Shown one piece after another: positions 1 to 64,000 of a stretch of 64,000 bases of DNA (positions within the stretch are counted from its first letter, which is position 1; each line of letters starts with the position of its first letter). Both the position numbers and the translations under genes were made by a program. Location of the stretch: assembly GCA_001004905.1 (NCBI GenBank), contig LCRY01000002.1, forward strand, positions 378,129 to 442,128. The letters run 5' to 3'. A model generated the notes under the pieces. That model was not told the origin of the DNA. It searched no databases and was given only the letters and a program-made list of their open reading frames with translations. This DNA comes from Parcubacteria group bacterium GW2011_GWA1_56_13 (GTDB lineage: Bacteria > Patescibacteriota > Minisyncoccia > Phycocordibacterales > Phycocordibacteraceae).

Positions 1-294
1 CCGTACAACCAACATAATGCCCGTCATTACATCGTAAGCTGTAAATGTAATACATAATTTTCTTCCCGCCTTCGCTCGTCTTGGCGGATTTCATCACGCC
101 GAAGCCGAGCTACTGCGAGGCGAAGGCGGAGAGGGTGGGACCGTGAGTACACTTTCGGTCACACATAAAATCCTGCTGGATTTTTGCGCGGCCCCGCCTC
201 GTCCTTCAACAACCTCAGGACTCCGGCTTTCGAATCCCACCCTCTCGCGCAAAATATAATCGCTGGAAGCTTTCGCTTCCGACTCGTTATTTTG

Positions 295-381
295 CGGAGA
301 GGGTGGGATTCGAACCCACGAGGAACTTTCGCCCCTGCTGGTTTTCGAAACCAGTGCATTCGACCACTCTGCCACCTCTCC
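295..381 (-). tRNA. tRNA-Ser(CGA), long variable arm, CCA not encoded
   Basis: Reverse complement reads ggagagg acceptor, D-arm, anticodon loop ttCGAaa, long extra arm, T-arm gggttcgaatccc, acceptor cctctcc. Confidence 0.8.
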
Positions 382-491
382 GTGTGTGCCGCGATTCTAG
401 CATTTCAGCAGAAAAATGGTAAGGTTTTAATCACGGCTAAACCATTCCACAAAGCGGAATGGTCGCCCAAATAAATCAAGATTTGTTTTAT

Positions 492-563
492 GGCCCTATC
501 GTCTAACGGTTAGGACGAGAGCTTTTCAAGCTCTAAACCCGGGTTCGACTCCCGGTAGGGTCA
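492..563 (+). tRNA. tRNA-Glu(TTC)
   Basis: ggcccta acceptor, D-arm tcgtctaacggttaggacg, anticodon stem/loop gagag-cttTTCaag-ctct, T-arm ccgggttcgactcccgg, tagggtc. Confidence 0.8.
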
Positions 564-644
564 CACAAGGTATACTTCAATTCGTGAAAATAATCTTTCT
601 CAATGCGTGGGGCGGAAAAATGAAAAAGGAGTTGCGCGGCTTTT

Positions 645-1205
645 TTGAACTGCAGGTACAGGTCTGCGATAGAAAGGTTCGATATGGCGACGTACGTTCG
701 CAAGACAGTTCCCGTGCGGCACTCCGAACTCGCATTCCACGATGGGGAGAGAATGTCGGGGATGGGTATATGCACGGAGATCGAATACCGGGGAAACCTC
801 CTCTATGTCCTCAATTACGGCGGCATATCGCGCCCTGGAAAACTCGACACGCCGGAGCGCATCCGGCAGTCGAAAAAGATTCTTGCGTACTACGGTACAA
901 AACAAGGACCGAAGATACTCGGCGGCGACTTCAACGTACTGCCTGAGACGAGGAGCATTCAGATGTTCATTGAGCACGGATACCGCGAACTCGTCCACGA
1001 ATTCGCCATACCGACGACGAGGAACCATTTGGCATGGGACAGATTCCCCACGAAACTGCTGTTTTCGGACTATGTGTTCGTCTCGAACGATATCGAGGTG
1101 AAAGATTTCAAGGTGCCGGATATGGAAATTTCCGACCATCTGCCGCTCATCCTAGAGTGCGACCCTCCGCCGGCTCGGATTATGGGCAGCTCTGTTGGCT
1201 CGTGA
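645..1205 (+). CDS. endonuclease/exonuclease/phosphatase (EEP) family protein
   Basis: 186-aa ORF with GGDFNVLPE and SDHLPLILE motifs typical of the EEP fold. Start uncertain; MATYV at 684 is an alternative. Confidence 0.55.
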   Translation: MNCRYRSAIERFDMATYVRKTVPVRHSELAFHDGERMSGMGICTEIEYRGNLLYVLNYGGISRPGKLDTPERIRQSKKILAYYGTKQGPKILGGDFNVLPETRSIQMFIEHGYRELVHEFAIPTTRNHLAWDRFPTKLLFSDYVFVSNDIEVKDFKVPDMEISDHLPLILECDPPPARIMGSSVGS

Positions 1206-1220
1206 TATAGTCCAGGTCAC

Positions 1221-1293
1221 GCGCGGTTAGCTCAGTTGGTAGAGCACTTCCTTGACGTGGATGGGGTCATAGGTTCGAGTCCTATACCGCGCA
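1221..1293 (+). tRNA. tRNA-Val(GAC)
   Basis: gcgcggt/accgcgc acceptor, D-arm agctcagttggtagagc, anticodon loop ttGACgt with one U-U mismatch in the stem, T-arm ataggttcgagtcctat. Confidence 0.7.
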
Positions 1294-1351
1294 CTAGCGA
1301 CACCTGACCAGGTCCCGTACATCACTTGATTTCGTGCTATAACATTATCTA

Positions 1352-2161
1352 ATGCGTCCCAAACGGCACGGCACATACGAAAAAAGAGAGCGGCCTGCGC
1401 ACCGCTCATCCTCTCCCGGAAAGATACATGTGTACGGCAAGCACGCGCTCATGGAAGCGCTCCAGCATAGCCCGCAGGTCATTCGCAAGGTGTTCCTCTC
1501 GCCAGGCCTGCGCGACACGGAGTTGAACGTCCTCCTCACGAAGCACAACATTCCCACCGCTCCGCTTGCGCCGGGCCGCGGCTCGGAACTCGTGGGACGC
1601 GACACGGCGCATCAGGGCATTATCGCCACAATGAACCCCTCTTCCCTGCTCGTTTCACTGGATGACTTTCTGGCGACTCTTCCTGCGTCAAGATCCACTA
1701 AAACCTCGGTTGCGGTTTTAGCGGAAGTACAAGACCCGCACAATGTCGGTGCCATCATACGCTCGGCCGCGGCGTTCGGGCTCACCGGCGTTCTCATTCC
1801 CGAGCATAATCAGGCGGGTGTCACCGGCGCGGTCGTAAAGGCGTCGGCGGGCATGGTATTCCGCATCCCGCTCGTTTCCATAGGCAACGTGAATCACGCT
1901 CTGCAGGTGCTCAAACAAAAAGGGTTCTGGACCTACGGCCTCGCGATGGATGGAAAGACAACGCTCGGCGCCGAGCCGTTCGACGCGCCCGCGGCATTCG
2001 TCGTCGGCAATGAAGGAGCCGGTATACGGGAAAAAACGCTCACCGCCTGCGACATAACGCTCAAGGTTCCCATGCACGCACGCACCGAATCACTGAACGC
2101 CGCCGTTTCCGCCGCCATCGTCTTTTACGAGTGGTCGAGAAAGCACCCCGAAGCCCTATGA
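1352..2161 (+). CDS. SpoU/TrmH-family RNA 2'-O-methyltransferase (RlmB-like)
   Basis: Start of family similarity (YGKHALMEAL), NVGAIIRSAAAFG, NEGAGI and ESLNAAVSAAIV motifs of the SPOUT class. The true start may be GTG 1430; the first ~25 codons look non-conserved. Confidence 0.7.
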   Translation: MRPKRHGTYEKRERPAHRSSSPGKIHVYGKHALMEALQHSPQVIRKVFLSPGLRDTELNVLLTKHNIPTAPLAPGRGSELVGRDTAHQGIIATMNPSSLLVSLDDFLATLPASRSTKTSVAVLAEVQDPHNVGAIIRSAAAFGLTGVLIPEHNQAGVTGAVVKASAGMVFRIPLVSIGNVNHALQVLKQKGFWTYGLAMDGKTTLGAEPFDAPAAFVVGNEGAGIREKTLTACDITLKVPMHARTESLNAAVSAAIVFYEWSRKHPEAL

Positions 2162-2204
2162 CCAGTTCAATTTCATTCAGGGTCATGGTGAGTTTTATCG
2201 AACC

Positions 2205-3068
2205 ATGACCCACGACCGGCACCTCGTTTCCCCTCCCTGGGACGATTATGAGCTTCTGGACTCGGGAGACAATATGAAGCTCGAGCGCTTCGGCCGCATC
2301 ACCATCGCGCGCCCTGAAACGCAGGCGCTTTGGGCGAAATGGCGGCCGCAGATATGGAAAGAAGCGGACGCCGAATTCGTCTTTCGCGACAAGAAAGGCG
2401 CGTGGGACATAAAAAAGCCGGTACCCGAGCGGTGGGAGCTCTCATGGAACGGCATCTGCTTCGGCGCACGGCTCACCAGATTCAAGCACACGGGCGTATT
2501 TCCCGAACAGTCCCCGAACTGGCAGTGGCTTACAGATACGATCGCAACGCTTGAAAAACCGAATGTGCTGAATCTATTCGGCTATACCGGCGTCGCTTCG
2601 CTCGCCGCCGCGCACGCGGGCGCGTTCGTGACGCATGTGGACGCCTCCAAACAATCGCTCGACTGGGCAAACCTAAATGCAAAACTGTCGCATGTGGACG
2701 AAGGCAGCATCCGGTGGATTCTGGACGATGCGCTCGCCTTCGCGAAGCGCGAAGCGCGGCGCGGCACCACCTACGACGGCATCATCCTCGACCCGCCCGC
2801 ATTCGGGCGGGGCGCTAAGGGCGAGGTCTGGAAGATCGAGGAAGATTTCCCCGTCCTGCTCCGGTCCCTCAAAGATCTGCTTTCGGAGAAACCCGGCTCA
2901 TTTTTTCTCGTCAACGGCTATGCCGCCGGCTACGCGTCCCGCTCCTTCGCGCAGGCGGTCGAAGGCATGTTTGGGAACGTCAATGGTGAAGCGGGCGAGC
3001 TCCATATAAAGGAGTCCTCGTCGGAACGGGTCATCCCTTCCGGTATCTATGTGCGCTTCACACGATAA
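2205..3068 (+). CDS. class I SAM-dependent rRNA methyltransferase (RlmI/RlmK-like)
   Basis: YELLDSGD...LERFG N-terminus, LNLFGYTGVASLAAA and ILDPPAFGRG motifs as in RlmI-type 23S m5C methyltransferases. Confidence 0.65.
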   Translation: MTHDRHLVSPPWDDYELLDSGDNMKLERFGRITIARPETQALWAKWRPQIWKEADAEFVFRDKKGAWDIKKPVPERWELSWNGICFGARLTRFKHTGVFPEQSPNWQWLTDTIATLEKPNVLNLFGYTGVASLAAAHAGAFVTHVDASKQSLDWANLNAKLSHVDEGSIRWILDDALAFAKREARRGTTYDGIILDPPAFGRGAKGEVWKIEEDFPVLLRSLKDLLSEKPGSFFLVNGYAAGYASRSFAQAVEGMFGNVNGEAGELHIKESSSERVIPSGIYVRFTR

Positions 3069-3085
3069 GCGGGTACACTACCCTC

Positions 3086-3946
3086 ATGAGCGGAAAAGGC
3101 ATCGTTATCCTCTACCACGGCGGCTGCCCTGACGGCTTCGGCGGCGCCTACGCCGCCTGGAAGAAATTCGGCGACTCGGCCGAATACATACCGGTAAAGC
3201 ACCAGCGGCCGGCTCCCGAAAATCTTGAAGGTCGTTCGCTCTATTTCGTTGATTTTTGCTATCCAAAGGACATTATGGATTCTTTCGTGGCGAAAGCGAA
3301 ATCGGTCGCCGTACTTGACCACCATATGAGCGCAAAAGATGTGGTTCAAAGCATGCCTGCCTTCGTGTTCGACAACAGGCGTTCCGGCGCGACCATTGCA
3401 TGGAACTATTTCCATCCCGATACTCCGGTGCCAAAACTGCTCACCTACGTCGAGGACGGCGATCTCTACACGTTCAAACTGCCCGATTCGCGGGCCATTT
3501 TGTCGTACACGTACGCCCGCCCGTTCCGTTTCGATGAATGGGACATGCTTGCAGGACGGCTCGAAACCGATGAAGGATATGCCGAATTCGTACGGGTCGG
3601 AAAGATCTACGCGGAGCATTTCGCCATCCTCGTTGAACAGATCGCGAGCAGAGCATCACTGGTCTCATTCGAAGGCTATGAATGCTATCTCGTCGGCAGT
3701 GCGGGCCTGTTCGCATCGGACGTCGGGAATCTCCTTGCCCGCATAAAGCCCCCGATGGGGATCATTCTCATGATGAGCGCGGATACGCTTTCCGTATCGC
3801 TGCGGAGCGATGCGTCCGTGGACGTGTCTGCTATCGCGAAAAAATATGGCGGCGGCGGGCATCCGCAGGCCTCCGGTTTTGATATCAAATGGGGCGACCC
3901 ACTCCCTTGGACCGTTCTCAAAGAACATGAGAATCCTCGCCACTGA
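3086..3946 (+). CDS. DHH/DHHA1 phosphoesterase (NrnA-like oligoribonuclease/pAp phosphatase)
   Basis: ILYHGGCPDGFGGAYA, VLDHH (DHH motif), C-terminal GGGGH (DHHA1). Confidence 0.7.
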   Translation: MSGKGIVILYHGGCPDGFGGAYAAWKKFGDSAEYIPVKHQRPAPENLEGRSLYFVDFCYPKDIMDSFVAKAKSVAVLDHHMSAKDVVQSMPAFVFDNRRSGATIAWNYFHPDTPVPKLLTYVEDGDLYTFKLPDSRAILSYTYARPFRFDEWDMLAGRLETDEGYAEFVRVGKIYAEHFAILVEQIASRASLVSFEGYECYLVGSAGLFASDVGNLLARIKPPMGIILMMSADTLSVSLRSDASVDVSAIAKKYGGGGHPQASGFDIKWGDPLPWTVLKEHENPRH

Positions 3947-4016
3947 AATGCCCTGCGACCCCGGTAGCACAACCTCGTTCCGCTCGGTTGGCTTACGGGG
4001 CAGGCGAAACTAAAGT

Positions 4017-5225
4017 ATGCGTATTCTTGCTATAGAAACGAGCTGTGATGAAACCGCCATCGCCATTGTCGAGGCAACGGGGGATGAAAAAGCGGCGAAG
4101 TTCCGCGTACTCGGGAATGCGCTTCTCTCGCAGGTCGAGACACACGCGAAGTATGGGGGCGTTTTTCCGTCCCTCGCGAAACGCGAGCACGCGAAAAATC
4201 TCGTTCCGATACTCGAAGCGGCGCTCGAAGAAGCGGAACTTTTGCACGAAGATACGCAGGTGATTCCGGATACCATCCGGAATCAGGTCGAGAAAATCCT
4301 TGAGCGAGAACCCGAGCTCGGCGAGCCGTTCCTCGACTTCGTCTCGGAATCCGAACGACCCGACATAGACGCCATCGCGGTAACGGCTGGTCCGGGGCTT
4401 GAACCGGCGCTATGGGTCGGCATCAATTTCGCGCGTGCTCTCTCGCTCCTCTGGGGAAAGCCCCTCGTCGCTGTTAACCACATGGAGGGCCACGTGATTT
4501 CCGCCTTGGCTAACGGAAATCACGTCGCCCCGCCCTTGGCGGGTAGCGACGCGCGAGCGTATCTTGAGATCAAAAACGTTGAGATACCGGTGCTGGCGCT
4601 TCTGATTTCCGGCGGGCACACCGAGCTCGTTGTCATGAGGAAGTGGCTCTCGTATGAACGCGTTGGCCAGACGCGCGACGACGCGGTGGGCGAAGCGTTC
4701 GATAAAGTCGCCCGCATGCTCGCGCTCCCCTATCCGGGCGGGCCTGAAATATCGCGTCTCGCCGAAGCGTCCCGCTCCGCGGGCGACACCCCTTCGTTCA
4801 CCCTGCCGCGGCCGATGATGCACTCGGATGTCTGCGATTTCTCGTTCGCGGGACTGAAGACGGCGGTGCTGTACCTGCTGAAGACGAAAACGGACCTGAC
4901 GGCCAAGGAAAAACAACACATCGCGCACGAATTCGAGAACGCCGTCGCCGAAGTGCTGTGGAGGAAGACCGAGTTGGCGCTTGGGCGGACGGGCGCGCGT
5001 ACGCTGGTCCTGGGCGGCGGCGTCTCGGCGAACGCGCACATCCGCCGCGAGTTCGCGCGCAACATGCGGCGGGAATATCCCGACCGCGCGCTGCGTATCC
5101 CTGCGGCCTCGCTCACGACCGACAACGCCATCATGATAGCCCTCGCCGGCTTCTACCGGGCGCGTCAGAACGATTTCGCGTCCGCCGATGCGCTTCAAGC
5201 CGACGGAAACGCCCGTCTCGGATAA
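4017..5225 (+). CDS. tsaD: tRNA N6-adenosine threonylcarbamoyltransferase TsaD (Kae1/Gcp family)
   Basis: MRILAIETSCDETAIAIV, VNHMEGH, LISGGHTELV, LGGGVSAN motifs, with long inserts. Confidence 0.85.
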   Translation: MRILAIETSCDETAIAIVEATGDEKAAKFRVLGNALLSQVETHAKYGGVFPSLAKREHAKNLVPILEAALEEAELLHEDTQVIPDTIRNQVEKILEREPELGEPFLDFVSESERPDIDAIAVTAGPGLEPALWVGINFARALSLLWGKPLVAVNHMEGHVISALANGNHVAPPLAGSDARAYLEIKNVEIPVLALLISGGHTELVVMRKWLSYERVGQTRDDAVGEAFDKVARMLALPYPGGPEISRLAEASRSAGDTPSFTLPRPMMHSDVCDFSFAGLKTAVLYLLKTKTDLTAKEKQHIAHEFENAVAEVLWRKTELALGRTGARTLVLGGGVSANAHIRREFARNMRREYPDRALRIPAASLTTDNAIMIALAGFYRARQNDFASADALQADGNARLG

Positions 5226-5260
5226 TTTGCGGGCTTTCGCCGCAGGGGTATACTGGCTTC

Positions 5261-5947
5261 ATGAACCAGGTGCGGCCCGACCAGTCCCTCCAACAGTTCC
5301 AGTCCGGTGTCGCAGCTATGTACGGTCTGGCGGACGACCGGCACTACTCCATCTTCGACCTTCTGACCCAGCTGCAGCGCTTCACCATGCGCGTCCTCAA
5401 GGGCATCCGCAAGGGCGACGATGAGAAACTGCGCACCAACCTTCTCATATCCTGCACGTGGCTCATGGCTATCGCGAATCGTCTGCATATCAACGTCGAG
5501 GACCAGGTATGGGAACGCTTCCCCGCCCTTTGCTCATACTGCGGCCTTGCGCCCTGCAAGTGCAAAAAGATACACCCGGAAAAACGCGCGGAAATAAAAC
5601 ACGACCACTCACAGCGTCCCGCCAACATCAAGGGATTTCAAGAAATGTTCCGCTCCGTCTATCCGCCCGAAAGTCGCACCCTGCTTGATGCCGGCGTGCA
5701 CCTCGCCGAGGAGACGGGCGAGGTGAGCGAGGCCATCCACAACTTCCTCGGCCAGCATCTGCAAAAGCAATTCGATGAAATAGAAAAGGAGATAGCCGAT
5801 TACGTTTCCTGCCTTTTCGGCGTGGCGAATTCCGCTTCCATCGACATCGCTCCCGCGCTCCACGATATGTTCAAGGACGGCTGCCACGTGTGCCACCGCA
5901 CCCCGTGCACCTGCACATTTTCGGAGGTGACCGCGTTCCGATCGTAA
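5261..5947 (+). CDS. MazG-like nucleotide pyrophosphohydrolase domain protein with two Cys clusters
   Basis: The ORF track extends upstream into tsaD. ATG 5261 (MNQVRP) follows the tsaD stop. LAEETGEVSEAIHN (EExxE) MazG motif. CSYCGLAPCKCKK and CHVCHRTPCTC look like zinc-ribbon insertions. Confidence 0.5.
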   Translation: MNQVRPDQSLQQFQSGVAAMYGLADDRHYSIFDLLTQLQRFTMRVLKGIRKGDDEKLRTNLLISCTWLMAIANRLHINVEDQVWERFPALCSYCGLAPCKCKKIHPEKRAEIKHDHSQRPANIKGFQEMFRSVYPPESRTLLDAGVHLAEETGEVSEAIHNFLGQHLQKQFDEIEKEIADYVSCLFGVANSASIDIAPALHDMFKDGCHVCHRTPCTCTFSEVTAFRS

Positions 5948-5998
5948 GGACGGAGCCGGTGAGAATATTCGTCCGATATTTGCTATATTTCATAGACA

Positions 5999-8209
5999 AT
6001 GCCCGAAAAATTCCTGAAACCATACGACCCCGCGGCGACGGAGTCGCGCGTCTATGCGGAGTGGGAAAAAAGCGGGCTCTTTAATCCCGACGAGTGCGTC
6101 AAACAGGGCGTCACAACGGCCGATGCCCCTCCCTACTCCATCGTGCTTCCGCCGCCGAACGTCACCGGGCGATTGCATATGGGTCACGCGCTCATGCTTG
6201 CCGTCGAGGACGCGTTCGTGCGGTACAGGCGCATGCGCGGCTTCCGCACACTCTGGGTACCCGGCACCGACCACGCAGCCATCGCGACGCAATCGGTCGT
6301 TGAGAAACAGCTTAAGAAGGACACCGGAAAGAACCGCCACGACCTCGGACGCGAGGGCTTGTTGAAGCACATCGAAGCGTTCGCGGCCGAGAGTCATGAC
6401 ACCATCGTCGGACAGCTCAAGACGATGGGTGCTTCGCTCGATTGGTCGCGCGAAGCGTTCACGCTTGATGAGGTGCGCAGCCGCGCGGTGCGCAACGTGT
6501 TCAAGCAGATGTATGATGCCGGCCTCATTTACCGGGGGCTTCGCATCGTCAACTGGGACCCAAAAGGCCAGACCACTATTTCCGACGACGAGATCGTGTA
6601 CGAAGAACGCCCCGCGAAGCTCTATACGTTCCGCTACAGCAAGGACTTCCCCATTCCGATCGCAACGACACGCCCTGAAACGAAGGTGGGCGACGTGGCG
6701 GTCGCCGTCCACCCGGATGACGCGCGATACGCCGGATTCGTTGGAAAAGAATACGACGCTCTTTTCTGCGACGTGCCCATCCATATAAAGGTGGTGGCGG
6801 ATGCCGCGGTTGACCCGGCGTTTGGTACGGGCGCCGTCGGCGTAACGCCGGCGCACAGCCAGACCGACTGGGACATCGCTGACCGGCACCTCCTTTCGCA
6901 CGAAACTATCGTCATAAACGAGTACGCGAAGATGATGGTACCCGGCCGCCTCGAAGGAAAGAAGACCTCCGAGGCGCGCGAGATGGTCGTTGCGTGGCTT
7001 ACGGACGAAGAACTGCTTGAGAAAGAAGAGCCCATCACGCAAAGCATAGCGACGGCGGAACGCACCGGCGGCATTATCGAGCCCCTGCCGAAACTACAAT
7101 GGTTCATCGCCGTGGACACGAAAATCCCGGGCCGCGGAAAAACGCTCAAGGAGCTCATGCTGGAACCCGTACGTTCCGGAGCGATCAAGATCGTTCCCGA
7201 ATATTTCGACAAAACCTATTTCCACTGGATAGAGAACCTGCGCGATTGGTGCATCAGCCGGCAGATCTGGTATGGGCACCGGATACCCGTCTGGTACCGT
7301 TCGCCTGACGCTCACGGCAAGCAAGGCGAGGAAATAATGGTCGGTATCGAGCCGAAGGAGGCCGGGTGGTCCCAGGACGAGGATACGCTTGATACGTGGT
7401 TCTCTTCGGGTTTGTGGACATTCTCGACCTTGGGATGGCCGGAGGACACTGCGGACATTAAGACATATCACCCCACCGACCTGCTCGAAACCGGTTACGA
7501 CATCCTCTTTTTCTGGGTCGCGCGCATGATACTCATGACCGAATTCGTACTGAACACCGTTCCGTTCAAAACCGTGTACCTGCACGGCCTCGTTCGCGAT
7601 GCACAGGGGCGCAAAATGTCGAAATCGCTCGGCAACAGCCTCGACCCCTTGGACATATCGGCGAAGTTCGGTGCAGATGCGGCACGGATGGCGCTCGTCG
7701 TCGGCAATACTCCGGGAACCGATCTGCGCATGAGCGAAGACAAGATAAAGGGCTACAAACACTTCGCGAACAAGCTTTGGAACATCGCGCGGTTCATTTT
7801 AGAAAATACTCCCAATGCTGACACGAATACGCCATTGACCGCCGAGGATAAAGAGGTTTTTTCCAAACTCGATGCGCTCGCCCGTGAAGTGACGGAGGAT
7901 ATGGAGAACTATCGCATCTATCTCGCCGCCGAAAAGCTCTATCACTATGCGTGGCACGAGCTCGCGGACAAGATATTGGAAGAGTCGAAACCCATATTCG
8001 CAGGAAGCGACGAAGCCGCGCGCGCTTCGCGCGCGCGGCTCCTCCTCGCGCTCCTCGATCGCACCCTGCGGCTCCTGCACCCATTCATGCCGTTCATCAC
8101 CGAGGAAATTTATCAGTCCATGCCGACGAAAGATTCCGAATTCCTGATGGTCGCCAAGTGGCCTATTCAATCTGAAAAATTGAAACTCTCTAAGTCAATT
8201 TCCAGATAA
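5999..8209 (+). CDS. valS: valine--tRNA ligase
   Basis: PPPNVTGRLHMGHA (HIGH) and KMSKSLGN (KMSKS) class I signatures of ValRS. 736 aa. The last ~14 codons lie in AT-rich DNA. Confidence 0.8.
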   Translation: MPEKFLKPYDPAATESRVYAEWEKSGLFNPDECVKQGVTTADAPPYSIVLPPPNVTGRLHMGHALMLAVEDAFVRYRRMRGFRTLWVPGTDHAAIATQSVVEKQLKKDTGKNRHDLGREGLLKHIEAFAAESHDTIVGQLKTMGASLDWSREAFTLDEVRSRAVRNVFKQMYDAGLIYRGLRIVNWDPKGQTTISDDEIVYEERPAKLYTFRYSKDFPIPIATTRPETKVGDVAVAVHPDDARYAGFVGKEYDALFCDVPIHIKVVADAAVDPAFGTGAVGVTPAHSQTDWDIADRHLLSHETIVINEYAKMMVPGRLEGKKTSEAREMVVAWLTDEELLEKEEPITQSIATAERTGGIIEPLPKLQWFIAVDTKIPGRGKTLKELMLEPVRSGAIKIVPEYFDKTYFHWIENLRDWCISRQIWYGHRIPVWYRSPDAHGKQGEEIMVGIEPKEAGWSQDEDTLDTWFSSGLWTFSTLGWPEDTADIKTYHPTDLLETGYDILFFWVARMILMTEFVLNTVPFKTVYLHGLVRDAQGRKMSKSLGNSLDPLDISAKFGADAARMALVVGNTPGTDLRMSEDKIKGYKHFANKLWNIARFILENTPNADTNTPLTAEDKEVFSKLDALAREVTEDMENYRIYLAAEKLYHYAWHELADKILEESKPIFAGSDEAARASRARLLLALLDRTLRLLHPFMPFITEEIYQSMPTKDSEFLMVAKWPIQSEKLKLSKSISR

Positions 8210-8904
8210 TCGTAATACTTCTTGTTTTCAAGATCATAACTACCGTTTTCAAATTTATTTTTCGGATTCGAGAGTTTGAGAGGGTTTTTCTGGAACAGGC
8301 AGACTTCACTCTTTAGTGGCTTGCCAGGATAAAAATGGAGAACCCATTTTTCTGTACCAGGAACAAACCGATTATTGAAGTTGAGTTTGCCTTTTGCGGC
8401 GAGATAAATGGTGGTGATTTCCTCGAGAATAAACATTATTTCTTTTTCTCCCAACCCATGTGGAGCATTTTTACAATCAAATTCAACACATGAACGAAAT
8501 TGAGCATCAGTTTTATACAAATCGAGCACTTTTGTGAATGTTGAAGGAAAGATCTCGGAATTATCTATAATGACTTGCCCAAAAGTATAGAATGAAAAAG
8601 CTTTTTTGATCCAAATATTGTCTTTCAAAACAATATTCATAAATCCATTTTTGTGCGCGACCATCAGTTCTTTATACCGATCACGGAGCATATTGGCCGG
8701 CTCATCGGAATGGAAATATAGATAATCGGAATACCAGGTCACCATTCCGATACCTTCAGTCCTATTAATCTTGGTGTCTATCCATTTTAGATCTTCAAAA
8801 CATTTTTCTGGGCTTTGGCGATTGCCTATACGGCTCATAGAAATGCCCCAAAATAGTATCCCCTCCTCGTTAGGTAATCGGCTTATGTCATGAAATCCAT
8901 GCAT
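8167..8904 (-). CDS. hypothetical protein encoded by an AT-rich (~38% GC) foreign segment
   Basis: 245-aa ORF convergent with valS and overlapping its 3' end. GC drops sharply between 8.16 and 8.90 kb. No recognisable motif. Confidence 0.5.
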   Translation of the reverse strand: MHGFHDISRLPNEEGILFWGISMSRIGNRQSPEKCFEDLKWIDTKINRTEGIGMVTWYSDYLYFHSDEPANMLRDRYKELMVAHKNGFMNIVLKDNIWIKKAFSFYTFGQVIIDNSEIFPSTFTKVLDLYKTDAQFRSCVEFDCKNAPHGLGEKEIMFILEEITTIYLAAKGKLNFNNRFVPGTEKWVLHFYPGKPLKSEVCLFQKNPLKLSNPKNKFENGSYDLENKKYYDYLEIDLESFNFSD

Positions 8905-9647
8905 TGCCCCTAGTATATACCTGTTACAATAAAGCCGTGGCTCCCATCACGCTCGGCTATGCGTTCATCGGCGGGCTCTTGCCGCCCCTCATTTGGCTCT
9001 ATTTTCTCCTCAAAGAAGACGCCAGTCACCCGGAGCCGCGTGTGCTCATCGCACTTACGTTCATCGGCGGGATGGCGGCCGTGCCGCTCGCACTGCCGCT
9101 TGAACAGTACGCAAAAGCCCATCTCCTCGGTGACGTTTCGATCTTCACCGCCTGGGCGCTCATCGAAGAGACGCTTAAATACGGCGCCGCGGCGACCCTT
9201 ATCCTCTGGCGGAGCGCCGTGGACGAAGCGCCCGATTACGTCATCTATATGATCACGGCCGCGCTCGGCTTCGCATCGGCTGAAAACATGCTTTTTCTTA
9301 TCAATCCTCTTTTAGATGGCGGCTTCGCCACCGGATTCTTGACCAATAATATACGGTTCCTCGGCTCGACGCTGCTCCACGTGGTCGCTTCTGCGGCGAT
9401 CGGCTTCGCGCTCGCGTTTTCGACCGCAGACCGTCCGGCTGGGCGCGCCTTTGCCGCGGCGTTGGGACTTATCCTCGCTATCGTATTGCATACCGCCTTT
9501 AACATGCTTATTATTAACGAAGGTGCCTCAACCGCACTCGCCGCGTTTTTCTTCGTTTGGATAGCCGCCGTCATTTTCTTTGCGGTGTTTGAAGTGCTAA
9601 AATATTTTCAGTATCGTAGCCCTAACAACAATCCTCCCTTACCATGA
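8904..9647 (+). CDS. PrsW-family intramembrane glutamic protease
   Basis: Polytopic membrane protein with IEETLKYG (EExxK), FASAEN and LHTAFN motifs of the PrsW/YpdC family. TTG 8904 or GTG 8937 start. Confidence 0.65.
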   Translation: MPLVYTCYNKAVAPITLGYAFIGGLLPPLIWLYFLLKEDASHPEPRVLIALTFIGGMAAVPLALPLEQYAKAHLLGDVSIFTAWALIEETLKYGAAATLILWRSAVDEAPDYVIYMITAALGFASAENMLFLINPLLDGGFATGFLTNNIRFLGSTLLHVVASAAIGFALAFSTADRPAGRAFAAALGLILAIVLHTAFNMLIINEGASTALAAFFFVWIAAVIFFAVFEVLKYFQYRSPNNNPPLP

Positions 9648-10141
9648 GTAAAAAGCCCTCATTCTTTGAACGCCTTTCCGGCGGCTCCGGCGCCGAAGTG
9701 TTCGACGCTTTCGATGAGGAATTGTCGGCAACACCGCCTGCGCGCGAAAAGCCGCGCGTGCGGGCGAGCGATACGCGTCCGGCACCGCTTGAGGCCGATG
9801 CGCCGGGAAGCGAGGGCCAGCTTCCCGTTGACGTTCATCAGACCGCGAGCGATATCATCATCCGCGCCTTCGTTGCGGGAGTCCGCCCCGATGAGCTCAA
9901 CATTTCCATAAGCCGGGACATGGTGGAGATCGAAGGTTCCCGTATGGAACGCGAACAGGTCGCCGGTCCGGATTATTTCACCCGCGAACTCTTTTGGGGT
10001 TCGTTTTCACGTACGATCATGCTCCCCCAGGAAGTGGACGTCGAGGCCTCTTCCGCGAGCGCTAAGGACGGACTGTTGACCATCATCCTTCCCCGTCTTG
10101 ATAAGACAAAACAAACGAAATTGCGCGTAAAAGCGGGATAA
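9644..10141 (+). CDS. Hsp20/alpha-crystallin small heat-shock protein
   Basis: ATGA overlap with the prsW stop. Alpha-crystallin domain ending in GLLTIILP. Confidence 0.75.
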   Translation: MSKKPSFFERLSGGSGAEVFDAFDEELSATPPAREKPRVRASDTRPAPLEADAPGSEGQLPVDVHQTASDIIIRAFVAGVRPDELNISISRDMVEIEGSRMEREQVAGPDYFTRELFWGSFSRTIMLPQEVDVEASSASAKDGLLTIILPRLDKTKQTKLRVKAG

Positions 10142-10155
10142 GCGGGCACGTGCGA

Positions 10156-11241
10156 TTATTTGAGGACTGTCGTTTCCAGAGAAGGAGGAGATATCGCCGG
10201 AGCGACGACGAAAGGGATGCGTGCGATGAGGCGGCCGTCTGCCGTCTCCACGTTGACGCGCCACTTCCCCACACTTCCTACCGGCACCGCCGAGTAACCA
10301 CGATATCCGCTTTCGCGACCGCCGACGATGGAATACTGTATCACTGATCTTGTTATCCACACTTTCCGCGCCGGGTCATACCACTGCCAGCGGTGCAAGA
10401 CATCCGTCGTGAGCGCGGTCGGCGCGAATACGGAGCTGTAGGCGAAGAGTGATTCTCCGGGAGCCGCGTGCAAGGTCGGCGGAAGGCCGAGGTACCGCAC
10501 CTGCCACGGCTCCGCCTCACGCTGTGCGAGATACGCGCCGGGAACGCGCCACACGCTGTGGTAGATGCCGGCTGCCGTCGCCGAAAGCGGCAGGGGCGGC
10601 AGGATATTGGTGAAATAGAATGCATTCATCAGTGCGAATACCGCGAACGCGCCGACCCGGATGCGCCAAACGTCGGAGAGGAAGCGTTCGCGTGCAAGCA
10701 TGCGCAGAAAGACCGTGAAAACCGCAAATACCACGGCCGCCAGTACGCCGCTTGCGAGAAATGTCTGCGTTCCGATGCTGCCGGTGTAGATGGGGACCGC
10801 GAGGATCGCGTAGGAATAGAGCGCAAAAAAGAATAGTATGCTCGTGAAGACCAATCGGGCGTGGTAGCGATGGAAGTACTCACTACCGAGAAAAATGAGG
10901 ACAAGAAAGAGAAGGAACGGCCAGGACGCGCCGACAACTGCCGAACGCCCGTAAAAGATGACGAATCCGCTCCAGAACCCGCCGAGCGCGAACTGCGTCG
11001 CAAGGGGAAGGATGAGGCGCCAGCGCGGGCGATGTTCCTGGCCGCCTAAACGCATCTCTATCCAATGGTGAAGCGGGATCGCGACGAAGCAGACGGCCGC
11101 ATAGAAAGCGAATACGATCTGCGTTTGCCAGAGATCGATGCGCTCAAAGTACAGGCTGTCAAAAATGAAGCCGACGGCCATCGCGACAGCCGAAAGATGC
11201 CGTTCACGTTTCTGCATCCAGAGAAAGACCTTCTGCAACAT
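10156..11241 (-). CDS. polytopic membrane protein, function unknown
   Basis: The ORF track start (11304) runs through tRNA-Phe. ATG 11241 (MLQKVF) lies 2 nt from the tRNA 3' end. About 7 TM segments plus a soluble C-terminal domain. Confidence 0.55.
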   Translation of the reverse strand: MLQKVFLWMQKRERHLSAVAMAVGFIFDSLYFERIDLWQTQIVFAFYAAVCFVAIPLHHWIEMRLGGQEHRPRWRLILPLATQFALGGFWSGFVIFYGRSAVVGASWPFLLFLVLIFLGSEYFHRYHARLVFTSILFFFALYSYAILAVPIYTGSIGTQTFLASGVLAAVVFAVFTVFLRMLARERFLSDVWRIRVGAFAVFALMNAFYFTNILPPLPLSATAAGIYHSVWRVPGAYLAQREAEPWQVRYLGLPPTLHAAPGESLFAYSSVFAPTALTTDVLHRWQWYDPARKVWITRSVIQYSIVGGRESGYRGYSAVPVGSVGKWRVNVETADGRLIARIPFVVAPAISPPSLETTVLK

Positions 11242-11243
11242 AC

Positions 11244-11319
11244 TGGTGCTTGGAGTCGGGCTCGAACCGACGACCCCTTCCTCTTCAGGGAAGTGCTCTA
11301 CCAACTGAGCTATCCAAGC
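11244..11319 (-). tRNA. tRNA-Phe(GAA), CCA encoded
   Basis: RC: gcttgga tagctcagttggtagagc, anticodon stem/loop cttcc-ctGAAga-ggaag, T-arm gtcggttcgagcccgac, tccaagc acca. Confidence 0.85.
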
Positions 11320-11328
11320 GTTACCGGG

Positions 11329-11616
11329 CTATCTCTGCCCCGCTTTGAAGGAGTTTATCAGCTTTTGAATGTCAGCGGAAGTCGGCAGACCGAAAAGCCC
11401 GGAAGGGGTCGTCTGGGTCGCGGACGAGAAGGTCTCGGCGAGCGGCCGCAGATATTGCTGGTATCCGAAGAACGCAAGCGCGAGCAGAATGAACCAGACG
11501 GCGAATTTCCAGAAGGCCCCGATGAGCTGATGCCGGCGGATGGCGCGCAAGAGATGATGATTGTCTTTCGCGAGTGCACGCACTTCGTCAAGCAGGTGTT
11601 TGGATTCCGGGTCCAT
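11329..11616 (-). CDS. small single-TM membrane protein
   Basis: 95-aa ORF with one hydrophobic helix (FWKFAVWFILLALAFFGY). Confidence 0.4.
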   Translation of the reverse strand: MDPESKHLLDEVRALAKDNHHLLRAIRRHQLIGAFWKFAVWFILLALAFFGYQQYLRPLAETFSSATQTTPSGLFGLPTSADIQKLINSFKAGQR

Positions 11617-11676
11617 ATGCCATACATTCTAGCATCAAAAACAAGGCGACCCATTCGGGCCGCCAGTGCAGCGTTG

Positions 11677-12366
11677 CTATTGCTGAAGGAGCTTCTTGGC
11701 GCACTGCCGTACTTTCCTCTTCCACGAGATAGGGTCTGTGGTATCAATGTCGGCGAAGACGGCGCAGGGAGGATTCTTGATTACCCACCGGCCGCCACCC
11801 GTGTTAACCCAGCGATAGTGGTGGGGCGTGCGGCGCCACATCTCGCGCAATTTCACCACCGCTCCCTTGGATTGTGCATTCCCTTTCCATCTTGAGGAAG
11901 CGCCGCCGAAAAATCCGCCTGCATGATACGCCGCAGAGATGACGCGGCCCGCCATGACATCGTGATCGCAATAGGTGCAGACGAAGATAGTGCGAACTCC
12001 TGCTCTTCGGGCTTTTTGGCGGACAGTTGCCCGTTTCTTTGCGTCAATGAAGTCGAAATCGAGGATTGCGTTCCCGCCCCGCTGTATGACTTCGAGCGCC
12101 ACGCTTTCGGCAATACCGCGAGTTCCTTCATAGCGCGCTTTCTGCTTGCGAAGTTCGATGCGAATAGCATCCCCCTCGATGACCGTCGCGCCAATATGTT
12201 TGGCGAGTTCTTGCGCCACCGAACTCTTACCAGAACCAACAAGACCGATGAGGGCGACGATAATCGGTTGCTTGGTTCTGCGTTTCTTGATGCGAAGCGC
12301 CGCCATGAATGTATCTTGGGCGGCACGTTCTTTTTTGGTCAGCACTTCCCGTTTGCGCATAGCCAT
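11677..12366 (-). CDS. P-loop NTPase (AAA/zeta-toxin-like kinase fold)
   Basis: Walker A IGLVGSGKSS. GGAGGT SD 6 nt before ATG 12366 (MAMRK). The ORF track start 12390 is GTG. Confidence 0.55.
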   Translation of the reverse strand: MAMRKREVLTKKERAAQDTFMAALRIKKRRTKQPIIVALIGLVGSGKSSVAQELAKHIGATVIEGDAIRIELRKQKARYEGTRGIAESVALEVIQRGGNAILDFDFIDAKKRATVRQKARRAGVRTIFVCTYCDHDVMAGRVISAAYHAGGFFGGASSRWKGNAQSKGAVVKLREMWRRTPHHYRWVNTGGGRWVIKNPPCAVFADIDTTDPISWKRKVRQCAKKLLQQ

Positions 12367-12458
12367 AAGTATACCTCCGCGTTCTGCCACGGCGAAATGT
12401 TCTCTGCTTTCTCCGCGAGAGATGCTAGTACGAAATACCTACCCGGTCAATGAAGCAG

Positions 12459-12530
12459 TGCCCTCGCTAGGAATTGAACCTAAATCGCCGCGTTAGGAGT
12501 GCGGTGCTCTATCCGTTGAGCTACGAGGGC
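12459..12530 (-). tRNA. tRNA-Arg(CCT)
   Basis: RC: gccctcg tagctcaacggatagagc, anticodon loop ctCCTaa with an A-C mismatch closing the stem, T-arm ttaggttcaattcctag, cgagggc. Confidence 0.7.
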
Positions 12531-12535
12531 TAGGG

Positions 12536-12784
12536 TTATGCGGTAACGCCGAGTGAGGTCGTGAGCCTTTCCTTGTCGAAACCGATGATCATTTCATTGC
12601 CGACGAAGATGACCGGTACGCCCATCTGGCCGGATTTTTGTATCATTTCCTGGCGCTTCTCGAGATCCTGCGCGACATTGTGCTCGGTGTAGGCGATGCC
12701 CTTTTCCTTCAGGAAATCCTTGGTCATCTGGCAGAAATGGCAGGTCGGGGTACTGTAAATAGTGACGGTTTTATCCATGTTCAT
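12536..12784 (-). CDS. glutaredoxin-like protein (YruB/NrdH-like)
   Basis: MNMDKTVTIYSTPTCHFCQ ... GVPVIFVG thioredoxin-fold motif. The ORF track start 12841 is upstream. Confidence 0.65.
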   Translation of the reverse strand: MNMDKTVTIYSTPTCHFCQMTKDFLKEKGIAYTEHNVAQDLEKRQEMIQKSGQMGVPVIFVGNEMIIGFDKERLTTSLGVTA

Positions 12785-12870
12785 TGTGTTATGCGGGAAA
12801 GTATAGCATCCCGGATTATCCCCACCAAGAGCGGCCCACACAAACGAAGGCCCGAGGTACTGTTTCGGGC

Positions 12871-13125
12871 CTAGGGAGTCGGTTTTCCGCGCCGGAGATC
12901 AGGCAATAATGTGTCTGTCATTTTTTTAATGCGCACTGCTATTCCGGGACGCTTCCTCGACAGCCACGTCTGTGACGCAGGCGGTTCTTGCGCAGGGTAT
13001 GCTTCATAATACGCTCCCGCGGCCTCCCGCAGACACTGTTCGATCTTACTAACGTCGGCATCCGACGGCAACGGCCCCGGTTCTTTCGGTGGTGGAGCTT
13101 TGTAGGCCTTGTGATAGGTCATCAT
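12871..13125 (-). CDS. hypothetical small Pro-rich protein
   Basis: GGAGGTG SD directly upstream of ATGATG 13125. 84 aa, no recognisable domain. Confidence 0.45.
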   Translation of the reverse strand: MMTYHKAYKAPPPKEPGPLPSDADVSKIEQCLREAAGAYYEAYPAQEPPASQTWLSRKRPGIAVRIKKMTDTLLPDLRRGKPTP

Positions 13126-13216
13126 TCACCTCCTGAAGTTACCTGCCGATATTAAGGGTATCACGCTCAACGCAAGGCGTCTTCGGCTTTCAGTTTCTAA
13201 CGGGATTCGCACTTTG

Positions 13217-13287
13217 TGCAGGATGCGGGAATCGAACCCGCGTCCAGTGCTTGGGAAGCACTTATTCTGCCACTAAACTAATCCTGC
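13217..13287 (-). tRNA. tRNA-Gly(CCC)
   Basis: RC: gcaggat tagtttagtggcagaat, anticodon stem/loop agtgc-ttCCCaa-gcact, T-arm gcgggttcgattcccgc, atcctgc. Confidence 0.85.
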
Positions 13288-13291
13288 ACAA

Positions 13292-13327
13292 AAGGCGAAT
13301 CCCGGTTCTGCCACTGAACTAATCCCG
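13292..13327 (-). repeat. truncated copy of a tRNA-Gly 5' half (acceptor plus D-arm), 3 mismatches to the full gene
   Basis: RC gcgggattagttcagtggcagaac versus gcaggattagtttagtggcagaat in the adjacent tRNA. Also part of an 11-bp inverted repeat (cgggattcgc / gcgaatcccg) that brackets the tRNA. Confidence 0.5.
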
Positions 13328-13669
13328 CTATTCAAACCAACTCGTTATCCACTCCCACCATGAAGGCGTCGTCGTCGGATTCTTCGCTTCAGGTGGCACC
13401 ACCACGATAACCTCTTCGCCTGGACGCGCAACCCCGAAAGCCGTGCGGATGGCCGCATCCTGGCCCCGCTTCGTGCCAAGCGCGGCGAGATTCGCTTCGA
13501 GCGTCTCCTTTCTCGTCTCAAGCGCGCGGTATTGCCGCTCGGCATTATGCGCTTCCGTGATCGCCACTCTTGCCTTCCCCATTAACCCCCAAATGAGCGA
13601 CAGGAGCCCGAAAGCGACGAGCAGCAGAACGCCGATGACGACCCCTTGCCGCATTTGTCTCGTGCGCAT
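13328..13669 (-). CDS. FtsB/DivIC-like septum-formation initiator (single TM plus coiled coil)
   Basis: N-terminal TM VVIGVLLLVAFGLLSLIWGL followed by a heptad-like helical segment. Confidence 0.4.
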   Translation of the reverse strand: MRTRQMRQGVVIGVLLLVAFGLLSLIWGLMGKARVAITEAHNAERQYRALETRKETLEANLAALGTKRGQDAAIRTAFGVARPGEEVIVVVPPEAKNPTTTPSWWEWITSWFE

Positions 13670-13699
13670 GTGTCTAGTATAACGCGGGGCCGAACCCGC

Positions 13700-15535
13700 C
13701 TATTCGGCCGAGGACTGCACCATTTTCATGAATACCTCTTCCGGAATATTCACCTTGCCCGTGCCGCGCTCGAGGAGTTTCTTTTTGCCGCGCTTTTGCT
13801 TCTGGAGCAGTTTCATCTTGCGCGAGACGTCGCCGCCGTACAGATATCCCGTCACATCCTTGCGCATTGCCGAGAGCGTCCGTGATGCGATAATGCGCCC
13901 GCGCGCCCGCGCCTGGATCTTGGTGTTGAAGAGCTGTTTCGGCAGTATCGAATGCAGTTTCTCCACCATTTTTTCCGCTTCCTCCTGCACCCGCCTTGCC
14001 GCGACAACGCGCGCGAAGGCCGGTATCGGTTCTTCGGCCACCAGCACGTCGAGCCGCACAACGTCCGCCGAGCGTTCGGGAAGGATCTCATAGGAGAGAG
14101 ATGCGTAGCCGGAGGAGATATTCTTCAGGGTATCGAAGAACCCGCGCATAAGCTCTCGAAGCGGCATCTCAACGACCATTTCTATACGCCCATCCGCGTG
14201 CGTTTCCGTGCCGAGCGTATTCGCCTCGTGCTCGTACAAGAGCTGCACGAGTGCGCTCAAGGAATCCGGCGGTGTAATGATGATGACTTTGGCCCACGGT
14301 TCTTCGACGACCGCGATGTCGCCATGTTCGGGAAATTTCGCCGGTGTGTAGACGGTCTCGCGGGCGCCGTTGGTCTTCGTAACGATGTAGGAGATCGTCG
14401 GGATGGTGACTATGAGCGAGAGATCGAATTCCCGCTTTAAACGCTCCGTGACTATTTCGAGATGGAGGAGTCCGAGAAAGCCGCACCGGAACCCTCTTCC
14501 GAGCACGCCCAAGGACTCTTCCTCGAACGACAGCGAGGAATCGGAAAGGCGCAGCCGCTCCAGTGATTTGCGCAGGACCGGGAGATCATTCTGGTCTTCC
14601 GGATACACCGAGGCCCAGACCACTGGCCGCGGTTTTTCGTAGCCCGGGAGCGCTCCGAGCGAGCCCCGTACTGCCCCAATGGTGTCGCCCACCGCGACGA
14701 TGCCCGGTTCCTTGATGCCCGTCACGATGTACCCAATCTCGCCGGCGGAGAGCGAGTCGGAGGGCGTTTCTTCCGGCGTGAAAATACCCGTCTCCAGCGC
14801 GATGAACTCCTTTCCCGCGGCGTGGAAGAAAAGCGGTTGGCCTTTGCGGAATACGCCGTCGAAAACGCGCAGGTACACGGCGACGCCGCGATGTGTCGAG
14901 TAGGAAAAATCGAAGATGAGCCCGCGGGGCTCCGCACCCGCGGACGGTTCGCCGTTCCCGGGCGGAGGGATGAGTCGCACGATCGCCTCGAGGAGCTCGT
15001 CAACGCCTTCGCCGGTTTTTCCCGATACCGCAAGCACGCCCTCTTTCGGCACGCCTACGAGCTGCGAAAGCTCCGCCCTTACTTCTTCCACGCGCGCAGC
15101 CGGAGAATCTATTTTTGAAACGATGGGAATGACGACGCATCCCTGTGCCTCGGCCGCCGCGAGCGTCGTGAGGGTCTGTGCCTGCACGCCTTGCGTGGAA
15201 TCAACGAGTAGGAGAACGCCCTCGACCGCGTGGAGCGCCCGCGAAACTTCGTATGAAAAATCAATGTGTCCGGGCGTATCAATAAGGTTCAAGATGTACT
15301 GCTGTTCCTCGCTTCGCTCGGAACCTCCAGAATGATACATCATTCTTACGGGTTGCATCTTGATGGTGATGCCGCGCTCGCGCTCCAAGTCCATGCGATC
15401 AAGCACCTGGTCGCGCATAAGACGGTCCGGGATGGTCCCGGTGCGCTCAAGCAGACGGTCGGCCAGCGTGCTCTTTCCGTGATCCACGTGCGCAATGATG
15501 GAGAAATTGCGGATGCGCGACGGACTCATGCTCAT
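13700..15535 (-). CDS. lepA: translation elongation factor 4 (LepA)
   Basis: [32 protein letters not shown] and full EF4 domain order. Confidence 0.9.
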   Translation of the reverse strand: MSMSPSRIRNFSIIAHVDHGKSTLADRLLERTGTIPDRLMRDQVLDRMDLERERGITIKMQPVRMMYHSGGSERSEEQQYILNLIDTPGHIDFSYEVSRALHAVEGVLLLVDSTQGVQAQTLTTLAAAEAQGCVVIPIVSKIDSPAARVEEVRAELSQLVGVPKEGVLAVSGKTGEGVDELLEAIVRLIPPPGNGEPSAGAEPRGLIFDFSYSTHRGVAVYLRVFDGVFRKGQPLFFHAAGKEFIALETGIFTPEETPSDSLSAGEIGYIVTGIKEPGIVAVGDTIGAVRGSLGALPGYEKPRPVVWASVYPEDQNDLPVLRKSLERLRLSDSSLSFEEESLGVLGRGFRCGFLGLLHLEIVTERLKREFDLSLIVTIPTISYIVTKTNGARETVYTPAKFPEHGDIAVVEEPWAKVIIITPPDSLSALVQLLYEHEANTLGTETHADGRIEMVVEMPLRELMRGFFDTLKNISSGYASLSYEILPERSADVVRLDVLVAEEPIPAFARVVAARRVQEEAEKMVEKLHSILPKQLFNTKIQARARGRIIASRTLSAMRKDVTGYLYGGDVSRKMKLLQKQKRGKKKLLERGTGKVNIPEEVFMKMVQSSAE

Positions 15536-17226
15536 GGCTGTACGGGTTCTTCGGCGGAAGGTTCGAGTACCGCAGAGGGAGCTTCCGGCGCGCGCACGAG
15601 TTTGGCAAGCGCATTTGTGACGATGAGAAATTCCTCGTTCTCGACGAGGAACAACGCGACTCCCGCGGCGACAAGGCCGACGACGCCTGCGATAAATCCT
15701 TGGGTGAAAACGGATATGAGCGTGGTCAAAGGGGCGATGCCGCCCTCAAGGAGCAGTGTGCCGTACGCGGCCGCGCCGCCGGCGAGCGCAGCAATGCCGC
15801 CATCCACACAAGGACGCACGAGAGCACGTGCAAGACCAGGAGCGATGTCACGGAGCGCGGCCAGGGAGAGAACGGCGAGGAATATCTGACCACAGGTAGC
15901 CGAGAGCGCGATAAGTAAAACTCCCGTCCCATGAACATCGCCCACGCGCAAGAATTCGGCGAGCGAGGAAGGAAGCCCGTTACGCTCCACCGTGAGGAAC
16001 GCGAGAGCGAGAAACACGGTGAGGATGCCGCCGGCGAGCTGATAGAAGAACGGCTGCCACGATCGCCGCGCCGCGTAGAGCGCGCGCGAAAAGAGGAGTA
16101 TGAGCCCCTGCGCCACGAGCCCGACAGCAAGGACGGCGAGAAGAGCCGCGGTAAGGCGCGTCGCATTCCAATCGAACGCCCCGGTGCCGAGGATGACCCG
16201 CACGACATGCGCGCGCAGGACGATAATGAGCCCAAGAGCGACGAACGACCAGAGGATGATGTGCCGCGCGCTTGAAGAAAGGATCCGGCTGAATTCATTC
16301 TGTTTCTGCAGCGCCGATGCCTCGGAAAGTGCGGGGAACGCCGCTACCGCGTAGGAGGAACCGATGAGTGCAAGCGGCACCGCTTCCAAATTGCTGGCGA
16401 AAGTGAAGACCGACACCGCTCCGGTGCCGATCCGGGACGCAAGCGCCGTAAGAACGAGCGCCGTGATCGAGCCCATGCCAAGCGCGAGCGAGCGCGGGAT
16501 GGAATCCCGCACGATGGGTGACATGAACGAAAATGACGGGAACCGCAGGCGTGGCATGACGCCCGTTTCGAGTATTACCGGGATATTCACCGCAAGATAC
16601 GCGACCGCGCCGATGATGACGCCGTAGCCGATGCCGAGCAGGCCGAGGCGCGGGTAAAAGAAAACGGCGCCGAAAATGATGCCAAGATTGTAGAGCACCG
16701 GCGAGAGCGCGAAGAGGGCGAAACGGCGATGCACCTGCGTAACGCTCGCGAGTATGCCGGAGAGCCCGAGCAGTATCGGCTGAAGGAGCAGAATGCGGGC
16801 GAGCAGAATGAATTCCGCCTGATGCGCGGAAGCGATGAGATTCGGGTAGAGGAATGCGAGGAACTGCGGCATGAAGACGGCAAGTATGGCGCAGATGAGC
16901 CCGCCGAAACCGAAAAGAAATGAGGCCGATTCGGACAAAATCCGGCGCGTGGCCTCCCTGTCCATTCCCGTGATGCGGGGAATGAGGACGTACGCGCTCA
17001 CGAGCGAGGCAACGAGCGCGAAAACGAGGTCGGGCACGCGAAATGCGGCATAGTACAGGTCGAGTACGGGGCCGGCGCCGAATGCGTGCGCGAACGTGCG
17101 GTCCCGCAGAAGCGCAAGCATCTGCGAAGCGAGGGTCAGTCCCGCGAGCAAGTACGCGGCCTGATGCAGGCCGCGTATGGGGCGGACCAACTGTCCGCCG
17201 ATGCGCTCGAAAATACGCCGAACCAT
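15532..17226 (-). CDS. murJ: lipid II flippase MurJ/MviN
   Basis: 14-TM MOP-family protein, N-terminus ...LASQMLALLRDRTFAHAFGAGPVLDLYYAAFRVP. ATGA overlap with lepA. Confidence 0.8.
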   Translation of the reverse strand: MVRRIFERIGGQLVRPIRGLHQAAYLLAGLTLASQMLALLRDRTFAHAFGAGPVLDLYYAAFRVPDLVFALVASLVSAYVLIPRITGMDREATRRILSESASFLFGFGGLICAILAVFMPQFLAFLYPNLIASAHQAEFILLARILLLQPILLGLSGILASVTQVHRRFALFALSPVLYNLGIIFGAVFFYPRLGLLGIGYGVIIGAVAYLAVNIPVILETGVMPRLRFPSFSFMSPIVRDSIPRSLALGMGSITALVLTALASRIGTGAVSVFTFASNLEAVPLALIGSSYAVAAFPALSEASALQKQNEFSRILSSSARHIILWSFVALGLIIVLRAHVVRVILGTGAFDWNATRLTAALLAVLAVGLVAQGLILLFSRALYAARRSWQPFFYQLAGGILTVFLALAFLTVERNGLPSSLAEFLRVGDVHGTGVLLIALSATCGQIFLAVLSLAALRDIAPGLARALVRPCVDGGIAALAGGAAAYGTLLLEGGIAPLTTLISVFTQGFIAGVVGLVAAGVALFLVENEEFLIVTNALAKLVRAPEAPSAVLEPSAEEPVQP

Positions 17227-17264
17227 CGCCCTATATTACTCTATCTACTCTGTTCCTTCTATAT

Positions 17265-19640
17265 TTATTGTTTGACGGGCGTCGACGAGATCGAGAGAAG
17301 ATTTGCCGGAAACGGATTTCTGCCCGCCGCAAGCGCCGCAAGCTGCGACGCGACCGCTGTTGCATTGTCGTCCGAGAACGCGGCTATCGCCTGCATCTGG
17401 GCGAGCGCATCCTCGAAGTTACCCTGCTTCGCGTAGACCGCGGAGAGGAAGTAGCGTGCATTCGCGAACTGCGGGCTCGCGTCAACCGCAGCGGCAAGCG
17501 CGGCGGCGGCGTTCGGAAGGTCATTGCTGGCCGCATACAATATGCCGACCTGGAAGAGGATATTCGGATTATCCGGCGTGAAGTAGGCGGCGGCAAGCGC
17601 GGCAGCAAGCGCTTCCTTCAGATTGCCGTCCTGCACTTCGAGCTGCGAAAGAAGGAAAATGGCGGGCGTGTAGTCCTGTTTGAGCGCGATCGCCGTTTTG
17701 AGATTTTCTTTCGCTCCCTTGATGTCCTGGTTCGCGATATCGAGTTGGGCGAGGACGTAGGGCATTTGCGGATTGGTCGGATTCAGCGCCTGCGCCTTTT
17801 CGTATGCGGTCTTGGCGCTGTCGTAGGCGCCGGCAACTTTGAGCGGCACTGCCTGGGCGTAGAGATTCCCGAGCGTGACCCAGCTTCGATAATCCGAAGC
17901 ATTGATGCGTGTTGCGGTCAGAGCGGCATTGATGCCCGAAGAGAGCGTCGTTTGGAACGCCTGCTGTGCAGCCGACGCCGTCATGGTCGACGAAGCGAGT
18001 ATCTGGTTCAGCCGGGCGTTCGCGACACCCGCTTGGATCTGGTAAGCGACGGCGCTCGGCGCGAACGAGATCGAACTCTGGGAAGCCATATCGGCGGCGT
18101 CAAGATCCCCGGCAGAAAATGCGCTGCCCGCGCTCGTGATCTTCGACGTCGCAATGTAGTGCCCGATGATCGTATATGCGGCGCCCACCGAAGACAGAAG
18201 AAGAATGGTCAACGCGAATACGATAACGAATCCGAGACGCGGACTTCGCGAGAAGATGACTCCCCACTGCGAACTTCCGCTCGCGAAGCGCGTCGTCGAG
18301 ATGAAGAGACCCGCGAAGACGAATGTGAGTGCGAGCAGGACGGAATTCGGCAGACCGAAGATCGCGACCGCGAAGAGATAGAGGGACGCAATGAACGAAA
18401 GTATGGCGACGTAGCGGATGAATGGGTCTTGCGGCGCGCGCTGGATGAGTGTGCGCAAGCCGAACACGATGAAGAGCGCCAAAAGTCCCACCCATGCGAG
18501 GATCCCGAGAATGCCGGTCGTTACCGCGGAAGTCGGTATGAAGCCGATGCCGGATGAGAAATCCGTGTTCCAGAATACGGTCGAATTGAGAGACGCATCG
18601 CGGTATTTGAGCCACTCCGTGCCGAAAGTGCCGGGACCGGTGCCGAAGATCGGAGCGGTCGTATAGACCTTCTGTGTGATCGCAAGCGTTGACTGCCACG
18701 AAGGACGGACCGAAAGGACGTTCACGTTGAGCGCATTCGCGACCGCTCCCCCGAGCGTTCCGCCGATGAGGAAAAAGATCGAGATGGCGAGCACCGAAAG
18801 TGGCAGGATGAGAGAGTGGCTACCGACATCCTCCGCCTCAAGCGGCGTAGATTCAACGCTTACACCAACCTCATCGAGGTCGGTGGACGATCCTCCCGAG
18901 CGGCGCATTACCGCTTCGACGAAGAGTCCAAGAGAGACGAGGGCGATAAGTATCCAGACGAGCTGGGAGTTCGCAACTGCCAGAAGCAGGAGCGCCCCGA
19001 GCCCGGCGAACAGAAGTGCACGAAGGGCGCGCCTGGAGAGGTCAACGAAACGCAACGTGATGAGCGTTCCGATGATGCCGAGTCCGGCGAGAAATGCGAG
19101 ATCATCGTACGAACCGACGAGCGAGAACGACGGCGAGATCGTGTTCGGCGAGAATTGTCCGACGATAAGGATGAGTATCTGCAGGACAACGGCGATGCAG
19201 AACACGTAGGCGGCGACACGCAGATAGGTGCGGTACTGTTCGACGCGCCGCAACGCGAGCGCGGAAAGCGTACCGAGGACCGCGATGATGAGCAGGGAGC
19301 CGAGCGTGTCCGGTTCAAGTGACGAACCCCACAACGCGTTCCCGAACGCGACACCGGAAAATGCCGCCGAGAGCGCATAGGCGAGCACCGGCAGCCATAG
19401 TGCGAGGATGAGCACCGACGGCGGGAAAATGACATTGCCGCGCGAAAGGCGCGCGAGGATATAGAGCGCGAGCGTGATGAGCGCGCCCGCGGCGAGCACG
19501 AACGTTTTTGTCGCCCCGAACGGAACCGCTGTCGACGGAATGAACATGAATAAAGCGACGACGAGCGTGGCAAGAAGCGCCACTACACTTATGGTATCGA
19601 GCGAATGGCGTGCTGCGCGCACTGGCTGTTGCGGGGGCAT
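17265..19640 (-). CDS. O-antigen-ligase-like polytopic membrane protein with C-terminal TPR repeats
   Basis: ~12 TM helices, then TPR-like repeats (AYEKAQALNP..., ALKQDYTPAIFLLSQLEVQDGNLKEA...). Confidence 0.5.
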   Translation of the reverse strand: MPPQQPVRAARHSLDTISVVALLATLVVALFMFIPSTAVPFGATKTFVLAAGALITLALYILARLSRGNVIFPPSVLILALWLPVLAYALSAAFSGVAFGNALWGSSLEPDTLGSLLIIAVLGTLSALALRRVEQYRTYLRVAAYVFCIAVVLQILILIVGQFSPNTISPSFSLVGSYDDLAFLAGLGIIGTLITLRFVDLSRRALRALLFAGLGALLLLAVANSQLVWILIALVSLGLFVEAVMRRSGGSSTDLDEVGVSVESTPLEAEDVGSHSLILPLSVLAISIFFLIGGTLGGAVANALNVNVLSVRPSWQSTLAITQKVYTTAPIFGTGPGTFGTEWLKYRDASLNSTVFWNTDFSSGIGFIPTSAVTTGILGILAWVGLLALFIVFGLRTLIQRAPQDPFIRYVAILSFIASLYLFAVAIFGLPNSVLLALTFVFAGLFISTTRFASGSSQWGVIFSRSPRLGFVIVFALTILLLSSVGAAYTIIGHYIATSKITSAGSAFSAGDLDAADMASQSSISFAPSAVAYQIQAGVANARLNQILASSTMTASAAQQAFQTTLSSGINAALTATRINASDYRSWVTLGNLYAQAVPLKVAGAYDSAKTAYEKAQALNPTNPQMPYVLAQLDIANQDIKGAKENLKTAIALKQDYTPAIFLLSQLEVQDGNLKEALAAALAAAYFTPDNPNILFQVGILYAASNDLPNAAAALAAAVDASPQFANARYFLSAVYAKQGNFEDALAQMQAIAAFSDDNATAVASQLAALAAGRNPFPANLLSISSTPVKQ

Positions 19641-19726
19641 GATGAGTGATTGCTATTTAATTCGTAATGATCCCAGTATACCCGCTATCGTCCTTTGTCG
19701 AGGAACCCATCCACACCGACAAAATG

Positions 19727-19735
19727 TGGTATAAT
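19727..19735 (+). promoter_or_regulatory. extended -10 promoter element (TGgTATAAT) for rnpB
   Basis: tgGTATAATg sits 7-8 nt upstream of the inferred P1 5' strand. Confidence 0.5.
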
Positions 19736-19741
19736 GCATCT

Positions 19742-20614
19742 GGACCGAACCAGGCGACCGCCCCGTGAGATAATTGCTCATTATGGTGCACTACGTATAT
19801 GTGCTTAGGGGACCCAAGCAGTTTTACATCGGTTCTACCAATGACCTAAAGAGACGCTTCGAAGAACATTGTTCTGGAATGTCTTTGGCGACGAAAGGAA
19901 GAGGTCCGTGGAAACTCGTGTATTATGAAGCGTCTCTTTCCCGCAAGGGGGTATTTTCGAGAGAACGATATTTAAAAACTGCTTGGGGGAAGAGATATCT
20001 CAAGAAACGTATCAACGATAGTGAGTAGTTATCTCACGGGGAGGAAAGTCCGAACATGCGCCAATTTTGCCTGCCGCAGGCAGTTGCAAAATTGAGCGTC
20101 CCGAACGAGGTGAGGGGCCTATCCCTCGCAAAAGCCTCGGGGCGCTCGATTCTGTAACCACCTTCGGCGGGCAGAATTGACAAACAGGTAGCGGGTAACG
20201 CCCGCCGTCCGGAAACCTTCGATAAAAGACTCGGGTTCGTCCCGAGTCATGTCGAGGGACAAGGACAGAGGTGCCTACAGAGACGCTTGCGAGCGAAAGC
20301 GAGCAGGCGCCCCATGAGATGTCGCCGCAAGGCGGCTATCTCACGGGGCGAGCTCCCAAGTAATTGGGAGGTGCAACGAGCAAATCCTTACCCGCATGCA
20401 AGGCCGTGACCCAGTGGGATAAAACCTCCGAGATTAGTGTTGCATCTCGAGAACCTAACGGATTTCGAGATACTGATTAAAATCGACATGGGTTATCCCA
20501 CGGGTAGTGCCGCTCGAGCTCGCAAGCGATTGCGGGCCCAGATAAATGGTCGTCGCCGATCCTGCAACCACCTCCGGTGGGCAGGACCGGTACAGAATTC
20601 GGCTTATCGGTTCG
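19742..20614 (+). ncRNA. rnpB: RNase P RNA (bacterial type A) with a ~280-nt insertion in P3 carrying a GIY-YIG ORF
   Basis: P4 motifs gGAGGAAAGTCCGaac (20042) and ACAGAAttCGGCTTATCGG (20590) covary (ccgaa/ttcgg). GGTAACGCC P11/12 motif at ~20190. P1 gaccgaacc (19743) pairs with ggttcggtc (20606). P3 stem ccccgtgagataa / ttatctcacgggg brackets the ORF. Confidence 0.8.
19783..20028 (+). CDS. GIY-YIG nuclease family protein (stand-alone, ~81 aa)
   Basis: YVYVLRG...FYIGSTNDLKRRFEEH GIY-YIG motif. Lies entirely between the two arms of the rnpB P3 stem. The ORF track start is TTG 19774. Confidence 0.7.
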   Translation: MVHYVYVLRGPKQFYIGSTNDLKRRFEEHCSGMSLATKGRGPWKLVYYEASLSRKGVFSRERYLKTAWGKRYLKKRINDSE

Positions 20615-20623
20615 GTCTATACA

Positions 20624-20655
20624 AATGCGAAAACCCGCGCTCCTGCGCGGGTTTT
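20624..20655. terminator. hairpin aaaacccgcgc-tcct-gcgcgggtttt (bidirectional terminator candidate)
   Basis: 11-bp stem flanked by A and T runs, right after the rnpB 3' end. Confidence 0.55.
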
Positions 20656-20681
20656 CGCTTATTCTCGACTAAGCGGAGCGG

Positions 20682-20723
20682 CGGGAGTGATTTCGGAGCT
20701 CCGAAATCACTCCCGCCGCCAAG
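20682..20723. repeat. 42-nt perfect palindrome gcggcgggagtgatttcggag|ctccgaaatcactcccgccgc
   Basis: Seen directly. Lies immediately downstream of the RNR stop (20727, minus strand). Confidence 0.7.
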
Positions 20724-20726
20724 CGG

Positions 20727-23114
20727 CTACACTATTTCACACGTCCCTCCTGCGCAGGCGAGTTCCTTCTTCATTTCCGTTTCGTCCTGACGCTCATATG
20801 CATAGAGTTTCGAATAATCGACTTTCGGGAAGCGCTTCATTCGGTCCTCGTAGTCCTCTTTCGTAATGGCCTCGTACGGAGCGAGGCGGTAGACGTGTTC
20901 GGACCGCGGAAGGAACGAAAGGCCGCCGATGATGTCCCAGTTCCTCTGGATCCAGTCAACAACACCGATCCATTCATCTTCGCTTACCGAGACGGTCGCT
21001 GACGGATTATGCTGGGTGTAATTGATTTTGACCTTTTTCCAATACTCGAGCTGATCAAGCGCCGTGAGGTCGTCCTTGAAACGCGCTTCTTTGGAATGGT
21101 CGGGAGCTTTGACCGGGAATTCGAGTACGTAGGTATTCGCCTCTTCCATGGACTGTCCGACTTCCGGGTACAGCGGCACTCCTTGGTCGCGCATCATTTT
21201 GAAGAGAGAATCGGTCGCGCTAATACGCACGCGGCGAATGTAATACGGCGCGTGGCGCGGATGGATGCCCGACGCGCAGTTGAAGGTCTGCGAGACAGTG
21301 CCCGAGGGCTTGACCGCCGTTACCGCCATCGATCGCTCGATGCCGAAGCGCTTCGCGTACGTCGCGTTCGTCTTGTCCGCCATGTCGCGGACCTTGCGCA
21401 TCACCTCCGCCTGGCGCGCGACCGGCGAGTCCCACTGCCCCGTTATCGAGACGCCGAGAAGCCGTTCCGCGGCGCAATGTTCCGTCCATTCCTTTGATAT
21501 GTAGCTGAATTTTGTCAGCGTCGATTGGTATGTACCGAGAATCGCGGCGAGGCGGGCTTTTCGGATGAGCGATGCTTCCGTGTCACCGGCGCGCGCGATG
21601 ACCTCGGAGAGATTGCAGAACTGTTTCGACTGGAGAATGATCTCGGCGCAGGGATTCGTGCCGATTGGGCCGTGCACGACGCCGTCGTCGCCGATGAAGC
21701 CGACTTTCCTAAAATAATCCACACGGCGCTTCGGAAGCGTTACCGCGAGCGAGCCGCGGTTGAAGATGCCGCGCTCTCCCGCGCCACTCTTCATAAGCGC
21801 GACCCATTCATCCATAAGCTGGGCATTCGTCGGCTGGGTTTCGTAGACCGCGGAGTTATTCGCGACCGAGCGGTGAGGATCGGTCATGTAAAATTGGCCC
21901 TTCTTGGCGTCGCGCATCTCGACATCGTCGAGGTCGGAGAGTGAGATCATCGCGGTACGGCGCACGCCGCCGGCGACCACGCATTCGCCGATCTTACAGA
22001 TAATGTCGTGCGCATCAATGGCGCGCAGACGCCGTCCTTGGCGCTTCAGTATCCTCTCGCGGGCAAACGCGAGGAGAGATTTAAGCGGTTCCGGACCGGA
22101 CGCCTTGCCGCCCATCGTCTTCAGCCGCGCGCCTGCGGGACGGATGCCTGAAAAATCGAAGGTGATGTCTTTTCCGGAATACCAGGTCTTGAGACCGAGC
22201 GTGAGCGCGTCGCACCATCCCTCTTTCGAGTCCGGAATGACATACGTCGGCAACATTTTCCCCGACTGCTTCATGATCTGCGGGAGCTGTTCTATATTTT
22301 GGCTCTCTACAGCGAACCCGACGCCGCATCCCTGCATGGAGAGATACATTATCTCCGCGAAGTCCTCGAGCTTCACGGGCGCCGTGAACGTGCAATTGTA
22401 GGCGCACGTGTTACAGCGACGAGCCGCTTCCCCGGCGAACTGCATGAGGCGCATTGATGGCATCACTTCCTGTTTCAAAATACCCATGCGCACTTCGGCA
22501 TACTCTTTTTCGGTGAGCTTGTCGCCAAGATTCTCGCGCATGAAGCTGACGTAGCGGTCAACCGTCTCTATCCACGTTTCGCGACGCCCTTCTTCCGGTA
22601 TCCATTTCGCGTATGTGCGCAAATATACGAATTCACCGAGCGCGTTGCCTTCAAAATATTTTTTACTCTCTTCCGAAAGCTTTTTTACATGCGCCGGCAC
22701 TTCCACATGCGCCGCGCGCAACTGTGCGCGCTTGTCGCGGTAGAGAATATACGCCTTCGCCGTCTTCACGTAATCATTCAGGATGAGATATTTCTCCACC
22801 GAGTCCTGCGTGCCTTCAACTGTGGGGAGAAAACTCCTGTACCGCTTCGAAAATCGCGCGAGTTCGCCCACGACCTGGTGCGCGATGAGATTCGCATCGT
22901 CCTGACTGCCCTCTCCTGCCGCAGCCATTGCCTTCCACACGGCGGCGGCGATCTTATCGAAATCGAATGGGACCAATCGCCCGTCCCGCTTCTCGATTTG
23001 CGGGATTATTTCTCGATACCGGCGTGTTTCTTTGGAAACCGGAGGCACCGCGACCTCTGCAACCGGAACAACCGGCACTTTTACACGGACGGAATCTTTG
23101 GCGACTTTGGACAT
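20727..23114 (-). CDS. ribonucleotide reductase, class II-like (adenosylcobalamin-dependent) with N-terminal ATP-cone
   Basis: ATP-cone IEKRDGRLVPFDFDKI, large RNR barrel, C-terminal Cys pair CAGGTCEIV. No glycyl-radical motif. Confidence 0.6.
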   Translation of the reverse strand: MSKVAKDSVRVKVPVVPVAEVAVPPVSKETRRYREIIPQIEKRDGRLVPFDFDKIAAAVWKAMAAAGEGSQDDANLIAHQVVGELARFSKRYRSFLPTVEGTQDSVEKYLILNDYVKTAKAYILYRDKRAQLRAAHVEVPAHVKKLSEESKKYFEGNALGEFVYLRTYAKWIPEEGRRETWIETVDRYVSFMRENLGDKLTEKEYAEVRMGILKQEVMPSMRLMQFAGEAARRCNTCAYNCTFTAPVKLEDFAEIMYLSMQGCGVGFAVESQNIEQLPQIMKQSGKMLPTYVIPDSKEGWCDALTLGLKTWYSGKDITFDFSGIRPAGARLKTMGGKASGPEPLKSLLAFARERILKRQGRRLRAIDAHDIICKIGECVVAGGVRRTAMISLSDLDDVEMRDAKKGQFYMTDPHRSVANNSAVYETQPTNAQLMDEWVALMKSGAGERGIFNRGSLAVTLPKRRVDYFRKVGFIGDDGVVHGPIGTNPCAEIILQSKQFCNLSEVIARAGDTEASLIRKARLAAILGTYQSTLTKFSYISKEWTEHCAAERLLGVSITGQWDSPVARQAEVMRKVRDMADKTNATYAKRFGIERSMAVTAVKPSGTVSQTFNCASGIHPRHAPYYIRRVRISATDSLFKMMRDQGVPLYPEVGQSMEEANTYVLEFPVKAPDHSKEARFKDDLTALDQLEYWKKVKINYTQHNPSATVSVSEDEWIGVVDWIQRNWDIIGGLSFLPRSEHVYRLAPYEAITKEDYEDRMKRFPKVDYSKLYAYERQDETEMKKELACAGGTCEIV

Positions 23115-23201
23115 ACCGGGACGATGGAATTAGAAATAATAACGCGGCTCGTAATGCAATTAAGTGTACCCTCCCCGTGCAAAAAAGCCCTGTGGACAGC
23201 G

Positions 23202-23660
23202 TTATTTTGAAACGCCCGGTGGGATTTTCAATAGGAGCAAAGTACCCGTCGCGATGGAGTAGGCCTCTGCGAAGCCGGAAGCGGTTTCAAGGACATAGCG
23301 CGCGGGGACCGCAGGATAAAAGACATTTGGGTAGGAAGACGTCGCGACGTGGGAGGCGATAGAGACGACTTGTCCTTGAGCATTGAGCCAGAAGATGTCT
23401 ATGGGCACGAGCATATCCTTCATCCAAAAGCCGTATAAACCGTCGCTTGGAAAAACGAAGAGCATGCCGTAATCACCTGGTATGTTATTTCGCCCGGCAA
23501 GGCCTCTCTCCTGCTCCGCTTCCGTTGTCGCATACTCAACCCTCAAGGACACGCCACCAAATTCTCCGGTTGCGGGCTGTCGTACGAGGCCTGTCCTATA
23601 GAAAGAGAAGGTTGCCACGCCGGCGATTACTACGAAAATACCGAAACCGAGACGTTTCAT
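23202..23660 (-). CDS. DUF192-family secreted/periplasmic protein
   Basis: ATG 23660 (MKRLGFGIFVV... signal/TM) abuts the tRNA-Ser 3' end. The ORF track start 23720 runs through the tRNA. Confidence 0.5.
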   Translation of the reverse strand: MKRLGFGIFVVIAGVATFSFYRTGLVRQPATGEFGGVSLRVEYATTEAEQERGLAGRNNIPGDYGMLFVFPSDGLYGFWMKDMLVPIDIFWLNAQGQVVSIASHVATSSYPNVFYPAVPARYVLETASGFAEAYSIATGTLLLLKIPPGVSK

Positions 23661-23661
23661 T

Positions 23662-23752
23662 TGGGCGGAGAGGGCGAGATTCGAACTCGCGGTGGGGTTT
23701 CCCCCACGCATGCTTTCCAAGCATGTCCTTTAGACCACTCAGGCACCTCTCC
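23662..23752 (-). tRNA. tRNA-Ser(GGA), long variable arm, CCA encoded
   Basis: RC: ggagagg tgcctgagtggtctaaagg, anticodon stem/loop catgc-ttGGAaa-gcatg, extra arm, T-arm gcgagttcgaatctcgc, cctctcc gcca. Confidence 0.85.
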
Positions 23753-23799
23753 GGATGCGCTCTGTTATATCAGAAAAGAAGGGCCTGCGCCCGCTGTTT

Positions 23800-25233
23800 T
23801 TATTGCTCGAGTTCGGCATCGAGCTCGCGGTTGAGCACGTGCTCGGATTCGCTCAGCAGTTTTTGCAAGCGGTTCGCGAGCCGCTCTTCCTCGACCGTGA
23901 GATTCCGTTTGGATTTCAGATCTTCGAGCGCCCTGATCTCGGACGTGATGGAACTACGCAATTCGTTAAATTGCCGATGGACGAGGATGTGCATGCGGTC
24001 TTCCTTGTTCACGACGCGGCGACGGAATGTATGGAACCGATGCCAGAGATACCACGCGACGGCAGAGAGCATGGCGAGTGCGGCGAGCGCGAGCAGGATA
24101 AGCGCGAGGTAGTTCGCGATGAGCCACGCAAGTGCGCCCCATGACGGTGTTTCCGCGCCGCGCTGTCCAGTGGAAGTGAATTGCTGACTTGCGGCGACCG
24201 AATTTCCGGCTTTGTCGTACACCGTGACCGAAAGCGTGTGCGTTCCCGCATCTCCTGCGGGTAGCGCGTACACGTCACCCCCTTCGGATGCGCTTACGGT
24301 CGTATCGGCGCCGTCGACGGACAGGACGTAGTGGTCGATGCCGGAAAGCGCGTCGGTCGCCGCAAATTCGACGGCGATGGTCGACGTCGCGGTCGCCGCC
24401 CCGTTCGGGAACGTGATGACGAGCGGGTCAGGCGGCTCCGTGTCGATCTGTATGCGGAATGTGGCGACCTGCCCCCAGCCGTCCGCCCCCTTCTCGCGCA
24501 CATGGAAATACCAAATGCCGTCGCCGAGCTGAAGCTCCTTGTGTGAAATGGGCTCGTCATAGAGGACGCCCGGCGTGCCGTCGGCATTCGTATCGTAGCC
24601 AAGACGTACCGCGGAGACGCCCTGCGCATTCGTCCAGTCGAGCACGACGTTCGAGCGGCTGTACCACTTCGTTTGATCGGGGTGTGTTGAGGAGGTAATG
24701 CGCGCGAGAAGCGGTGACTTTTCGACCGTCGGAGCGGGTACAGGTGCCGCGGAGGTGCTGATGGTAACGGTGGAGGGGTTCGCTCCGGTCAGTATGTTCG
24801 TACCGTTACCATCGTTCGCCAGGACCGCCGATGAGGTGAAATAAACGGTCGCCGTCCCTTCTTTTTTGGCCAAAAAGCGGATGGAGAAAACGGTGCCGGT
24901 GCCGGCAAAGCCGGGATTCGGGACAACGCCACTCCATTGCACGGAACCGGCGAGGTTGGAAAACGTCGGTTCCTGCACCCAGAGCGACAGCACCGAATTC
25001 GCCTTCGAGACGGAGGCGATGGAAAGAAGGTTTGTGGGGAAAGAGACGGTGCCCGAGATCGCGTTCAGTGCCTGATCGACGCTCGCGACGGTGACGGAAA
25101 CAGTGACCTGCTGTCCGGCGGCGACCGAGACGCTCGCGGGAACGATATTGAGCGACGCGGCGTGCGCCGCCGGCCCGGAGATGAGCAGCGCAACAATAGA
25201 GATGCCTATACGCAAACGTATCGATGCCAGCAT
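23800..25233 (-). CDS. cohesin-domain surface protein with C-terminal TM anchor and coiled coil
   Basis: Signal peptide, then LNIVPASVSVAAGQQVTVSVTV cohesin-like beta-sandwich start, SGIDHY motif, TM LAWLIANYLALILLALAALAML, charged helical tail. Confidence 0.5.
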   Translation of the reverse strand: MLASIRLRIGISIVALLISGPAAHAASLNIVPASVSVAAGQQVTVSVTVASVDQALNAISGTVSFPTNLLSIASVSKANSVLSLWVQEPTFSNLAGSVQWSGVVPNPGFAGTGTVFSIRFLAKKEGTATVYFTSSAVLANDGNGTNILTGANPSTVTISTSAAPVPAPTVEKSPLLARITSSTHPDQTKWYSRSNVVLDWTNAQGVSAVRLGYDTNADGTPGVLYDEPISHKELQLGDGIWYFHVREKGADGWGQVATFRIQIDTEPPDPLVITFPNGAATATSTIAVEFAATDALSGIDHYVLSVDGADTTVSASEGGDVYALPAGDAGTHTLSVTVYDKAGNSVAASQQFTSTGQRGAETPSWGALAWLIANYLALILLALAALAMLSAVAWYLWHRFHTFRRRVVNKEDRMHILVHRQFNELRSSITSEIRALEDLKSKRNLTVEEERLANRLQKLLSESEHVLNRELDAELEQ

Positions 25234-25248
25234 ATATTATATATGGGC

Positions 25249-26109
25249 TTAGAAAGTCCTTCGACGGGCCCGACCGATATACCAGAACCCCGCCAACACC
25301 ACTAGGATACCCCAAACAGGCCATTCCCGGGGACGAAGCAAGTTCGTGCGGTGGACAACGCTTATGCGCGCGTTCCCCGCCCGGTCGACGGCTTTTACGG
25401 ACACACCGCTTGTAAGATACTGGTCGCGGATGAGGAAGGGGCTTTCCGCGCGCTCCCATGAGGACGGCCAGGGCAAGCGGGTTTCCGCGACTTCATAATG
25501 GTCAATGCCGGAACCCTTGTCGACGGCGGAGAAGACGACGTACGACAGCCCGCCAAAGGTCTCCTGGTCGCTTCCGAGCGACGCGATAAACGGTTCCGGC
25601 GGAAAAGTGTCCACCGGTTCGGTGTACGTACTCGTTGCATTCGCGGCAACAGTAAGCAGGAGCGGCGGCGCGGTCGCCTGCTCGTTCGTCCCCTCTCCGT
25701 CGTTTTGGAGCACGCGTATGTCCGCCAGTACAAGGCGCGTGTCTCCGATGGCGGCGGTATTGAATATCACGCTGAAGAGTTTTTTCGAGTCGCCAGAGAA
25801 TCCGCCGGGAGTGGCGCCTGCGAACGCGACGGTCCCGTTGTCGAGAGTCGGGTGTGTTATCCACATGCTTATAATCGAGTTCCCGTCGTCGACGGCGACA
25901 GGGGCAAGTAGGTCCGACGGGAATCGAAGCGTACCGGAGAACGCGTTTACTGGCGTGTCGCTTCGTATCGACACGGTTATTTCAACGAGCTTGCCGACGC
26001 CCGGATGCGTCGGATCGGCGGAAAGCGACAGTGTCGCGGCCACCGCGGCAAGCGGTAGGGCAAGGAGGGCGAACGGAACGATGGTATACATCAATTTCTT
26101 CATATTCAC
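25249..26109 (-). CDS. cohesin-domain surface protein (paralog of 23800..25233) with C-terminal TM anchor
   Basis: Signal peptide MNMKKLMYTIVPFALLALPLAAVA, VGKLVEITVSIRS cohesin-like start, SGIDHY motif, C-terminal TM. Confidence 0.5.
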   Translation of the reverse strand: MNMKKLMYTIVPFALLALPLAAVAATLSLSADPTHPGVGKLVEITVSIRSDTPVNAFSGTLRFPSDLLAPVAVDDGNSIISMWITHPTLDNGTVAFAGATPGGFSGDSKKLFSVIFNTAAIGDTRLVLADIRVLQNDGEGTNEQATAPPLLLTVAANATSTYTEPVDTFPPEPFIASLGSDQETFGGLSYVVFSAVDKGSGIDHYEVAETRLPWPSSWERAESPFLIRDQYLTSGVSVKAVDRAGNARISVVHRTNLLRPREWPVWGILVVLAGFWYIGRARRRTF

Positions 26110-27419
26110 TATCCGGTCCAGTGGGACACGAGGATTGAAACATCGCGCAGGTCGACGGCTCCGTCGCCGTTCAGATCCGCCTTAAACCCGGCACCCGAGA
26201 GCGGCCGCCGATACCAATAGAGCATCATTGAGAAATCGATAAGGTTCACGCGACCGTTGTTATTCAGGTCGCCGATTAGTTTTTGCTGTTTCAATTTGGA
26301 AATATTTTCGTCCCCGACGAGAAAGCTAACCGATGCTCCGGAACTGCTTATTTCGTTCACGAACACCGACTTTGCCTGGGCAAGGTGGCTGCCGAGGTCG
26401 AGGACGGAACTGTCGAGATTGAAGAGATAGGCGCCGACGCCGTCCGTGGGCGTTTTAAAGAAGAGGCCGGCGTCGGAATGGACGGCGATGGTGACGGCCG
26501 AACCCGGATACGACTGGCCGAAAATGGCGATGTTGTCTCCCTGCTTCACCTCGCTTTTGTCAACATCAATGGTCGGCGCGATGAATATGCCGCCGACGGT
26601 CGTCGTATTGCCGGACGTCACCGCGGTCGGGAATGAGACCATGCTCGACCGGTTCCCCGCAGTGTCTTCGCTATAGAGCGAAAATATGTAGTCACCGGTC
26701 GAAAGTCCCGAGATCATGACCTGGAAATTCGCCTTGCTGTCTGCGGTAGTGATGGCAGCTACCTGCGCATCCTTAAGCACCGTCACACTGCTTCCCGGAT
26801 ACGCCCGACCGGAAAGCACTACCGACCCTCCGCCCACCGTCGTGATGCTTCCGCCTCCGCCTCCTCCCCCGCCGCTTGAAGCGGGCGTCGCCGACACCTG
26901 CGTCGAGGTCGCGATGACGTTCCCGACCCCGTCAAGAACGCGTACGATGAAATAGTACACGGTGCCGTTCGTAAGGCCCGTTATGGTACTTGAGAGAGAG
27001 CTTGTGGGAGACGTGTACGCATACGGACCGCCGGATACCGCCGCTTCCCCCACCGTGTAGTTCGTCGGGTTCCAGCCGAGGAACCCTTGCGATGCCGTCC
27101 AGGAAAGAGCGACTTGCGCGTTGCCGACGGTTGCGCTCACGACGGGCGTGGTCGCATACGGGAACGCGAAAAAGCCAGCGGTTTCGGTAAACGACGCGGA
27201 TGAGCTGGTGCCTACCGCCGTTCCGGATATCTCGCCGTACAACTTGAAGCTCGCCGATGCGCCGTAACCGCCGGCGCTCATGACGGGATTGAGTGATCGG
27301 TAGTTGGCGGAGGTGAATTCGTCCGCGGACGCGCTTCCTGCGGCGATGAAAAGAGCGATACCGAGAACCCCGAGCCACGGAAAGAGATTGCGCCGGGTTG
27401 GGAAAGAGCCGAAACTCAT
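26109..27419 (-). CDS. secreted FN3-domain protein with C-terminal type I dockerin
   Basis: Signal peptide, poly-Gly linker, two dockerin Ca-binding repeats DLNNNGRVNLIDFSMML and DLNGDGAVDLRDVSILV at the C-terminus. Confidence 0.55.
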   Translation of the reverse strand: MSFGSFPTRRNLFPWLGVLGIALFIAAGSASADEFTSANYRSLNPVMSAGGYGASASFKLYGEISGTAVGTSSSASFTETAGFFAFPYATTPVVSATVGNAQVALSWTASQGFLGWNPTNYTVGEAAVSGGPYAYTSPTSSLSSTITGLTNGTVYYFIVRVLDGVGNVIATSTQVSATPASSGGGGGGGGSITTVGGGSVVLSGRAYPGSSVTVLKDAQVAAITTADSKANFQVMISGLSTGDYIFSLYSEDTAGNRSSMVSFPTAVTSGNTTTVGGIFIAPTIDVDKSEVKQGDNIAIFGQSYPGSAVTIAVHSDAGLFFKTPTDGVGAYLFNLDSSVLDLGSHLAQAKSVFVNEISSSGASVSFLVGDENISKLKQQKLIGDLNNNGRVNLIDFSMMLYWYRRPLSGAGFKADLNGDGAVDLRDVSILVSHWTG

Positions 27420-27423
27420 GAAG

Positions 27424-28608
27424 CTATGGTGTCGTGTTGGACGCCGTATCTATTGTCATGGACGAGATGTCGGTGGTTTCAGATGTTGTCACGGCCGGGT
27501 CCACGACCGTGACGGTGCGCGAGGCACTCGTGGTGTTTCCCGCCGCATCAGTGGCGGAGTAAGTCAGGGTATAGAGCCCTGCGACAGCAGTATCGACCGT
27601 GCCCGATACAGTTATATGTGCCGTGAGGTCGTCGTCCACGTTGTCGGCGGCGGTCGCGCCGGGGTCGGTCCAGGTATCGCCTTTGTTGAGTTGCATCGCG
27701 GCATCGCCGTTTAGGGTCACGATTGGCGGCGTGCCGTCGGGTGATGAACTCGTCGAACCATCGCCCGAGGACACGGTGGTCGTTGCGGTTTCGGGTGGCG
27801 TGGAGGATGCTGTCGTGCTCGTAGAAGGCGTCGAGGTCGCGATCGTTTCCCCTCCGGTTCCCGATGAGGTGGTCGTAGTCGCCATTTCCTCCTGCGAGGG
27901 TCCCGGTGAAGACGCCGCTGTTGACGCTTGTGTCGGTTGCCTTTGCGTTGTCGTGTCCGTTGTTTGCGTGGTCTGCGCGACCTGCGCAGGTCGTTCCGGA
28001 TCGATGATAGGAGCGACCGGTGCCCCGACGTTCGACGTGTCCCCCGCGGCCGCCGCGACGGCGGCGGTTTCCGGCACAACCGGCGTGTATCCTTCGATAG
28101 TTCCATTCCTCGCATTCAGCATCCTTCCCACGAGACCCGAGTATTCCACGGCGACGACCTTTCCCGACTCCCCTTTTCCTTGTTCCAGTTTCTGCACCCG
28201 CTTCAGGTATGTTAATTCGTCTTTCACGTTATCACTCAATTCTTTGGTCACATGGAGGCCGAGATCCTTCCCTTCGAGACTCGCCTTGCTCACGGTCAGG
28301 ATTTTTTCGACGAACAGCGTCCGCCAAACACTGTCTTCGACCGCGAGCGTGCGGTAGGAATACGCTACGTAGTAATTCTTCTCATCGTCGGTGACGGCGT
28401 TGATGCGCAGGCCGAAATCGAAATTATCCAGATTGGCGGTGATGATGACGTGATTGTCGACTGATACCACCACCTCCTTGCTTGAGTACACAGCATCGCG
28501 CACTTGCGGACTCGCGGCATACGCGGCGCCGGAGCCGAGAAAGAGGACTCCGAGCGCTACCGTGAAGGCATTGTTGTATTTGATGAACCGAAGAACACGC
28601 TCCAGCAT
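27424..28608 (-). CDS. secreted protein with Thr/Ser-rich linker and C-terminal Ig-like (DUF5011-type) domain
   Basis: Signal peptide, low-complexity TTQTTDTTTQ linker, C-terminal LTAHITVSGTVDTAVAGLYTLTYSATDAAGNTTSASRTVTV. Confidence 0.45.
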   Translation of the reverse strand: MLERVLRFIKYNNAFTVALGVLFLGSGAAYAASPQVRDAVYSSKEVVVSVDNHVIITANLDNFDFGLRINAVTDDEKNYYVAYSYRTLAVEDSVWRTLFVEKILTVSKASLEGKDLGLHVTKELSDNVKDELTYLKRVQKLEQGKGESGKVVAVEYSGLVGRMLNARNGTIEGYTPVVPETAAVAAAAGDTSNVGAPVAPIIDPERPAQVAQTTQTTDTTTQRQPTQASTAASSPGPSQEEMATTTTSSGTGGETIATSTPSTSTTASSTPPETATTTVSSGDGSTSSSPDGTPPIVTLNGDAAMQLNKGDTWTDPGATAADNVDDDLTAHITVSGTVDTAVAGLYTLTYSATDAAGNTTSASRTVTVVDPAVTTSETTDISSMTIDTASNTTP

Positions 28609-28653
28609 GAGTCCAGTATAGCGCGAAGCGCGCCCGCAAACGGCTTCTGTGCA

Positions 28654-31377
28654 CTAGCCGTTCAAATTGATTCCGTTGACCCTCTTCACCGAGTCGCTAG
28701 CGAGGCCGTTCAGTGTTTTCACCGAGGTTTCGTCGAGGCCGTTAAACGTGCTGATGTCGGAAGTCGGTATCGAAGGGCTTACCGACGCGGATTCTGAACT
28801 CGAAGGCGAAAATGAGGCGGAAGGGGACAAGCTTGGGGAGAGCGACGCGGAGGGCGAGCTTGACGCACTCGGGGATGGCGATGGAGAAATGGATGAGCTT
28901 GGCGAGAGAGAGGCCGATGGCGACTGGCTCGGGGATTCGGAAGCGGAGGGAGAGACAGACGGGCTCGGGGAGGCCGATGGCGACTGGCTCGGGGATTCAG
29001 AGGCAGAGGGAGAGAGCGAAGCGGAGGGAGACAGTGATGGCGAAACCGATGATGAGGGAGAGAGCGAGGCGGAAGGCGAAAGAGAGGGCGAAGCGGAACT
29101 CGAGGGAGAGATGGATGCGCTCGGAGATATCGAGGGACTTTCAGATGCGGAAGGCGAAAGCGAGGCGGATGGGCTAAGCGACGGCGAAACTGACGAGCTC
29201 GGTGAAAGCGACGCGCTCGGGGAAAGCGACGGACTTTCTGACGCCGAAGGCGAAAGTGAGGGAGAGACAGACGGGCTCGGGGAGGCCGAGGGCGACTGGC
29301 TCGGGGATTCAGAACTTGAAGGCGAGAGCGAAGCTGAGGGGGAAAGGCTCGGAGATTCGGAACTTGAGGGCGATAACGAAGCGGAGGGAGAGAGCGAAGG
29401 AGAAGCCGAGGCGGAGGGAGAGATTGAGGCGGAGGGAGAGATTGAGGAGGATTCAGAGGCAGAGGGAGAGAGAGACGCCGACGGCGAGAGTGAAGGACTT
29501 TCAGACGTGGATGGCGAGAGCGAGGCGGAGGGAGAGATTGAGGGCGATTCGGATGCCGAAGGCGACTGGCTCGGGGATTCAGAAGCGGAGGGAGAGAGCG
29601 ATGCCGATGGTGAGAGCGACGGGGAGATGGATGAGCTTGGCGAGAGTGAAGCCGAGGGAGAGAACGATGGCGACTCAGACGCTGAGGGCGAGAGTGAAGC
29701 TGAGGGCGAGAGCGACGGAGAAACGGAAGAACTCGGCGAGAGCGAGGCGCTGGGAGAGAGGGACGGCGATTCAGAAGTTGAGGGTGAGAGCGAGGCGGAA
29801 GGTGAGAATGACGGGGACTCGGATGCGGATGGAGAGAGTGAGGCGGATGGGCTGAGCGATGGCGATTCAGAAGTTGAGGGTGAGAGCGAGGCTGACGGAG
29901 ATTGACTCGGCGATTCGGAGGCGGATGGGCTCAGGGATGCAGACGGAGAGAGCGAGGGGGAAACAGAGGAACTTGGCGAGAGCGAGGATGACGGAGAAAG
30001 CGAGGGCGATTCGGATGCCGAGGGTGAAAGAGATGCAGAGGGAGAGAGCGAGGGTGATTCGGAGGCGGATGGGCTCAACGATGCCGAGGGTGACAGAGAG
30101 GGAGAAGCCGATGAGCTTGGCGAGAGCGAGGCGCTCGGAGATAACGATGGTGATTCAGAAGCCGAGGGCGACAACGACGCAGACGGGCTTAAGGACGGTG
30201 AAACCGACGAACTTGGCGAGAGCGAGGCTGACGGAGATTGACTCGGCGATTCGGAGGCGGATGGGCTCAGGGATGCAGACGGAGAGAGCGAAGGTGATTC
30301 GGAAGCGGATGGGCTCAACGATGCCGAGGGTGACAGAGAGGGAGAAGCCGATGAGCTTGGTGAGAGCGAGGATGAAGGAGAGAGGGATGGAGATATCGAA
30401 GAGGAAGGCGACAATGAAGCTGATGGGGAGAAAGACGGACTTTCAGAAGTCGATGGGGATAATGATGCTGAGGGAGAGAGCGAAGCGGATGGGGAAAGGG
30501 AGGGAGAAACGGAAGAGCTTTGCGCCGCTTGCGATGGCGAAACGGAAGCCGAAGGCGAAAGCGATGGGGATTCCGATGTCGAGGGGCTAAGCGAAGCTGA
30601 TGGGGAGAAGGACGGACTTTCAGAAGTCGATGGGGATAATGATGCTGAGGGAGAGAGTGAGGGTGATTCGGATGTAGACGGGCTAAGCGATGCTGAGGGA
30701 GAGAGTGAGGGTGATTCGGATGTAGACGGGCTAAGCGATGCAGACGGAGAGAGCGAGGGTGATTCGGATGACGAGGGAGAGAGAGACGGTGACTCCGATG
30801 GAGACTCTGAGGGCGATTGAGAGGAAGACGGCGAGAGGCTCGGTGATTCGGAAGGTGATTCGGAAGGTGATTCGGAAGGGCTTACCGAGGAAGACGGCGT
30901 CGGCGGCGTGAAGTCAACCGTGCACGTAACGAAATCGATGGAAAAAGTGACCGCGTCGGTATCGTTCCCCCGGATGCTCCGCAACCGGGCCCTGACGTTA
31001 TTGGCGGTTCTCAGGTCAGCGAGCGTTACGCCCGAGGTGACTTGATGTTCCAGGAGCGTGTCTACTGTCTTCTCCGTCGCGTCGCTCTGTTCCGAACCAA
31101 CTGCCGAGGTGCCGATGAACACCTGTATCGCCTGCGTGGCGATCGACATGTTGGTACTGACCTTGTATTGGAGGGAAACCGTAACCGAATTGATCGTTGA
31201 GCTGTCGGGGATGAGCGCGGTGTCAAACGCGGGGAATCCGAAATATGCCGAGATTTCGGCGTTTTTGCCGGGTGCGGCGGTCGCGTACTGAGTATTGTCG
31301 CCATCGTAGGCCAGCTGGGGGTTCGTGTATCCCGTCGTGATGGCTGTATGGGCATTGGCGTTCTGTGTGACAGCCAT
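28654..31377 (-). CDS. 907-aa Ser/Pro tandem-repeat protein (globular N-terminal ~165 aa, ~700 aa of SPSxSxSPS repeats, NGL-repeat C-terminus)
   Basis: Single uninterrupted minus-strand ORF through 2.7 kb. Plus-strand frames are broken by stops. Co-directional with the flanking genes. Confidence 0.6.
28800..30900. repeat. degenerate ~18/48-bp tandem coding repeats (Ser/Pro-rich region)
   Basis: Repeated ggcgagagcgaggcggagggagag... units encoding ([16 protein letters not shown])n on the minus strand. Confidence 0.8.
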
Positions 31378-31380
31378 AAC

Positions 31381-31836
31381 CTATCGCATGATTTTATTCC
31401 ACTCCTCTTCCGTCCAATTATTCAAAAAGTCCCTCTCCCCCTTCACCGAACCGCGGTAATTGATGCTGTGATGTTGCTTCTTCCCCACGCGCTTGCACTC
31501 GCTCCACGCTTTTTTCACATCGAGAACATACTCCCACGCACTGATGGCATGAACCAGGTCAAAGCTGCCGTCTGCGAACGGCAGCGTTTCCACCGAGGCC
31601 TTCAGTACGTATCCTTTGGCGCAGGTATGTTCGAGCGCATAATCGGATACTTCTATGCCCCACGCGTCAAAGCCGCGCTCGCGTAATAGTTTGACCAGAT
31701 AGCCGCATCCGGTGCCGATGTCCAAAATTTTGCATACGCCATATTTTTTCTCCAGCCAGTCGGCGACCGCTTCATAGAACGCATGCCTATGGATAGTTCC
31801 CCAGAGGTCTTCGTAGTATTTCCGATCAAAAATCAT
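31381..31836 (-). CDS. class I SAM-dependent methyltransferase
   Basis: GAGGGG SD before ATG 31836 (MIFDRKYYEDLWG). ILDIGTGCGYLV motif I. The stop lies 3 nt before the start of the repeat protein. Confidence 0.55.
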   Translation of the reverse strand: MIFDRKYYEDLWGTIHRHAFYEAVADWLEKKYGVCKILDIGTGCGYLVKLLRERGFDAWGIEVSDYALEHTCAKGYVLKASVETLPFADGSFDLVHAISAWEYVLDVKKAWSECKRVGKKQHHSINYRGSVKGERDFLNNWTEEEWNKIMR

Positions 31837-31970
31837 AGGCCCCTCATACGTAGATAGTACTCCATACTCCCCCTCTTCTGCTTTCCCAAATTTGGCGCCA
31901 CGACTTGCGGCGACAGGTAGCACGGTATCTCTTTTTAAGAGCCGGTCTCGGTGTGGAGCGCCACTGTCCT

Positions 31971-33722
31971 TTACGTCGCCCCCTGAAGGTCGAGTAGTTT
32001 GCGCACGTTGTCCCATCCGGGAATAGTGTCGACAGTCGCTTCCTTCCAGAAGGCCGGCTTGCGGCGGAACTGGTCCTGGCTCCAGCGCGCGCGGGTCAGG
32101 TTTTTGCCGTGCTTGATGTCAATCGAGGGCGCGGCGGACTGATACGTCTCGAAGCCGTACCAGTGTTCCCATTTGATGCGGCCGTGGGTCATCGGCTCGA
32201 AGCCAATGCGGTAAGAGAAGCCCTCCTTCTCGACAAGCGCCACCCGCTCCCGGAAATGATTTAGGAGTGCTCGCCGACAGGCGACGAGGCCCGACAAGGG
32301 GCTCACGTTGTACTGGATGGCGAATCCGTCCGAGGCGCGCAGGAACCAGTAGTTGCTGTCGTAGTAAAAGACGTCCTCGCGCGGCGGCACGAAGTCGAAG
32401 TGCGAAGGGTGGTAGAGCACGTCGTGTTCGGCGAGGAAGACGACGTCGGTGCCGAGCGTCTCGAGGCCGACGAGTATCTGCTTGAACAGCGTGATGTAGC
32501 TTCGCTTGAGCGGGAGCACGACATTCCTGCCGAACGCGGTCGGCTTGAGCGAGACGGAAACGAGCGGCAACCGTTTGCGCCGCGCGATTTTTTCGAGCTG
32601 GCGCTGGCAAACGCGCTGAATCTTTTCGTCGAGCTCGTTGTCAGTGTAGTAAAGAATGCCCATGCTTGGCACGCGCTTCGGGTCCCGGGGTTCCGAGGGA
32701 GCCGGCACGGCTTCGGTCGGCGCCTGCGGCTCCGGGAGCGGCTCGACATCTTCGGCCCGCGCCGCGCGCTCGTTCTGGAGCGGCCACGCCTTGAGCTTTG
32801 CGAACGCCTCCTCGCTCCATCCCGGTACTGGCCAGAATTTCTCGAGAAGCCACGAGAGTGGGCGCACCTGCTTCTCCCACTTATTGTCGAAAAAGAGCTC
32901 GCGCGCCGTCTTCTTCGCGGCCTGCACCTTGCTCCCCGGGTTCTCGTAAGGGAAGCCGAAGTCGCCGCCCTGTGTCCTGAACATATGCGCATACCACGTC
33001 TGGTGGTTCACAAGTACCCTGCCCCCCGAGAGCCACGTCTTGCAGGCCACCTCGATGCCCTGTGAGCCCCACGAGCCGAACGTCTCGTCGCTTATGCCGA
33101 GTTCCCAGTATTTGTCGCGGGTCAGCATGAAGCAGGAACCTTGAATGGACATCGACTCCGTGAGGCCGGTCGCAAGCGCCTTCTTATATTCAGGGCGGCG
33201 CCTGAAATCCCTGAAGTACTGAAAGTGTGGTTCCTGGTCGAAGCAGTAGGAGTCGCTCTGCGGATTCGTCTTCGGTATCCAGACCACGTCCTTCTCGGCC
33301 GGCTTGCCGCACTCCTTACAGGGCCCGGAGGGGCTCTGGTACCGGACGTGCCCGTCCGGGCACACCCAGTTGAACGCGTGGAGATTGCGCATCACTGGCA
33401 CCATCGTCACGTCGTCGCCGACTTCTTTGAACGCCGCGAGCATCTTGATGTCGAATCCTTGGTCGAACGCGCAGTGCGCATCGCACTTCATCACGTACTT
33501 CGCCTCCGAAAGCCGCGCCGCCTGGTTGGTCGCCGCGCGCTGGCCCTTCGCCTCAGGGTTGCGGATGATCTTGAGCCGCGGGTCTTCCGGCAGGTCCGCC
33601 GCGTAGCCGTCGAGGACCGCGATAACCTCCGTGTCCCCTTCCCGGTGGCTCAAAATGTCCTCGATGGTCCGTGTGAGGAATTCTTCGTTGCGAGCGGGAA
33701 TGAGTATCGAGAGGTCTGCCAT
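31971..33722 (-). CDS. family 2 glycosyltransferase fused to a second C-terminal domain
   Basis: SILIPARNEE...VIAVLDG GT-A N-terminus (DxD region CDAHC). ~300-aa extra C-terminal domain. Confidence 0.6.
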   Translation of the reverse strand: MADLSILIPARNEEFLTRTIEDILSHREGDTEVIAVLDGYAADLPEDPRLKIIRNPEAKGQRAATNQAARLSEAKYVMKCDAHCAFDQGFDIKMLAAFKEVGDDVTMVPVMRNLHAFNWVCPDGHVRYQSPSGPCKECGKPAEKDVVWIPKTNPQSDSYCFDQEPHFQYFRDFRRRPEYKKALATGLTESMSIQGSCFMLTRDKYWELGISDETFGSWGSQGIEVACKTWLSGGRVLVNHQTWYAHMFRTQGGDFGFPYENPGSKVQAAKKTARELFFDNKWEKQVRPLSWLLEKFWPVPGWSEEAFAKLKAWPLQNERAARAEDVEPLPEPQAPTEAVPAPSEPRDPKRVPSMGILYYTDNELDEKIQRVCQRQLEKIARRKRLPLVSVSLKPTAFGRNVVLPLKRSYITLFKQILVGLETLGTDVVFLAEHDVLYHPSHFDFVPPREDVFYYDSNYWFLRASDGFAIQYNVSPLSGLVACRRALLNHFRERVALVEKEGFSYRIGFEPMTHGRIKWEHWYGFETYQSAAPSIDIKHGKNLTRARWSQDQFRRKPAFWKEATVDTIPGWDNVRKLLDLQGAT

Positions 33723-33741
33723 GCTTGGCGCTAGTATCTCA

Positions 33742-34446
33742 CTATTTCTTCATAAACGAAACTTGTTTTTCTTGGCTTAAATTATGGAATAAAGCGCCTG
33801 GATTGAGCTCTTTTCGGTCGTGGAACCGCCCGATGGGGAACAGGTAGATATCCGGACCGAGGACGGGCGCTGTTCCCGCGAACGCGCGGTTCCACTTGCC
33901 GTTGAAATAGCAATCGTCCCCTTTTTTGCTCGCCGGATGGTAGCCGAGCGTGCAGGTCTCGGGCGCGTAGCCCCCCAGCTGATCGAATATCTCTTTTTTC
34001 ATGACGAAGGTGTTGCCGTGCACGCTCGCGTCCATCCTCTCCCCGCTGTAACCGAACTCCGTAAGCGCTTTCCTGTCCTGGGTGAGTGTCCCGTCAGACA
34101 AGAGGAGCGCTATCTGTCGGCGGAATATCATTTTGTTCCCCGTGAAGGCGCGCGTGGCCTCAAGCGCTTCGCGCGAGATGATGTGGTCAAGGTCGGTCAT
34201 GAAAAGATACTCTCCGCGCGCCTGCGAAGCGCCTAGATTCCGGCCGAGCCCCTGCGTCCAGGCCAGGTTATTGTGCGTCTGGAGAATGCGCATGTTTTTC
34301 ATCTCGCCCTGAAGCGGCGGGTCGCTCCCGTCATCGACAAAAATAAATTCGACGTCGTTCGGCGGGTTCATTTTCTTGAAGTATGCGAGCTGCCGCGCGA
34401 ACGCCCCGTGCGAGTTGTATATCGAGATGACGATCGAAACCTTCAT
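33742..34446 (-). CDS. family 2 glycosyltransferase
   Basis: MKVSIVISIYNS...FIFVDDGSD...MTDLDH GT-A motifs. Confidence 0.65.
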   Translation of the reverse strand: MKVSIVISIYNSHGAFARQLAYFKKMNPPNDVEFIFVDDGSDPPLQGEMKNMRILQTHNNLAWTQGLGRNLGASQARGEYLFMTDLDHIISREALEATRAFTGNKMIFRRQIALLLSDGTLTQDRKALTEFGYSGERMDASVHGNTFVMKKEIFDQLGGYAPETCTLGYHPASKKGDDCYFNGKWNRAFAGTAPVLGPDIYLFPIGRFHDRKELNPGALFHNLSQEKQVSFMKK

Positions 34447-34458
34447 ATTGTGCTTGCT

Positions 34459-35112
34459 CTAATAATTTAACCCTACCCTGACGTCGCCGATATGCATAAC
34501 CCTCGGCGCATCGGTGCGCTTGCCCCAGTATGCGCATTTGGCGTTCGCATCTTTGAAGAGCATGCGTCCATACTGGCGTTCCGAGTACGGGACATCGGGC
34601 CAAGGATAATCGTAGACAAGAGATTTGTTATACACGCAGGGATTGCAGGAAAAATTATTCCGGTGTTCCACCCAATAGTGAACGCCGTCGGTTTTGTCTT
34701 CATATCGCTCTGGATGCGAAGCTATTATTCCTCCCTTTTTCCGCTCCCGCGAACCGATTGGCTGCCGGAGAAGCACTATTTCTTTGAGATGGGGGTTATT
34801 CCCCATGACCTTGATCATGTCAGCGACAGCCACGTCTTCCATAAAAAGAAAATCGTCTTCCAGGTGGAAAACCCACTCATTGGCATCCTCTTTGAGCTTC
34901 TGCCAGGCGGAGATCATGGCTTTTGCGAATCCGACCCGATCGGTGGCCGCGATCTCGTACTTGAATCGCTCAAGCCACTTTCGGTACGTATTATCCCCCG
35001 AATCATCATGGATCAATACCCGAGAAAAGGAGGCGTGAAGTTTCCCGAGCGTGGAGAGAGTCCGCTCGAGATATTCCCCGCGTCCATTGGTCATGATGAG
35101 AAGCGTCACCAT
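34459..35112 (-). CDS. hypothetical protein (possible nucleotide-sugar transferase-like), ~50% GC
   Basis: 217-aa ORF in the operon, HLEDDFLF acidic motif. No clear family. Confidence 0.4.
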   Translation of the reverse strand: MVTLLIMTNGRGEYLERTLSTLGKLHASFSRVLIHDDSGDNTYRKWLERFKYEIAATDRVGFAKAMISAWQKLKEDANEWVFHLEDDFLFMEDVAVADMIKVMGNNPHLKEIVLLRQPIGSRERKKGGIIASHPERYEDKTDGVHYWVEHRNNFSCNPCVYNKSLVYDYPWPDVPYSERQYGRMLFKDANAKCAYWGKRTDAPRVMHIGDVRVGLNY

Positions 35113-35612
35113 AAGGTGTCAAGAGGAGTCGTGTTACTGAGGACGGTCGTCCATGGTATATAGCGGTCGAAATCCTTTCGATACTTGAATTCGGGAAATG
35201 CGATTTGGTACATATTTTTCCGAACGACGTTTGAATCGTGGATGACAATGTAGTCGGCGCTATTCTTAAGATGAACTGCGGTTTTGCCTCTCGTGTGCCC
35301 GCCATGGTCAATAAGGATGATGCTGTAATGCCCTGTATTTGGTATTGAGAGATAGTCATCAATAAGATGAACTGCGTGGTTTTCTGACCTATATTCCTCG
35401 GCTAACTTGATGAAGTTCTTGTCGCTCTCGTATGTGACAAGGGAACGTTTTGTCTCGGCGCATAACCAGTGAAGAAGGGGCGTGCTGTAGATCCCGGATC
35501 CCACTTCCATGATCGGTCCCGTAGTCATGGCGGCCAGTTTCAGCAACACAGGCATGTGGGTCGACCATCCTTGTTCGATATTTATGGAGAGTGATTTATC
35601 CGAATGGCGCAT
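35106..35612 (-). CDS. putative class I SAM-dependent methyltransferase (TylF/MycF-like fold), lower GC
   Basis: IMEVGSGIYSTPLL glycine-rich motif. 7-nt overlap with the upstream gene. Confidence 0.4.
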   Translation of the reverse strand: MRHSDKSLSINIEQGWSTHMPVLLKLAAMTTGPIMEVGSGIYSTPLLHWLCAETKRSLVTYESDKNFIKLAEEYRSENHAVHLIDDYLSIPNTGHYSIILIDHGGHTRGKTAVHLKNSADYIVIHDSNVVRKNMYQIAFPEFKYRKDFDRYIPWTTVLSNTTPLDTLW

Positions 35613-35615
35613 AAT

Positions 35616-36302
35616 TTAATAGCCGTGCCTCGTAAACAGTTCGATGAGGTGCGCGGGGAGGAGCGGCTTCACGTCCTTATAGAGCTCTTTCATGCGGGGA
35701 TGGAAATGAAATACCTTGACGGGCTTTTCCGCTTTGGCAAACATCAGCTCGTTATGCCGCATGCGGCCTAAGTTATACGTATTGTTCAGTTTTATATACC
35801 GGTCATTTATATTGTCCACGTTCCTCGATGTTAAACGATACAAGGCTATTTCTTCGTTGACGCGTTTGTCGTTCATGGTCCGCCGAATGAGTTCGAACAG
35901 GTCTTTCGCCCGAGGCGAGAAAAAGAAACTGCCGGTATTCCACATTTCATTGAATCCGTAATCGGTAAAAGCGGCATCCTTATCCCCCAATACGTCCGCC
36001 GGAAATGCACTCACTTGGTAGGCATCGAAATCATGGAACCAACACACACCATCAAGTGCGCCAGTATCCAATAGATGACAAATGACATTTATCTTGCTAG
36101 CCCGTTTTCGATGTGTACAAAATAATTCATCGGGTACCACGATTGCATTAACCCCTTCATAAGAATATGGAAAATTGGTTACCAGGAGGATATCTTCCCT
36201 GTTCCATATCCGTAAAGAATTATCAATTTGCACTTTAACCAGGCCCGCATAATCTTTGGTAAATTCTTTTGACGGATGTATATATGCCATCAAGTTTTTC
36301 AT
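35616..36302 (-). CDS. hypothetical protein, ~44% GC
   Basis: ATG 36302 overlaps the upstream stop (ATGA). No recognisable motif. Confidence 0.4.
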   Translation of the reverse strand: MKNLMAYIHPSKEFTKDYAGLVKVQIDNSLRIWNREDILLVTNFPYSYEGVNAIVVPDELFCTHRKRASKINVICHLLDTGALDGVCWFHDFDAYQVSAFPADVLGDKDAAFTDYGFNEMWNTGSFFFSPRAKDLFELIRRTMNDKRVNEEIALYRLTSRNVDNINDRYIKLNNTYNLGRMRHNELMFAKAEKPVKVFHFHPRMKELYKDVKPLLPAHLIELFTRHGY

Positions 36303-36967
36303 AGCGAAAGCGAGGCTCGCAGCAAGGTCAAGTCGCCCCAAAATGGAAGCGACTCGCGCGGCGGATGCCGGCGCGAGTGGGAAGAGTAGCGGCTCACGTT
36401 GTTCAGCGTTTTAAAGGTGATAACGGGCTCATCGGACGTCCACACGAATTTTGGGTCCGTCCCGAGATGATACGCCCTGTTACTCGGCTTGTCCTCCTCG
36501 GTATACCAGCGCATTTCCTTCCCGAAGACCTGTCCGATGTATAAGCGCCAAAAGTCCTTGCGAATCACTTGCGCGCCGTCCGAGTATCGCTTGAAGAAAG
36601 CCAAATCCGGCTCTGACGCCGTTTTCGGTCGGATATAGGCAAGCCATACGTTGCCGTATCGATAATAATCCGCGCCGTCGGGCCGGAATGCGAAATAGGC
36701 GGGCGGGTACAGCACATCGGCTTCGGCTGTGATGACGTAGTCGGTTTTGACCGCATCGAGCCCGATTTGGATTTGGCGAAATTCGTTCCCGTAGCATGGG
36801 TGATGCCGCCCGACGCAAATGTTCTCTCCAAAGCCGGGGGCCGGCTCCTGTGTCACGGAGACGAGCGGCAGGTTGCCCTTGTGTTTGAGCAGATTCTCGC
36901 GGATTTTCGCCTCGAATGCGGGTTCTTCTGCATTCGCAGAGTAGTAGAGGACGGTAAGATTGTTCAT
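36299..36967 (-). CDS. hypothetical protein
   Basis: 222-aa ORF in the co-directional operon. Confidence 0.4.
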   Translation of the reverse strand: MNNLTVLYYSANAEEPAFEAKIRENLLKHKGNLPLVSVTQEPAPGFGENICVGRHHPCYGNEFRQIQIGLDAVKTDYVITAEADVLYPPAYFAFRPDGADYYRYGNVWLAYIRPKTASEPDLAFFKRYSDGAQVIRKDFWRLYIGQVFGKEMRWYTEEDKPSNRAYHLGTDPKFVWTSDEPVITFKTLNNVSRYSSHSRRHPPRESLPFWGDLTLLRASLSL

Positions 36968-36968
36968 A

Positions 36969-37571
36969 TCAAGTCTTCACGTACATCCAGGAGGGACACT
37001 TGTCCTTCCAGGTAAAGAGCGGTGTGATGCCGTAGGCCGAACACCAGCCGTTCACCGCCTCGATGACACCGAAGTTGAGCTTTGAATTGACGAAATAATC
37101 GTGGCCGATAACAAGCCCTCCCTTGCGCACCTTCCTGCTCCACGCCGCGATGTCGGCGACTACATGCTCGTAGGAGTGGTTCGCGTCGATAAATACCCAG
37201 TCGAGCGACTCGTCGGGAAATTCTTTTACCGCATCCAGAGACCAGGCCTTCTTGAGCGTGACATTCTTGAATCGCGCGAGCTTTTTCTGCGCATGCTGGT
37301 AGGCATCGTTTTCGAGGTCGTTTTTGTCGTAATCGCGGTAATTTTCGTACGAGGTCCACGCGTCAATGCCGATAATCTCCACGTTTGGAGCCCGTGAGGC
37401 GAGCCGCTCGGTAAATCTGCCTCGATATACACCGAGCTCCACCCCCTTTTTGAATCCGAGGTCGTTTAAGAGGCGGCCCATGTCGTGCCAGCGGCTCGCC
37501 GGAATCCTCACAGGCGACGACGCGTTCGGATTGAGCCCGTATCGCCGCATGACGAAGTTGAGGGTGTCCAT
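36969..37571 (-). CDS. class I SAM-dependent methyltransferase (Methyltransf_24-like)
   Basis: VELGVYRGRFTERL glycine-rich SAM motif, FIDANHSYEHV. Confidence 0.5.
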   Translation of the reverse strand: MDTLNFVMRRYGLNPNASSPVRIPASRWHDMGRLLNDLGFKKGVELGVYRGRFTERLASRAPNVEIIGIDAWTSYENYRDYDKNDLENDAYQHAQKKLARFKNVTLKKAWSLDAVKEFPDESLDWVFIDANHSYEHVVADIAAWSRKVRKGGLVIGHDYFVNSKLNFGVIEAVNGWCSAYGITPLFTWKDKCPSWMYVKT

Positions 37572-37572
37572 A

Positions 37573-38430
37573 TCACCCCCAGATGCGCTTCCTCCAGTCC
37601 GTGGGCCAGGATGGGAGCGGCCAGAACTGGTCTATCATGTTCTCGAACGTTTTCCGGTCTTCGTATACCCAATAATTATACGAGAATTTATTGCAGGCCC
37701 GCATGGACTCTCGGCTCATGAAATACATGCGACCGTATTTTGGCCCCTTATGCAGGTGCGCATACCAGGTGTTCTTGTTCGACATTGTTTTGCCGCCCGC
37801 GCGCTTCGTCTTGTAGACGATCTCCTCGCCCTCCTGTCCCCACCCCGAGTAACCTTCTATTTGCATAAGACCGACGTGTTTGAACCACTCTTTCGTCATA
37901 AACCACGCACTTCCCTGGATATGCATCGTCTCGTCGATCGGAATGTGGGAACGCTCGCGAGTGCGAGCGTCCCATTTGAACCCGTGAAGGCCCTTTGGGT
38001 CGAACTTCTCGGGATACATCGTGTATTCGTAGTCGATGGGCGGCCGGTCATCCACCTGCGTCTGTAGGCACCAGTGCTCGGCATCGAGGCGGTGTCGGCG
38101 CGGCACCTGTACCCAATTCGGCTGATGGTCCTTCGCAAGCTGCATGTCAAAGCCCGGTGCGACCATGCAGTGCGCATCAAGTGCCATGATGTATTGTCCA
38201 TTCGCACGTTCGGCCATCGTATTTATTCCGTGCCTCTTATGCGTTTCGCCGCCGCCCAAGGGAATGCGCAGGTACGTAACGCGCGAATCGTGTACAAGCT
38301 CTTCGGTGGGCGGTTCGTACCCATCCAGTATGGGAAACACCTCGATTTCGCCCGTGGCGTTTTTCAGCACATCCTCGATCGTCTGTTTTAAGAAACGTTC
38401 GTTCCTGCTCGGTATGGCAATGGATAACAT
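37573..38430 (-). CDS. family 2 glycosyltransferase (paralog of the N-terminal half of 31971..33722)
   Basis: The ORF track start 38721 gives an Arg-rich N-terminus that is unlikely. ATG 38430 gives MLSIAIPSRNERFLKQTIEDVL, parallel to MADLSILIPARNEEFLTRTIEDIL. Confidence 0.55.
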   Translation of the reverse strand: MLSIAIPSRNERFLKQTIEDVLKNATGEIEVFPILDGYEPPTEELVHDSRVTYLRIPLGGGETHKRHGINTMAERANGQYIMALDAHCMVAPGFDMQLAKDHQPNWVQVPRRHRLDAEHWCLQTQVDDRPPIDYEYTMYPEKFDPKGLHGFKWDARTRERSHIPIDETMHIQGSAWFMTKEWFKHVGLMQIEGYSGWGQEGEEIVYKTKRAGGKTMSNKNTWYAHLHKGPKYGRMYFMSRESMRACNKFSYNYWVYEDRKTFENMIDQFWPLPSWPTDWRKRIWG

Positions 38431-38468
38431 GATTCCCGCTTTGCGTAACGAGGATTTTACCTTGCCGT

Positions 38469-39080
38469 CTAGACGTGCGTCAAATAGAGAATGGAGGGAG
38501 CGAAGTACATTGCGTCGGCCGAGAGCGCCCAGCCGATGGGCTGGATAACCTCGTCCGTTCCCGAGGGCTGGACCTGGGAGAGGGCTCCCGTGGCGGTTGA
38601 TACGTAAATGAGTCCGGAGTCCCCGGGTCCGATCGTCCAGTTCCAGGCATCGGCGCGGAGCACCCCGTGGAGGAGGATGCGCTTCGCGCCGGCCCCGGCG
38701 TCTACCGCAAGCGCGACGCACGGCGAGGTTGCGTTCGAAGTTGCGCTCGCCGTACTCAAGTTGCCATTGGAAGCCATGTAGAGCGGCGCGCCGATGCCTT
38801 GATCGTTCGTATCCACAGTCGCCGTAATGATGAGGCCGGAGGCGGAATTGTCGGCCGACGGCGGGTTCATGAGCTTGATGCCCGCAACGCTGTTGATGGG
38901 AAGCTCGCCCATGTCGAGGCGATACCGCGATATCTTGATGGTCTGCGTGCCCACCTTAAGGTCTCCGCATCCGAGGCAGGTAAACAGCGACGTGGGAACT
39001 GTTTTCTTTTTGTCGGACCCCAAAAGCGGTATCCAGTGATGCGTACCGCATTCCTCCTGTTCTTTTTTTCTTTTCTTCAT
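38469..39080 (-). CDS. hypothetical protein with N-terminal Cys4 zinc-ribbon-like motif and beta-rich C-terminal domain
   Basis: CGTHHW...CLGCG. No SD. Function unknown. Confidence 0.4.
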   Translation of the reverse strand: MKKRKKEQEECGTHHWIPLLGSDKKKTVPTSLFTCLGCGDLKVGTQTIKISRYRLDMGELPINSVAGIKLMNPPSADNSASGLIITATVDTNDQGIGAPLYMASNGNLSTASATSNATSPCVALAVDAGAGAKRILLHGVLRADAWNWTIGPGDSGLIYVSTATGALSQVQPSGTDEVIQPIGWALSADAMYFAPSILYLTHV

Positions 39081-39099
39081 TTGAACTGCGCTGTATGTT

Positions 39100-39315
39100 T
39101 CAGCTTAAATAATCTATCTGAAGCACCTCTTCCCCACCAGCATCATGGACAGAAAGAAATTGCTCGGTCTCGGAAACGTTGAACGTCGAAAGACGACGTC
39201 CCGGCGCCGCATCCTGCGGCGGTTTCGAAAGCAACGGGCCGAACATTTTCCCCATCACGAATGTCCCGCTGCCAATGAGCACTATTTTTAAGAACTGTCT
39301 TCTGCTGGTATCCAC
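39100..39315 (-). CDS. small (71 aa) protein with twin-arginine signal peptide
   Basis: SRRQFLKIVLIGSGTFVMG Tat motif. Mature part only ~40 aa. Confidence 0.4.
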   Translation of the reverse strand: MDTSRRQFLKIVLIGSGTFVMGKMFGPLLSKPPQDAAPGRRLSTFNVSETEQFLSVHDAGGEEVLQIDYLS

Positions 39316-39322
39316 ACGTTTT

Positions 39323-39517
39323 CTATTTTCGGCCGGATTTTTTCAGTTCTTTCTGTGCCTTTTGTATCTCCCGCTCCATTTCGGTCTTCCCCTTCTGGAA
39401 TTCTCCCGTGAATCGACCGAGGCCGCGTGCTATTTCCGATATCTTCTCTCCGCCGAAAAAAAACACAACGACGACCACGAGAATGATCGCTATCTCCGGG
39501 AATCCGAGTCCAAACAT
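39323..39517 (-). CDS. tatA: twin-arginine translocase subunit TatA/E
   Basis: MFGLGFPEIAIILVVVVVFFFGGEKISEIARGLG amphipathic TatA signature. The ORF track extends it with a TTG start. Confidence 0.65.
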   Translation of the reverse strand: MFGLGFPEIAIILVVVVVFFFGGEKISEIARGLGRFTGEFQKGKTEMEREIQKAQKELKKSGRK

Positions 39518-39528
39518 ACTAAGATAAG

Positions 39529-39630
39529 TTATTTGATATTGTCCTGCTTCTTCCTGTTTTTCCAAAAGAAAAACAGGGCCACGATGACGATTACAATGAC
39601 CGCAATTTCTGGGAATCCGAGTCCAAACAT
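39529..39630 (-). pseudogene. truncated tandem duplicate of the tatA 5' end (33-codon ORF MFGLGFPEIAVIVIVIVALFFFW...)
   Basis: ~45 bp near-identical to the tatA start (tccgagtccaaacat...), out of frame with tatA. Confidence 0.4.
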
Positions 39631-39730
39631 AAGAGGGAGCGTTTACTTTTTATTAATCCGACCATATCGAAAGTATAGCAGGTGTTGTAGTGCGCGCGCG
39701 GCCTACGGTGGATATCGTTTTTGATGCGCC

Positions 39731-40504
39731 TCAGCTTCTTGCGGCACGGCGAGCAAGGAAGGTGCCTGTGATGTATAAGAGCACGAGCGGTACGAACAAA
39801 AGGACCATGGTGATGCCTGTCTGATCCGGAGTTATGACTGCAGAAAAGACGAGCAAGGATACGAGCGCGTGACGCCGCTTTCTCCTCCAAAAGTCTGGTG
39901 CCACAACGCCGAGAAAACTCAGGAGCGCCATGAAGATGGGGAGCAGGAAGATGACGCCGGTCGCGAGCATGATGCCGACGATCCACGCCATAAACGCATC
40001 GAGCGAAAAGAGCGGCGTGACACCGAGCGCTGTCGTGAACGGATACATGAGCTCAAAGGTTAAGGGTATGAGATAGACATACGCGAAGACGCAGCCGGCG
40101 ATGAATAAGGCGGAGGAGAGGACGAGCGCCTGGGACACTCCTTTTCGTTCGTGCGCGAACAAGGCCGGCGAAAGGTACTGCATGAAGCGGTACAGAAAAT
40201 ACGGGGAAACCGTGATGAACGCGAGTACGAGCGCTATCTCAACCTGAGTGATGAAGCCGCTCAAGGGAGTCATCACGATGAGCGTGACCTCTGACGGCAC
40301 GAAATCGCTCTGCATCATCTTGAAAAAGTGTACCGCAAAGGAATCTCCGGTGAAAACAGGGATCGGGATATTTTTTCCGAACACTGTCACGGTGCTCGGG
40401 CCGACCAGAAAATAAAAAAGAGAGGAGGCGACGAACGCGAAAACCCAATAGACAATGCTTTGGGCGAACAATTTCAATTCCCCGAGGATGGTCACGGAAT
40501 GCAT
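39731..40504 (-). CDS. tatC: twin-arginine translocase subunit TatC
   Basis: 6-TM protein with conserved TatC blocks (PLSGFITQVEIALVLAF..., FLLPIFMALLSFLGVV). Confidence 0.8.
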   Translation of the reverse strand: MHSVTILGELKLFAQSIVYWVFAFVASSLFYFLVGPSTVTVFGKNIPIPVFTGDSFAVHFFKMMQSDFVPSEVTLIVMTPLSGFITQVEIALVLAFITVSPYFLYRFMQYLSPALFAHERKGVSQALVLSSALFIAGCVFAYVYLIPLTFELMYPFTTALGVTPLFSLDAFMAWIVGIMLATGVIFLLPIFMALLSFLGVVAPDFWRRKRRHALVSLLVFSAVITPDQTGITMVLLFVPLVLLYITGTFLARRAARS

Positions 40505-40506
40505 CG

Positions 40507-41496
40507 CTACTCCCCTTCGTCGAACTCAAAGATGGGATTGTCCGTCGTGTCGTACATGACCGTCGTTGACGCGTCGATTTGCTTGAACGTGAATGAATTG
40601 CCGAAGATGACGCCATTCTCGACGACGACATTGCCTTTTGTCCCCGGCTCCGTGACCCCGCAGCCGCCGCCAGAACAGACCCAGAGATTCTCGTTGTTCT
40701 GCCGTATATTCCCGCCCGTTGAAGATATTTCGAGGTCGCCGGTACCGGGGACGGCATACAGTTCACCGTATACATCACTTGCCTGGCTCACTCTGAATTG
40801 AGCATAGCTGTTTGCATCAAACACATTGAATTTTCTAGTCGCCGTTGAAGTTCCGATACCGGTATTGCCGGAATTGTCGATAACGAACAGATTCGTGCCG
40901 GCCGAGTTTTGGACCTGGAAGAGATTTGCCACCTGGCTCGCAATACCTCGAAGTGAAAGTGGCGTTGCCGCCGTCGATGTTGCCTCGATGGAAACCATGG
41001 AGCCCGAAATCGGCGTCGTCGTCCCGAAAGAGGATTGGCCAGTGCCGCTCACGGCTCCTGACAAGAGTGAAAAAAGAGAGGATGTTATCTGTTGGCGGGG
41101 TGAGAGCGTTTCCCAACTGGCATTATCGGAAGAAACCTCTACCTGCAAATAGAGAGAATTGCCGTTTGAGAAGTCGAGGGAGAGGGCGTCGGGATATCCG
41201 TTATCCGTGTCGCCGATATTGACGGTAAATACTCCCTGGCGCACCGTCGCGGAGACCGCGGTCGGCGCGGCGGCCGGCCACGTACGTGAACCAGTGGCTA
41301 TGTTCGATGTGGTCCAAACGGAAAATTTGAAATAGTACGTCGTTCCGGTTGATGAGCCGAGTAGGTCGCCGCTTGCATTTGTCAGTCGGCCCTGATAGCT
41401 GATGATTTGCGGAAGGGTTTGCGCGGCATGAGACGCAGAAAGTGGGAGTGCAACGAAGACCCCACCACAAAAAAGAACCATCAAGAGTTTTTTCAT
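40507..41496 (-). CDS. secreted Ser/Thr/Gly-rich protein (fiber-like), function unknown
   Basis: ATG 41496 gives a classical signal peptide MKKLLMVLFCGGVFVALPLSASHA. The ORF track start 41967 adds an unlikely 157-aa basic extension. Confidence 0.5.
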   Translation of the reverse strand: MKKLLMVLFCGGVFVALPLSASHAAQTLPQIISYQGRLTNASGDLLGSSTGTTYYFKFSVWTTSNIATGSRTWPAAAPTAVSATVRQGVFTVNIGDTDNGYPDALSLDFSNGNSLYLQVEVSSDNASWETLSPRQQITSSLFSLLSGAVSGTGQSSFGTTTPISGSMVSIEATSTAATPLSLRGIASQVANLFQVQNSAGTNLFVIDNSGNTGIGTSTATRKFNVFDANSYAQFRVSQASDVYGELYAVPGTGDLEISSTGGNIRQNNENLWVCSGGGCGVTEPGTKGNVVVENGVIFGNSFTFKQIDASTTVMYDTTDNPIFEFDEGE

Positions 41497-41542
41497 CGTA
41501 GTGCTGCCGCGCAAGCGGCCTATGTACAGTGTAGCGCACTTT

Positions 41543-42436
41543 CTAGCTGAGAAGCGCCCTGATGCGGTCTTGTATCGGCGGATGTGTGGAAAACAATCGC
41601 TCGATCCAGCCGCCAGCGCCCGCGCCCTTAGCACCGAAAGGGCTGCTGATGAAAAGATGTGCGGTCGCCGTATTGGCGCTTCGCATCTTTGCGGGATAAC
41701 TGCCGATCTTTTCGAGCGCGGAAGCGAGTCCTTCTGGATAGCGCGTGAGGAGCGCGCCCGAGGCATCTGCGAGATATTCGCGGCGGCGCGAGACGGCGAG
41801 CTGGATGAGCTTCGCGGCGAGGGGGGCAAGTATGATGCCGATGACGGCGAGGACAACGAGAAGGGCGTTTCCTTGTTTATTGCCGCCGCTGCGGCCGTGC
41901 CCCCAGAAGGACATGCGCAAGAAAATGTCCGCGATGATGGCGACAAAGCCCGCGAGAACCACCGCAACCGTCATGAGAAGCATGTCCCGGTTCTTGATAT
42001 GCGAGAGTTCGTGACCAATGACGCCCTCCAATTCGCTCCGCGAGAGCGCCGCGAGCAGGCCGGTCGTCGCGCAAACGACCGCATGCCTCTCGTCGCGACC
42101 GGTAGCGAACGCGTTCGGCGCCGGGTCGTCTATCACGTAGAGTTTCGGCATCGGCAATCCGGCGGCAATGGAGAGATTCTCGGTAACGGTATAAAGGTCG
42201 AAGAATTCCTCGCGCGACGCCGATCGTGCGTGGTTGAGCGAAAGCACCAGCGTATCGGAGGCCCAGTACGCGTAAAAGTTCGTCGCGACGGCGATGATGA
42301 CCGCGATGTAGAGAATGGCGGGGTTGCCGTAATACCAGGAGATAGCATACCCCACCGCGATGACGACGATGAGGAAACCGAGCACGAGCGCCCATGTCCG
42401 GCGGACATTACTCGCGCGCTGTTCATATAAATTCAT
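41543..42436 (-). CDS. htpX: zinc metalloprotease HtpX (M48)
   Basis: HELSHIKNRD HExxH motif, 4 TM segments. Confidence 0.85.
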   Translation of the reverse strand: MNLYEQRASNVRRTWALVLGFLIVVIAVGYAISWYYGNPAILYIAVIIAVATNFYAYWASDTLVLSLNHARSASREEFFDLYTVTENLSIAAGLPMPKLYVIDDPAPNAFATGRDERHAVVCATTGLLAALSRSELEGVIGHELSHIKNRDMLLMTVAVVLAGFVAIIADIFLRMSFWGHGRSGGNKQGNALLVVLAVIGIILAPLAAKLIQLAVSRRREYLADASGALLTRYPEGLASALEKIGSYPAKMRSANTATAHLFISSPFGAKGAGAGGWIERLFSTHPPIQDRIRALLS

Positions 42437-42474
42437 ATATCGATACGACGTGCCTTGGCCCGATCTCTCGGAAA

Positions 42475-43047
42475 CTAGAATCGCACTTTCACTGGTTCGG
42501 CGGCCGCGGCATCGGTGGAAGAAAGTTCGAAGAGGTCCATCGGCTTGAATCCGAACGCGTTCGCGATCAGGTTCCCGGGGAACGATTGCTCCGCAGTGTT
42601 GAGCGCCATGACGGTCGTGTTGTAGAAGCGGCGGGACGCCTGGATCTTGTCTTCGGTGTCGCCGAGTTCCCTCTGCAATTGGAGGAAGTTCTGATTCGCT
42701 TTCAGGTCGGGATACGCCTCGGAAACGGCGAAAAGTGATTTGAGCGCTCCGGTGAGCATGTTTTCCGCCTGTGCTTTGCCTGCAGCACCCGAGGCGCCCA
42801 TCGCGGCGGCGCGCGCCCGGGTAACATTCTCAAATGCGCTTGATTCGTGCGCGGCGTATCCCTTTACCGTCTCCACGAGGTTCGGAATAAGGTCGTAGCG
42901 GCGCTTGAGCTGTACTTGGATGTCGGCCCACGCTTCCTTCGCGTGGTTCACGAGCGTTATAAGCCGGTTATATGCTGTAATAATCCAGAGCAAAACGAGT
43001 CCTACGAGTATGAGGATACCAGTGGTTGTAGACATATGGGACAGCAT
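42475..43047 (-). CDS. lemA: LemA-family protein
   Basis: N-terminal TM plus conserved LemA core. Classic lemA-htpX pair. Confidence 0.8.
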   Translation of the reverse strand: MLSHMSTTTGILILVGLVLLWIITAYNRLITLVNHAKEAWADIQVQLKRRYDLIPNLVETVKGYAAHESSAFENVTRARAAAMGASGAAGKAQAENMLTGALKSLFAVSEAYPDLKANQNFLQLQRELGDTEDKIQASRRFYNTTVMALNTAEQSFPGNLIANAFGFKPMDLFELSSTDAAAAEPVKVRF

Positions 43048-43107
43048 ATCACATGTGGTACAGTACAGGCCTCTTTACCAGGTTTTTATCATAACTTAAC
43101 CACGTAT

Positions 43108-43557
43108 ATGGAAGGAAGGACTCTTGCCATTATCGTTATCGTTCTCATCATCATCGCGGGCGGCTGGTACCTCCTGAAAGGGGCGCCGGAGGGCACGCCG
43201 GCGGCGAATACCCAAACGCCGGCGGCAACCAGCACCGTTCCCTCGGGCACGACCATCCTTTATTCTGCCCAAGGGTTCTCGCCAAAAAACGTTACGGTTC
43301 CTGTCGGCGCGACCGTGACGTTCATAAACCAAGGCGATGCTGGGATGTGGGTCGCATCCGCTCCCCATCCGACGCACCAAGGATACAGCGGCACGACGAG
43401 AGGCGAGCACTGCGCGGCCGGATACAGCGGTTCGGCTCCGTTCGACCAATGCTCCGCAAGCGACAGCTTCACGTTCACATTCACCAAAGCCGGTACGTGG
43501 ACCTACCATAACCACGTCTCGGCGGGAGACACGGGCGCCATTGTCGTGACTCCGTAA
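43108..43557 (+). CDS. membrane-anchored cupredoxin-like protein
   Basis: ATG 43108 (MEGRTLAIIVIVLIIIAGG TM). C-terminal HNH...GDTGAIVV plastocyanin-like copper site (H, C, H). Confidence 0.5.
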   Translation: MEGRTLAIIVIVLIIIAGGWYLLKGAPEGTPAANTQTPAATSTVPSGTTILYSAQGFSPKNVTVPVGATVTFINQGDAGMWVASAPHPTHQGYSGTTRGEHCAAGYSGSAPFDQCSASDSFTFTFTKAGTWTYHNHVSAGDTGAIVVTP

Positions 43558-43695
43558 GCAAAGGGAATACCGGCGCATCGTATGCGGCGCGGCCAAAAGG
43601 CCGCGCCGCGCGTCGTTTTGCGATCGTGTGCCTGTCCTGAAAACGCGCAGTATACTAGCAAGGTGAATATAGAAGATACCGTTGACGCGCACTTC

Positions 43696-45861
43696 ATGCG
43701 GCTCCGTCCCGACCAGAAGCGGGCGCTCGCCAAACTCGGGATACGGACTATTCGTGACCTGCTGTACCACTTCCCATCGCGGTATGAACGCTCGGGGCCT
43801 TCGACCACTATTTCCGGGGTCACGGCGGGAGCCGAGGTCACGCTTTACGGCACGGTGCGCAAGCCCGCCGTCCGCAAGACCTGGAAAAGCCGCCGGCCTA
43901 TCGCCGAAGCATGGCTCGAGGACGCGTCAGGGAAACTCAAGATGATGTGGTTCTCCCAGCCCTATATCGCCAAAACGCTCCACGACGGTATGGCGGTGAA
44001 AGTGAGCGGGCGGGTGGCCGGCGCGGGTGCGAAAACGTATCTCGCCAATCCGTCCATCGAACGATCCCCCGTCGCGCCCGAAGCGGCGCACGACACTCTT
44101 TTCTACCAAGGTGGAACCTTGTACGGCTCAGTACAAGGTTCCACCTTGAATGCCGCGCTGTATCCGGTCTATCCGGAAAGCCGAGGAATTTCCTCGCTCT
44201 GGTTCTTGCACGCCTTAAGGAAAGTATTCGAGGAGCGCGCGCACGAGAACATCGCGGACCCTATCCCAAAAGAGCTCCTCGCGCGCTATAGCCTCCCGTC
44301 GCTTCCCGCAGCGCTTGTGTTCATGCATGCGCCGCGTCGGTTCTCCGACGCGACGGCGGCGCGCAAGCGTTTCGCGTTCGAGGAAGTATTCGCCCTCCAG
44401 ATAGTGATGCAGAAACGACGACGCGCGCACATATCGGAGAAGGCGCTGCCGGTTCTGGTCGACGACGGCGCGATGCGCCGTCTTGGGGATTTCGTCGCTT
44501 CATTTCCCTTCCCCGCCACCGCCGCACAGATGCGCGCGATAGACGCCATCGCGAACGATTTTGAAAAACCGCATCCGATGCTCCGCTTGCTTGAGGGCGA
44601 TGTGGGGAGCGGTAAGACCGCGGTCGCTGCAGCGACCGCGTACCTCGTCGCGACTTCGACTCCGGCGGGAAGGATCGCCGGTACGCTCCAGGTCGCGTAT
44701 CTCTGCCCGACCGAGATACTCGCGAAACAGCATTTTTCCACGTTCGTTTCGTACTTCCGCGACCATCCGGTACCCATCGGGCTCATCACCGGCAGCGAAT
44801 GCCGGAAATTCCCCTCGCGCGTGCGGTACGAGGAATCCGCGAAACTGTCCCGGGCGGCATTCAAGAAAATGGCGGCGAACGGCGAGCTACCCATCATCAT
44901 CGGTACGCACGCACTCATCGAGAAATCGCTCTCGCTCAAATATTTCGCGTACGCCATCATTGACGAACAGCATCGTTTCGGCACCATACACCGACAGAAG
45001 CTTGCGACCAAAGGCACCGTCGCGCCACACCTGCTCTCCATGACGGCGACGCCCATCCCGCGCACGCTCGCGCTCACGCTCTACAGCGACCTCGATCTCA
45101 CGCTTCTGGATGAAATGCCCGCCGGAAGAAAAGCGGTAGTGACCGAAGTGCTCGCTCCCGAAAAGCGGGAACGAGCGTACGAGCGGGTACGGTCTGAACT
45201 CGCCATCGGGCACCAGGCATACGTCATCTGCCCGCGCATTGATGAACCGGACCCGGCGAAGGAACTCGCGCTTCAGGCAAAATCGGTCAAAGCCGAAGCG
45301 GCGCGCTTGCAGAAAGACGTCTTCCCCGACGCAATTATCGGCATCCTGCACAGCAAGATGACACCCGGCGACAAGGAGGAAACGATGAAAAAATTCGAAA
45401 AGGGATACATCGATATCCTCGTCGCCACGTCGGTGGTCGAGGTGGGCGTCAATGTCGCGAATGCCACCGTCATCCTCATCGAAGGCGCCGAACGCTTCGG
45501 TCTCGCTCAACTCCATCAACTCCGAGGACGCGTTATCCGCTCAACGCATCAGCCGTACTGCTTCGCCCTCCCCGAGATGTTCGGCGACGTGACGCGGGAA
45601 CGCATGAAGGCGTTCGCAAAAACGAACAATGGCTTCGAGCTCGCCGAATACGACCTTGCGCTCCGGGGCGCAGGCGAGCTTGGCGGCGGCAGACAGTGGG
45701 GGGTTTCCGACGTCGCGATGGAAGCGCTCAAAAACATCAAGCTCGTGGAAGCGGCGCGCGCCGAGGCGGCGCGCCTCGTCGAGATAGACCCCGGGTTGAA
45801 AAATCATTCCGCGCTCGCCCTGCGCGCGGCGCACGCCGACCGTGAGATGCATTTGGAGTAG
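43696..45861 (+). CDS. recG: ATP-dependent DNA helicase RecG
   Basis: Wedge/OB domain, helicase motifs GDVGSGKT, DEQHRFG, ATPIPRTL, HQLRGRV. The start may lie upstream (ORF track 43582). Confidence 0.85.
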   Translation: MRLRPDQKRALAKLGIRTIRDLLYHFPSRYERSGPSTTISGVTAGAEVTLYGTVRKPAVRKTWKSRRPIAEAWLEDASGKLKMMWFSQPYIAKTLHDGMAVKVSGRVAGAGAKTYLANPSIERSPVAPEAAHDTLFYQGGTLYGSVQGSTLNAALYPVYPESRGISSLWFLHALRKVFEERAHENIADPIPKELLARYSLPSLPAALVFMHAPRRFSDATAARKRFAFEEVFALQIVMQKRRRAHISEKALPVLVDDGAMRRLGDFVASFPFPATAAQMRAIDAIANDFEKPHPMLRLLEGDVGSGKTAVAAATAYLVATSTPAGRIAGTLQVAYLCPTEILAKQHFSTFVSYFRDHPVPIGLITGSECRKFPSRVRYEESAKLSRAAFKKMAANGELPIIIGTHALIEKSLSLKYFAYAIIDEQHRFGTIHRQKLATKGTVAPHLLSMTATPIPRTLALTLYSDLDLTLLDEMPAGRKAVVTEVLAPEKRERAYERVRSELAIGHQAYVICPRIDEPDPAKELALQAKSVKAEAARLQKDVFPDAIIGILHSKMTPGDKEETMKKFEKGYIDILVATSVVEVGVNVANATVILIEGAERFGLAQLHQLRGRVIRSTHQPYCFALPEMFGDVTRERMKAFAKTNNGFELAEYDLALRGAGELGGGRQWGVSDVAMEALKNIKLVEAARAEAARLVEIDPGLKNHSALALRAAHADREMHLE

Positions 45862-45979
45862 TGTCGCCCTAGCAACGTAAAAAATGGTGTGTTATTATGC
45901 CGTCAGTCGCTCGCCAAGGTCGAGATGACTGAGGACGGAGCGGCAATTCTTTTTCTTTCACACGATCTGGAGGTGTACG

Positions 45980-46384
45980 ATGAACGCTAAGTTCGCATCC
46001 AGTATCATCCTTTCCATCGTTTGCGCCATCAGCTTGTCCTTTTCGAATCCTGTTCTCGCCGGCGACAAGCTGACTAGCCAGAAAGTCCACAATGCCGTAT
46101 GGCAGTTCCTCGAAGGCAGCGCGGGCGGCTTGCAGGTCATAGGCGTCCTGGAGGTACCGCAACAAAACGTTGCGAAGGCAGATTTGGTCATCCAGAACTG
46201 GCTCCTTGCCACCCCGAAAAATGACCCGGTCACTGCATATGCCCTTGGGCCTGGTGGACAGACATTCAAGTGGTCGGGGCGAGCCGTCGCAGTATTCGTG
46301 CACTACAACGATGGGCGATGGGTACTGAATCGGGTCGCCTTCGAACGAGGAACGTTCGATAACCTGAACATCGTTGCCAGGTGA
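45980..46384 (+). CDS. small secreted protein (134 aa) on a ~650-bp segment bracketed by 28-bp direct repeats
   Basis: GGAGGTG SD, signal peptide MNAKFASSIILSIVCAISLSFSNPVLAG. Confidence 0.55.
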   Translation: MNAKFASSIILSIVCAISLSFSNPVLAGDKLTSQKVHNAVWQFLEGSAGGLQVIGVLEVPQQNVAKADLVIQNWLLATPKNDPVTAYALGPGGQTFKWSGRAVAVFVHYNDGRWVLNRVAFERGTFDNLNIVAR

Positions 46385-46479
46385 TAGCGATAGCGGACCC
46401 TCCACAACCTCACCGAGCGTGGGGTTGTTTATTTACCCCGGCTCCACGGGATTCGAACCGCTGCGCTTCGCGCCTCCCG

Positions 46480-46507
46480 CGCCGACCGTGAGATGCATTT
46501 GGAGTAG
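46480..46507 (+). repeat. 28-bp exact direct repeat of the recG 3' end (45834..45861)
   Basis: cgccgaccgtgagatgcatttggagtag occurs at both positions. A degenerate tRNA-like T-arm fragment (gggattcgaacc) lies just upstream at ~46449. Confidence 0.8.
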
Positions 46508-46612
46508 TCGTGCGCTACAGTATCAGAACGCCCATCCGTATGATTACATACTGTGTGGTCGTTCGGAGAATATGAGAACGAACGAGGAAATTCATCTCAT
46601 GTTTCCTCACTC

Positions 46613-46689
46613 CCACCCGTAGCTCAGCTGGTTAGAGCATCGAGCTTATACCTCGAGGGTCCTTGGTTCGAATCCAAGCGGGTGGACCA
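46613..46689 (+). tRNA. tRNA-Ile(TAT), CCA encoded
   Basis: ccacccg tagctcagctggttagagc a tcgag-ctTATac-ctcga gggtc cttggttcgaatccaag cgggtgg acca. Ile-type body with a UAU anticodon. Confidence 0.75.
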
Positions 46690-46691
46690 GT

Positions 46692-48641
46692 TTACGCGAT
46701 GTCGCCGGAGCCAACGGGAGCGATGGTGATACCTGGCTCCTCTTCTTTTTTCTTCGGCGTGATGCCGTTCGCGATGAGGATTTTCTCGAATTCGTGGCGC
46801 TCGACGGTCTCCTTTTCGATGAGTTCCTTGGCGATGGCGTCGAGCGCGGTACGGTGCTCGGTGATGACCTTTTTTGCGCGAGATTTCGCCTCGTCAATGA
46901 TGCGGGCGACTTCGGCGTCTATCTGTGCCGCGACCTGCTCGGAGTACGGTTCGTTCCCGAGGTTCCGCTCGCCGAAGGCGATGGGGCCCATCCGCTCGCT
47001 CATTCCGTAGCGGGCGACCATGTCGCGTGCAAGCGCGGTAATGACCATCAGGTCGTTCGACGGCCCGGTCGTCACGTCGTCGAAGAGCAACTCTTCGGTA
47101 ACGTAGCCGCCGAGCGTTGCCGCGATATCGTCGAGGAACTGTTTTCTCGACTGCATCTTTTTATCTTCAAACGGAAGCTTCAGCGTATAGCCGGCGGCGC
47201 GGCCGCGGCTGATGATGGAAATTTTGTGTACCGGGTCGGCGTTCGGAAGTATCGAGGAGACGAGTGCGTGTCCGGCTTCGTGGTATGCCGTCAGCTCTTT
47301 TTCTTTCTTCGTGAGCAAGTGTGATTTGCGCTCCGGGCCGAGCATCACCTTTTCTATCGAGCGTATAAGGTCGTACTGCGTCACCTCTTTACGATTCTCG
47401 CGTGCGGCGAGTATCGCCCCTTCGTTCATGAGCGAATAGAGTTCGGCGCCCGAGAAGCCCGGCGTCCGCTCCGCGATGACCGCGAGCGCCACATCCGGGC
47501 CCAAGGGCTTCGTGCGCGCGTGTATCTTCAATATCTCCTCGCGGTCGCGGCGGTCCGGCAGGTCTATGGTGACGCGCCGGTCGAAACGGCCCGGGCGCAG
47601 AAGCGCGGGGTCGAGTACGTCGGGTCTGTTGGTCGCCGCCATGACAACGACTTTCTCGGTCGGCTCGAATCCGTCCATTTCCACGAGTATCTGGTTCAGC
47701 GTCTGTTCGCGCTCATCGTTGCCGCCGCCCACTCCCGCGCCGCGCACGCGCCCGACCGCGTCTATCTCATCAACGAAGATGATGGCGGGTGCCGCTTTTT
47801 TCGCGAGCTGGAACAGGTCGCGCACGCGGGAAGCACCGACGCCGACGAACATTTCGACGAATTCGGAGCCCGAAATGGAGAAGAACGGCACACCCGCTTC
47901 GCCCGCGACCGCGCGTGCAAGCAACGTCTTGCCCGTGCCCGGCGCGCCCATGAGGATAATGCCCTTCGGTATGCGCGCGCCGATGTCGAGGAATTTCTTC
48001 GGACTCTTGAGAAAGTCGACTATCTCAAGAAGCTCTTCCTTCGCCTCGCGCGCCCCCGCGATATCCTTGAAGGTGACGCGTTGTGAAAGATCGGCGGGGT
48101 CGGTCACGCGCGCCTTGGACTGGCCGAAACTGAAGGCCTGCATGCCCGCACCCCGCACTTGCCGCGAAAGGAACCAAAATAAAAACGCGATGAAAAGAAG
48201 CGGGAGTACGATCGGCGCGAGCGTGAGGAACCAGAATTCAAACCCGGATTGTCCCTGTATCGTTATGGAAACCTTGGTGAGTTCCTGCGGCGTAACGCCG
48301 TAAGTCGCGAGCGTCTCCGGAAGTCCCGCGGAAGGGTCCTTGCGCGAGGTTTTTTCCGCTCCGTCGGTATAGACGAGGTCAAGCGAATCGCCCCTCACGG
48401 TGATCGACTGCACCTTCCCCGCCGCGACGTCCGCAGCAACGACCGAAAGAGGAATGTCTGAACTCGGCTCTACAAGACCGGAAAAGAGCGAATAGGCGCT
48501 CATGAGGACGAGGAATATGAGGACCGTCGTCGTTAGGTTGCCGAAGAACGACGGGCCGCCGAAAAACGAGCGCATGTTCCGCCGGAACGGCGGTATTGAG
48601 GGCTTCTTCCCTTTTGGTTTCTTCGCCGGTGTGCGAGGCAT
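46692..48641 (-). CDS. ftsH: ATP-dependent zinc metalloprotease FtsH
   Basis: Two TM segments, Walker [19 protein letters not shown] zinc site. ATG 48641 preferred over the ORF track start 48932, whose Pro-rich extension overlaps smpB. Confidence 0.85.
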
Positions 48642-48726
48642 GGCAGGTACTATACCTCGCGCTATGGTGAAAGTCATGCTTCGTATGGCCGGGTAGCCCG
48701 CTATTTTGCGGGGTATACTCTGTCGT

Positions 48727-49170
48727 ATGACCCTCGTCGCATACAAGAAAGCGTTGCTCAAATACATCCCGCTTGAGAGCTTTTCTGCGGGACTCGAACT
48801 TTTCGGCACCGAAGTGAAAGCATTGCGAAGCAAGCTCGGCTCTTTAGAGGGTGCGCGTGTGGTGGTGCGGGGAGGCGAAGCGTTCATCGTCGGTATGACC
48901 ATTCCGCCGTACCAGACCGCAAATACTAACAAGAGTTATGAGCCGGACCGCGCGCGACGCCTGCTGCTCACCAAAAGAGAGATAGCCGCGCTCGCCGACG
49001 CCGAAGCAAAAAAGGGCTTGACAATTATACCTCTTGAGGTGTATACTGCAGGCACATTCGTGAAGGCGCGCATCGCCATCGTTCGCGGCAAGGGCAAGGA
49101 GGACCGCCGCGAGGACCTGAAGAAGCGCGACGCCGAGCGGGAACGGGAGCGTGTCCTGAAAAATCGCTGA
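48727..49170 (+). CDS. smpB: SsrA-binding protein SmpB
   Basis: ALLKYIPLESFSAGLELFGTEVKALR...GGEAFIVGMTIPPY conserved SmpB core. tmRNA lies immediately downstream. Confidence 0.85.
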   Translation: MTLVAYKKALLKYIPLESFSAGLELFGTEVKALRSKLGSLEGARVVVRGGEAFIVGMTIPPYQTANTNKSYEPDRARRLLLTKREIAALADAEAKKGLTIIPLEVYTAGTFVKARIAIVRGKGKEDRREDLKKRDAERERERVLKNR

Positions 49171-49210
49171 TCGGTCGCAGAAAGCACAGAAATGGTATTC
49201 TGTTCTCTCT

Positions 49211-49613
49211 GGGGGTGACCGGCTTTGACGGTCTGTACCTTGAAATGCGTGCGACGCAGTGCACTCCCGCTCACCACTGTAAACTGGCGGGAAACAAACT
49301 TGCCAAGAACACTCTTGCAAGCGCGAAGCAGTCGCCTTACTTCGGTAAGGTCGGCGATATCGCGTTCGCCTACGCGACGGCTCGCGGCTAACGCCCGTTC
49401 ATCCTCCCGGGTTTTCGCAGCCGGAGGCATGGGCGGAATTATCTGCGGAATCGGTCCTTCGTTCTCCCGAACTGAGGATCTAAACAAGGGATCGGGCAGG
49501 AATGGTTTCGCCGGCGTTCCTCGCATCCTGCCTTAGACACGAACGTTGGCTATGCGTCGTAGAAGCGCTTTCATAGACGGATTCGGACCGGGGTCCAATT
49601 CCCCGCACCTCCA
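49211..49613 (+). ncRNA. ssrA: tmRNA (SsrA), one-piece
   Basis: 5' GGGGGUGACCGGCUUUGACGG, 3' tRNA-like domain GGACCGGGGUCCAAUUCCCCG CACCUCC A. Candidate tag ORF ends ...AFAYATARG-TAA at 49389-49391. TGgTATTCT -10-like element at 49193. Confidence 0.8.
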
Positions 49614-49684
49614 CAAAATAACGAGTCCTGAAAGGACGACTATATTTTGTGAGAGTACTGAGTTCTGTCCGCAGAACGAACGTG

Positions 49685-49731
49685 CTCCACAAAATGAAAA
49701 CACCCCTTCCGGGTGTTTTCATTTTGTGGAG
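49685..49731. terminator. 21-bp perfect-stem hairpin ctccacaaaatgaaaacaccc-ttcc-gggtgttttcattttgtggag
   Basis: Seen directly. Lies between ssrA (+) and a convergent small gene (-). Confidence 0.5.
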
Positions 49732-49784
49732 AGGCAAAAGAAGTGACCGCCTGCAGAATCTTGCAGGCGGTCGGGGGCGGTAAT

Positions 49785-50036
49785 TCATGGCGCCGGTTTT
49801 TCGTCGCGCACGTGCGGTTGCACGAGCGGAACGGACATGACCGCCATGGCCACCCTAGACGGCACGCCGAGCCAGTAAAAGCCGGCCAGGAACGCCCGGG
49901 ACCACGCCTCGACCCCTTGGCGCACGGTGTCACCGACCGCCAGCGCCATTTGGAGCGGCAAAAGCGATGACGCAACCGGGGCGTCGGCAGGGGCCGGGTG
50001 GAAGTGCGTTTCCACAGAGGGCTGTGTAAACAGCAT
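49785..50036 (-). CDS. hypothetical 83-aa protein
   Basis: AAGGAGGT SD 5 nt before ATG 50036. No recognisable domain. Confidence 0.45.
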   Translation of the reverse strand: MLFTQPSVETHFHPAPADAPVASSLLPLQMALAVGDTVRQGVEAWSRAFLAGFYWLGVPSRVAMAVMSVPLVQPHVRDEKPAP

Positions 50037-50258
50037 CTGAACCTCCTTTACTCATCACAAAGAGCATCCCTGGCCTGGATGAACCGGGCCATCGTCGCCA
50101 TTATAACACTTTCAATCCTGTCCCCGCACGCTTGTTAATGGACAGAGGACGAAGTACGTTTCTTGATTTATTCGATGATTTTGCTATGGTACGACCCTGT
50201 AATTAACCGGGTTCCCTGGACGAAATTGCAGTGTTCCTTATTCGAGGAGGTGACTAAG

Positions 50259-50996
50259 ATGAAACCGCCGGACAAAATCATCGTCGCACTGGATGTGCCG
50301 GACTTCGGCAAAGCGCTTGAGCTCGCCGTTCTTTTGCGTCCGCACGTCTGGGGCTTCAAGTTCAACGTCGTGTTCCTGACTTTCGTACTTTCGCAGCTAC
50401 TCACCTGTAAAGATGAGAGAGAGGCCCTTGGCAAACTTCGGACGCTCAACCAGCTGTTCAAGACCATCTCGAAGATTTTCTGGGACGGCAAGTTCAATGA
50501 CATCCCGAGAACCGTGTACGGCGCATCGAGAGCACTGAGGGACCTGCAGGTGAAGATGTTCGACGTGCACGCATCCGCGGGGTCCGACGCGATGAAAGCG
50601 GCCTTGGCGCAAAAAGGAAAGTCGCTCGTGCTCGCGAACACCGTACTTTCTTCGCTCGACGGAGATACGGTGCAGTCGATCTTTGGGGCGTCAGCGGAGG
50701 AAAAAGTTCTGCAGTTTTCCCATGAGGCGATGGATATCGGTTGTGACGGCATCGTCGCCTCGGCCAGGGAGCTCGCTATTCTGCGCACGCATGAACGGTT
50801 CTGTGGTTGGACAAAGGTTGCTGTGGGCATCCGGGATGCAGGCGATCCGATCGACGACCAAACGCGCTCCACGACCGCCGCCGAAGCGATACGAGCGGGC
50901 GCGACCCATCTCGTTATCGGGCGGCCTATCACCGGAGCAGATGACCCGGTTAAGGCGGCGCAAAAGTTCGCGGCCCAAATCGGCGAAGCAGTGTAG
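50259..50996 (+). CDS. pyrF: orotidine 5'-phosphate decarboxylase
   Basis: GAGGAGGTG SD then ATG 50259. KIIVALDV...GFKFN...DIPRTV OMPdecase motifs. Confidence 0.75.
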   Translation: MKPPDKIIVALDVPDFGKALELAVLLRPHVWGFKFNVVFLTFVLSQLLTCKDEREALGKLRTLNQLFKTISKIFWDGKFNDIPRTVYGASRALRDLQVKMFDVHASAGSDAMKAALAQKGKSLVLANTVLSSLDGDTVQSIFGASAEEKVLQFSHEAMDIGCDGIVASARELAILRTHERFCGWTKVAVGIRDAGDPIDDQTRSTTAAEAIRAGATHLVIGRPITGADDPVKAAQKFAAQIGEAV

Positions 50997-51008
50997 TGTA
51001 CCCGTTTC

Positions 51009-51043
51009 GAGGCGCTTCCTTCGGGAGCGCCTCATTTTTATTT
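51009..51043 (+). terminator. rho-independent terminator after pyrF
   Basis: gaggcgcttcc-ttcg-ggagcgcctc followed by atttttattt. Confidence 0.7.
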
Positions 51044-51146
51044 CACGTTCTTAACATCGTTTTCACTCCATCTTGTTACCATACTCCCGTGATTGGCCGT
51101 ATACGCCGTATGCGGATGCGATTACAAGGTTCTTTTCTTTCATGAG

Positions 51147-51812
51147 ATGTCAACCAAAGGGTGCACTAAGGTGTCAACCAAACGTAAGGAGGTCCGGCGT
51201 GACCTCGGTGAGGATCGGCGCGAACTCGCGCATAAGTTGATAGAAGTCGGCGCCGTGTCACCGCATGTCGCTGATCCCTCTCTTCAGTTTCCGTTGAATC
51301 TGCGCACCCCGGACGATCCGTGTCCGGGGCCGCTCACGCCGGAAATCGTCGACCTAGCGGCGCGGTGTATGCATAAGATTCTGAAAGCGTTGGGGCCGGT
51401 CGACGCAATTGTCGGGATCCCGCCGGCAGGCGAACCGTTCGCAAGGGCGATCGCGATGCTCCCTCCTCGCACGCTGCATATCGTGCCCGAGATATGGGAA
51501 GACGGAGGGAGGAAGCATATCGTGTCGCTTGGGCGAACACCGATACTCGTCATCACGAAGGTCCTGCTCGTGGACGCCCTTCTCGAGGAGGGTGGCTTGA
51601 TGTGCGAGACGGTCAGGGTACTGCGGGACGCACGGATAGAAGTGGCTGATGCCATGGTGGTGGTTGACCGCGGGATGGGCGGCAGTAAAGAGCTTGCGAA
51701 GCTTGGCTGCCATTTGCACCCGATATTCACTGCGTCCGAGTTGCTGGAGTTATGCGCCGAAAGCAATAGGATAAGCAACCAACCTCCTGGCGGCTTTCAT
51801 CCACGTCCATAA
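51147..51812 (+). CDS. orotate phosphoribosyltransferase-like type I PRTase (degenerate PRPP motif)
   Basis: VLLVDALLEEGGLM in place of the canonical VLLVDDVITTG. Adjacent to pyrF. The start may be 51093. Confidence 0.55.
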   Translation: MSTKGCTKVSTKRKEVRRDLGEDRRELAHKLIEVGAVSPHVADPSLQFPLNLRTPDDPCPGPLTPEIVDLAARCMHKILKALGPVDAIVGIPPAGEPFARAIAMLPPRTLHIVPEIWEDGGRKHIVSLGRTPILVITKVLLVDALLEEGGLMCETVRVLRDARIEVADAMVVVDRGMGGSKELAKLGCHLHPIFTASELLELCAESNRISNQPPGGFHPRP

Positions 51813-51841
51813 ATTCACAAAAAACTCACAAAAAAAGGGGC

Positions 51842-51873
51842 GCCCGACGCAGTGGTTTGCGTCGGGCTTTTTA
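51842..51873 (+). terminator. rho-independent terminator
   Basis: gcccgacgc-agtggttt-gcgtcgggc followed by ttttta. Confidence 0.75.
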
Positions 51874-51962
51874 TGTTTAGCGAGGTCACCGCATCGATGC
51901 CCTTGCAAATAATAATATCTGTGATACAATGCACACAGACCAGTAACCAAACGGGAGAGCTC

Positions 51963-52340
51963 ATGAGCTCGAAAATCGTTGCAGGCCGGAATCAGGCACG
52001 CGAAGCGGCATGGCGGAAGCTGCTCGAACGACTGAGGAACCGAATCGCCCTGTGGAATATGGACCACGAAGGGTTCGACCTCTACAACGCTTTTCTTTCC
52101 GAAGTGTCCGGGAGCCCGAAAATACCTTGGACGCAAAAAGAGCGGATACTTCACCATTTCCGCGAGGAAGCGAAACTCATCAGAGATTTCGATCCCGTGG
52201 AGGCAGAAGGTCTGGCGTTGTCCAAGGCGATTTTGGAGATGATATCCGGCGAAGCCCGGAATTATCGCTCGGCGCAGAACATGCAGATGTATTTGCTGCT
52301 GAAAGCCATCTGCGGTCCCTCCAAAGCCGCGCCGCACTGA
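51963..52340 (+). CDS. hypothetical protein
   Basis: GGGAGA SD before ATG 51963 (MSSKIVAGRN). 125 aa. Confidence 0.4.
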   Translation: MSSKIVAGRNQAREAAWRKLLERLRNRIALWNMDHEGFDLYNAFLSEVSGSPKIPWTQKERILHHFREEAKLIRDFDPVEAEGLALSKAILEMISGEARNYRSAQNMQMYLLLKAICGPSKAAPH

Positions 52341-52400
52341 CGGCCCGAGAAATCTCGTCGCGACAGAAGCCCTTGGATCTCCCAGGGGCTTCCTTTTACC

Positions 52401-54209
52401 TTATCGGCGCGATCTCGCGCGATCATTCTCGGTAAGGAATTGTTTGCGCAGGCGGACACTCGCAGGTGTGATCTCCAGATACTCGTCGTCTGCCATTACC
52501 TCGAGCCCGCGCTCAATGGTAAGGTCGAAGGTCGGCACAAGCACGATGGCTTCGTCGGTTCCGGAGGCGCGGACGTTCGACTGGTTCTTCCCTCTCGTCG
52601 GGTTTACCAGCATCTCCTCGCCTTTCGCGGTGTTGCCGATGACCATGCCCTCGTACACCTCGGTCGCCGGCTTCACGTAGAGCTGCCCCCGGTCCTGCAG
52701 GTTCCAGAGCGAATAGCCGAGCGCTTTGCCGGTGGCCATCGAGATCATTGAGCCGACCTGGCGCTTCCTGATCTCGCCCGCGAACGGATGGAAACCGACG
52801 AAACGCGACGAGAGAATTCCCTCGCCTTTGGTATCAATAATGAACATATTCTTATAGCCCAAAAGGCCGCGCGTCGGCCCGAGAAGTGTGAGACGGACCA
52901 TGTTCCCGTGCTGGACGAGGTTCTGTAGCACGAAAGCGCGCTGACCCAGCTTCTCGATGACCGCTCCTTGGAATTCTGACGGCGTATCGACGATGACTTC
53001 TTCAAAGGGCTCCGTTTGCATGCCGTTTTCCTCGCGGAAAATGACATGCGGCTGCGAGACCTGGAGCTCATAGCCCTCGCGCCGCATGTTTTCAAGAAGC
53101 ACGGCGATATGGAGTTCGCCGCGGCCGGACACGTGGAAGGAATCCGAGTTGGAGAAATCTATCTTGAGCCCGACATTGACCTCGAGTTCCTTCATGAGCC
53201 GTTCGCGTATCTGGCGGCTCGTGACGCACTTCCCTTCTCGGCCGGCGAACGGCGAATTATTAACGAGGAAATCGAGCGAGATAGTCGGCTCGTCCACGGC
53301 GATCGCGGGCAGGGGTGCCGCATTCTCATCGGTCGTGACGGTCTCGCCGATATAGATGTCGGGGAGGCCCGCGACGAGCACGATATCTCCCGCCGATGCT
53401 TCCGGCGTTTCAACGCGTTCAAGCCCTTTGAACGTAAATATCTTCGTCGTACGGCCGGTGCGCGTCGTGCCATCCGCTTTTTTTATAAAAACCTGCTGAT
53501 TGGGACGGACGGTCCCCGCATAGATGCGACCGACCGCGAGCCGGCCCATGAAATTGTCGTACGCGAGATTGAAGGGCTGCAGCATCAAAGGCGCATCTGC
53601 GGACGCGCTCACGTTTGCGGCGGGAACCTTGTCGAGAATGTCGGCTTCGGCCATGGAGCCGCCTGTCATGAGCTTGTCGGGGGAAAGCGCGGCACGGCCG
53701 TCGCGACCGATCGAGTAGACGACCGGAAAATCGGATTGCTCGTCGGAAGCGCCGAGCTCGAGGAAAAGTTCGAGCACCTGCTCGAGGGTAGCGGCCGGAT
53801 CGGCCGCGGGCTTGTCCACCTTATTGATGATGACGATGGGCTTGAGCCCGAGTTCGAGCGATTTCTTCAGTACGAAACGGGTCTGCGGCATCGGCCCTTC
53901 TTGCGCATCAACGACGAGCAGGACCGAATCAATGGAGCGCAGCACGCGCTCAACCTCGCTGCCGAAATCCGCGTGCCCGGGCGTGTCCACGATGTTTATC
54001 TTCGTGACGGGACGTCCCGAGTCCTTCGAAGGATATTCGACCGCCGCGTTCTTCGCGTAAATGGTAATGCCGCGCTCCCTCTCGAGCGCGTTCGTGTCCA
54101 TCGTGGTTCCTTCCGCCGCCGCGCCCGTCTGCTTCAGAATGGCGTCAGTAAGCGCGGTTTTCCCGTGGTCCACATGTGCGATTATCGCTATATTTCTTAT
54201 CTCGGTCAT
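52401..54209 (-). CDS. typA: translational GTPase TypA/BipA
   Basis: [31 protein letters not shown]-motifs and BipA domain order. Confidence 0.9.
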
Positions 54210-54218
54210 ATTGAAAAG

Positions 54219-54326
54219 TTATTTCCCGAATGCGATGAATCGCGCCCCGTAGCCGTCCGAGCGAAGCGAGGACGTGGTACTGGGGTGGTCCACATGGGCA
54301 ATGATGGCGATATTACGTATTTCCAT
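54219..54326 (-). pseudogene. 35-codon remnant duplicating the typA N-terminus ([14 protein letters not shown]...)
   Basis: gtggtccacatgggcaatgatggcgatattacgtatttccat parallels the typA start (54168-54209) with mostly third-position differences. Diverges after HVDH. Confidence 0.45.
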
Positions 54327-54407
54327 AAATAAAAATGGCCGTGAGGCCGATGCTCTCAATATACAACAAAACGCCGCTGATGAAAAGCGCGTGAACGGAG
54401 ACGGCGT

Positions 54408-55186
54408 TTATTGGCGCAGGCCGAGGCCGATGCGGATGAGATACCACGCAATGCCGAGAAAGAGGAGCGCGAAGAACAGCAATATCCCGAACGACAGCGA
54501 GAGCGAAGCGTCCGCAACGCCAAGGAATCCGTAGCGGAAACCGTTTATCACGTAAAAGATGGGGTCGAATTTGGTGAGGGTCCCCCAAAATCCGGGCAGC
54601 GACTGCGTCGAATAGAAGACCCCGCCGAGGTAGACCAAGGGCGTAAGCACGAAGGTTGGCACGATGTTGATGCCGTCCATTGATTTGGCGAACACGCCGT
54701 TGATGAGTCCCGCCACGGCGAAGATGAGACTCGTCACGAGGAGAAAGAGGATGATGACGGCAAGATTATGGACGGCGAGGTCGGTGAAGAAGAGCGAGAC
54801 CGCGATGACGATGATGCCGATGAGGACGCCGCGCACCATCGCACCGGCCACAAACCCGGCAACGATGACCCACGGGGGCGTTGGCGACACGAGTATCTCG
54901 TCAATATTGCGCGCGAAGAATTTCGACATGAACATGGTGAAGGAAGAATTCGTGTAGGAATTGGTCACGACGGCGAGCATGACGAGCCCCGGTACGACGA
55001 AATTAATATATGGAACGCCCTGCACCTGCCCGATGCGCGAGCCAAGGAACGTCCCGAAAATGAGGAAGTATAGTACGGACGTGACGACCGACGGCAAGAA
55101 GGTTTGCGCCCAGATCCGCATGATGCGCACTACGTCCTTGCGGACGATAGTGTAGAAGGAAATCCATGTCTGGTACGGGGTCATGT
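54408..55186 (-). CDS. ABC-2 type transporter permease
   Basis: 6-TM ABC-2 permease. ATG 55184 follows the ATPase stop (55234). The ORF track start 55283 overlaps the ATPase. Confidence 0.65.
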
Positions 55187-55233
55187 CATGTATGGTGAGC
55201 GATGTATCCTGAACTTCGTCGAAGGAAGTTGAA

Positions 55234-56022
55234 CTATTTCTCCTTCGTGAGCTGAAGAAAGATCTCTTCAAGCTTGCCGCCACGATAGCCGCTTTCGCCC
55301 GCCCCGGGCGAAGTCAAGGAGTCGTGCATGGTGAGCACCTCCGCCATGGTGCCGTTCACGATGATCTCGCCCTTGTTAATGATGGCGACTTTATTGGCAA
55401 GTCGTTCGGCCTCCTCGAGATAATGAGTGGTGAGCAATATCGTTACGCCCGCTTTGGTGAGACCAGTGAGGTATTCCCACATGCTTCGGCGCAGTTCGAC
55501 GTCCACGCCGGCAGTCGGTTCGTCGAGGATGAGGAATTGCGGCTCGTGAATAAGGGCGCGCGCTATCATGAGCCGACGCATCATGCCGCCCGAAAGCATG
55601 CGCGCCTGATCGTTCCTTTTCTCGTAAAGTCCGAGGTCCTTGAATATGCGCTCCGCACGCGGTATCGCGACGCTGCGCGGAATGCCGTAGTACCCGGCCT
55701 GGTTCACGACGATGTCGCTCACCTTGCCGAAATAATCGAGATTCATGTTCTGCGGCACGACGCCGATGTACGTGCGCGCCTTCTCCGGCGCGGTATCAAT
55801 ATCAACGCCGTGCACGGATACTTTTCCCCCCGTCTTGTTCACAAGCCCGGTCACGATGCCGATAAGGGTCGTCTTTCCCGCCCCGTTCGGGCCCAGCAGG
55901 GCGAAAAAATCGCCTTTCTCTACCGTGAGCGAGACGCCCGCAAGCGCGTGCGTGCCGGCCCTTCCGGACTCGCCCGCATATGTTTTCTCGAGGTTATTAA
56001 CGACAAGAGCTGGCTCGGTCAT
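55234..56022 (-). CDS. ABC transporter ATP-binding protein
   Basis: Walker A GPNGAGKTT, signature LSGGMMRRL, Walker B ILDEPT. Confidence 0.85.
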   Translation of the reverse strand: MTEPALVVNNLEKTYAGESGRAGTHALAGVSLTVEKGDFFALLGPNGAGKTTLIGIVTGLVNKTGGKVSVHGVDIDTAPEKARTYIGVVPQNMNLDYFGKVSDIVVNQAGYYGIPRSVAIPRAERIFKDLGLYEKRNDQARMLSGGMMRRLMIARALIHEPQFLILDEPTAGVDVELRRSMWEYLTGLTKAGVTILLTTHYLEEAERLANKVAIINKGEIIVNGTMAEVLTMHDSLTSPGAGESGYRGGKLEEIFLQLTKEK

Positions 56023-56131
56023 ACTGACGGCTGATTATAGCAAACGATCCCGCGCCGATGGATTCGACCGCATAAGAAACTGTTTGGAACGTTATTTGAC
56101 ATTTCCTCGATTTCCTGATTCACTAGCTACC

Positions 56132-56146
56132 GGAGGAACTTCCTCC
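56132..56146. promoter_or_regulatory. 15-bp perfect palindrome GGAGGAAcTTCCTCC immediately upstream of the precursor-peptide RBS
   Basis: Seen directly. Possible operator or anti-SD hairpin. A TTGACA -35-like hexamer sits at ~56094. Confidence 0.35.
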
Positions 56147-56165
56147 TAATCCTGAGAGGATTGCC

Positions 56166-56306
56166 ATGAACGCGACCCCCTCTTCCGTAACGGTCCCCAA
56201 AAAAAAGGCCCCTGCGGAACAAAAACCCGCCACGCGGGTGCTGAAGCCTGGGAAGCGCCGGATCATCGGCACGACCAAGTTCGGCAAGGACGGCTGTGGT
56301 TACTAA
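56166..56306 (+). CDS. 46-aa candidate RiPP precursor peptide (MNATPSSVTVPKKKAPAEQKPATRVLKPGKRRIIGTTKFGKDGCGY)
   Basis: Absent from the ORF track (<60 aa). GAGAGGA SD 6 nt before ATG. Lys-rich leader and C-terminal GCGY core. Directly upstream of a radical-SAM/SPASM gene. Confidence 0.55.
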   Translation: MNATPSSVTVPKKKAPAEQKPATRVLKPGKRRIIGTTKFGKDGCGY

Positions 56307-56323
56307 AGTAAGGACCACCGCCA

Positions 56324-56354
56324 GCGCTCGGGGCTTGCTCCGGGCGCTTTTCTT
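56324..56354 (+). terminator. attenuator-like hairpin between precursor and maturase
   Basis: gcgctcgggg-cttg-ctccgggcgc (two G-U pairs) followed by ttttctt. Confidence 0.5.
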
Positions 56355-56383
56355 GAGCAACCCTCCAGATAAGGAGATATTCC

Positions 56384-57679
56384 ATGTGGTTACTTAGTGC
56401 ATTTACGATCTTTGAAAATCTGCCTATAGGAATATTGGCTAAGAACACATTCACCGAGTCGGTCATCCTCATGAGTCGCGAAGCAAAAGAAGAACTCGAT
56501 GCATGGCTAATGGATCCTTTCGGAACAGACCTTCCGAAATGCTTCAATGATTTTGTCCAGAACGGTTTTCTCGTTATGGACGATGATCTGAAAGAATGGC
56601 ATGACCTGCTCCTGATGAAGAGGAATAATGAGGCGCATGTCTTCACTCTTCATTTCGAGCCGACGATCCAATGCCAACTAGCCTGTTCATATTGCTTCGA
56701 AAACGGCTCCGATCGGAGTCAATCAATGAAACCGCTTGTTCTCGTGCGCTCTCTTGAGTGGTTTCGGCAATATGTTCACTTGCACCCAGAAATTGATTCG
56801 CTCAAATTGAAATTCTTCGGTGGTGAACCGCTACTTTGCAAAGAGATGGTGAGTCAAGCCCTCGAAGCGTATCAATCCTTGTGCCAGGAGATTGGTATCG
56901 ACTTTTGGGTCGAAATCACTACGAATGGCGAGCTGCTCGATGAACAAACGGCCGAATTGCTGTCCCATTACAATTGGCGTCGCGTGCAGATTACGCTCGA
57001 CGGTCCCGCCGATATTCACGACATCCGACGTGCCGGAAAAAAGGGGCGGCCTACATTCGCGAACATTATGCGGAATATCCAGATGTTAGTATCAACGGAT
57101 TACATTCCGGTGGTTGATATCCGGTTGACCTTCGATGAAGGCACGAGAGACCACCTCCCGCGCTTACTTGACGAGCTAGACGCTCTGAATGCGCATCCGC
57201 GCATTAAGCTCTCCCTCGGGTTCACGACGCCTTCGCTGTCCATTACGCCGGAACGGATGTCCGAGGAAGAACTCGCGGATACGGCGCTCGCCATATGGGC
57301 GTATGCAAAGCAGAAAGGGTTCGAAATCCCCGACGAGTTCGTCGCAGGACCTTTATGCGTTGCAACGGCGAAACATTCGGCGATCCTTCAGCCAGACGGG
57401 AATCTACAGAAATGCTTCTGCACGAGCGGACGCAAGGGGTTCAACATCTCAAATGTCGCCGTACAGCCGCTCACGTACACGAAAGATGCGCGGTTCGAGC
57501 AATGGAAGCGCACCGAGCAGTGCATTAAGGAGCGCTGCGCCTACTTACCAGTCTGCGGCGGCGGATGCACCTTTGATGCGATCGTGAAGCATGGCGAACA
57601 CGGAGGCGGCAATCGCTTCTGTCAGAAAATTCTCCTCGACCGAATGAACAGGGGGTTGCTCCGGCTCATGTATTCCTAA
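56384..57679 (+). CDS. radical SAM/SPASM-domain peptide-modifying enzyme with N-terminal RRE-like extension
   Basis: AAGGAG SD. CQLACSYC (Cx3Cx2C) radical-SAM cluster, C-terminal SPASM cysteines (CFCTSG...CIKERCAYLPVCGGGC...FC), ~95-aa N-terminal extension. ~47% GC. Confidence 0.7.
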   Translation: MWLLSAFTIFENLPIGILAKNTFTESVILMSREAKEELDAWLMDPFGTDLPKCFNDFVQNGFLVMDDDLKEWHDLLLMKRNNEAHVFTLHFEPTIQCQLACSYCFENGSDRSQSMKPLVLVRSLEWFRQYVHLHPEIDSLKLKFFGGEPLLCKEMVSQALEAYQSLCQEIGIDFWVEITTNGELLDEQTAELLSHYNWRRVQITLDGPADIHDIRRAGKKGRPTFANIMRNIQMLVSTDYIPVVDIRLTFDEGTRDHLPRLLDELDALNAHPRIKLSLGFTTPSLSITPERMSEEELADTALAIWAYAKQKGFEIPDEFVAGPLCVATAKHSAILQPDGNLQKCFCTSGRKGFNISNVAVQPLTYTKDARFEQWKRTEQCIKERCAYLPVCGGGCTFDAIVKHGEHGGGNRFCQKILLDRMNRGLLRLMYS

Positions 57680-57747
57680 ACTAGGCTTTGGATCTACGGC
57701 TGCATGCATCACATGCAGTCGTTCTTTTCTTATAGTAGAGTTCCGGT

Positions 57748-58506
57748 ATGTACGAACAACATCTCCCTGGGTACACTACCGCATTCAACGGCTTCCCTTG
57801 GTTAACTCGGGATTCGGGACATTATCATTTTCATTATGCTGCGAATAGCCTTGCGGAAAGAGAAATAGATTATATTGAAAAAACCCAGGAGAGCGCGTTC
57901 CGAAACATTCTCGCGTTTCTCCAAATTGAACCGCCGGAAAAGAAAATTCATTACTATTTCTATCCGGACGAAGACATGAAAGAAAAATTGATGGGTAGCC
58001 GATGGTTCGCTCAGTCCATCTATAATGATTTTTCCATTCATGCGCTTTATACCCAGAAAAATCGCGTGATAGGCCCGCATGAGGACGCGCACCTCCTTTC
58101 ATTGCCGCTCGGCCTTTCAATAGGATTTTTGCAGGAAGGGCTTGCCGAAAGAATGGTCGGCGCCGACTGGTTCGGACATCCGTTTATTGAAACGGTCCGG
58201 AGCGCTATAGCCGACGAGCATTTTAATGTGTCCGCCGAGCTGCTGACATCTCATGAGGCGTGGCTCGCTACGGATGATGGGTATGCGAGACAGTATTATG
58301 CGCTCGCGGCGCTATTTGTTACGTATCTTATCGATACGTGCGGGAAGCAGCTGTTTTTGAAACTGTATTCTTCGCTCAGCCGCACCGCCAATCCTGAAGA
58401 AAATGCCGCCAAGTACCAGGAAATCTTCGGAATCGTTCCGTCCGAATTATTCTCTCGCTTTATCAAGAAATACGGTCTCAAAATCACGCGGGCAACTCGA
58501 CGATGA
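57748..58506 (+). CDS. hypothetical protein with HExxH motif (candidate metallopeptidase), ~45% GC
   Basis: GPHEDAHLLSLP contains HEDAH. No other recognisable family. Confidence 0.4.
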   Translation: MYEQHLPGYTTAFNGFPWLTRDSGHYHFHYAANSLAEREIDYIEKTQESAFRNILAFLQIEPPEKKIHYYFYPDEDMKEKLMGSRWFAQSIYNDFSIHALYTQKNRVIGPHEDAHLLSLPLGLSIGFLQEGLAERMVGADWFGHPFIETVRSAIADEHFNVSAELLTSHEAWLATDDGYARQYYALAALFVTYLIDTCGKQLFLKLYSSLSRTANPEENAAKYQEIFGIVPSELFSRFIKKYGLKITRATRR

Positions 58507-60262
58507 ACGTAGAGCCCGTCCCTTGCCCTTCGGATTCGGCCCGGATGGTGCCGCCGTGCGCTTCGACGATCTGCTTCGCGATGTAGAGGCCGTAGCCGGT
58601 TGAGTGCGCATTCACTCGCTGTGAATCCCTGCCGTGGCCGCCTTCGGTGAAGAGCCGCTTCTTGTCCTCCTCGGTGATGCCGACGCCCGTGTCTTTGACG
58701 GAGAAAATGACTTTGTTCCCCGCCCCGAGCGTAGTCGAGGGGGCCTTCTTCAGGAAGATATCCACCGAACCGGACGGCGTGTAATTGACGGCGTTCTCGA
58801 CGAGGTTCCGGAATACATGATCGGCAAGCTGCCCCGCATCTGCCGTGATTGAGTACGGGCGATCCTGGCTGTCTACGGTCAAAGAAAGGGTAAGGCCCTT
58901 CCCTTCGGCTGCGGGGCGGGTTTTTTTCACGACTTCGGCAATGAGCTTCTCAAGATCGACTGCCGCGACTTGGAGCGCCAAGGTTCCCCGTTTCAGATTC
59001 GCTGCCGCAAGAATGTCGGTCACGACGCGTACGGCAGTGCGGGTTTCGAGGAGCGCATTCTCGGCGAGTGCCGTCGCGGCTCCAGGAAGCGTCCCCCCAT
59101 CGCCCTCGGCAAGGGCAGCGAATGTACTTTGGTCTTTGGCGAGGAACCCCTTCACTTCATGGCCGATGAAATGGATGAGTTTTTCTTGCCGTGCATTGCT
59201 GTCCTCGAGCTCTTCGGCGAGCTTTTGGATGCTGTGGCGCTGGGACACTTCTCGAAGCGCGCCCTGCTGGAAGAGGTAGCCAAAAGCCGCGGCGAGAAGG
59301 AGCGTTATGCCGATGAGAAAACGTCCCGTCCCTGAATCTGTAAGGAGGAATAGGGAGGAAATGATGAGCAGGATGAGATAGAGGAGTACCTGCACCCCGA
59401 AGGATTCCATCTTGAAGAGCTCCAAATTGGAGATGGCGTATACGAGAACGATGATAAAGATGGGAAGCGCAAGCAATCCGTACAAGAGGATCTCGTAGTG
59501 CGCGGTGAGCGAAGCGAAGAACGAGCTGAGCGCAAAAATCGACAAGAAAAGAAACAAGGAAGCCGTCATCGCATGGAAGGGCTTTTTCGGGATCGTGGCC
59601 TGCGGCAAGAGCATCCAGCTGTAGGTGATGAGCGTCAGTACGACGGCCTCCGCGCCGAGACGATACACCGCGAGGTATCCCTCCTGAAGCGGATTGCAGA
59701 GCGTACGAAGCGTCTCAAGCGTGAAGCCACCTTGAAAAACGAGACCGATCGGCACAAGAAGGATAGCGAGAAGGAGGAACCGGATCCAGAATGGCGGGCG
59801 GCCGCTAAACGAAAAGAGCGCCACAAAGTAGGCCGCCAGGACAAAAAAGGCGATCTCAAGAAACCCGAGCACCAGACGTACAGCGTGGAGCAGGAGCGGG
59901 TTTTCAGAAACGAGCGTTATGAGATTTCCCGAAAGCCAGAGTGAGAACGCGAGCACGAAGAGCGAGAATATCTTCTTCACTTTCCTCTCATGCGAAGAGG
60001 CGAACACAAAACCCGCAATGACGACGAGTACGGCGATGGGCACCAGGTGCGCGTAGTAAGCGAGCGCGATGAAGCCAGAACTGCCTGCGTAGGGTGTGAT
60101 CGCACACGCGCTCGGCAGTATTTTCCCCGCATAAAGGTAGACGCTAAGGACAGGCGCTGCAAGGACCGTAAGAAACAGAACAAAGAGGACGAAAAAATCC
60201 ACTGCACGATCAAACCCCAAGCGAACCTTTTCTATCCGAGCGTTCAAGGACGCGATATTCAC
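58484..60262 (-). CDS. sensor histidine kinase with ~10-TM sensing domain
   Basis: Polytopic N-terminus, HisKA (IHFIGHEVKGF), HATPase_c (NLVENAVNYT, DTGVGI, GYGLYIAKQIVEAHGG). Confidence 0.7.
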   Translation of the reverse strand: MNIASLNARIEKVRLGFDRAVDFFVLFVLFLTVLAAPVLSVYLYAGKILPSACAITPYAGSSGFIALAYYAHLVPIAVLVVIAGFVFASSHERKVKKIFSLFVLAFSLWLSGNLITLVSENPLLLHAVRLVLGFLEIAFFVLAAYFVALFSFSGRPPFWIRFLLLAILLVPIGLVFQGGFTLETLRTLCNPLQEGYLAVYRLGAEAVVLTLITYSWMLLPQATIPKKPFHAMTASLFLFLSIFALSSFFASLTAHYEILLYGLLALPIFIIVLVYAISNLELFKMESFGVQVLLYLILLIISSLFLLTDSGTGRFLIGITLLLAAAFGYLFQQGALREVSQRHSIQKLAEELEDSNARQEKLIHFIGHEVKGFLAKDQSTFAALAEGDGGTLPGAATALAENALLETRTAVRVVTDILAAANLKRGTLALQVAAVDLEKLIAEVVKKTRPAAEGKGLTLSLTVDSQDRPYSITADAGQLADHVFRNLVENAVNYTPSGSVDIFLKKAPSTTLGAGNKVIFSVKDTGVGITEEDKKRLFTEGGHGRDSQRVNAHSTGYGLYIAKQIVEAHGGTIRAESEGQGTGSTFIVELPA

Positions 60263-60268
60263 GAATAA

Positions 60269-61897
60269 TTATGTCGGGAGCTCCACGATAAAGGTCGAAC
60301 CCTTCCCTTCTCCTTCGCTTTCGGCGCGGATGGTGCCGCCGTGGGCTTCGACTATCTGTTTGGCGATGTAGAGGCCGTAGCCGGTCGAGTGCGCGTTTAT
60401 TCTCTGCGAATCCCTTCCGTGGCCGCCTTCGGTGAAGAGCCGTTTCTTGTCTTCCTCGGTGATGCCGACGCCCGTGTCTTTGACGGAGAAAATGACTTTT
60501 CCGCTCTCCTTCTTCAGGAAGATATCCACCGAACCGGAGGGGGTGTAATTGACGGCGTTGTCGATGAGGTTGCGCAATACGTGCTCGCTGAGGTTGTCTT
60601 TATCGGCGCTGACCATGTAGGGCGCGCCGGCGGGGTCAGTCATGATATTGAGAGAAAGATGCTTCGCTTCGGCCGCGGGCTTCGCCCTCTGCACAGCGAC
60701 CGCGACCAGCGTCGCGAGGTCAACCGGCTCCTTGGTGTAGGTGACCGTCCCCTTCTTCAGGTTCGACGCCTTGAGGATATTCGACACCGAATCGACGCCC
60801 ACGCGCGATTCAGCAAGCGCGTGGTCCACGAACGGCTTCATGCCGTCCGGCGGCGCGCCGAAGTCGCCCTGCGAAATGGCGGCGAAGGCGCTCATGTCCT
60901 TGGTCAAAAATCCTTTCACCTCATGCCCGATGAAGTGGATGAGCGTTTCCTGCCGCTCATTGGTCTGGGCGAGTTCTCCGGCGAGTTTCTCAATATGTTC
61001 GCGCTGCGCGATTTCTCGTTTCACACTTCGAACAAGGAAAACCCCACTTATCAAGAAGCCAACCAGGGTCACTACGGACAAAATAGTACCGGCCGTCGTC
61101 GTGCTATAGAAGAGTCGTGCGGCAATAAGCACCGCGATGCTCGCGACAAGTGCCTGGGTGGCAAACAATTTAACATTGAACGTTTTAAACCTAACGACAG
61201 TGTACGTCAGGAATGCGATAAACACCGGCATACCGAAGAGTCCGGCCTGCGCTGTATCCCAATCCTCCGTCAAGCTCCCAACAATATTCCCAGAAGAAAA
61301 CGCGATGAGGAATATGATGAGGCCGGTCGTGAAGAGTATGATCTCCTTTTTCCGCGCTGGTTGGCGGCTAATGCCCCAGAAACTCGTAAAGAGAATGAGA
61401 AAACTCAACAGTATCTCGATAGCATATGTGGACAGGAAATTCAGTGCGGGTGTCTCAGAAATAACACAGGTAGAAAGGTCAACACCAGTAAACAAATAGG
61501 ATGTCGGGAGCAGTATCGTTATCGGGAGAAGCAAAATAACGAGACCGACCTTGGAAAGAAAATCTAGGTCTTTTTTCGCGATAAACACGTAAGCGAAATA
61601 GAGGGCCGACACGTAGACGAACACTTCCGATAAGACCTGCATGCTCCAAAGGAACAAATCTATGTCCGGTCGATTGAGTGCCCAGAGGGGCAAATCAATG
61701 AGCGTCCATGTGGTGAAAAAAAAGATCGTTACAAGGAATAGCTTAACGGCAAGCGATTCGCGAGCTCGCGGGATGAGGATAAGGGCGAAAACAACCGCCG
61801 CCAATACCGCGGTAAGGTGAGAATAGTACAGAAGTGGCGGAACGTTGCTTGAAAAAATGAAATATTGAGCTGGTTCCCACGGACAGAGTAGTTCCAT
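60269..61897 (-). CDS. sensor histidine kinase, tandem paralog of 58484..60262
   Basis: Same architecture. The C-terminal ~200 codons are ~90% identical at DNA level to the neighbour. Confidence 0.7.
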   Translation of the reverse strand: MELLCPWEPAQYFIFSSNVPPLLYYSHLTAVLAAVVFALILIPRARESLAVKLFLVTIFFFTTWTLIDLPLWALNRPDIDLFLWSMQVLSEVFVYVSALYFAYVFIAKKDLDFLSKVGLVILLLPITILLPTSYLFTGVDLSTCVISETPALNFLSTYAIEILLSFLILFTSFWGISRQPARKKEIILFTTGLIIFLIAFSSGNIVGSLTEDWDTAQAGLFGMPVFIAFLTYTVVRFKTFNVKLFATQALVASIAVLIAARLFYSTTTAGTILSVVTLVGFLISGVFLVRSVKREIAQREHIEKLAGELAQTNERQETLIHFIGHEVKGFLTKDMSAFAAISQGDFGAPPDGMKPFVDHALAESRVGVDSVSNILKASNLKKGTVTYTKEPVDLATLVAVAVQRAKPAAEAKHLSLNIMTDPAGAPYMVSADKDNLSEHVLRNLIDNAVNYTPSGSVDIFLKKESGKVIFSVKDTGVGITEEDKKRLFTEGGHGRDSQRINAHSTGYGLYIAKQIVEAHGGTIRAESEGEGKGSTFIVELPT

Positions 61898-61906
61898 ATC
61901 TTTTTT

Positions 61907-61945
61907 ATAATAACACCAGAATATGCCCGCATGGGGTGTTATTAT
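61907..61945. promoter_or_regulatory. 11-bp inverted repeat ataataacacc-N17-ggtgttattat in a divergent intergenic region
   Basis: Seen directly between the HK start (61897, -) and the DHS-like gene (62017, +). Confidence 0.3.
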
Positions 61946-62016
61946 AGGGCTTGTGTATTATCGTGATTTTAGGATTCTTTTCTGTCACAAAAGTCTAACC
62001 TACGCATCTTCTATAT

Positions 62017-63117
62017 ATGGAAAAAAGTAAACTGGACAAGCTTTCGCCCGGATTAAAAAAGCTCATCGTACAGAGCAATGCCACAGCTACAGGCATCTTA
62101 AGTGATGATATTAAAAAGAGCTCCGTGCCGATTAGCAGATTTGCCGAAAGGGTACTGCTCCATTGCAACGGGGGCTCCACTATGCACGCAGCATTGTGGT
62201 TAAAAAATCATTTACATAATGGCGGGAAATTGGTAGTTACCTTGGCGGGTGCCTTGAGCTCTTTTGAGGTCGGCGTGCTGCTTGCTGAACTTATCCGGAA
62301 AAATAAGGTACATCTGATATCCGCAACCGCAGCTAACCACGAAGAGTCCTATTACCGCTATGTTGCTCATTCACACTATGCCAACATCCCGCGCTATACC
62401 GAACTAACCCCTGAACAAGAATCTGAATTGCGAGATGCCGGTTTCCGCAGGATTACTGATACATTCCTGCCCGAAGAGGAGAGCGTACGCATTATGGAAC
62501 CCCACTTAGTCAAGATGTGGCAAGATGCACACAAAAAAAATGAGCGGTACTTCCCGCATGAATATTTCCGAAGGCTATTTCAGGAAAAGATGGTAAAACC
62601 GGACCCTCATACCAACCCCAGTGACAGTTGGGTCTACGCAGCATTTGAAAAAGACATCCCGATTATTATTCCTGGGTTTGAGGATTCTACGATGGGGAAT
62701 ATATTTGCAAGCTATACATACAACGGCCTGCACAAGAATGAGAAAGATATTGTAATAGACGGTAACGTTATGAAGAGCGGTGTAGAATATTTTCATCTCA
62801 TGTACGACTGGTACATGAAAGAAAGTAAAAAAACTCCTATCGCTTTCCTACAATTGGGTGGAGGTATTGCCGCGGATTTCCCCATTTGTGTGGTACCTTC
62901 TCTGAAACACGATTTTAAACTCCACGGTACTGTCAGAGATTGGGCAGGTTTTATTGAGATCGGTTCTTCTCCGATGTCATACGGCTCCTATTCCGGTGCC
63001 GGAGGTAAAGAAAAAATAACCTGGGATAAACTCTCACCAGAAAGCTATTACCAAATTATCCAAAGCGATGTAACAGTGGCTTTCCCGTGGATCGCAGCGG
63101 TGCTTCTTGATTTCTAA
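62017..63117 (+). CDS. deoxyhypusine-synthase-like protein (polyamine aminobutyl transferase family), ~42% GC
   Basis: 366 aa with DHS-like Rossmann segments (LVVTLAGALSS, HLISATAANHEESYY, LGGGIAADF). Assignment from family resemblance only. Confidence 0.45.
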   Translation: MEKSKLDKLSPGLKKLIVQSNATATGILSDDIKKSSVPISRFAERVLLHCNGGSTMHAALWLKNHLHNGGKLVVTLAGALSSFEVGVLLAELIRKNKVHLISATAANHEESYYRYVAHSHYANIPRYTELTPEQESELRDAGFRRITDTFLPEEESVRIMEPHLVKMWQDAHKKNERYFPHEYFRRLFQEKMVKPDPHTNPSDSWVYAAFEKDIPIIIPGFEDSTMGNIFASYTYNGLHKNEKDIVIDGNVMKSGVEYFHLMYDWYMKESKKTPIAFLQLGGGIAADFPICVVPSLKHDFKLHGTVRDWAGFIEIGSSPMSYGSYSGAGGKEKITWDKLSPESYYQIIQSDVTVAFPWIAAVLLDF

Positions 63118-63133
63118 CTAAATTAATCTTCTT

Positions 63134-63310
63134 CTAGAGCGTCTCTTCGTCGACTGGCGCCTCGTCCGTCGGCATCTCATCAGCCGATGCCTCAAACGTC
63201 TCCTCCTTGTATACTTCAAAATCCTTCCGTACAACAGCACGGTCGTAGGTGAGATAGAGCGATGTTGCAATAGCTACAGCGAGGAGAATGAACAAGATTT
63301 TTGTTTTCAT
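63134..63310 (-). CDS. 58-aa signal-peptide protein with acidic tail
   Basis: MKTKILFILLAVAIATSLYLTY... Not in the ORF track (<60 aa). Start abuts the speH stop. Confidence 0.35.
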   Translation of the reverse strand: MKTKILFILLAVAIATSLYLTYDRAVVRKDFEVYKEETFEASADEMPTDEAPVDEETL

Positions 63311-63708
63311 GGAACAAGATTTTTTGTCGGGTAATGCGTACCCCGTTTGATAAAGTGTTGTTCTATGTCCTGGAGTTTGAATTTTTTCTTGAAATAATTT
63401 GTAACGAACTCCACATCAATGCCATTTTGGCACGTGTATACGTCAGCTGACAGAAATCGGCGTTTCGGAAATGTATGAATGCTTATGTGGCTTTCGGCAA
63501 TCATAACGAAACCGCTCCATCCGCCCGGGTCCTTGATATGATTGTCGGGGGCAGATATGATAAGCGGCTTCATGAGTGGGCGCATGTGGAGTGAATCACA
63601 CATCTCTATAAGCGCCGAGTACACAGCCTCCTCGTCATTCAGACGTTCCGGGTCTCCGCCGTAACCGTCCACGGTAACGTGCTCTCCAAAGTGAGCTGCC
63701 ATAGGCAT
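63307..63708 (-). CDS. speH: S-adenosylmethionine decarboxylase proenzyme (class 1b, SpeH)
   Basis: AESHISIHTFP self-processing motif. Confidence 0.75.
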   Translation of the reverse strand: MPMAAHFGEHVTVDGYGGDPERLNDEEAVYSALIEMCDSLHMRPLMKPLIISAPDNHIKDPGGWSGFVMIAESHISIHTFPKRRFLSADVYTCQNGIDVEFVTNYFKKKFKLQDIEQHFIKRGTHYPTKNLVP

Positions 63709-63721
63709 TTAGTATAGCAAC

Positions 63722-63763
63722 AAAAAAAACCGGCGGTAGTGCACGAGATGTGCACTACCGCCG
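63722..63763 (-). terminator. rho-independent terminator for the minus-strand gene ending at 63772
   Basis: 14-bp stem cggcggtagtgcac-gagat-gtgcactaccgccg followed by T8 on the minus strand. Confidence 0.8.
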
Positions 63764-63771
63764 ATATGAAG

Positions 63772-63996
63772 TTACTCCATCACCAGACCATATCCGAGTT
63801 CGTACAGAACGGTCCAGATCAAAGCCTGGATGGCAGTAAGGACGAGGAGTACGGCGATGGTCCGAGGAACCGTTCCGATTTCCTTGCGGAAGAAGGTGAC
63901 AATTTTCTCGGGCCCCGTCCAGACAATCGCCCGGACAATGATGGGCGCCATCGCCAGATAACCCGCCAATCGCGATTTCTCCTGGATGGTGTCCAT
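63772..63996 (-). CDS. small two-TM membrane protein (window edge)
   Basis: 74-aa ORF. The start coincides with the window end, so it may be truncated. Confidence 0.35.
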   Translation of the reverse strand: MDTIQEKSRLAGYLAMAPIIVRAIVWTGPEKIVTFFRKEIGTVPRTIAVLLVLTAIQALIWTVLYELGYGLVME

Positions 63997-64000
63997 CGCT

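Follow-up and report, generated by a model that had tools for sequence, protein, structure and literature searches.

A tRNA-Ile(UAU) gene beside ftsH as the probable reader of AUA in a Kaiserbacterium, and its either/or relation to tilS in CPR bacteria

No single discrimination in the genetic code is harder than reading AUA while leaving AUG unread, and the textbook bacterial answer to it is the lysidine made by TilS. We asked how AUA would be read in an organism whose DNA carries a tRNA-Ile gene with the anticodon UAU. The DNA analysed, a stretch of 64,000 nucleotides that we call the window, belongs to a member of Candidatus Kaiserbacteria (CPR/Patescibacteria; class Paceibacteria in GTDB terms). 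The RecG and TypA that it encodes match proteins of Parcubacteria group bacterium GW2011_GWA1_56_13 exactly.

The use of tRNA-Ile(UAU) as a TilS-independent AUA decoder is established. Such decoders are known from Mycoplasma mobile, M. haemofelis, M. suis, Bifidobacterium and Neorickettsia, as well as from two archaea and from eukaryotes. For bacteria, the count of Taniguchi et al. is nine species from three clades (PMC3575796), and the tRNAscan-SE 2.0 paper gives 17 genomes with 'tRNA-Ile3(UAU) instead of Ile2', CPR not among them (PMC8450103). In texts of 2021-2026, tRNA-Ile(UAU) is a rare exception and TilS is found in about 98% of bacterial genomes.

The tRNA gene and its anticodon

The gene and its anticodon lie as follows.

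46613..46689, + strand: tRNA-Ile(UAU) gene, 77 nt, CCA encoded (ARAGORN; Rfam RF00005; covariation in 78 homologues)
46647..46649, + strand: anticodon TAT (U34 A35 U36) in the loop CUUAUAC (ARAGORN anticodon position 35; direct sequence reading)

Running ARAGORN on the window, we obtained a tRNA-Ile with anticodon tat at exactly 46613-46689 (+), in agreement with the UAU anticodon that an earlier note on this DNA had claimed. The Rfam model RF00005 agreed, matching 46613-46686 over its full length (1-71) with 69.7 bits (gathering score 29, E = 3.8e-13). Read from the 5′ end, the tRNA consists of the acceptor strand CCACCCG, UA, the D arm GCUC-AGCUGGUUA-GAGC, A, the anticodon stem strand UCGAG, the loop CUUAUAC, the second stem strand CUCGA, the variable loop GGGUC, the T arm CUUGG-UUCGAAU-CCAAG, the acceptor strand CGGGUGG (CGGGTGG in the DNA), the discriminator A73 and the encoded CCA. 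Pairing is Watson-Crick in all four stems, and the acceptor stem includes C1-G72, C4-G69 and C5-G68. The 7-nt anticodon loop (C32 U33 U34 A35 U36 A37 C38) occupies 46645-46651, with U33 and A37 beside the anticodon; the anticodon falls at 46647-46649, and the loop register is therefore unambiguous. The cloverleaf is supported by the RF00005 covariance model and by covariation in 78 homologues, not by the minimum-energy fold of the single sequence, which kept the acceptor and D stems and lacked the other two arms (z = -2.2).

Position 34 is T in the window (46647) and in all 121 tRNA-Ile(tat) genes of the at least 120 loci scanned below. With T and not C at this position, tRNA-Ile(UAU) cannot be a substrate of TilS. 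The identity elements of E. coli tRNA-Ile, reportedly worked out by Nureki et al. in 1994, include A35, U36, A37 and the discriminator A73. All four are present here, together with U12-A23 and C4-G69, while G29-C41 and C38 are unlike E. coli; these are E. coli rules and may differ for a CPR IleRS. The D-arm and T-arm sequences that had been cited as an 'Ile-type body' did not carry that meaning: they are generic, and the D arm recurs in neighbouring tRNA-Met genes of relatives.

An antisense match to RF04354 (in effect plastid trnI-CAU, plastid ycf2) was considered as a sign of an Ile2-type body and rejected. The match is not discriminating because the same model also matches the tRNA-Arg(CCU) of the window (36.9 vs 42.7 bits). 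No sigma-70-like promoter was found upstream of tRNA-Ile(UAU), which is uninformative for CPR.

Use and meaning of AUA

In 53 non-overlapping long ORFs of the window, AUA accounts for 241 of 18,979 codons (12.7 per 1000), against 242 AUU and 595 AUC. It thus makes up 22% of the isoleucine codons at about 57% GC, a use that is 'high' in the classes of Muraski et al. 2025 (PMC12514573). Aligning 131 FtsH sequences, we found that the columns under the AUA codons of the window ftsH hold 68% Ile, 16% Val, 9% Leu and 1% Met. Over all 131 sequences, the profile of AUA columns equals that of AUU and AUC columns (Met 1-3%).

Judged from codon counts and alignment columns, AUA is an ordinary isoleucine codon here. 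Being both ordinary and frequent, it needs an efficient decoder. That the gene matters for AUA decoding, as the earlier note had suggested, is borne out to this extent: the UAU tRNA is present and AUA is used as isoleucine. Taken alone, the window makes the modest point that the tRNA call is correct and AUA a normal isoleucine codon.

AUA might instead be reassigned, for example to Met, or the tRNA might be charged by a different synthetase. The anticodon alone does not prove charging, and altered codes occur in the CPR relatives Absconditabacteria and Gracilibacteria (PMC8629427). Against this, AUA stands on Ile, Val and Leu columns as AUU and AUC do, with Met at the level given above, A73 is invariant, and A35, U36 and A37 are in place. 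We regard a different identity as very improbable.

Conservation of tRNA-Ile(UAU)

A pattern derived from the window tRNA, its fixed bases being the generic D-arm and T-arm sequences, CTTATA and GTC, was run against the GTDB species, each represented by one genome. At least 120 loci matched; they were selected by the pattern, so their counts are no estimate of frequency. Among the matches listed, 99 are labelled CPR, 14 are bacteria without a taxon name and 7 are labelled otherwise. The CPR labels among them are Kaiser- (three matches), Nomura-, Taylor-, Collier-, Shapiro-, Doudna-, Uhr-, Sung-, Wildermuth- and Peribacteria, as well as Paceibacterota, Microgenomates, 'Saccharibacteria' and 'Patescibacteria group'. 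In five of the seven otherwise-labelled loci the tRNA has 92% identity or more to CPR tRNAs, and the true outsiders among the matches listed are two, a Flavobacterium contig (L042) and a DPANN archaeon (L054). One viral contig also matched the pattern.

The loci L007, L014, L052, L074 and L094, labelled Gammaproteobacteria, Pseudomonadales or Spirochaetia at NCBI, have 32-41% GC, and their tRNA-Ile(UAU) is 92-97% identical to that of Collierbacteria, Shapirobacteria or other CPR. Wrong labels on the bins, or contamination by stray contigs, are the probable explanation.

The scanned loci yielded 78 distinct canonical 74-nt tRNA-Ile(UAU) sequences. In these, 99.8% of the stem cells are paired, compared with 24-48% in slid controls where the partner was moved by one to three columns. 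Changes on both sides occur in 15 of the 17 pairs that the search pattern had left free, and doubly changed cells number 389, against 96 ± 10 in shuffles. A73 is present in 78/78 and C38 in 65/78 homologues, neither position being fixed by the pattern. What we have here is a functional gene family rather than a one-off mutation. At the level of sequence, these comparisons show tRNA-Ile(UAU) to be under purifying selection in many CPR lineages. The earlier note had described bacteria with such a tRNA as uncommon; this is right for the literature on cultured bacteria, but in CPR the UAU type is common.

The same data bear on whether the gene could be a recent mutant copy, a pseudogene or an assembly artefact, that is, a tRNA-Ile(GAU) or tRNA(CAU) with a single anticodon change. 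The anticodon is indeed defined by a single base, and the Flavobacterium contig has identical bodies with GAT and TAT. The window gene is nevertheless present in near-identical contigs of independent assemblies (L001-L003: an anammox reactor metagenome, the UBA MAG GCA_003531405.1 and a JGI metagenome) and in the relatives L133 and L134, whose FtsH is 83-87% identical. Together with the compensatory changes and the invariant UAU of the 78 variants, this leaves a mutant copy hardly credible.

Three side observations concern the tRNAs themselves. The pair C1-G72 occurs in 31 of the 78 variants, that of the window included, in place of the usual bacterial G1-C72. In the Flavobacterium sp. MAG (L042:3276-3463), a tRNA-Ile(GAU) and a tRNA-Ile(UAU) with otherwise identical bodies lie 40 nt apart in opposite orientation; the pair is either a natural analogue of the Bacillus subtilis suppressor discussed below (G34 to U) or an assembly artefact. 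Finally, a Microgenomates-type tandem cluster (L008:98-483, L014:1-1223, L058:5901-6245, L119:3304-3607) combines a 71-nt CAU tRNA of unusual form (UGCGGGGUAGUGUACGG..., its D arm short and atypical), a CAU tRNA that is elongator-like and has an A31-C39 mismatch, and tRNA-Ile(UAU).

The window locus and the linkage to ftsH

The surroundings of the tRNA gene comprise the following features.

43582..45861, + strand: recG, upstream of the tRNA, same orientation (NCBIfam RecG)
45872..46517, no strand: segment of about 646 bp, inserted between recG and the tRNA (direct repeat; absent from L133)
46692..48575, − strand: ftsH, 627 aa, its stop codon 2 nt from the tRNA 3′ end, convergent (NCBIfam TIGR01241, 762 bits)
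48727..49170, + strand: smpB, divergent from ftsH, in the position held by tilS in TilS-type CPR (Pfam PF01668)
49211-49614, + strand: tmRNA, directly downstream of smpB (Rfam, 86.9 bits)
52401-54209: TypA

The local order is thus recG (+), a 646-bp insertion with a 134-aa ORF, the tRNA (+), ftsH (-), smpB (+) and tmRNA (+). Among the at least 120 eight-kb blocks around the scanned tRNAs, 79 contain ftsH, and the tRNA lies downstream of it in 74 of these 79. In 58 of the 74 both genes share a strand (median gap about 80 nt), and in 16 they converge as in the window. RecG is a frequent neighbour in about 58 UAU loci and SmpB by ftsH in about 42, among the matches listed.

In the window ftsH, AUA stands at 15 of 44 Ile codons of the called gene (p = 0.03) and at 23 of 52 of the longest ORF. 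An AUA-rich ftsH as the cause of the linkage was considered and rejected: over 55 CPR loci there is no enrichment (ftsH 0.30 vs 0.32).

The 3′ end of recG (...ADREMHLE*) occurs twice, at 45817-45871 and 46463-46517. The two copies are spaced 646 nt apart and are 82% identical over 55 nt, about 30 nt in the core being exactly the same. The segment looks like an insertion with target duplication. Its ORF (45980-46384, 134 aa) belongs to no known family, and the close relative L133 lacks the insertion, its recG stop lying 26 nt from the tRNA 5′ end. With a duplicated recG 3′ end flanking an inserted ORF directly upstream of the tRNA, and with a viral contig matching the tRNA pattern, one might suppose that a mobile element or phage carries the tRNA. 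The insertion, though, lies between recG and the tRNA, leaving the tRNA outside, and the order recG-tRNA-ftsH-smpB is conserved across CPR without the 646-bp insertion; we judge mobile carriage extremely unlikely.

A GGTTCGAATCC-like minus-strand stretch at about 46440-46530, which adjoins the duplicated recG 3′ end, was tried as a tRNA-like remnant and rejected, since it folds no better than shuffles (z = +0.55). The tmRNA tag peptide predicted by ARAGORN, AKQSPYFGKVGDIAFAYATARG, is unusual, its end differing from the usual ...LAA.

Either tilS or tRNA-Ile(UAU) at ftsH

In Firmicutes, the tilS-hprT-ftsH cluster is well known. Searches with E. coli TilS and later with three CPR TilS proteins covered the window, its 10-kb flanks on both sides and about 1.08 Mb of UAU-type CPR DNA, and gave no TilS homologue anywhere in this sequence. 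ARAGORN reported no CAU tRNA in the window. The CPR TilS queries did find named matches in 'Patescibacteria group', Kazan, Gracilibacteria, Moranbacteria and Doudnabacteria. On six TilS contigs (Moranbacteria, Kazan, two 'Patescibacteria group', Doudnabacteria and Gracilibacteria), tilS lies directly upstream of ftsH, and none of these six carries a tRNA(UAU) within 8-10 kb. In Southlakia epibionticum, a cultivated saccharibacterium, tilS (SEML1_0730, 294 aa) likewise lies directly upstream of ftsH (SEML1_0729), and the annotation has only one tRNA-Ile (PMC10633639 supplement). CPR are therefore not uniform in this respect. Over all TilS-bearing CPR loci examined, tilS is directly upstream of ftsH in 11 of 11.

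Using the window FtsH as query, we also scanned JGI metagenomes for ftsH loci, a sample that is not selected by the tRNA. The 80 loci obtained (50-87% identity) have tRNA-Ile(UAU) downstream of ftsH in 28 cases, TilS directly upstream in 6 and both in none. Full flanks are available for 33 loci, of which 17 have UAU, 3 have TilS, none has both and 13 have neither. The two scans together give 65 UAU loci whose sequence extends at least 1.2 kb beyond ftsH on its upstream side; TilS stands there in none of them, where 7-12 would be expected at the rate for non-UAU ftsH (11.5-19%). A matched pair illustrates the alternation: S1-gmk-tilS-ftsH-tRNAVal(GAC) in L213 (Moranbacteria) vs S1-ftsH-tRNAIle(UAU)-tRNAVal(GAC) in L177 and L186. 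In CPR relatives, ftsH-linked tilS and ftsH-linked tRNA(UAU) are mutually exclusive.

Kazan-like loci (L167:5376-7290, L214:5924-8984, L215:6383-8975) hold three CAU tRNA genes directly upstream of tilS-ftsH-murJ-lepA. One of the three is an initiator, and the other two are presumably elongator Met and Ile2; with this trio beside tilS, the whole AUG/AUA decoding set stands at one locus in Kazan-like CPR. Comparing the UAU tRNA with the three CAU tRNAs of TilS-type loci, we obtained flat identities (means 0.55-0.62) that indicate no origin.

tRNA counts in complete genomes

We re-tabulated Table S2 of Nakagawa et al. 2026 (PMC13011429), which covers 95 complete Patescibacteria genomes and counts tRNAs per amino acid, not per anticodon. 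A single Ile-typed tRNA goes with three or more CAU tRNAs in 50 of 50 genomes, and two or more Ile-typed tRNAs go with at most two CAU tRNAs in 40 of 45 (Fisher p = 1e-21, phylogenetic non-independence being ignored). The two-Ile type predominates in Dojkabacteria (7/7), Microgenomatia (12/12), ABY1 (4/4) and Paceibacteria (15/20); the type with one Ile and three CAU tRNAs predominates in Saccharimonadia (34/36), JAEDAM01 (7/7) and Kazan (1/1), and is found in 3 of 5 Gracilibacteria. From the loci described above, we infer that the second Ile-typed tRNA of the complete genomes is the UAU one. Because 34 of 36 complete Saccharimonadia are of the one-Ile, three-CAU type, 'Saccharibacteria' labels cannot be trusted at class level, and where NCBI gives many of the scan matches as 'uncultured Candidatus Saccharibacteria', the label is probably coarse.

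The link to tilS loss that the earlier note had drawn thus stands at the level of the locus: no CPR locus has both systems, and the tRNA counts of complete genomes are complementary. It could still be that tilS and tRNA-Ile2(CAU) lie elsewhere in the genome and that tRNA-Ile(UAU) adds capacity for AUA, a role suggested for it in Lactobacillus casei and L. plantarum. Some bacteria do have both systems (PMC3575796), and the tilS search of this genome covered the window and about 10 kb on each side. Redundancy also occurs nearer by, since 5 of the 45 complete two-Ile genomes have three CAU tRNAs. Set against this are the remaining 40 of those 45, the absence of TilS upstream of ftsH in all 65 UAU loci, and the fact that smpB occupies in the window the place that tilS takes in 11 of 11 TilS loci. 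No Kaiserbacteria name appears among the 240 TilS matches listed, about a tenth of which carry an organism name. On balance, a redundant decoder seems unlikely.

Discussion

We consider it likely that a functional minor tRNA-Ile(UAU) reads AUA directly in this Kaiserbacterium and replaces tRNA-Ile2(CAU) and TilS. With less assurance, we lean towards a broader view, in which direct UAU decoding without TilS and tRNA-Ile2(CAU) is prevailing and old in several CPR classes (Paceibacteria, Microgenomatia, Dojkabacteria, ABY1 and others), and the two systems share the ftsH locus, tilS upstream or tRNA-Ile(UAU) downstream.

Under the first of these readings, tRNA-Ile(UAU) ('tRNA-Ile3' in tRNAscan-SE usage) would pair directly with AUA, standing in for the CAU-transcribed tRNA-Ile2 and for TilS, which turns C34 into lysidine. 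The organism would have neither tilS nor tRNA-Ile2(CAU), and tRNA-Ile(UAU) would be its sole AUA reader. Charging would be by the organism's own IleRS via A35, U36, A37 and A73. The window also holds a gene that may act on A37.

4017..5225, + strand: tsaD, t6A37 synthesis (Pfam PF00814)

Given tsaD and the known role of t6A37, A37 of tRNA-Ile(UAU) and of other ANN-reading tRNAs probably carries t6A.

AUG misreading may be avoided by an unmodified U34 that binds G poorly, by analogy with the two bacterial cases that have been studied, Mycoplasma mobile and the Bacillus subtilis suppressor. There, unmodified U34 binds AUA strongly and AUG weakly, with the cognate ribosome helping (PMC3575796; PMC3919564). 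For M. mobile, Taniguchi et al. 2013 (PMC3575796) describe an unmodified U34 in tRNA-Ile2(UAU), an IleRS with Arg865 for Trp, and a ribosome that prevents AUG from being read. Alternatively, the anticodon-loop context (C32...C38) and the ribosome may restrict reading; as a speculation, the conserved C32...C38 context is a candidate element tuning the tRNA against AUG.

The type of IleRS matters here because Bifidobacterium and Neorickettsia have a eukaryote-type enzyme and M. mobile the Trp-to-Arg change. The class I synthetase in the window is ValRS. Among the scanned loci, an IleRS near tRNA(UAU) was found only in the DPANN archaeon MAG (L054), and the other synthetase fragments are ValRS and MetRS. 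In that MAG (L054:4191-7151), the gene that follows tRNA-Ile(UAU) directly and in the same orientation encodes a type-2 (MupA/MupB-like) IleRS. The close homologues of this IleRS all come from DPANN archaea, and it has no bearing on the CPR IleRS.

The proposed arrangement can be set beside known systems. Like M. mobile, this organism has a reduced genome with AUA in regular use, and a genomically encoded UAU tRNA, which there replaces TilS and tRNA-Ile2(CAU) and here probably does so. M. mobile is a single tip lineage, whereas the CPR gene is common to several classes and tied to ftsH. Bifidobacterium and Neorickettsia likewise encode tRNA-Ile(TAT), in their case without tilS (PMC3575796; PMC8450103), and have a eukaryote-type IleRS. 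Nanoarchaeum equitans and Korarchaeum cryptofilum, ultra-small or deep-branching, also use a UAU tRNA (tRNA-Ile3(UAU)) for a modified-C tRNA (PMC8450103; PMC3919564); they are archaea, however, and the system replaced is TiaS/agmatidine, not TilS/lysidine.

The laboratory suppressor of a Bacillus subtilis tilS deletion, tRNA-Ile1(UAU), resembles our case in that a tRNA-Ile with U34, there unmodified, replaces TilS with little AUG misreading (Fabret 2011; Kohrer 2014, PMC3919564). It is a G34-to-U mutant of the major tRNA-Ile, unlike the separate and anciently conserved CPR gene. The canonical pair of tRNA-Ile2(CAU) and TilS, finally, has the same task of reading AUA and not AUG, and in CPR that keep it tilS lies at the same locus by ftsH; its tRNA has C34 where T34 stands here.

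In the literature searched, we found no paper linking CPR or Patescibacteria with tilS, lysidine, AUA or UAU; a report outside it is possible. What appears undescribed is the breadth of tRNA-Ile(UAU) across CPR and its either/or relation with tilS at ftsH. An analogous absence in CPR, that of tRNA-Arg(ACG), was described by Shulgina and Eddy (PMC8629427). The window tRNA is ordinary for its lineage, and it is the lineage-wide pattern that would revise a common generalisation. If it is true, a sizeable share of bacterial diversity would do without an enzyme regarded as essential and about 98% conserved. If much of CPR uses UAU, TilS would not be near-universal, and the case for it as a broad antibacterial target or an essentiality marker would be weaker. 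What keeps U34 off AUG could then be sought among hundreds of tRNA variants that occur in nature, with the C32...C38 loop as candidate. The either/or at ftsH would serve as a simple genomic marker of the type of AUA decoding in fragmentary metagenome bins. The swap, or a retained pre-TilS state as in the model of Taniguchi et al., could be reconstructed on the CPR tree.

Other features of the window

A class A RNase P RNA was matched at 20336-20622 (+) with 51.4 bits only (gathering score 100), covering 287 nt of a model of 367 positions. It may be a reduced RNase P RNA, and several weak sRNA and leader matches overlapping it are probably spurious. A 907-aa serine-rich repeat protein with weak matches to MSCRAMM and serine-rich adhesins is encoded at 28654-31377 (-), at a strong local GC skew (+0.28). 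Near the end of the window, a gene of the deoxyhypusine synthase family (PF01916; 62017-63117, +) adjoins an S-adenosylmethionine decarboxylase gene (PF02675; 63307-63708, -), a polyamine or homospermidine-type pair that is unexpected in so reduced a genome.

Follow-up and report, generated by a model that had tools for sequence, protein, structure and literature searches.

A conserved three-gene cassette of Patescibacteria, probably an undescribed RiPP family whose peptide ends in Asp-x-Cys-Gly-Tyr

Radical-SAM/SPASM enzymes are common peptide maturases, and related members perform differing reactions. In the described system whose layout comes closest to the locus studied here, that of CteB, the SCIFF maturase (PDB 5wgg, 5why; TIGR03974), the enzyme consists of an N-terminal RRE, a radical-SAM barrel and a SPASM domain, and a short precursor is encoded beside it. 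SCIFF precursors have six cysteines, and to our knowledge the system includes no dedicated MA-clan peptidase. The maturases of the TIGR04463, CefB (NF038107), geopeptide (TIGR04280) and Clo7bot (TIGR04334) families are radical-SAM/SPASM enzymes of about 430-440 aa that act on Cys-containing peptides, with precursors that are Cys-rich or repetitive; as far as we know their chemistry is not established, which limits what they can say about mechanism. In PapB ranthipeptide and QhpC-type systems, a Cys sulfur is joined to the beta-carbon of a nearby Asp. Leader removal also has precedents, since M1-family enzymes trim leaders in class III lanthipeptide maturation. Finally, the mycofactocin precursor MftA ends in IDGXCGVY, and its C-terminal Tyr is decarboxylated (PMC5264612).

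The locus described here lies in the window, by which we mean the whole stretch of 64,000 nucleotides that was analysed. It comprises three genes, with the following features:

56096-56124, + strand: putative weak promoter-like site read by eye, with -35 TTGACA (56096-56101), a 17-nt spacer and -10-like TTCACT (56119-56124)
56132-56146, + strand: inverted repeat GGAGGAA-C-TTCCTCC in the 5' UTR, 34 nt ahead of the ATG, seen in the sequence
56147-56161, + strand: second 5'-UTR hairpin, AATCCTG-AGA-GGATT, which includes the peptide's Shine-Dalgarno GAGAGGA (sequence and RNA folding)
56166-56306, + strand: peptide gene, 46 aa, read from the window sequence
56238-56270, + strand: leader motif V25-LKPGKRRII-G35, recurring in both deep clades
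56283-56303, + strand: C-terminal core G40-K-D-G-C-G-Y46 with the stop codon directly after it, the tail being invariant in relatives
56323-56354, + strand: hairpin (56323-56348; 11 bp, 8 G-C pairs) and TTTTCTT after it, separating the peptide gene from the radical-SAM gene (terminator scan)
56384-57679, + strand: gene of a predicted radical-SAM/SPASM peptide maturase, 431 aa (HMM, alignment, AlphaFold2, Foldseek)
56384-56659, + strand: N-terminal domain of that protein, residues 1-92, RRE-like beta3-alpha3 fold (AlphaFold2 model)
56672-56695, + strand: radical-SAM cluster motif C97-x3-C101-x2-C104, invariant in 37 homologs
57284-57676, + strand: SPASM domain, residues 301-431, with eight invariant cysteines (TIGR04085, alignment)
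57696-57732, + strand: predicted intrinsic terminator, an 11-bp hairpin (57696-57722) followed by TCTTTTCTT, between the radical-SAM and peptidase genes (terminator scan)
57708-57736, + strand: putative promoter-like site ATCACA-17-TATAGT, its last base 11 nt ahead of the ATG of the peptidase (promoter scan)
57748-58506, + strand: gene of a predicted gluzincin-type zinc metallopeptidase (HExxH), 252 aa (synteny, AlphaFold2, PDB fold matches)
58078-58137, + strand: zinc-site signature H111-E-D-A-H115 ... E130 (in EGLAE), invariant in 26 homologs

An initial annotation of this DNA had proposed a RiPP-like cassette here, in a combination it did not recognise, and comparative evidence supports both points. 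It had named two findings that would speak against it, an enzyme belonging to a non-peptide family and a small ORF without conservation in syntenic homologs, and neither was obtained. The elements on which it was built are confirmed as well: the 46-codon ORF with a good Shine-Dalgarno (GAGAGGA, 5 nt ahead of the ATG), the stem-loop and T-run that follow it, the Cx3Cx2C motif and SPASM-type cysteines of the 431-aa protein, and the HExxH motif of the next gene. Two of its statements have to be corrected. The peptide is not unannotated, as NCBI carries an exact copy ('hypothetical protein UY97_C0004G0012', Parcubacteria GW2011_GWB1_57_6), and a GC content of 45-47% in a ~60% GC genome was an overstatement: we find 50.5% for the cassette against 56.4% for the window (peptide gene 59.6%, radical-SAM gene 51.2%, HExxH gene 47.8%), and low GC is not general among cassette loci.

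The gene order is conserved as peptide gene, hairpin, radical-SAM/SPASM gene, terminator and peptidase gene. Among genome loci collected via the enzyme, the peptidase gene adjoins the radical-SAM gene in 24 out of 24, and a small ORF encoding the peptide was found upstream of the enzyme's orthologs in all 23 that have upstream DNA; about 33 metagenome loci, recovered via the peptide tail alone, show the same order. The three genes co-occur one-to-one at every locus with enough DNA, and their order is kept even where two lineages have enzymes sharing only ~31% identity. In a deep second clade the radical-SAM protein and the peptidase are 30-34% and 30-33% identical, respectively, and the core is unchanged. 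Carriers of the cassette are Patescibacteria of the class Paceibacteria/Parcubacteria. No gene beyond these three is conserved near the cassette in the 24 loci, where we found no conserved exporter, response regulator, sulfatase gene or other neighbour; nor did we find a second protease conserved with it. In the window, two tandem multi-pass histidine kinases (58484-60262 and 60269-61897) are convergent to the cassette, and 8 of 57 other cassette loci have homologous kinases or fragments in their flanks, at varying positions. We found no curated family or paper describing the cassette in searchable databases and literature.

The peptide gene encodes MNATPSSVTVPKKKAPAEQKPATRVLKPGKRRIIGTTKFGKDGCGY. 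The peptide always ends in D-x-C-G-Y-stop, usually as GKDGCGY: all 24 loci have D(-5), C(-3), G(-2) and Y(-1), 22 have G(-7) and 21 have K(-6), while position -4 is variable. These loci were found through the enzyme, and the sample is therefore unbiased with respect to the peptide. Their codons show that the tail is under protein-level selection, with synonymous variation at every invariant core position and all three stop codons in use. The precursor has a single conserved cysteine, two residues from the mandatory C-terminal Tyr. The leaders of the two deep clades are unrelated except for one motif, [IV]-L-[KE]-x-G-x(3-4)-R-[FT]-G, which by analogy with RRE-leader binding is probably where the recognition domain of the enzyme binds. 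No NCBIfam model matched the peptide at E <= 1, the MftA model (TIGR03969) included. The locus has the make-up of a RiPP cassette: a short precursor gene beside the enzyme, a leader that varies in all but one motif, and an invariant core.

The enzyme combines an RRE-like domain, a radical-SAM barrel and a two-cluster SPASM domain. It scores 61.2 bits against Pfam Radical_SAM PF04055 (cutoff 29.5), which places it in the radical SAM superfamily, and its residues 301-431 score 42.5 bits against TIGR04085 (cutoff 27), which places it in the SPASM subgroup. The SPASM cysteines, all invariant, are arranged as C325-x13-G-x4-C344-x-C346 ... C380-x4-C385-x5-C391-x3-C395 ... C413; compared to the canonical Cx9-15Gx4C ... 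Cx2Cx5Cx3C ... C, one spacing is x4 instead of x2. The N-terminal extension had been suggested to be an RRE. This holds for its fold, since the AlphaFold2 model (pLDDT 92) has the beta3-alpha3 arrangement (strands 8-13, 16-21 and 27-30; helices 32-43, 54-59 and 68-82), but not at the level of sequence HMMs, as neither PqqD nor any other HMM matched residues 1-94. The full-length Foldseek alignment with CteB takes in this domain, and we predict from the model that it is an RRE-like recognition domain.

Of the 25 best NCBIfam matches of the enzyme, all but two anaerobic-sulfatase-maturase models are peptide maturases. TIGR04463, CefB, geopeptide and Clo7bot head the list (E 5e-47 to 3e-38), with matches that are near full length and include the N-terminal domain; PapB, QhpD and the SCIFF maturase are also on it. 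Yet the enzyme lies far under the cutoff of every curated maturase family. With the four leading families it scores 131-160 bits against cutoffs of 400-600 and belongs to none of them (160.5 against 525 for TIGR04463, the best match); it obtains 95.6 against 340 for PapB (NF047865), 84 against 453 for QhpD (TIGR03906) and 76.1 against 425 for SCIFF (TIGR03974). Its identity to any characterised maturase is 14-19%. CteB is its best PDB match both in structure (full length, E 2e-18, TM 0.70) and in sequence (profile E 2.5e-21), at an identity of only 14-16%; PqqE reaches only 1.6e-6, and in structure the enzyme is close to CteB, ChlB, anSME and TigE, not to PqqE. Assignment as an anaerobic sulfatase maturase was rejected, with 85 bits against 349 for TIGR03942 and 52 against 441 for NF010321, and no conserved sulfatase neighbour.

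The third protein is a compact single domain in which H111, E112, H115 and E130 are invariant. Its AlphaFold2 model (pLDDT 95) finds as best PDB folds the M9 collagenase peptidase domains, M30 lugdulysin and M1 aminopeptidases (probability 1.00, E 3e-5 to 1e-3), at a TM of ~0.55 and 11-15% identity. It has the HExxH motif, the downstream Glu and the overall fold in common with these MA-clan peptidases and with PF13485. By fold and HExxH...E site it is a gluzincin (MA(E)) zinc metallopeptidase, with activity predicted. The window protein matches nothing in Pfam or NCBIfam, PF13485 Peptidase_MA_2 giving no match at E <= 1; distant homologs match PF13485 weakly (precomputed matches). No signal peptide or transmembrane segment was seen on inspection. 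The cassette-linked subgroup makes up only ~25 of 2554 related cluster representatives.

Two hairpin sites, one after the peptide gene and one before the peptidase gene, qualify as intrinsic terminators, with termination predicted. Taken alone, the first is not significant in the window (-19.8 kcal/mol, z = -1.6, equalled by 19/200 shuffles), but hairpins at this position reach z < -2 in 22 of 24 related loci (mean z -3.9), and about half have a T-run behind them. Only 35 nt separate it from the radical-SAM start codon, with AAGGAG at 56371-56376, and we therefore infer that the radical-SAM gene is expressed by read-through. This hairpin is likely a leaky terminator. The second is strong in the window itself (-18 kcal/mol, z = -5.8, equalled by 0/200 shuffles), and its equivalents have z < -2 in 23/23 loci, with a T-run in most. 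In at least 11 of the other loci a TATAAT-like box precedes the peptidase ATG by 6-12 nt, and the sequence suggests a separate, nearly leaderless mRNA for the peptidase. Such an apparently separate transcription unit was absent from the initial annotation.

Signals ahead of the peptide gene are less uniform. The TTGACA/TTCACT site was not called by a consensus promoter scan because its -10 agrees at only 3/6 bases; several relatives have TTGACA/TTTACA-like boxes 60-110 nt ahead of their peptide gene. The element at 56132-56146, previously called a 15-bp perfect palindrome, is indeed an inverted repeat, but one of 7+1+7 bases and strictly not a perfect palindrome. Only the closest relative (L001) has a counterpart, GGAGGA-ATGG-TCCTCC at equal distance from the ATG, and the other loci have unrelated 5'-UTR hairpins. 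Folded jointly as RNA, the repeat and the second hairpin reach -14.1 kcal/mol (z = -2.4). The regulatory hairpins of the cassette are conserved in position, not in sequence.

We hold with high confidence that this is a RiPP cassette, and our verdict from sequence comparison is that it represents a RiPP family not described before, though of a known kind, with modification of the peptide predicted. Most likely, it makes a tiny enzyme-modified peptide from the invariant D-x-C-G-Y tail. The N-terminal domain of the enzyme would bind the leader motif [IV]L[KE]xG...R[FT]G, and the radical-SAM site would abstract a hydrogen atom within the tail, giving an intramolecular thioether from Cys44 to a carbon of Asp42 or Tyr46. 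The cytoplasmic zinc peptidase would then remove the leader and free a product of ~7 residues or fewer. The post-peptide hairpin would end most transcripts, so that precursor mRNA exceeds enzyme mRNA, and the peptidase would be transcribed separately from a promoter directly after the terminator. Taken as a whole, a self-contained RiPP cassette of Patescibacteria with its thioether, leader-removal and transcription steps is a likely description.

The steps are not equally secure. The thioether is a first guess whose chances we put just short of even; it is proposed because CteB, the closest structural relative, and the Cys-peptide maturase families have that chemistry. Known thioether peptides usually carry several cysteines, which counts against one here, with a single conserved Cys. 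The invariant Asp lies two residues before the Cys, whereas in PapB/QhpC-type motifs it comes after it (CxxxD). These systems also have no C-terminal Tyr requirement, which is strict in the cassette peptide; that a Cys-Asp link would leave it unexplained counts against the thioether, as does the MftA-like tail.

That tail raises the question of a mycofactocin-like route, in which the C-terminal Tyr would be oxidatively decarboxylated, possibly with a Cys link, and the peptidase would free a small cofactor-like or metal-binding molecule used inside the cell. The resemblance had been pointed out before, and it stands for the peptide: (G)K-D-G-C-G-Y-COOH parallels I-D-G-x-C-G-V-Y-COOH of MftA (PMC5264612), both being invariant at the extreme C-terminus. 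The stop codon always comes straight after Tyr, and deep clades share an invariant core, which is also the case for the cofactor precursors PqqA and MftA but not for most antimicrobial RiPPs. A radical-SAM/SPASM enzyme is paired with a peptidase in both systems, here a cytoplasmic one with no exporter conserved beside it. The resemblance does not extend to the enzyme, which is nearest to CteB and the Cys-peptide maturases: MftC (TIGR03962) and PqqE models occur neither among its top 25 full-length matches (the weakest at E 4e-13) nor among the 18 families that match the SPASM segment at E <= 1, and PqqE is not among its nearest structures. The recognition domain is fused to the enzyme, where mycofactocin has a separate MftB; the peptidase is a gluzincin and not a creatininase-family protein like MftE; and no MftD, MftE, MftF, glycosyltransferase or partner dehydrogenases are conserved with the cassette in the 24 loci. 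The hosts are Patescibacteria in one case and Actinobacteria in the other, and the peptide fails to match the MftA model. Moreover, the penultimate residue is Gly instead of Val. Gly has no beta-carbon, and the Val-Tyr C-C ring of mycofactocin cannot form. We regard this route as unlikely.

The role of the peptidase can also be read in two ways. That it removes the leader is reasonably probable; that it serves in self-protection or turnover, degrading the mature product or surplus precursor, is an improbable alternative. A terminator followed by an own promoter is a common arrangement for immunity genes, and the peptidase gene stands behind a terminator in 23/23 loci, with a -10-like box 6-12 nt before the ATG in about half; a separate promoter would equally suit a function in immunity or turnover. 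Many large multidomain proteins contain the domain too, and one distant homolog (locus L025) lies away from any such peptide, beside a MiaB-like enzyme. On the other hand, the peptidase is found one-to-one with the peptide and radical-SAM genes at all loci with enough DNA, no alternative protease is conserved with the cassette, and the nearest folds include M1 aminopeptidases, a family with leader-trimming peptidases of other RiPP classes.

A product acting as an extracellular signal, sensed by the adjacent membrane histidine kinases, is very unlikely. Although these are convergent to the cassette in the window and have homologs or fragments at 8 of 57 other loci, 49 of the 57 have no such kinase nearby, and the counts lack independence because some of the kinase-bearing loci belong to related organisms. 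A response regulator or exporter conserved with the cassette is missing, and the core does not change from lineage to lineage as typical strain-specific pheromones do. The view that the small ORF is no real gene and that the substrate of the enzyme is a protein, sulfatase-maturase style, or a small molecule has practically no chance and is already contradicted by the sequences: anSME is a good structural match to the catalytic core and sulfatase maturase models match weakly (85 bits against 349), but the best matches are peptide maturases, at every locus the ORF keeps its position, frame, C-terminal residues and stop despite synonymous variation, no sulfatase gene or other neighbour is conserved, and anSME has no N-terminal recognition-type domain such as this enzyme carries.

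Returning to the RiPP cassette and its invariant tail, there is a small chance that the Cys-Gly-Tyr end yields a very small molecule of an unknown type, for instance a decarboxylated Tyr joined to the Cys sulfur, with a function as redox cofactor, in metal binding or in mediating host interaction. If this were true, it would be a functional counterpart of mycofactocin or PQQ that arose in the CteB-like branch of SPASM enzymes, and it would act in ultrasmall symbiotic bacteria, possibly in their dealings with their hosts.

Three open reading frames make up the cassette, each exactly where the initial annotation had placed it, and a stretch carrying transcription signals, found by sequence scan, separates the last two:

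56166-56306, precursor peptide gene, 46 aa, read from the sequence
56384-57679, rSAM/SPASM enzyme gene, 431 aa, read from the sequence
57696-57747, terminator and promoter-like region before the peptidase gene, with equivalents in loci L001-L023
57748-58506, HExxH protein gene, 252 aa, read from the sequence

The peptide had been described as unannotated, yet Parcubacteria group bacterium GW2011_GWB1_57_6 has an identical copy in public records, annotated 'hypothetical protein UY97_C0004G0012', and the public record of an identical rSAM protein belongs to Candidatus Kaiserbacteria, which places the window in the candidate phyla radiation. A homology search with the 46-aa peptide yielded only itself and one relative, because few five-residue words are common to the relatives, and scanning genome contigs with a single rSAM sequence returned no loci. 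With an alignment of rSAM proteins, scanned against one genome per species, we obtained 24 loci, all with Patescibacteria labels, whose enzymes are 43-73% identical to that of the window. A peptidase homolog follows the rSAM gene in every one of them, and all 23 loci with upstream DNA carry a small ORF directly upstream of the enzyme, ending in D-x-C-G-Y-stop, so the small ORF is indeed conserved in homologs.

Since these loci were found through the enzyme, residue counts are unbiased toward the peptide. Counting back from the stop codon in the window and 23 loci, D(-5), C(-3), G(-2) and Y(-1) are present in 24/24, K(-6) in 21/24 and G(-7) in 22/24, with G, T, A, Q or S at position -4. All synonymous codons occur for each invariant core residue and all three stop codons are used, showing that selection acts on the protein. 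The leaders, on the other hand, are dissimilar apart from a motif, [IV]-L-[KE]-x-G-x(3-4)-R-[FT]-G, situated 22-28 residues from the C-terminus. The D-x-C-G-Y tail is kept even across lineages whose enzymes share only ~31% identity. Screening metagenome contigs with a DNA pattern for GKDGCGY plus stop gave 65 places; in about 33 of them an rSAM gene follows, and then a peptidase gene where the contig extends far enough, while about half of the matches are due to chance, with neither ORF nor enzyme. The same pattern had 0 matches in viral contigs. A fixed core is typical of cofactor precursors such as PqqA and MftA, or of any molecule whose receptor is fixed, and such constraint is not typical of ordinary bacteriocins.

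The assignment of the 431-aa protein to the radical-SAM/SPASM enzymes holds. Aligning 37 homologs shows no variation at C97, C101 and C104 of the radical-SAM motif or at eight C-terminal cysteines, and the C-terminal 131 residues pass the SPASM model TIGR04085 (42.5 bits vs a cutoff of 27). Pfam, run on the whole enzyme, recognises the radical-SAM domain alone (61 bits vs 29.5). The 25 best NCBIfam matches are peptide maturases, except for two anaerobic-sulfatase-maturase models; those at the top (TIGR04463, CefB, and the geopeptide and Clo7bot maturases) align over nearly the full length, with scores (131-160 bits) far below their cutoffs of 400-600. PapB, QhpD, the SCIFF maturase and the anaerobic sulfatase maturase score lower than these, and neither the MftC nor the PqqE model matches the C-terminal 131 residues at E <= 1. 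The AlphaFold2 model (pLDDT 92) folds residues 8-82 into three strands followed by three helices, which is the topology of the RiPP recognition element (RRE) that had been proposed for the N-terminal extension, although no sequence model in Pfam or NCBIfam detects this domain. In a Foldseek search of the PDB the top match, aligned along the entire length, was CteB, a SCIFF maturase that forms thioethers (E 2e-18, TM 0.70); ChlB, anSME, TigE, SuiB and SkfB came next and PqqE was much weaker (1.6e-6). Sequence and profile searches of the PDB concur. One locus (L017) bears a second rSAM/SPASM gene (523-1713), 26% identical to the window enzyme, and just upstream of it an ORF with a PEP-CTERM-like C-terminus (48-380, VPEPATLALFAISGVAAILKGKRGKK). 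This paralog yielded no informative precursor.

The HExxH motif of the third protein was confirmed, with H111, E112, H115 and E130 (HExxH ... EGLAE) invariant among 26 homologs. Its AlphaFold2 model is very confident (pLDDT 95), and its best PDB folds are M9 collagenase peptidase domains, M30 lugdulysin and M1 aminopeptidases (probability 1.00, E ~3e-5, TM ~0.55). Neither Pfam nor NCBIfam has a match for the window peptidase; distant relatives match PF13485 weakly. By inspection, signal peptide and membrane segment are both absent. A profile search of 1.84 billion representatives gathered 2554 relatives, only ~25 of which form the cassette subgroup, many others being domains within larger proteins. 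At L025 3742-5762 a distant homolog that shares 32% identity with the cassette peptidase overlaps the stop codon of a MiaB/RimO-like methylthiotransferase with UPF0004 and Radical_SAM domains, and the GKDGCGY peptide is absent; here the peptidase family is thus tied to another radical-SAM enzyme. Some loci have, directly next to the cassette, a further and unrelated HExxH protein (~215-226 aa, motif HELTHF) that has no Pfam match and is missing from the window; its side and its orientation vary between loci (L017 3940-4620; L010 4052-4696; L015 1594-2256; L084 5673-6356; L020 7091-7741 and 10184-11047). Among four of these loci it is 59-76% identical.

The conserved gene order, the presence of distinct leader and core parts in the peptide, and the predicted folds most likely reflect a pathway in which the N-terminal domain of the enzyme would bind the leader, radical chemistry would act on the invariant tail, and the zinc peptidase would take the leader off. 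As for the chemistry itself, we tentatively rank first a thioether formed from Cys44, because the whole-length structural and HMM affinities are to thioether-forming or Cys-peptide maturases, and because the Cys has an invariant Asp two positions away. Mycofactocin-like oxidative decarboxylation of Tyr46 comes second and seems unlikely: the MftC model is not among the matches reported for the enzyme, and none of MftB, MftD and MftE is present with the cassette, even though Tyr is necessarily the last residue of the peptide. The tail also has Gly in place of the Val that, in MftA, forms the mycofactocin ring. In its favour, the likeness to the mycofactocin precursor that the initial annotation had pointed out is real, as the MftA tail, IDGxCGVY, parallels that of the cassette peptide (PMC5264612).

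Two hairpins punctuate the cassette. The one after the peptide gene scans as terminator-like; in the window alone it is no better than shuffled sequences (z = -1.6), but 22/24 loci have hairpins of z < -2 and unrelated sequence at this position, around half of them with a T-run. Only 35 nt, including a good ribosome-binding site, separate this hairpin from the rSAM start, so the enzyme would have to be made by read-through. An arrangement of this sort agrees with the common strategy of making precursor in excess over enzyme. The second hairpin, which precedes a T-run and lies between the rSAM and peptidase genes, is strong in the window (z = -5.8); its equivalents have z < -2 in 23/23 loci, and in most of these a T-run follows. 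After this terminator the window has ATCACA-17-TATAGT, which stops 11 nt short of the peptidase ATG, and at least 11 other loci have a TATAAT-like box 6-12 nt before the ATG with no intervening ribosome-binding site. Judging from this succession of terminator and promoter-like box close to the ATG, the peptidase appears to be expressed from a separate and conserved mRNA, leaderless or nearly so. Searching the region's non-coding DNA against Rfam gave no match to a known RNA family.

Other features proposed for the cassette were less general. The palindrome is an inverted repeat (7+1+7), conserved no further than the nearest relative, in which the same stem closes another loop; the 5'-UTR hairpins of the remaining loci are unrelated to it, and a conserved operator is unsupported outside that relative. 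The low-GC island was overstated (50.5% GC vs 56.4% for the window) and does not generalise, cassette GC being above that of the flanks in 16/22 loci and below in 6/22. The stretch at 61000-63500, with a deoxyhypusine-synthase-like gene (62017-63117) and an S-adenosylmethionine decarboxylase gene (63307-63708, - strand), has 45% GC, below the cassette, so compositional heterogeneity is not specific to the latter. Clustering of all ORFs in the 24 loci found no fourth conserved gene; the conserved unit includes neither the ABC-2 transporter that lies upstream of it in the window nor the two histidine kinases that lie downstream. These kinases are tandem paralogs (58484-60262 and 60269-61897, - strand) with long multi-pass N-terminal regions, and HATPase_c is the one domain that Pfam recognises in these proteins; the first is convergent with the peptidase gene, with a 3' overlap of 23 nt. 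In L012 (2494-2631) the peptidase gene is directly followed by a 46-aa fragment that shares 65-70% identity with the kinase C-terminus. Kinase homologs are near the cassette in 8/57 loci, too sparse a linkage to build on.

A second deep clade exists among the metagenome loci, with a peptide reading ...LQILEEGTDCGTRTGNVGKDGCGY, an rSAM enzyme 30-34% identical and a peptidase 30-33% identical to those of the window; one more divergent cassette (L026) was reached via a distant peptidase homolog. Labels in this clade conflict: identical proteins (P0326, P0327, P0345) are 'Candidatus Pacearchaeota archaeon' or 'Paceibacterota'/'Parcubacteria bacterium' depending on the record. An archaeal host is ruled out, since bacterial L7/L12 and MraZ-RsmH genes adjoin the cassette, so the hosts are bacteria and the label 'archaeon' is apparently a confusion of names. 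In three related loci of this clade (L092-L094) the gene after the peptidase (e.g. L092 10806-11444) is conserved and encodes a Cys-rich protein of ~212 aa with a hydrophobic N-terminal segment, matching Pfam Heavy_Cys_CGP and, weakly, DUF3221; it is also found in L029 (9131-9775).

RRE-fused rSAM/SPASM cassettes are a well-known kind of RiPP system. Our literature search found no description of this one, and no curated family in Pfam or NCBIfam covers any of its three proteins. What is new is the family itself with its single-Cys ...DxCGY-COOH core, the dedicated gluzincin on what appears to be a separate transcript, and the occurrence in Patescibacteria, in every locus recovered. The genomes of Patescibacteria (the candidate phyla radiation) measure ~1 Mb and encode very little biosynthetic capacity, and many of them retain the cassette despite this small size. 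With one peptide and two soluble enzymes the system is a minimal one, and either a single-Cys micro-thioether or tyrosine remodelling by a CteB-like enzyme would add to radical-SAM peptide chemistry. For these uncultivated bacteria, the cassette would provide a first point of entry to a specialised metabolite.
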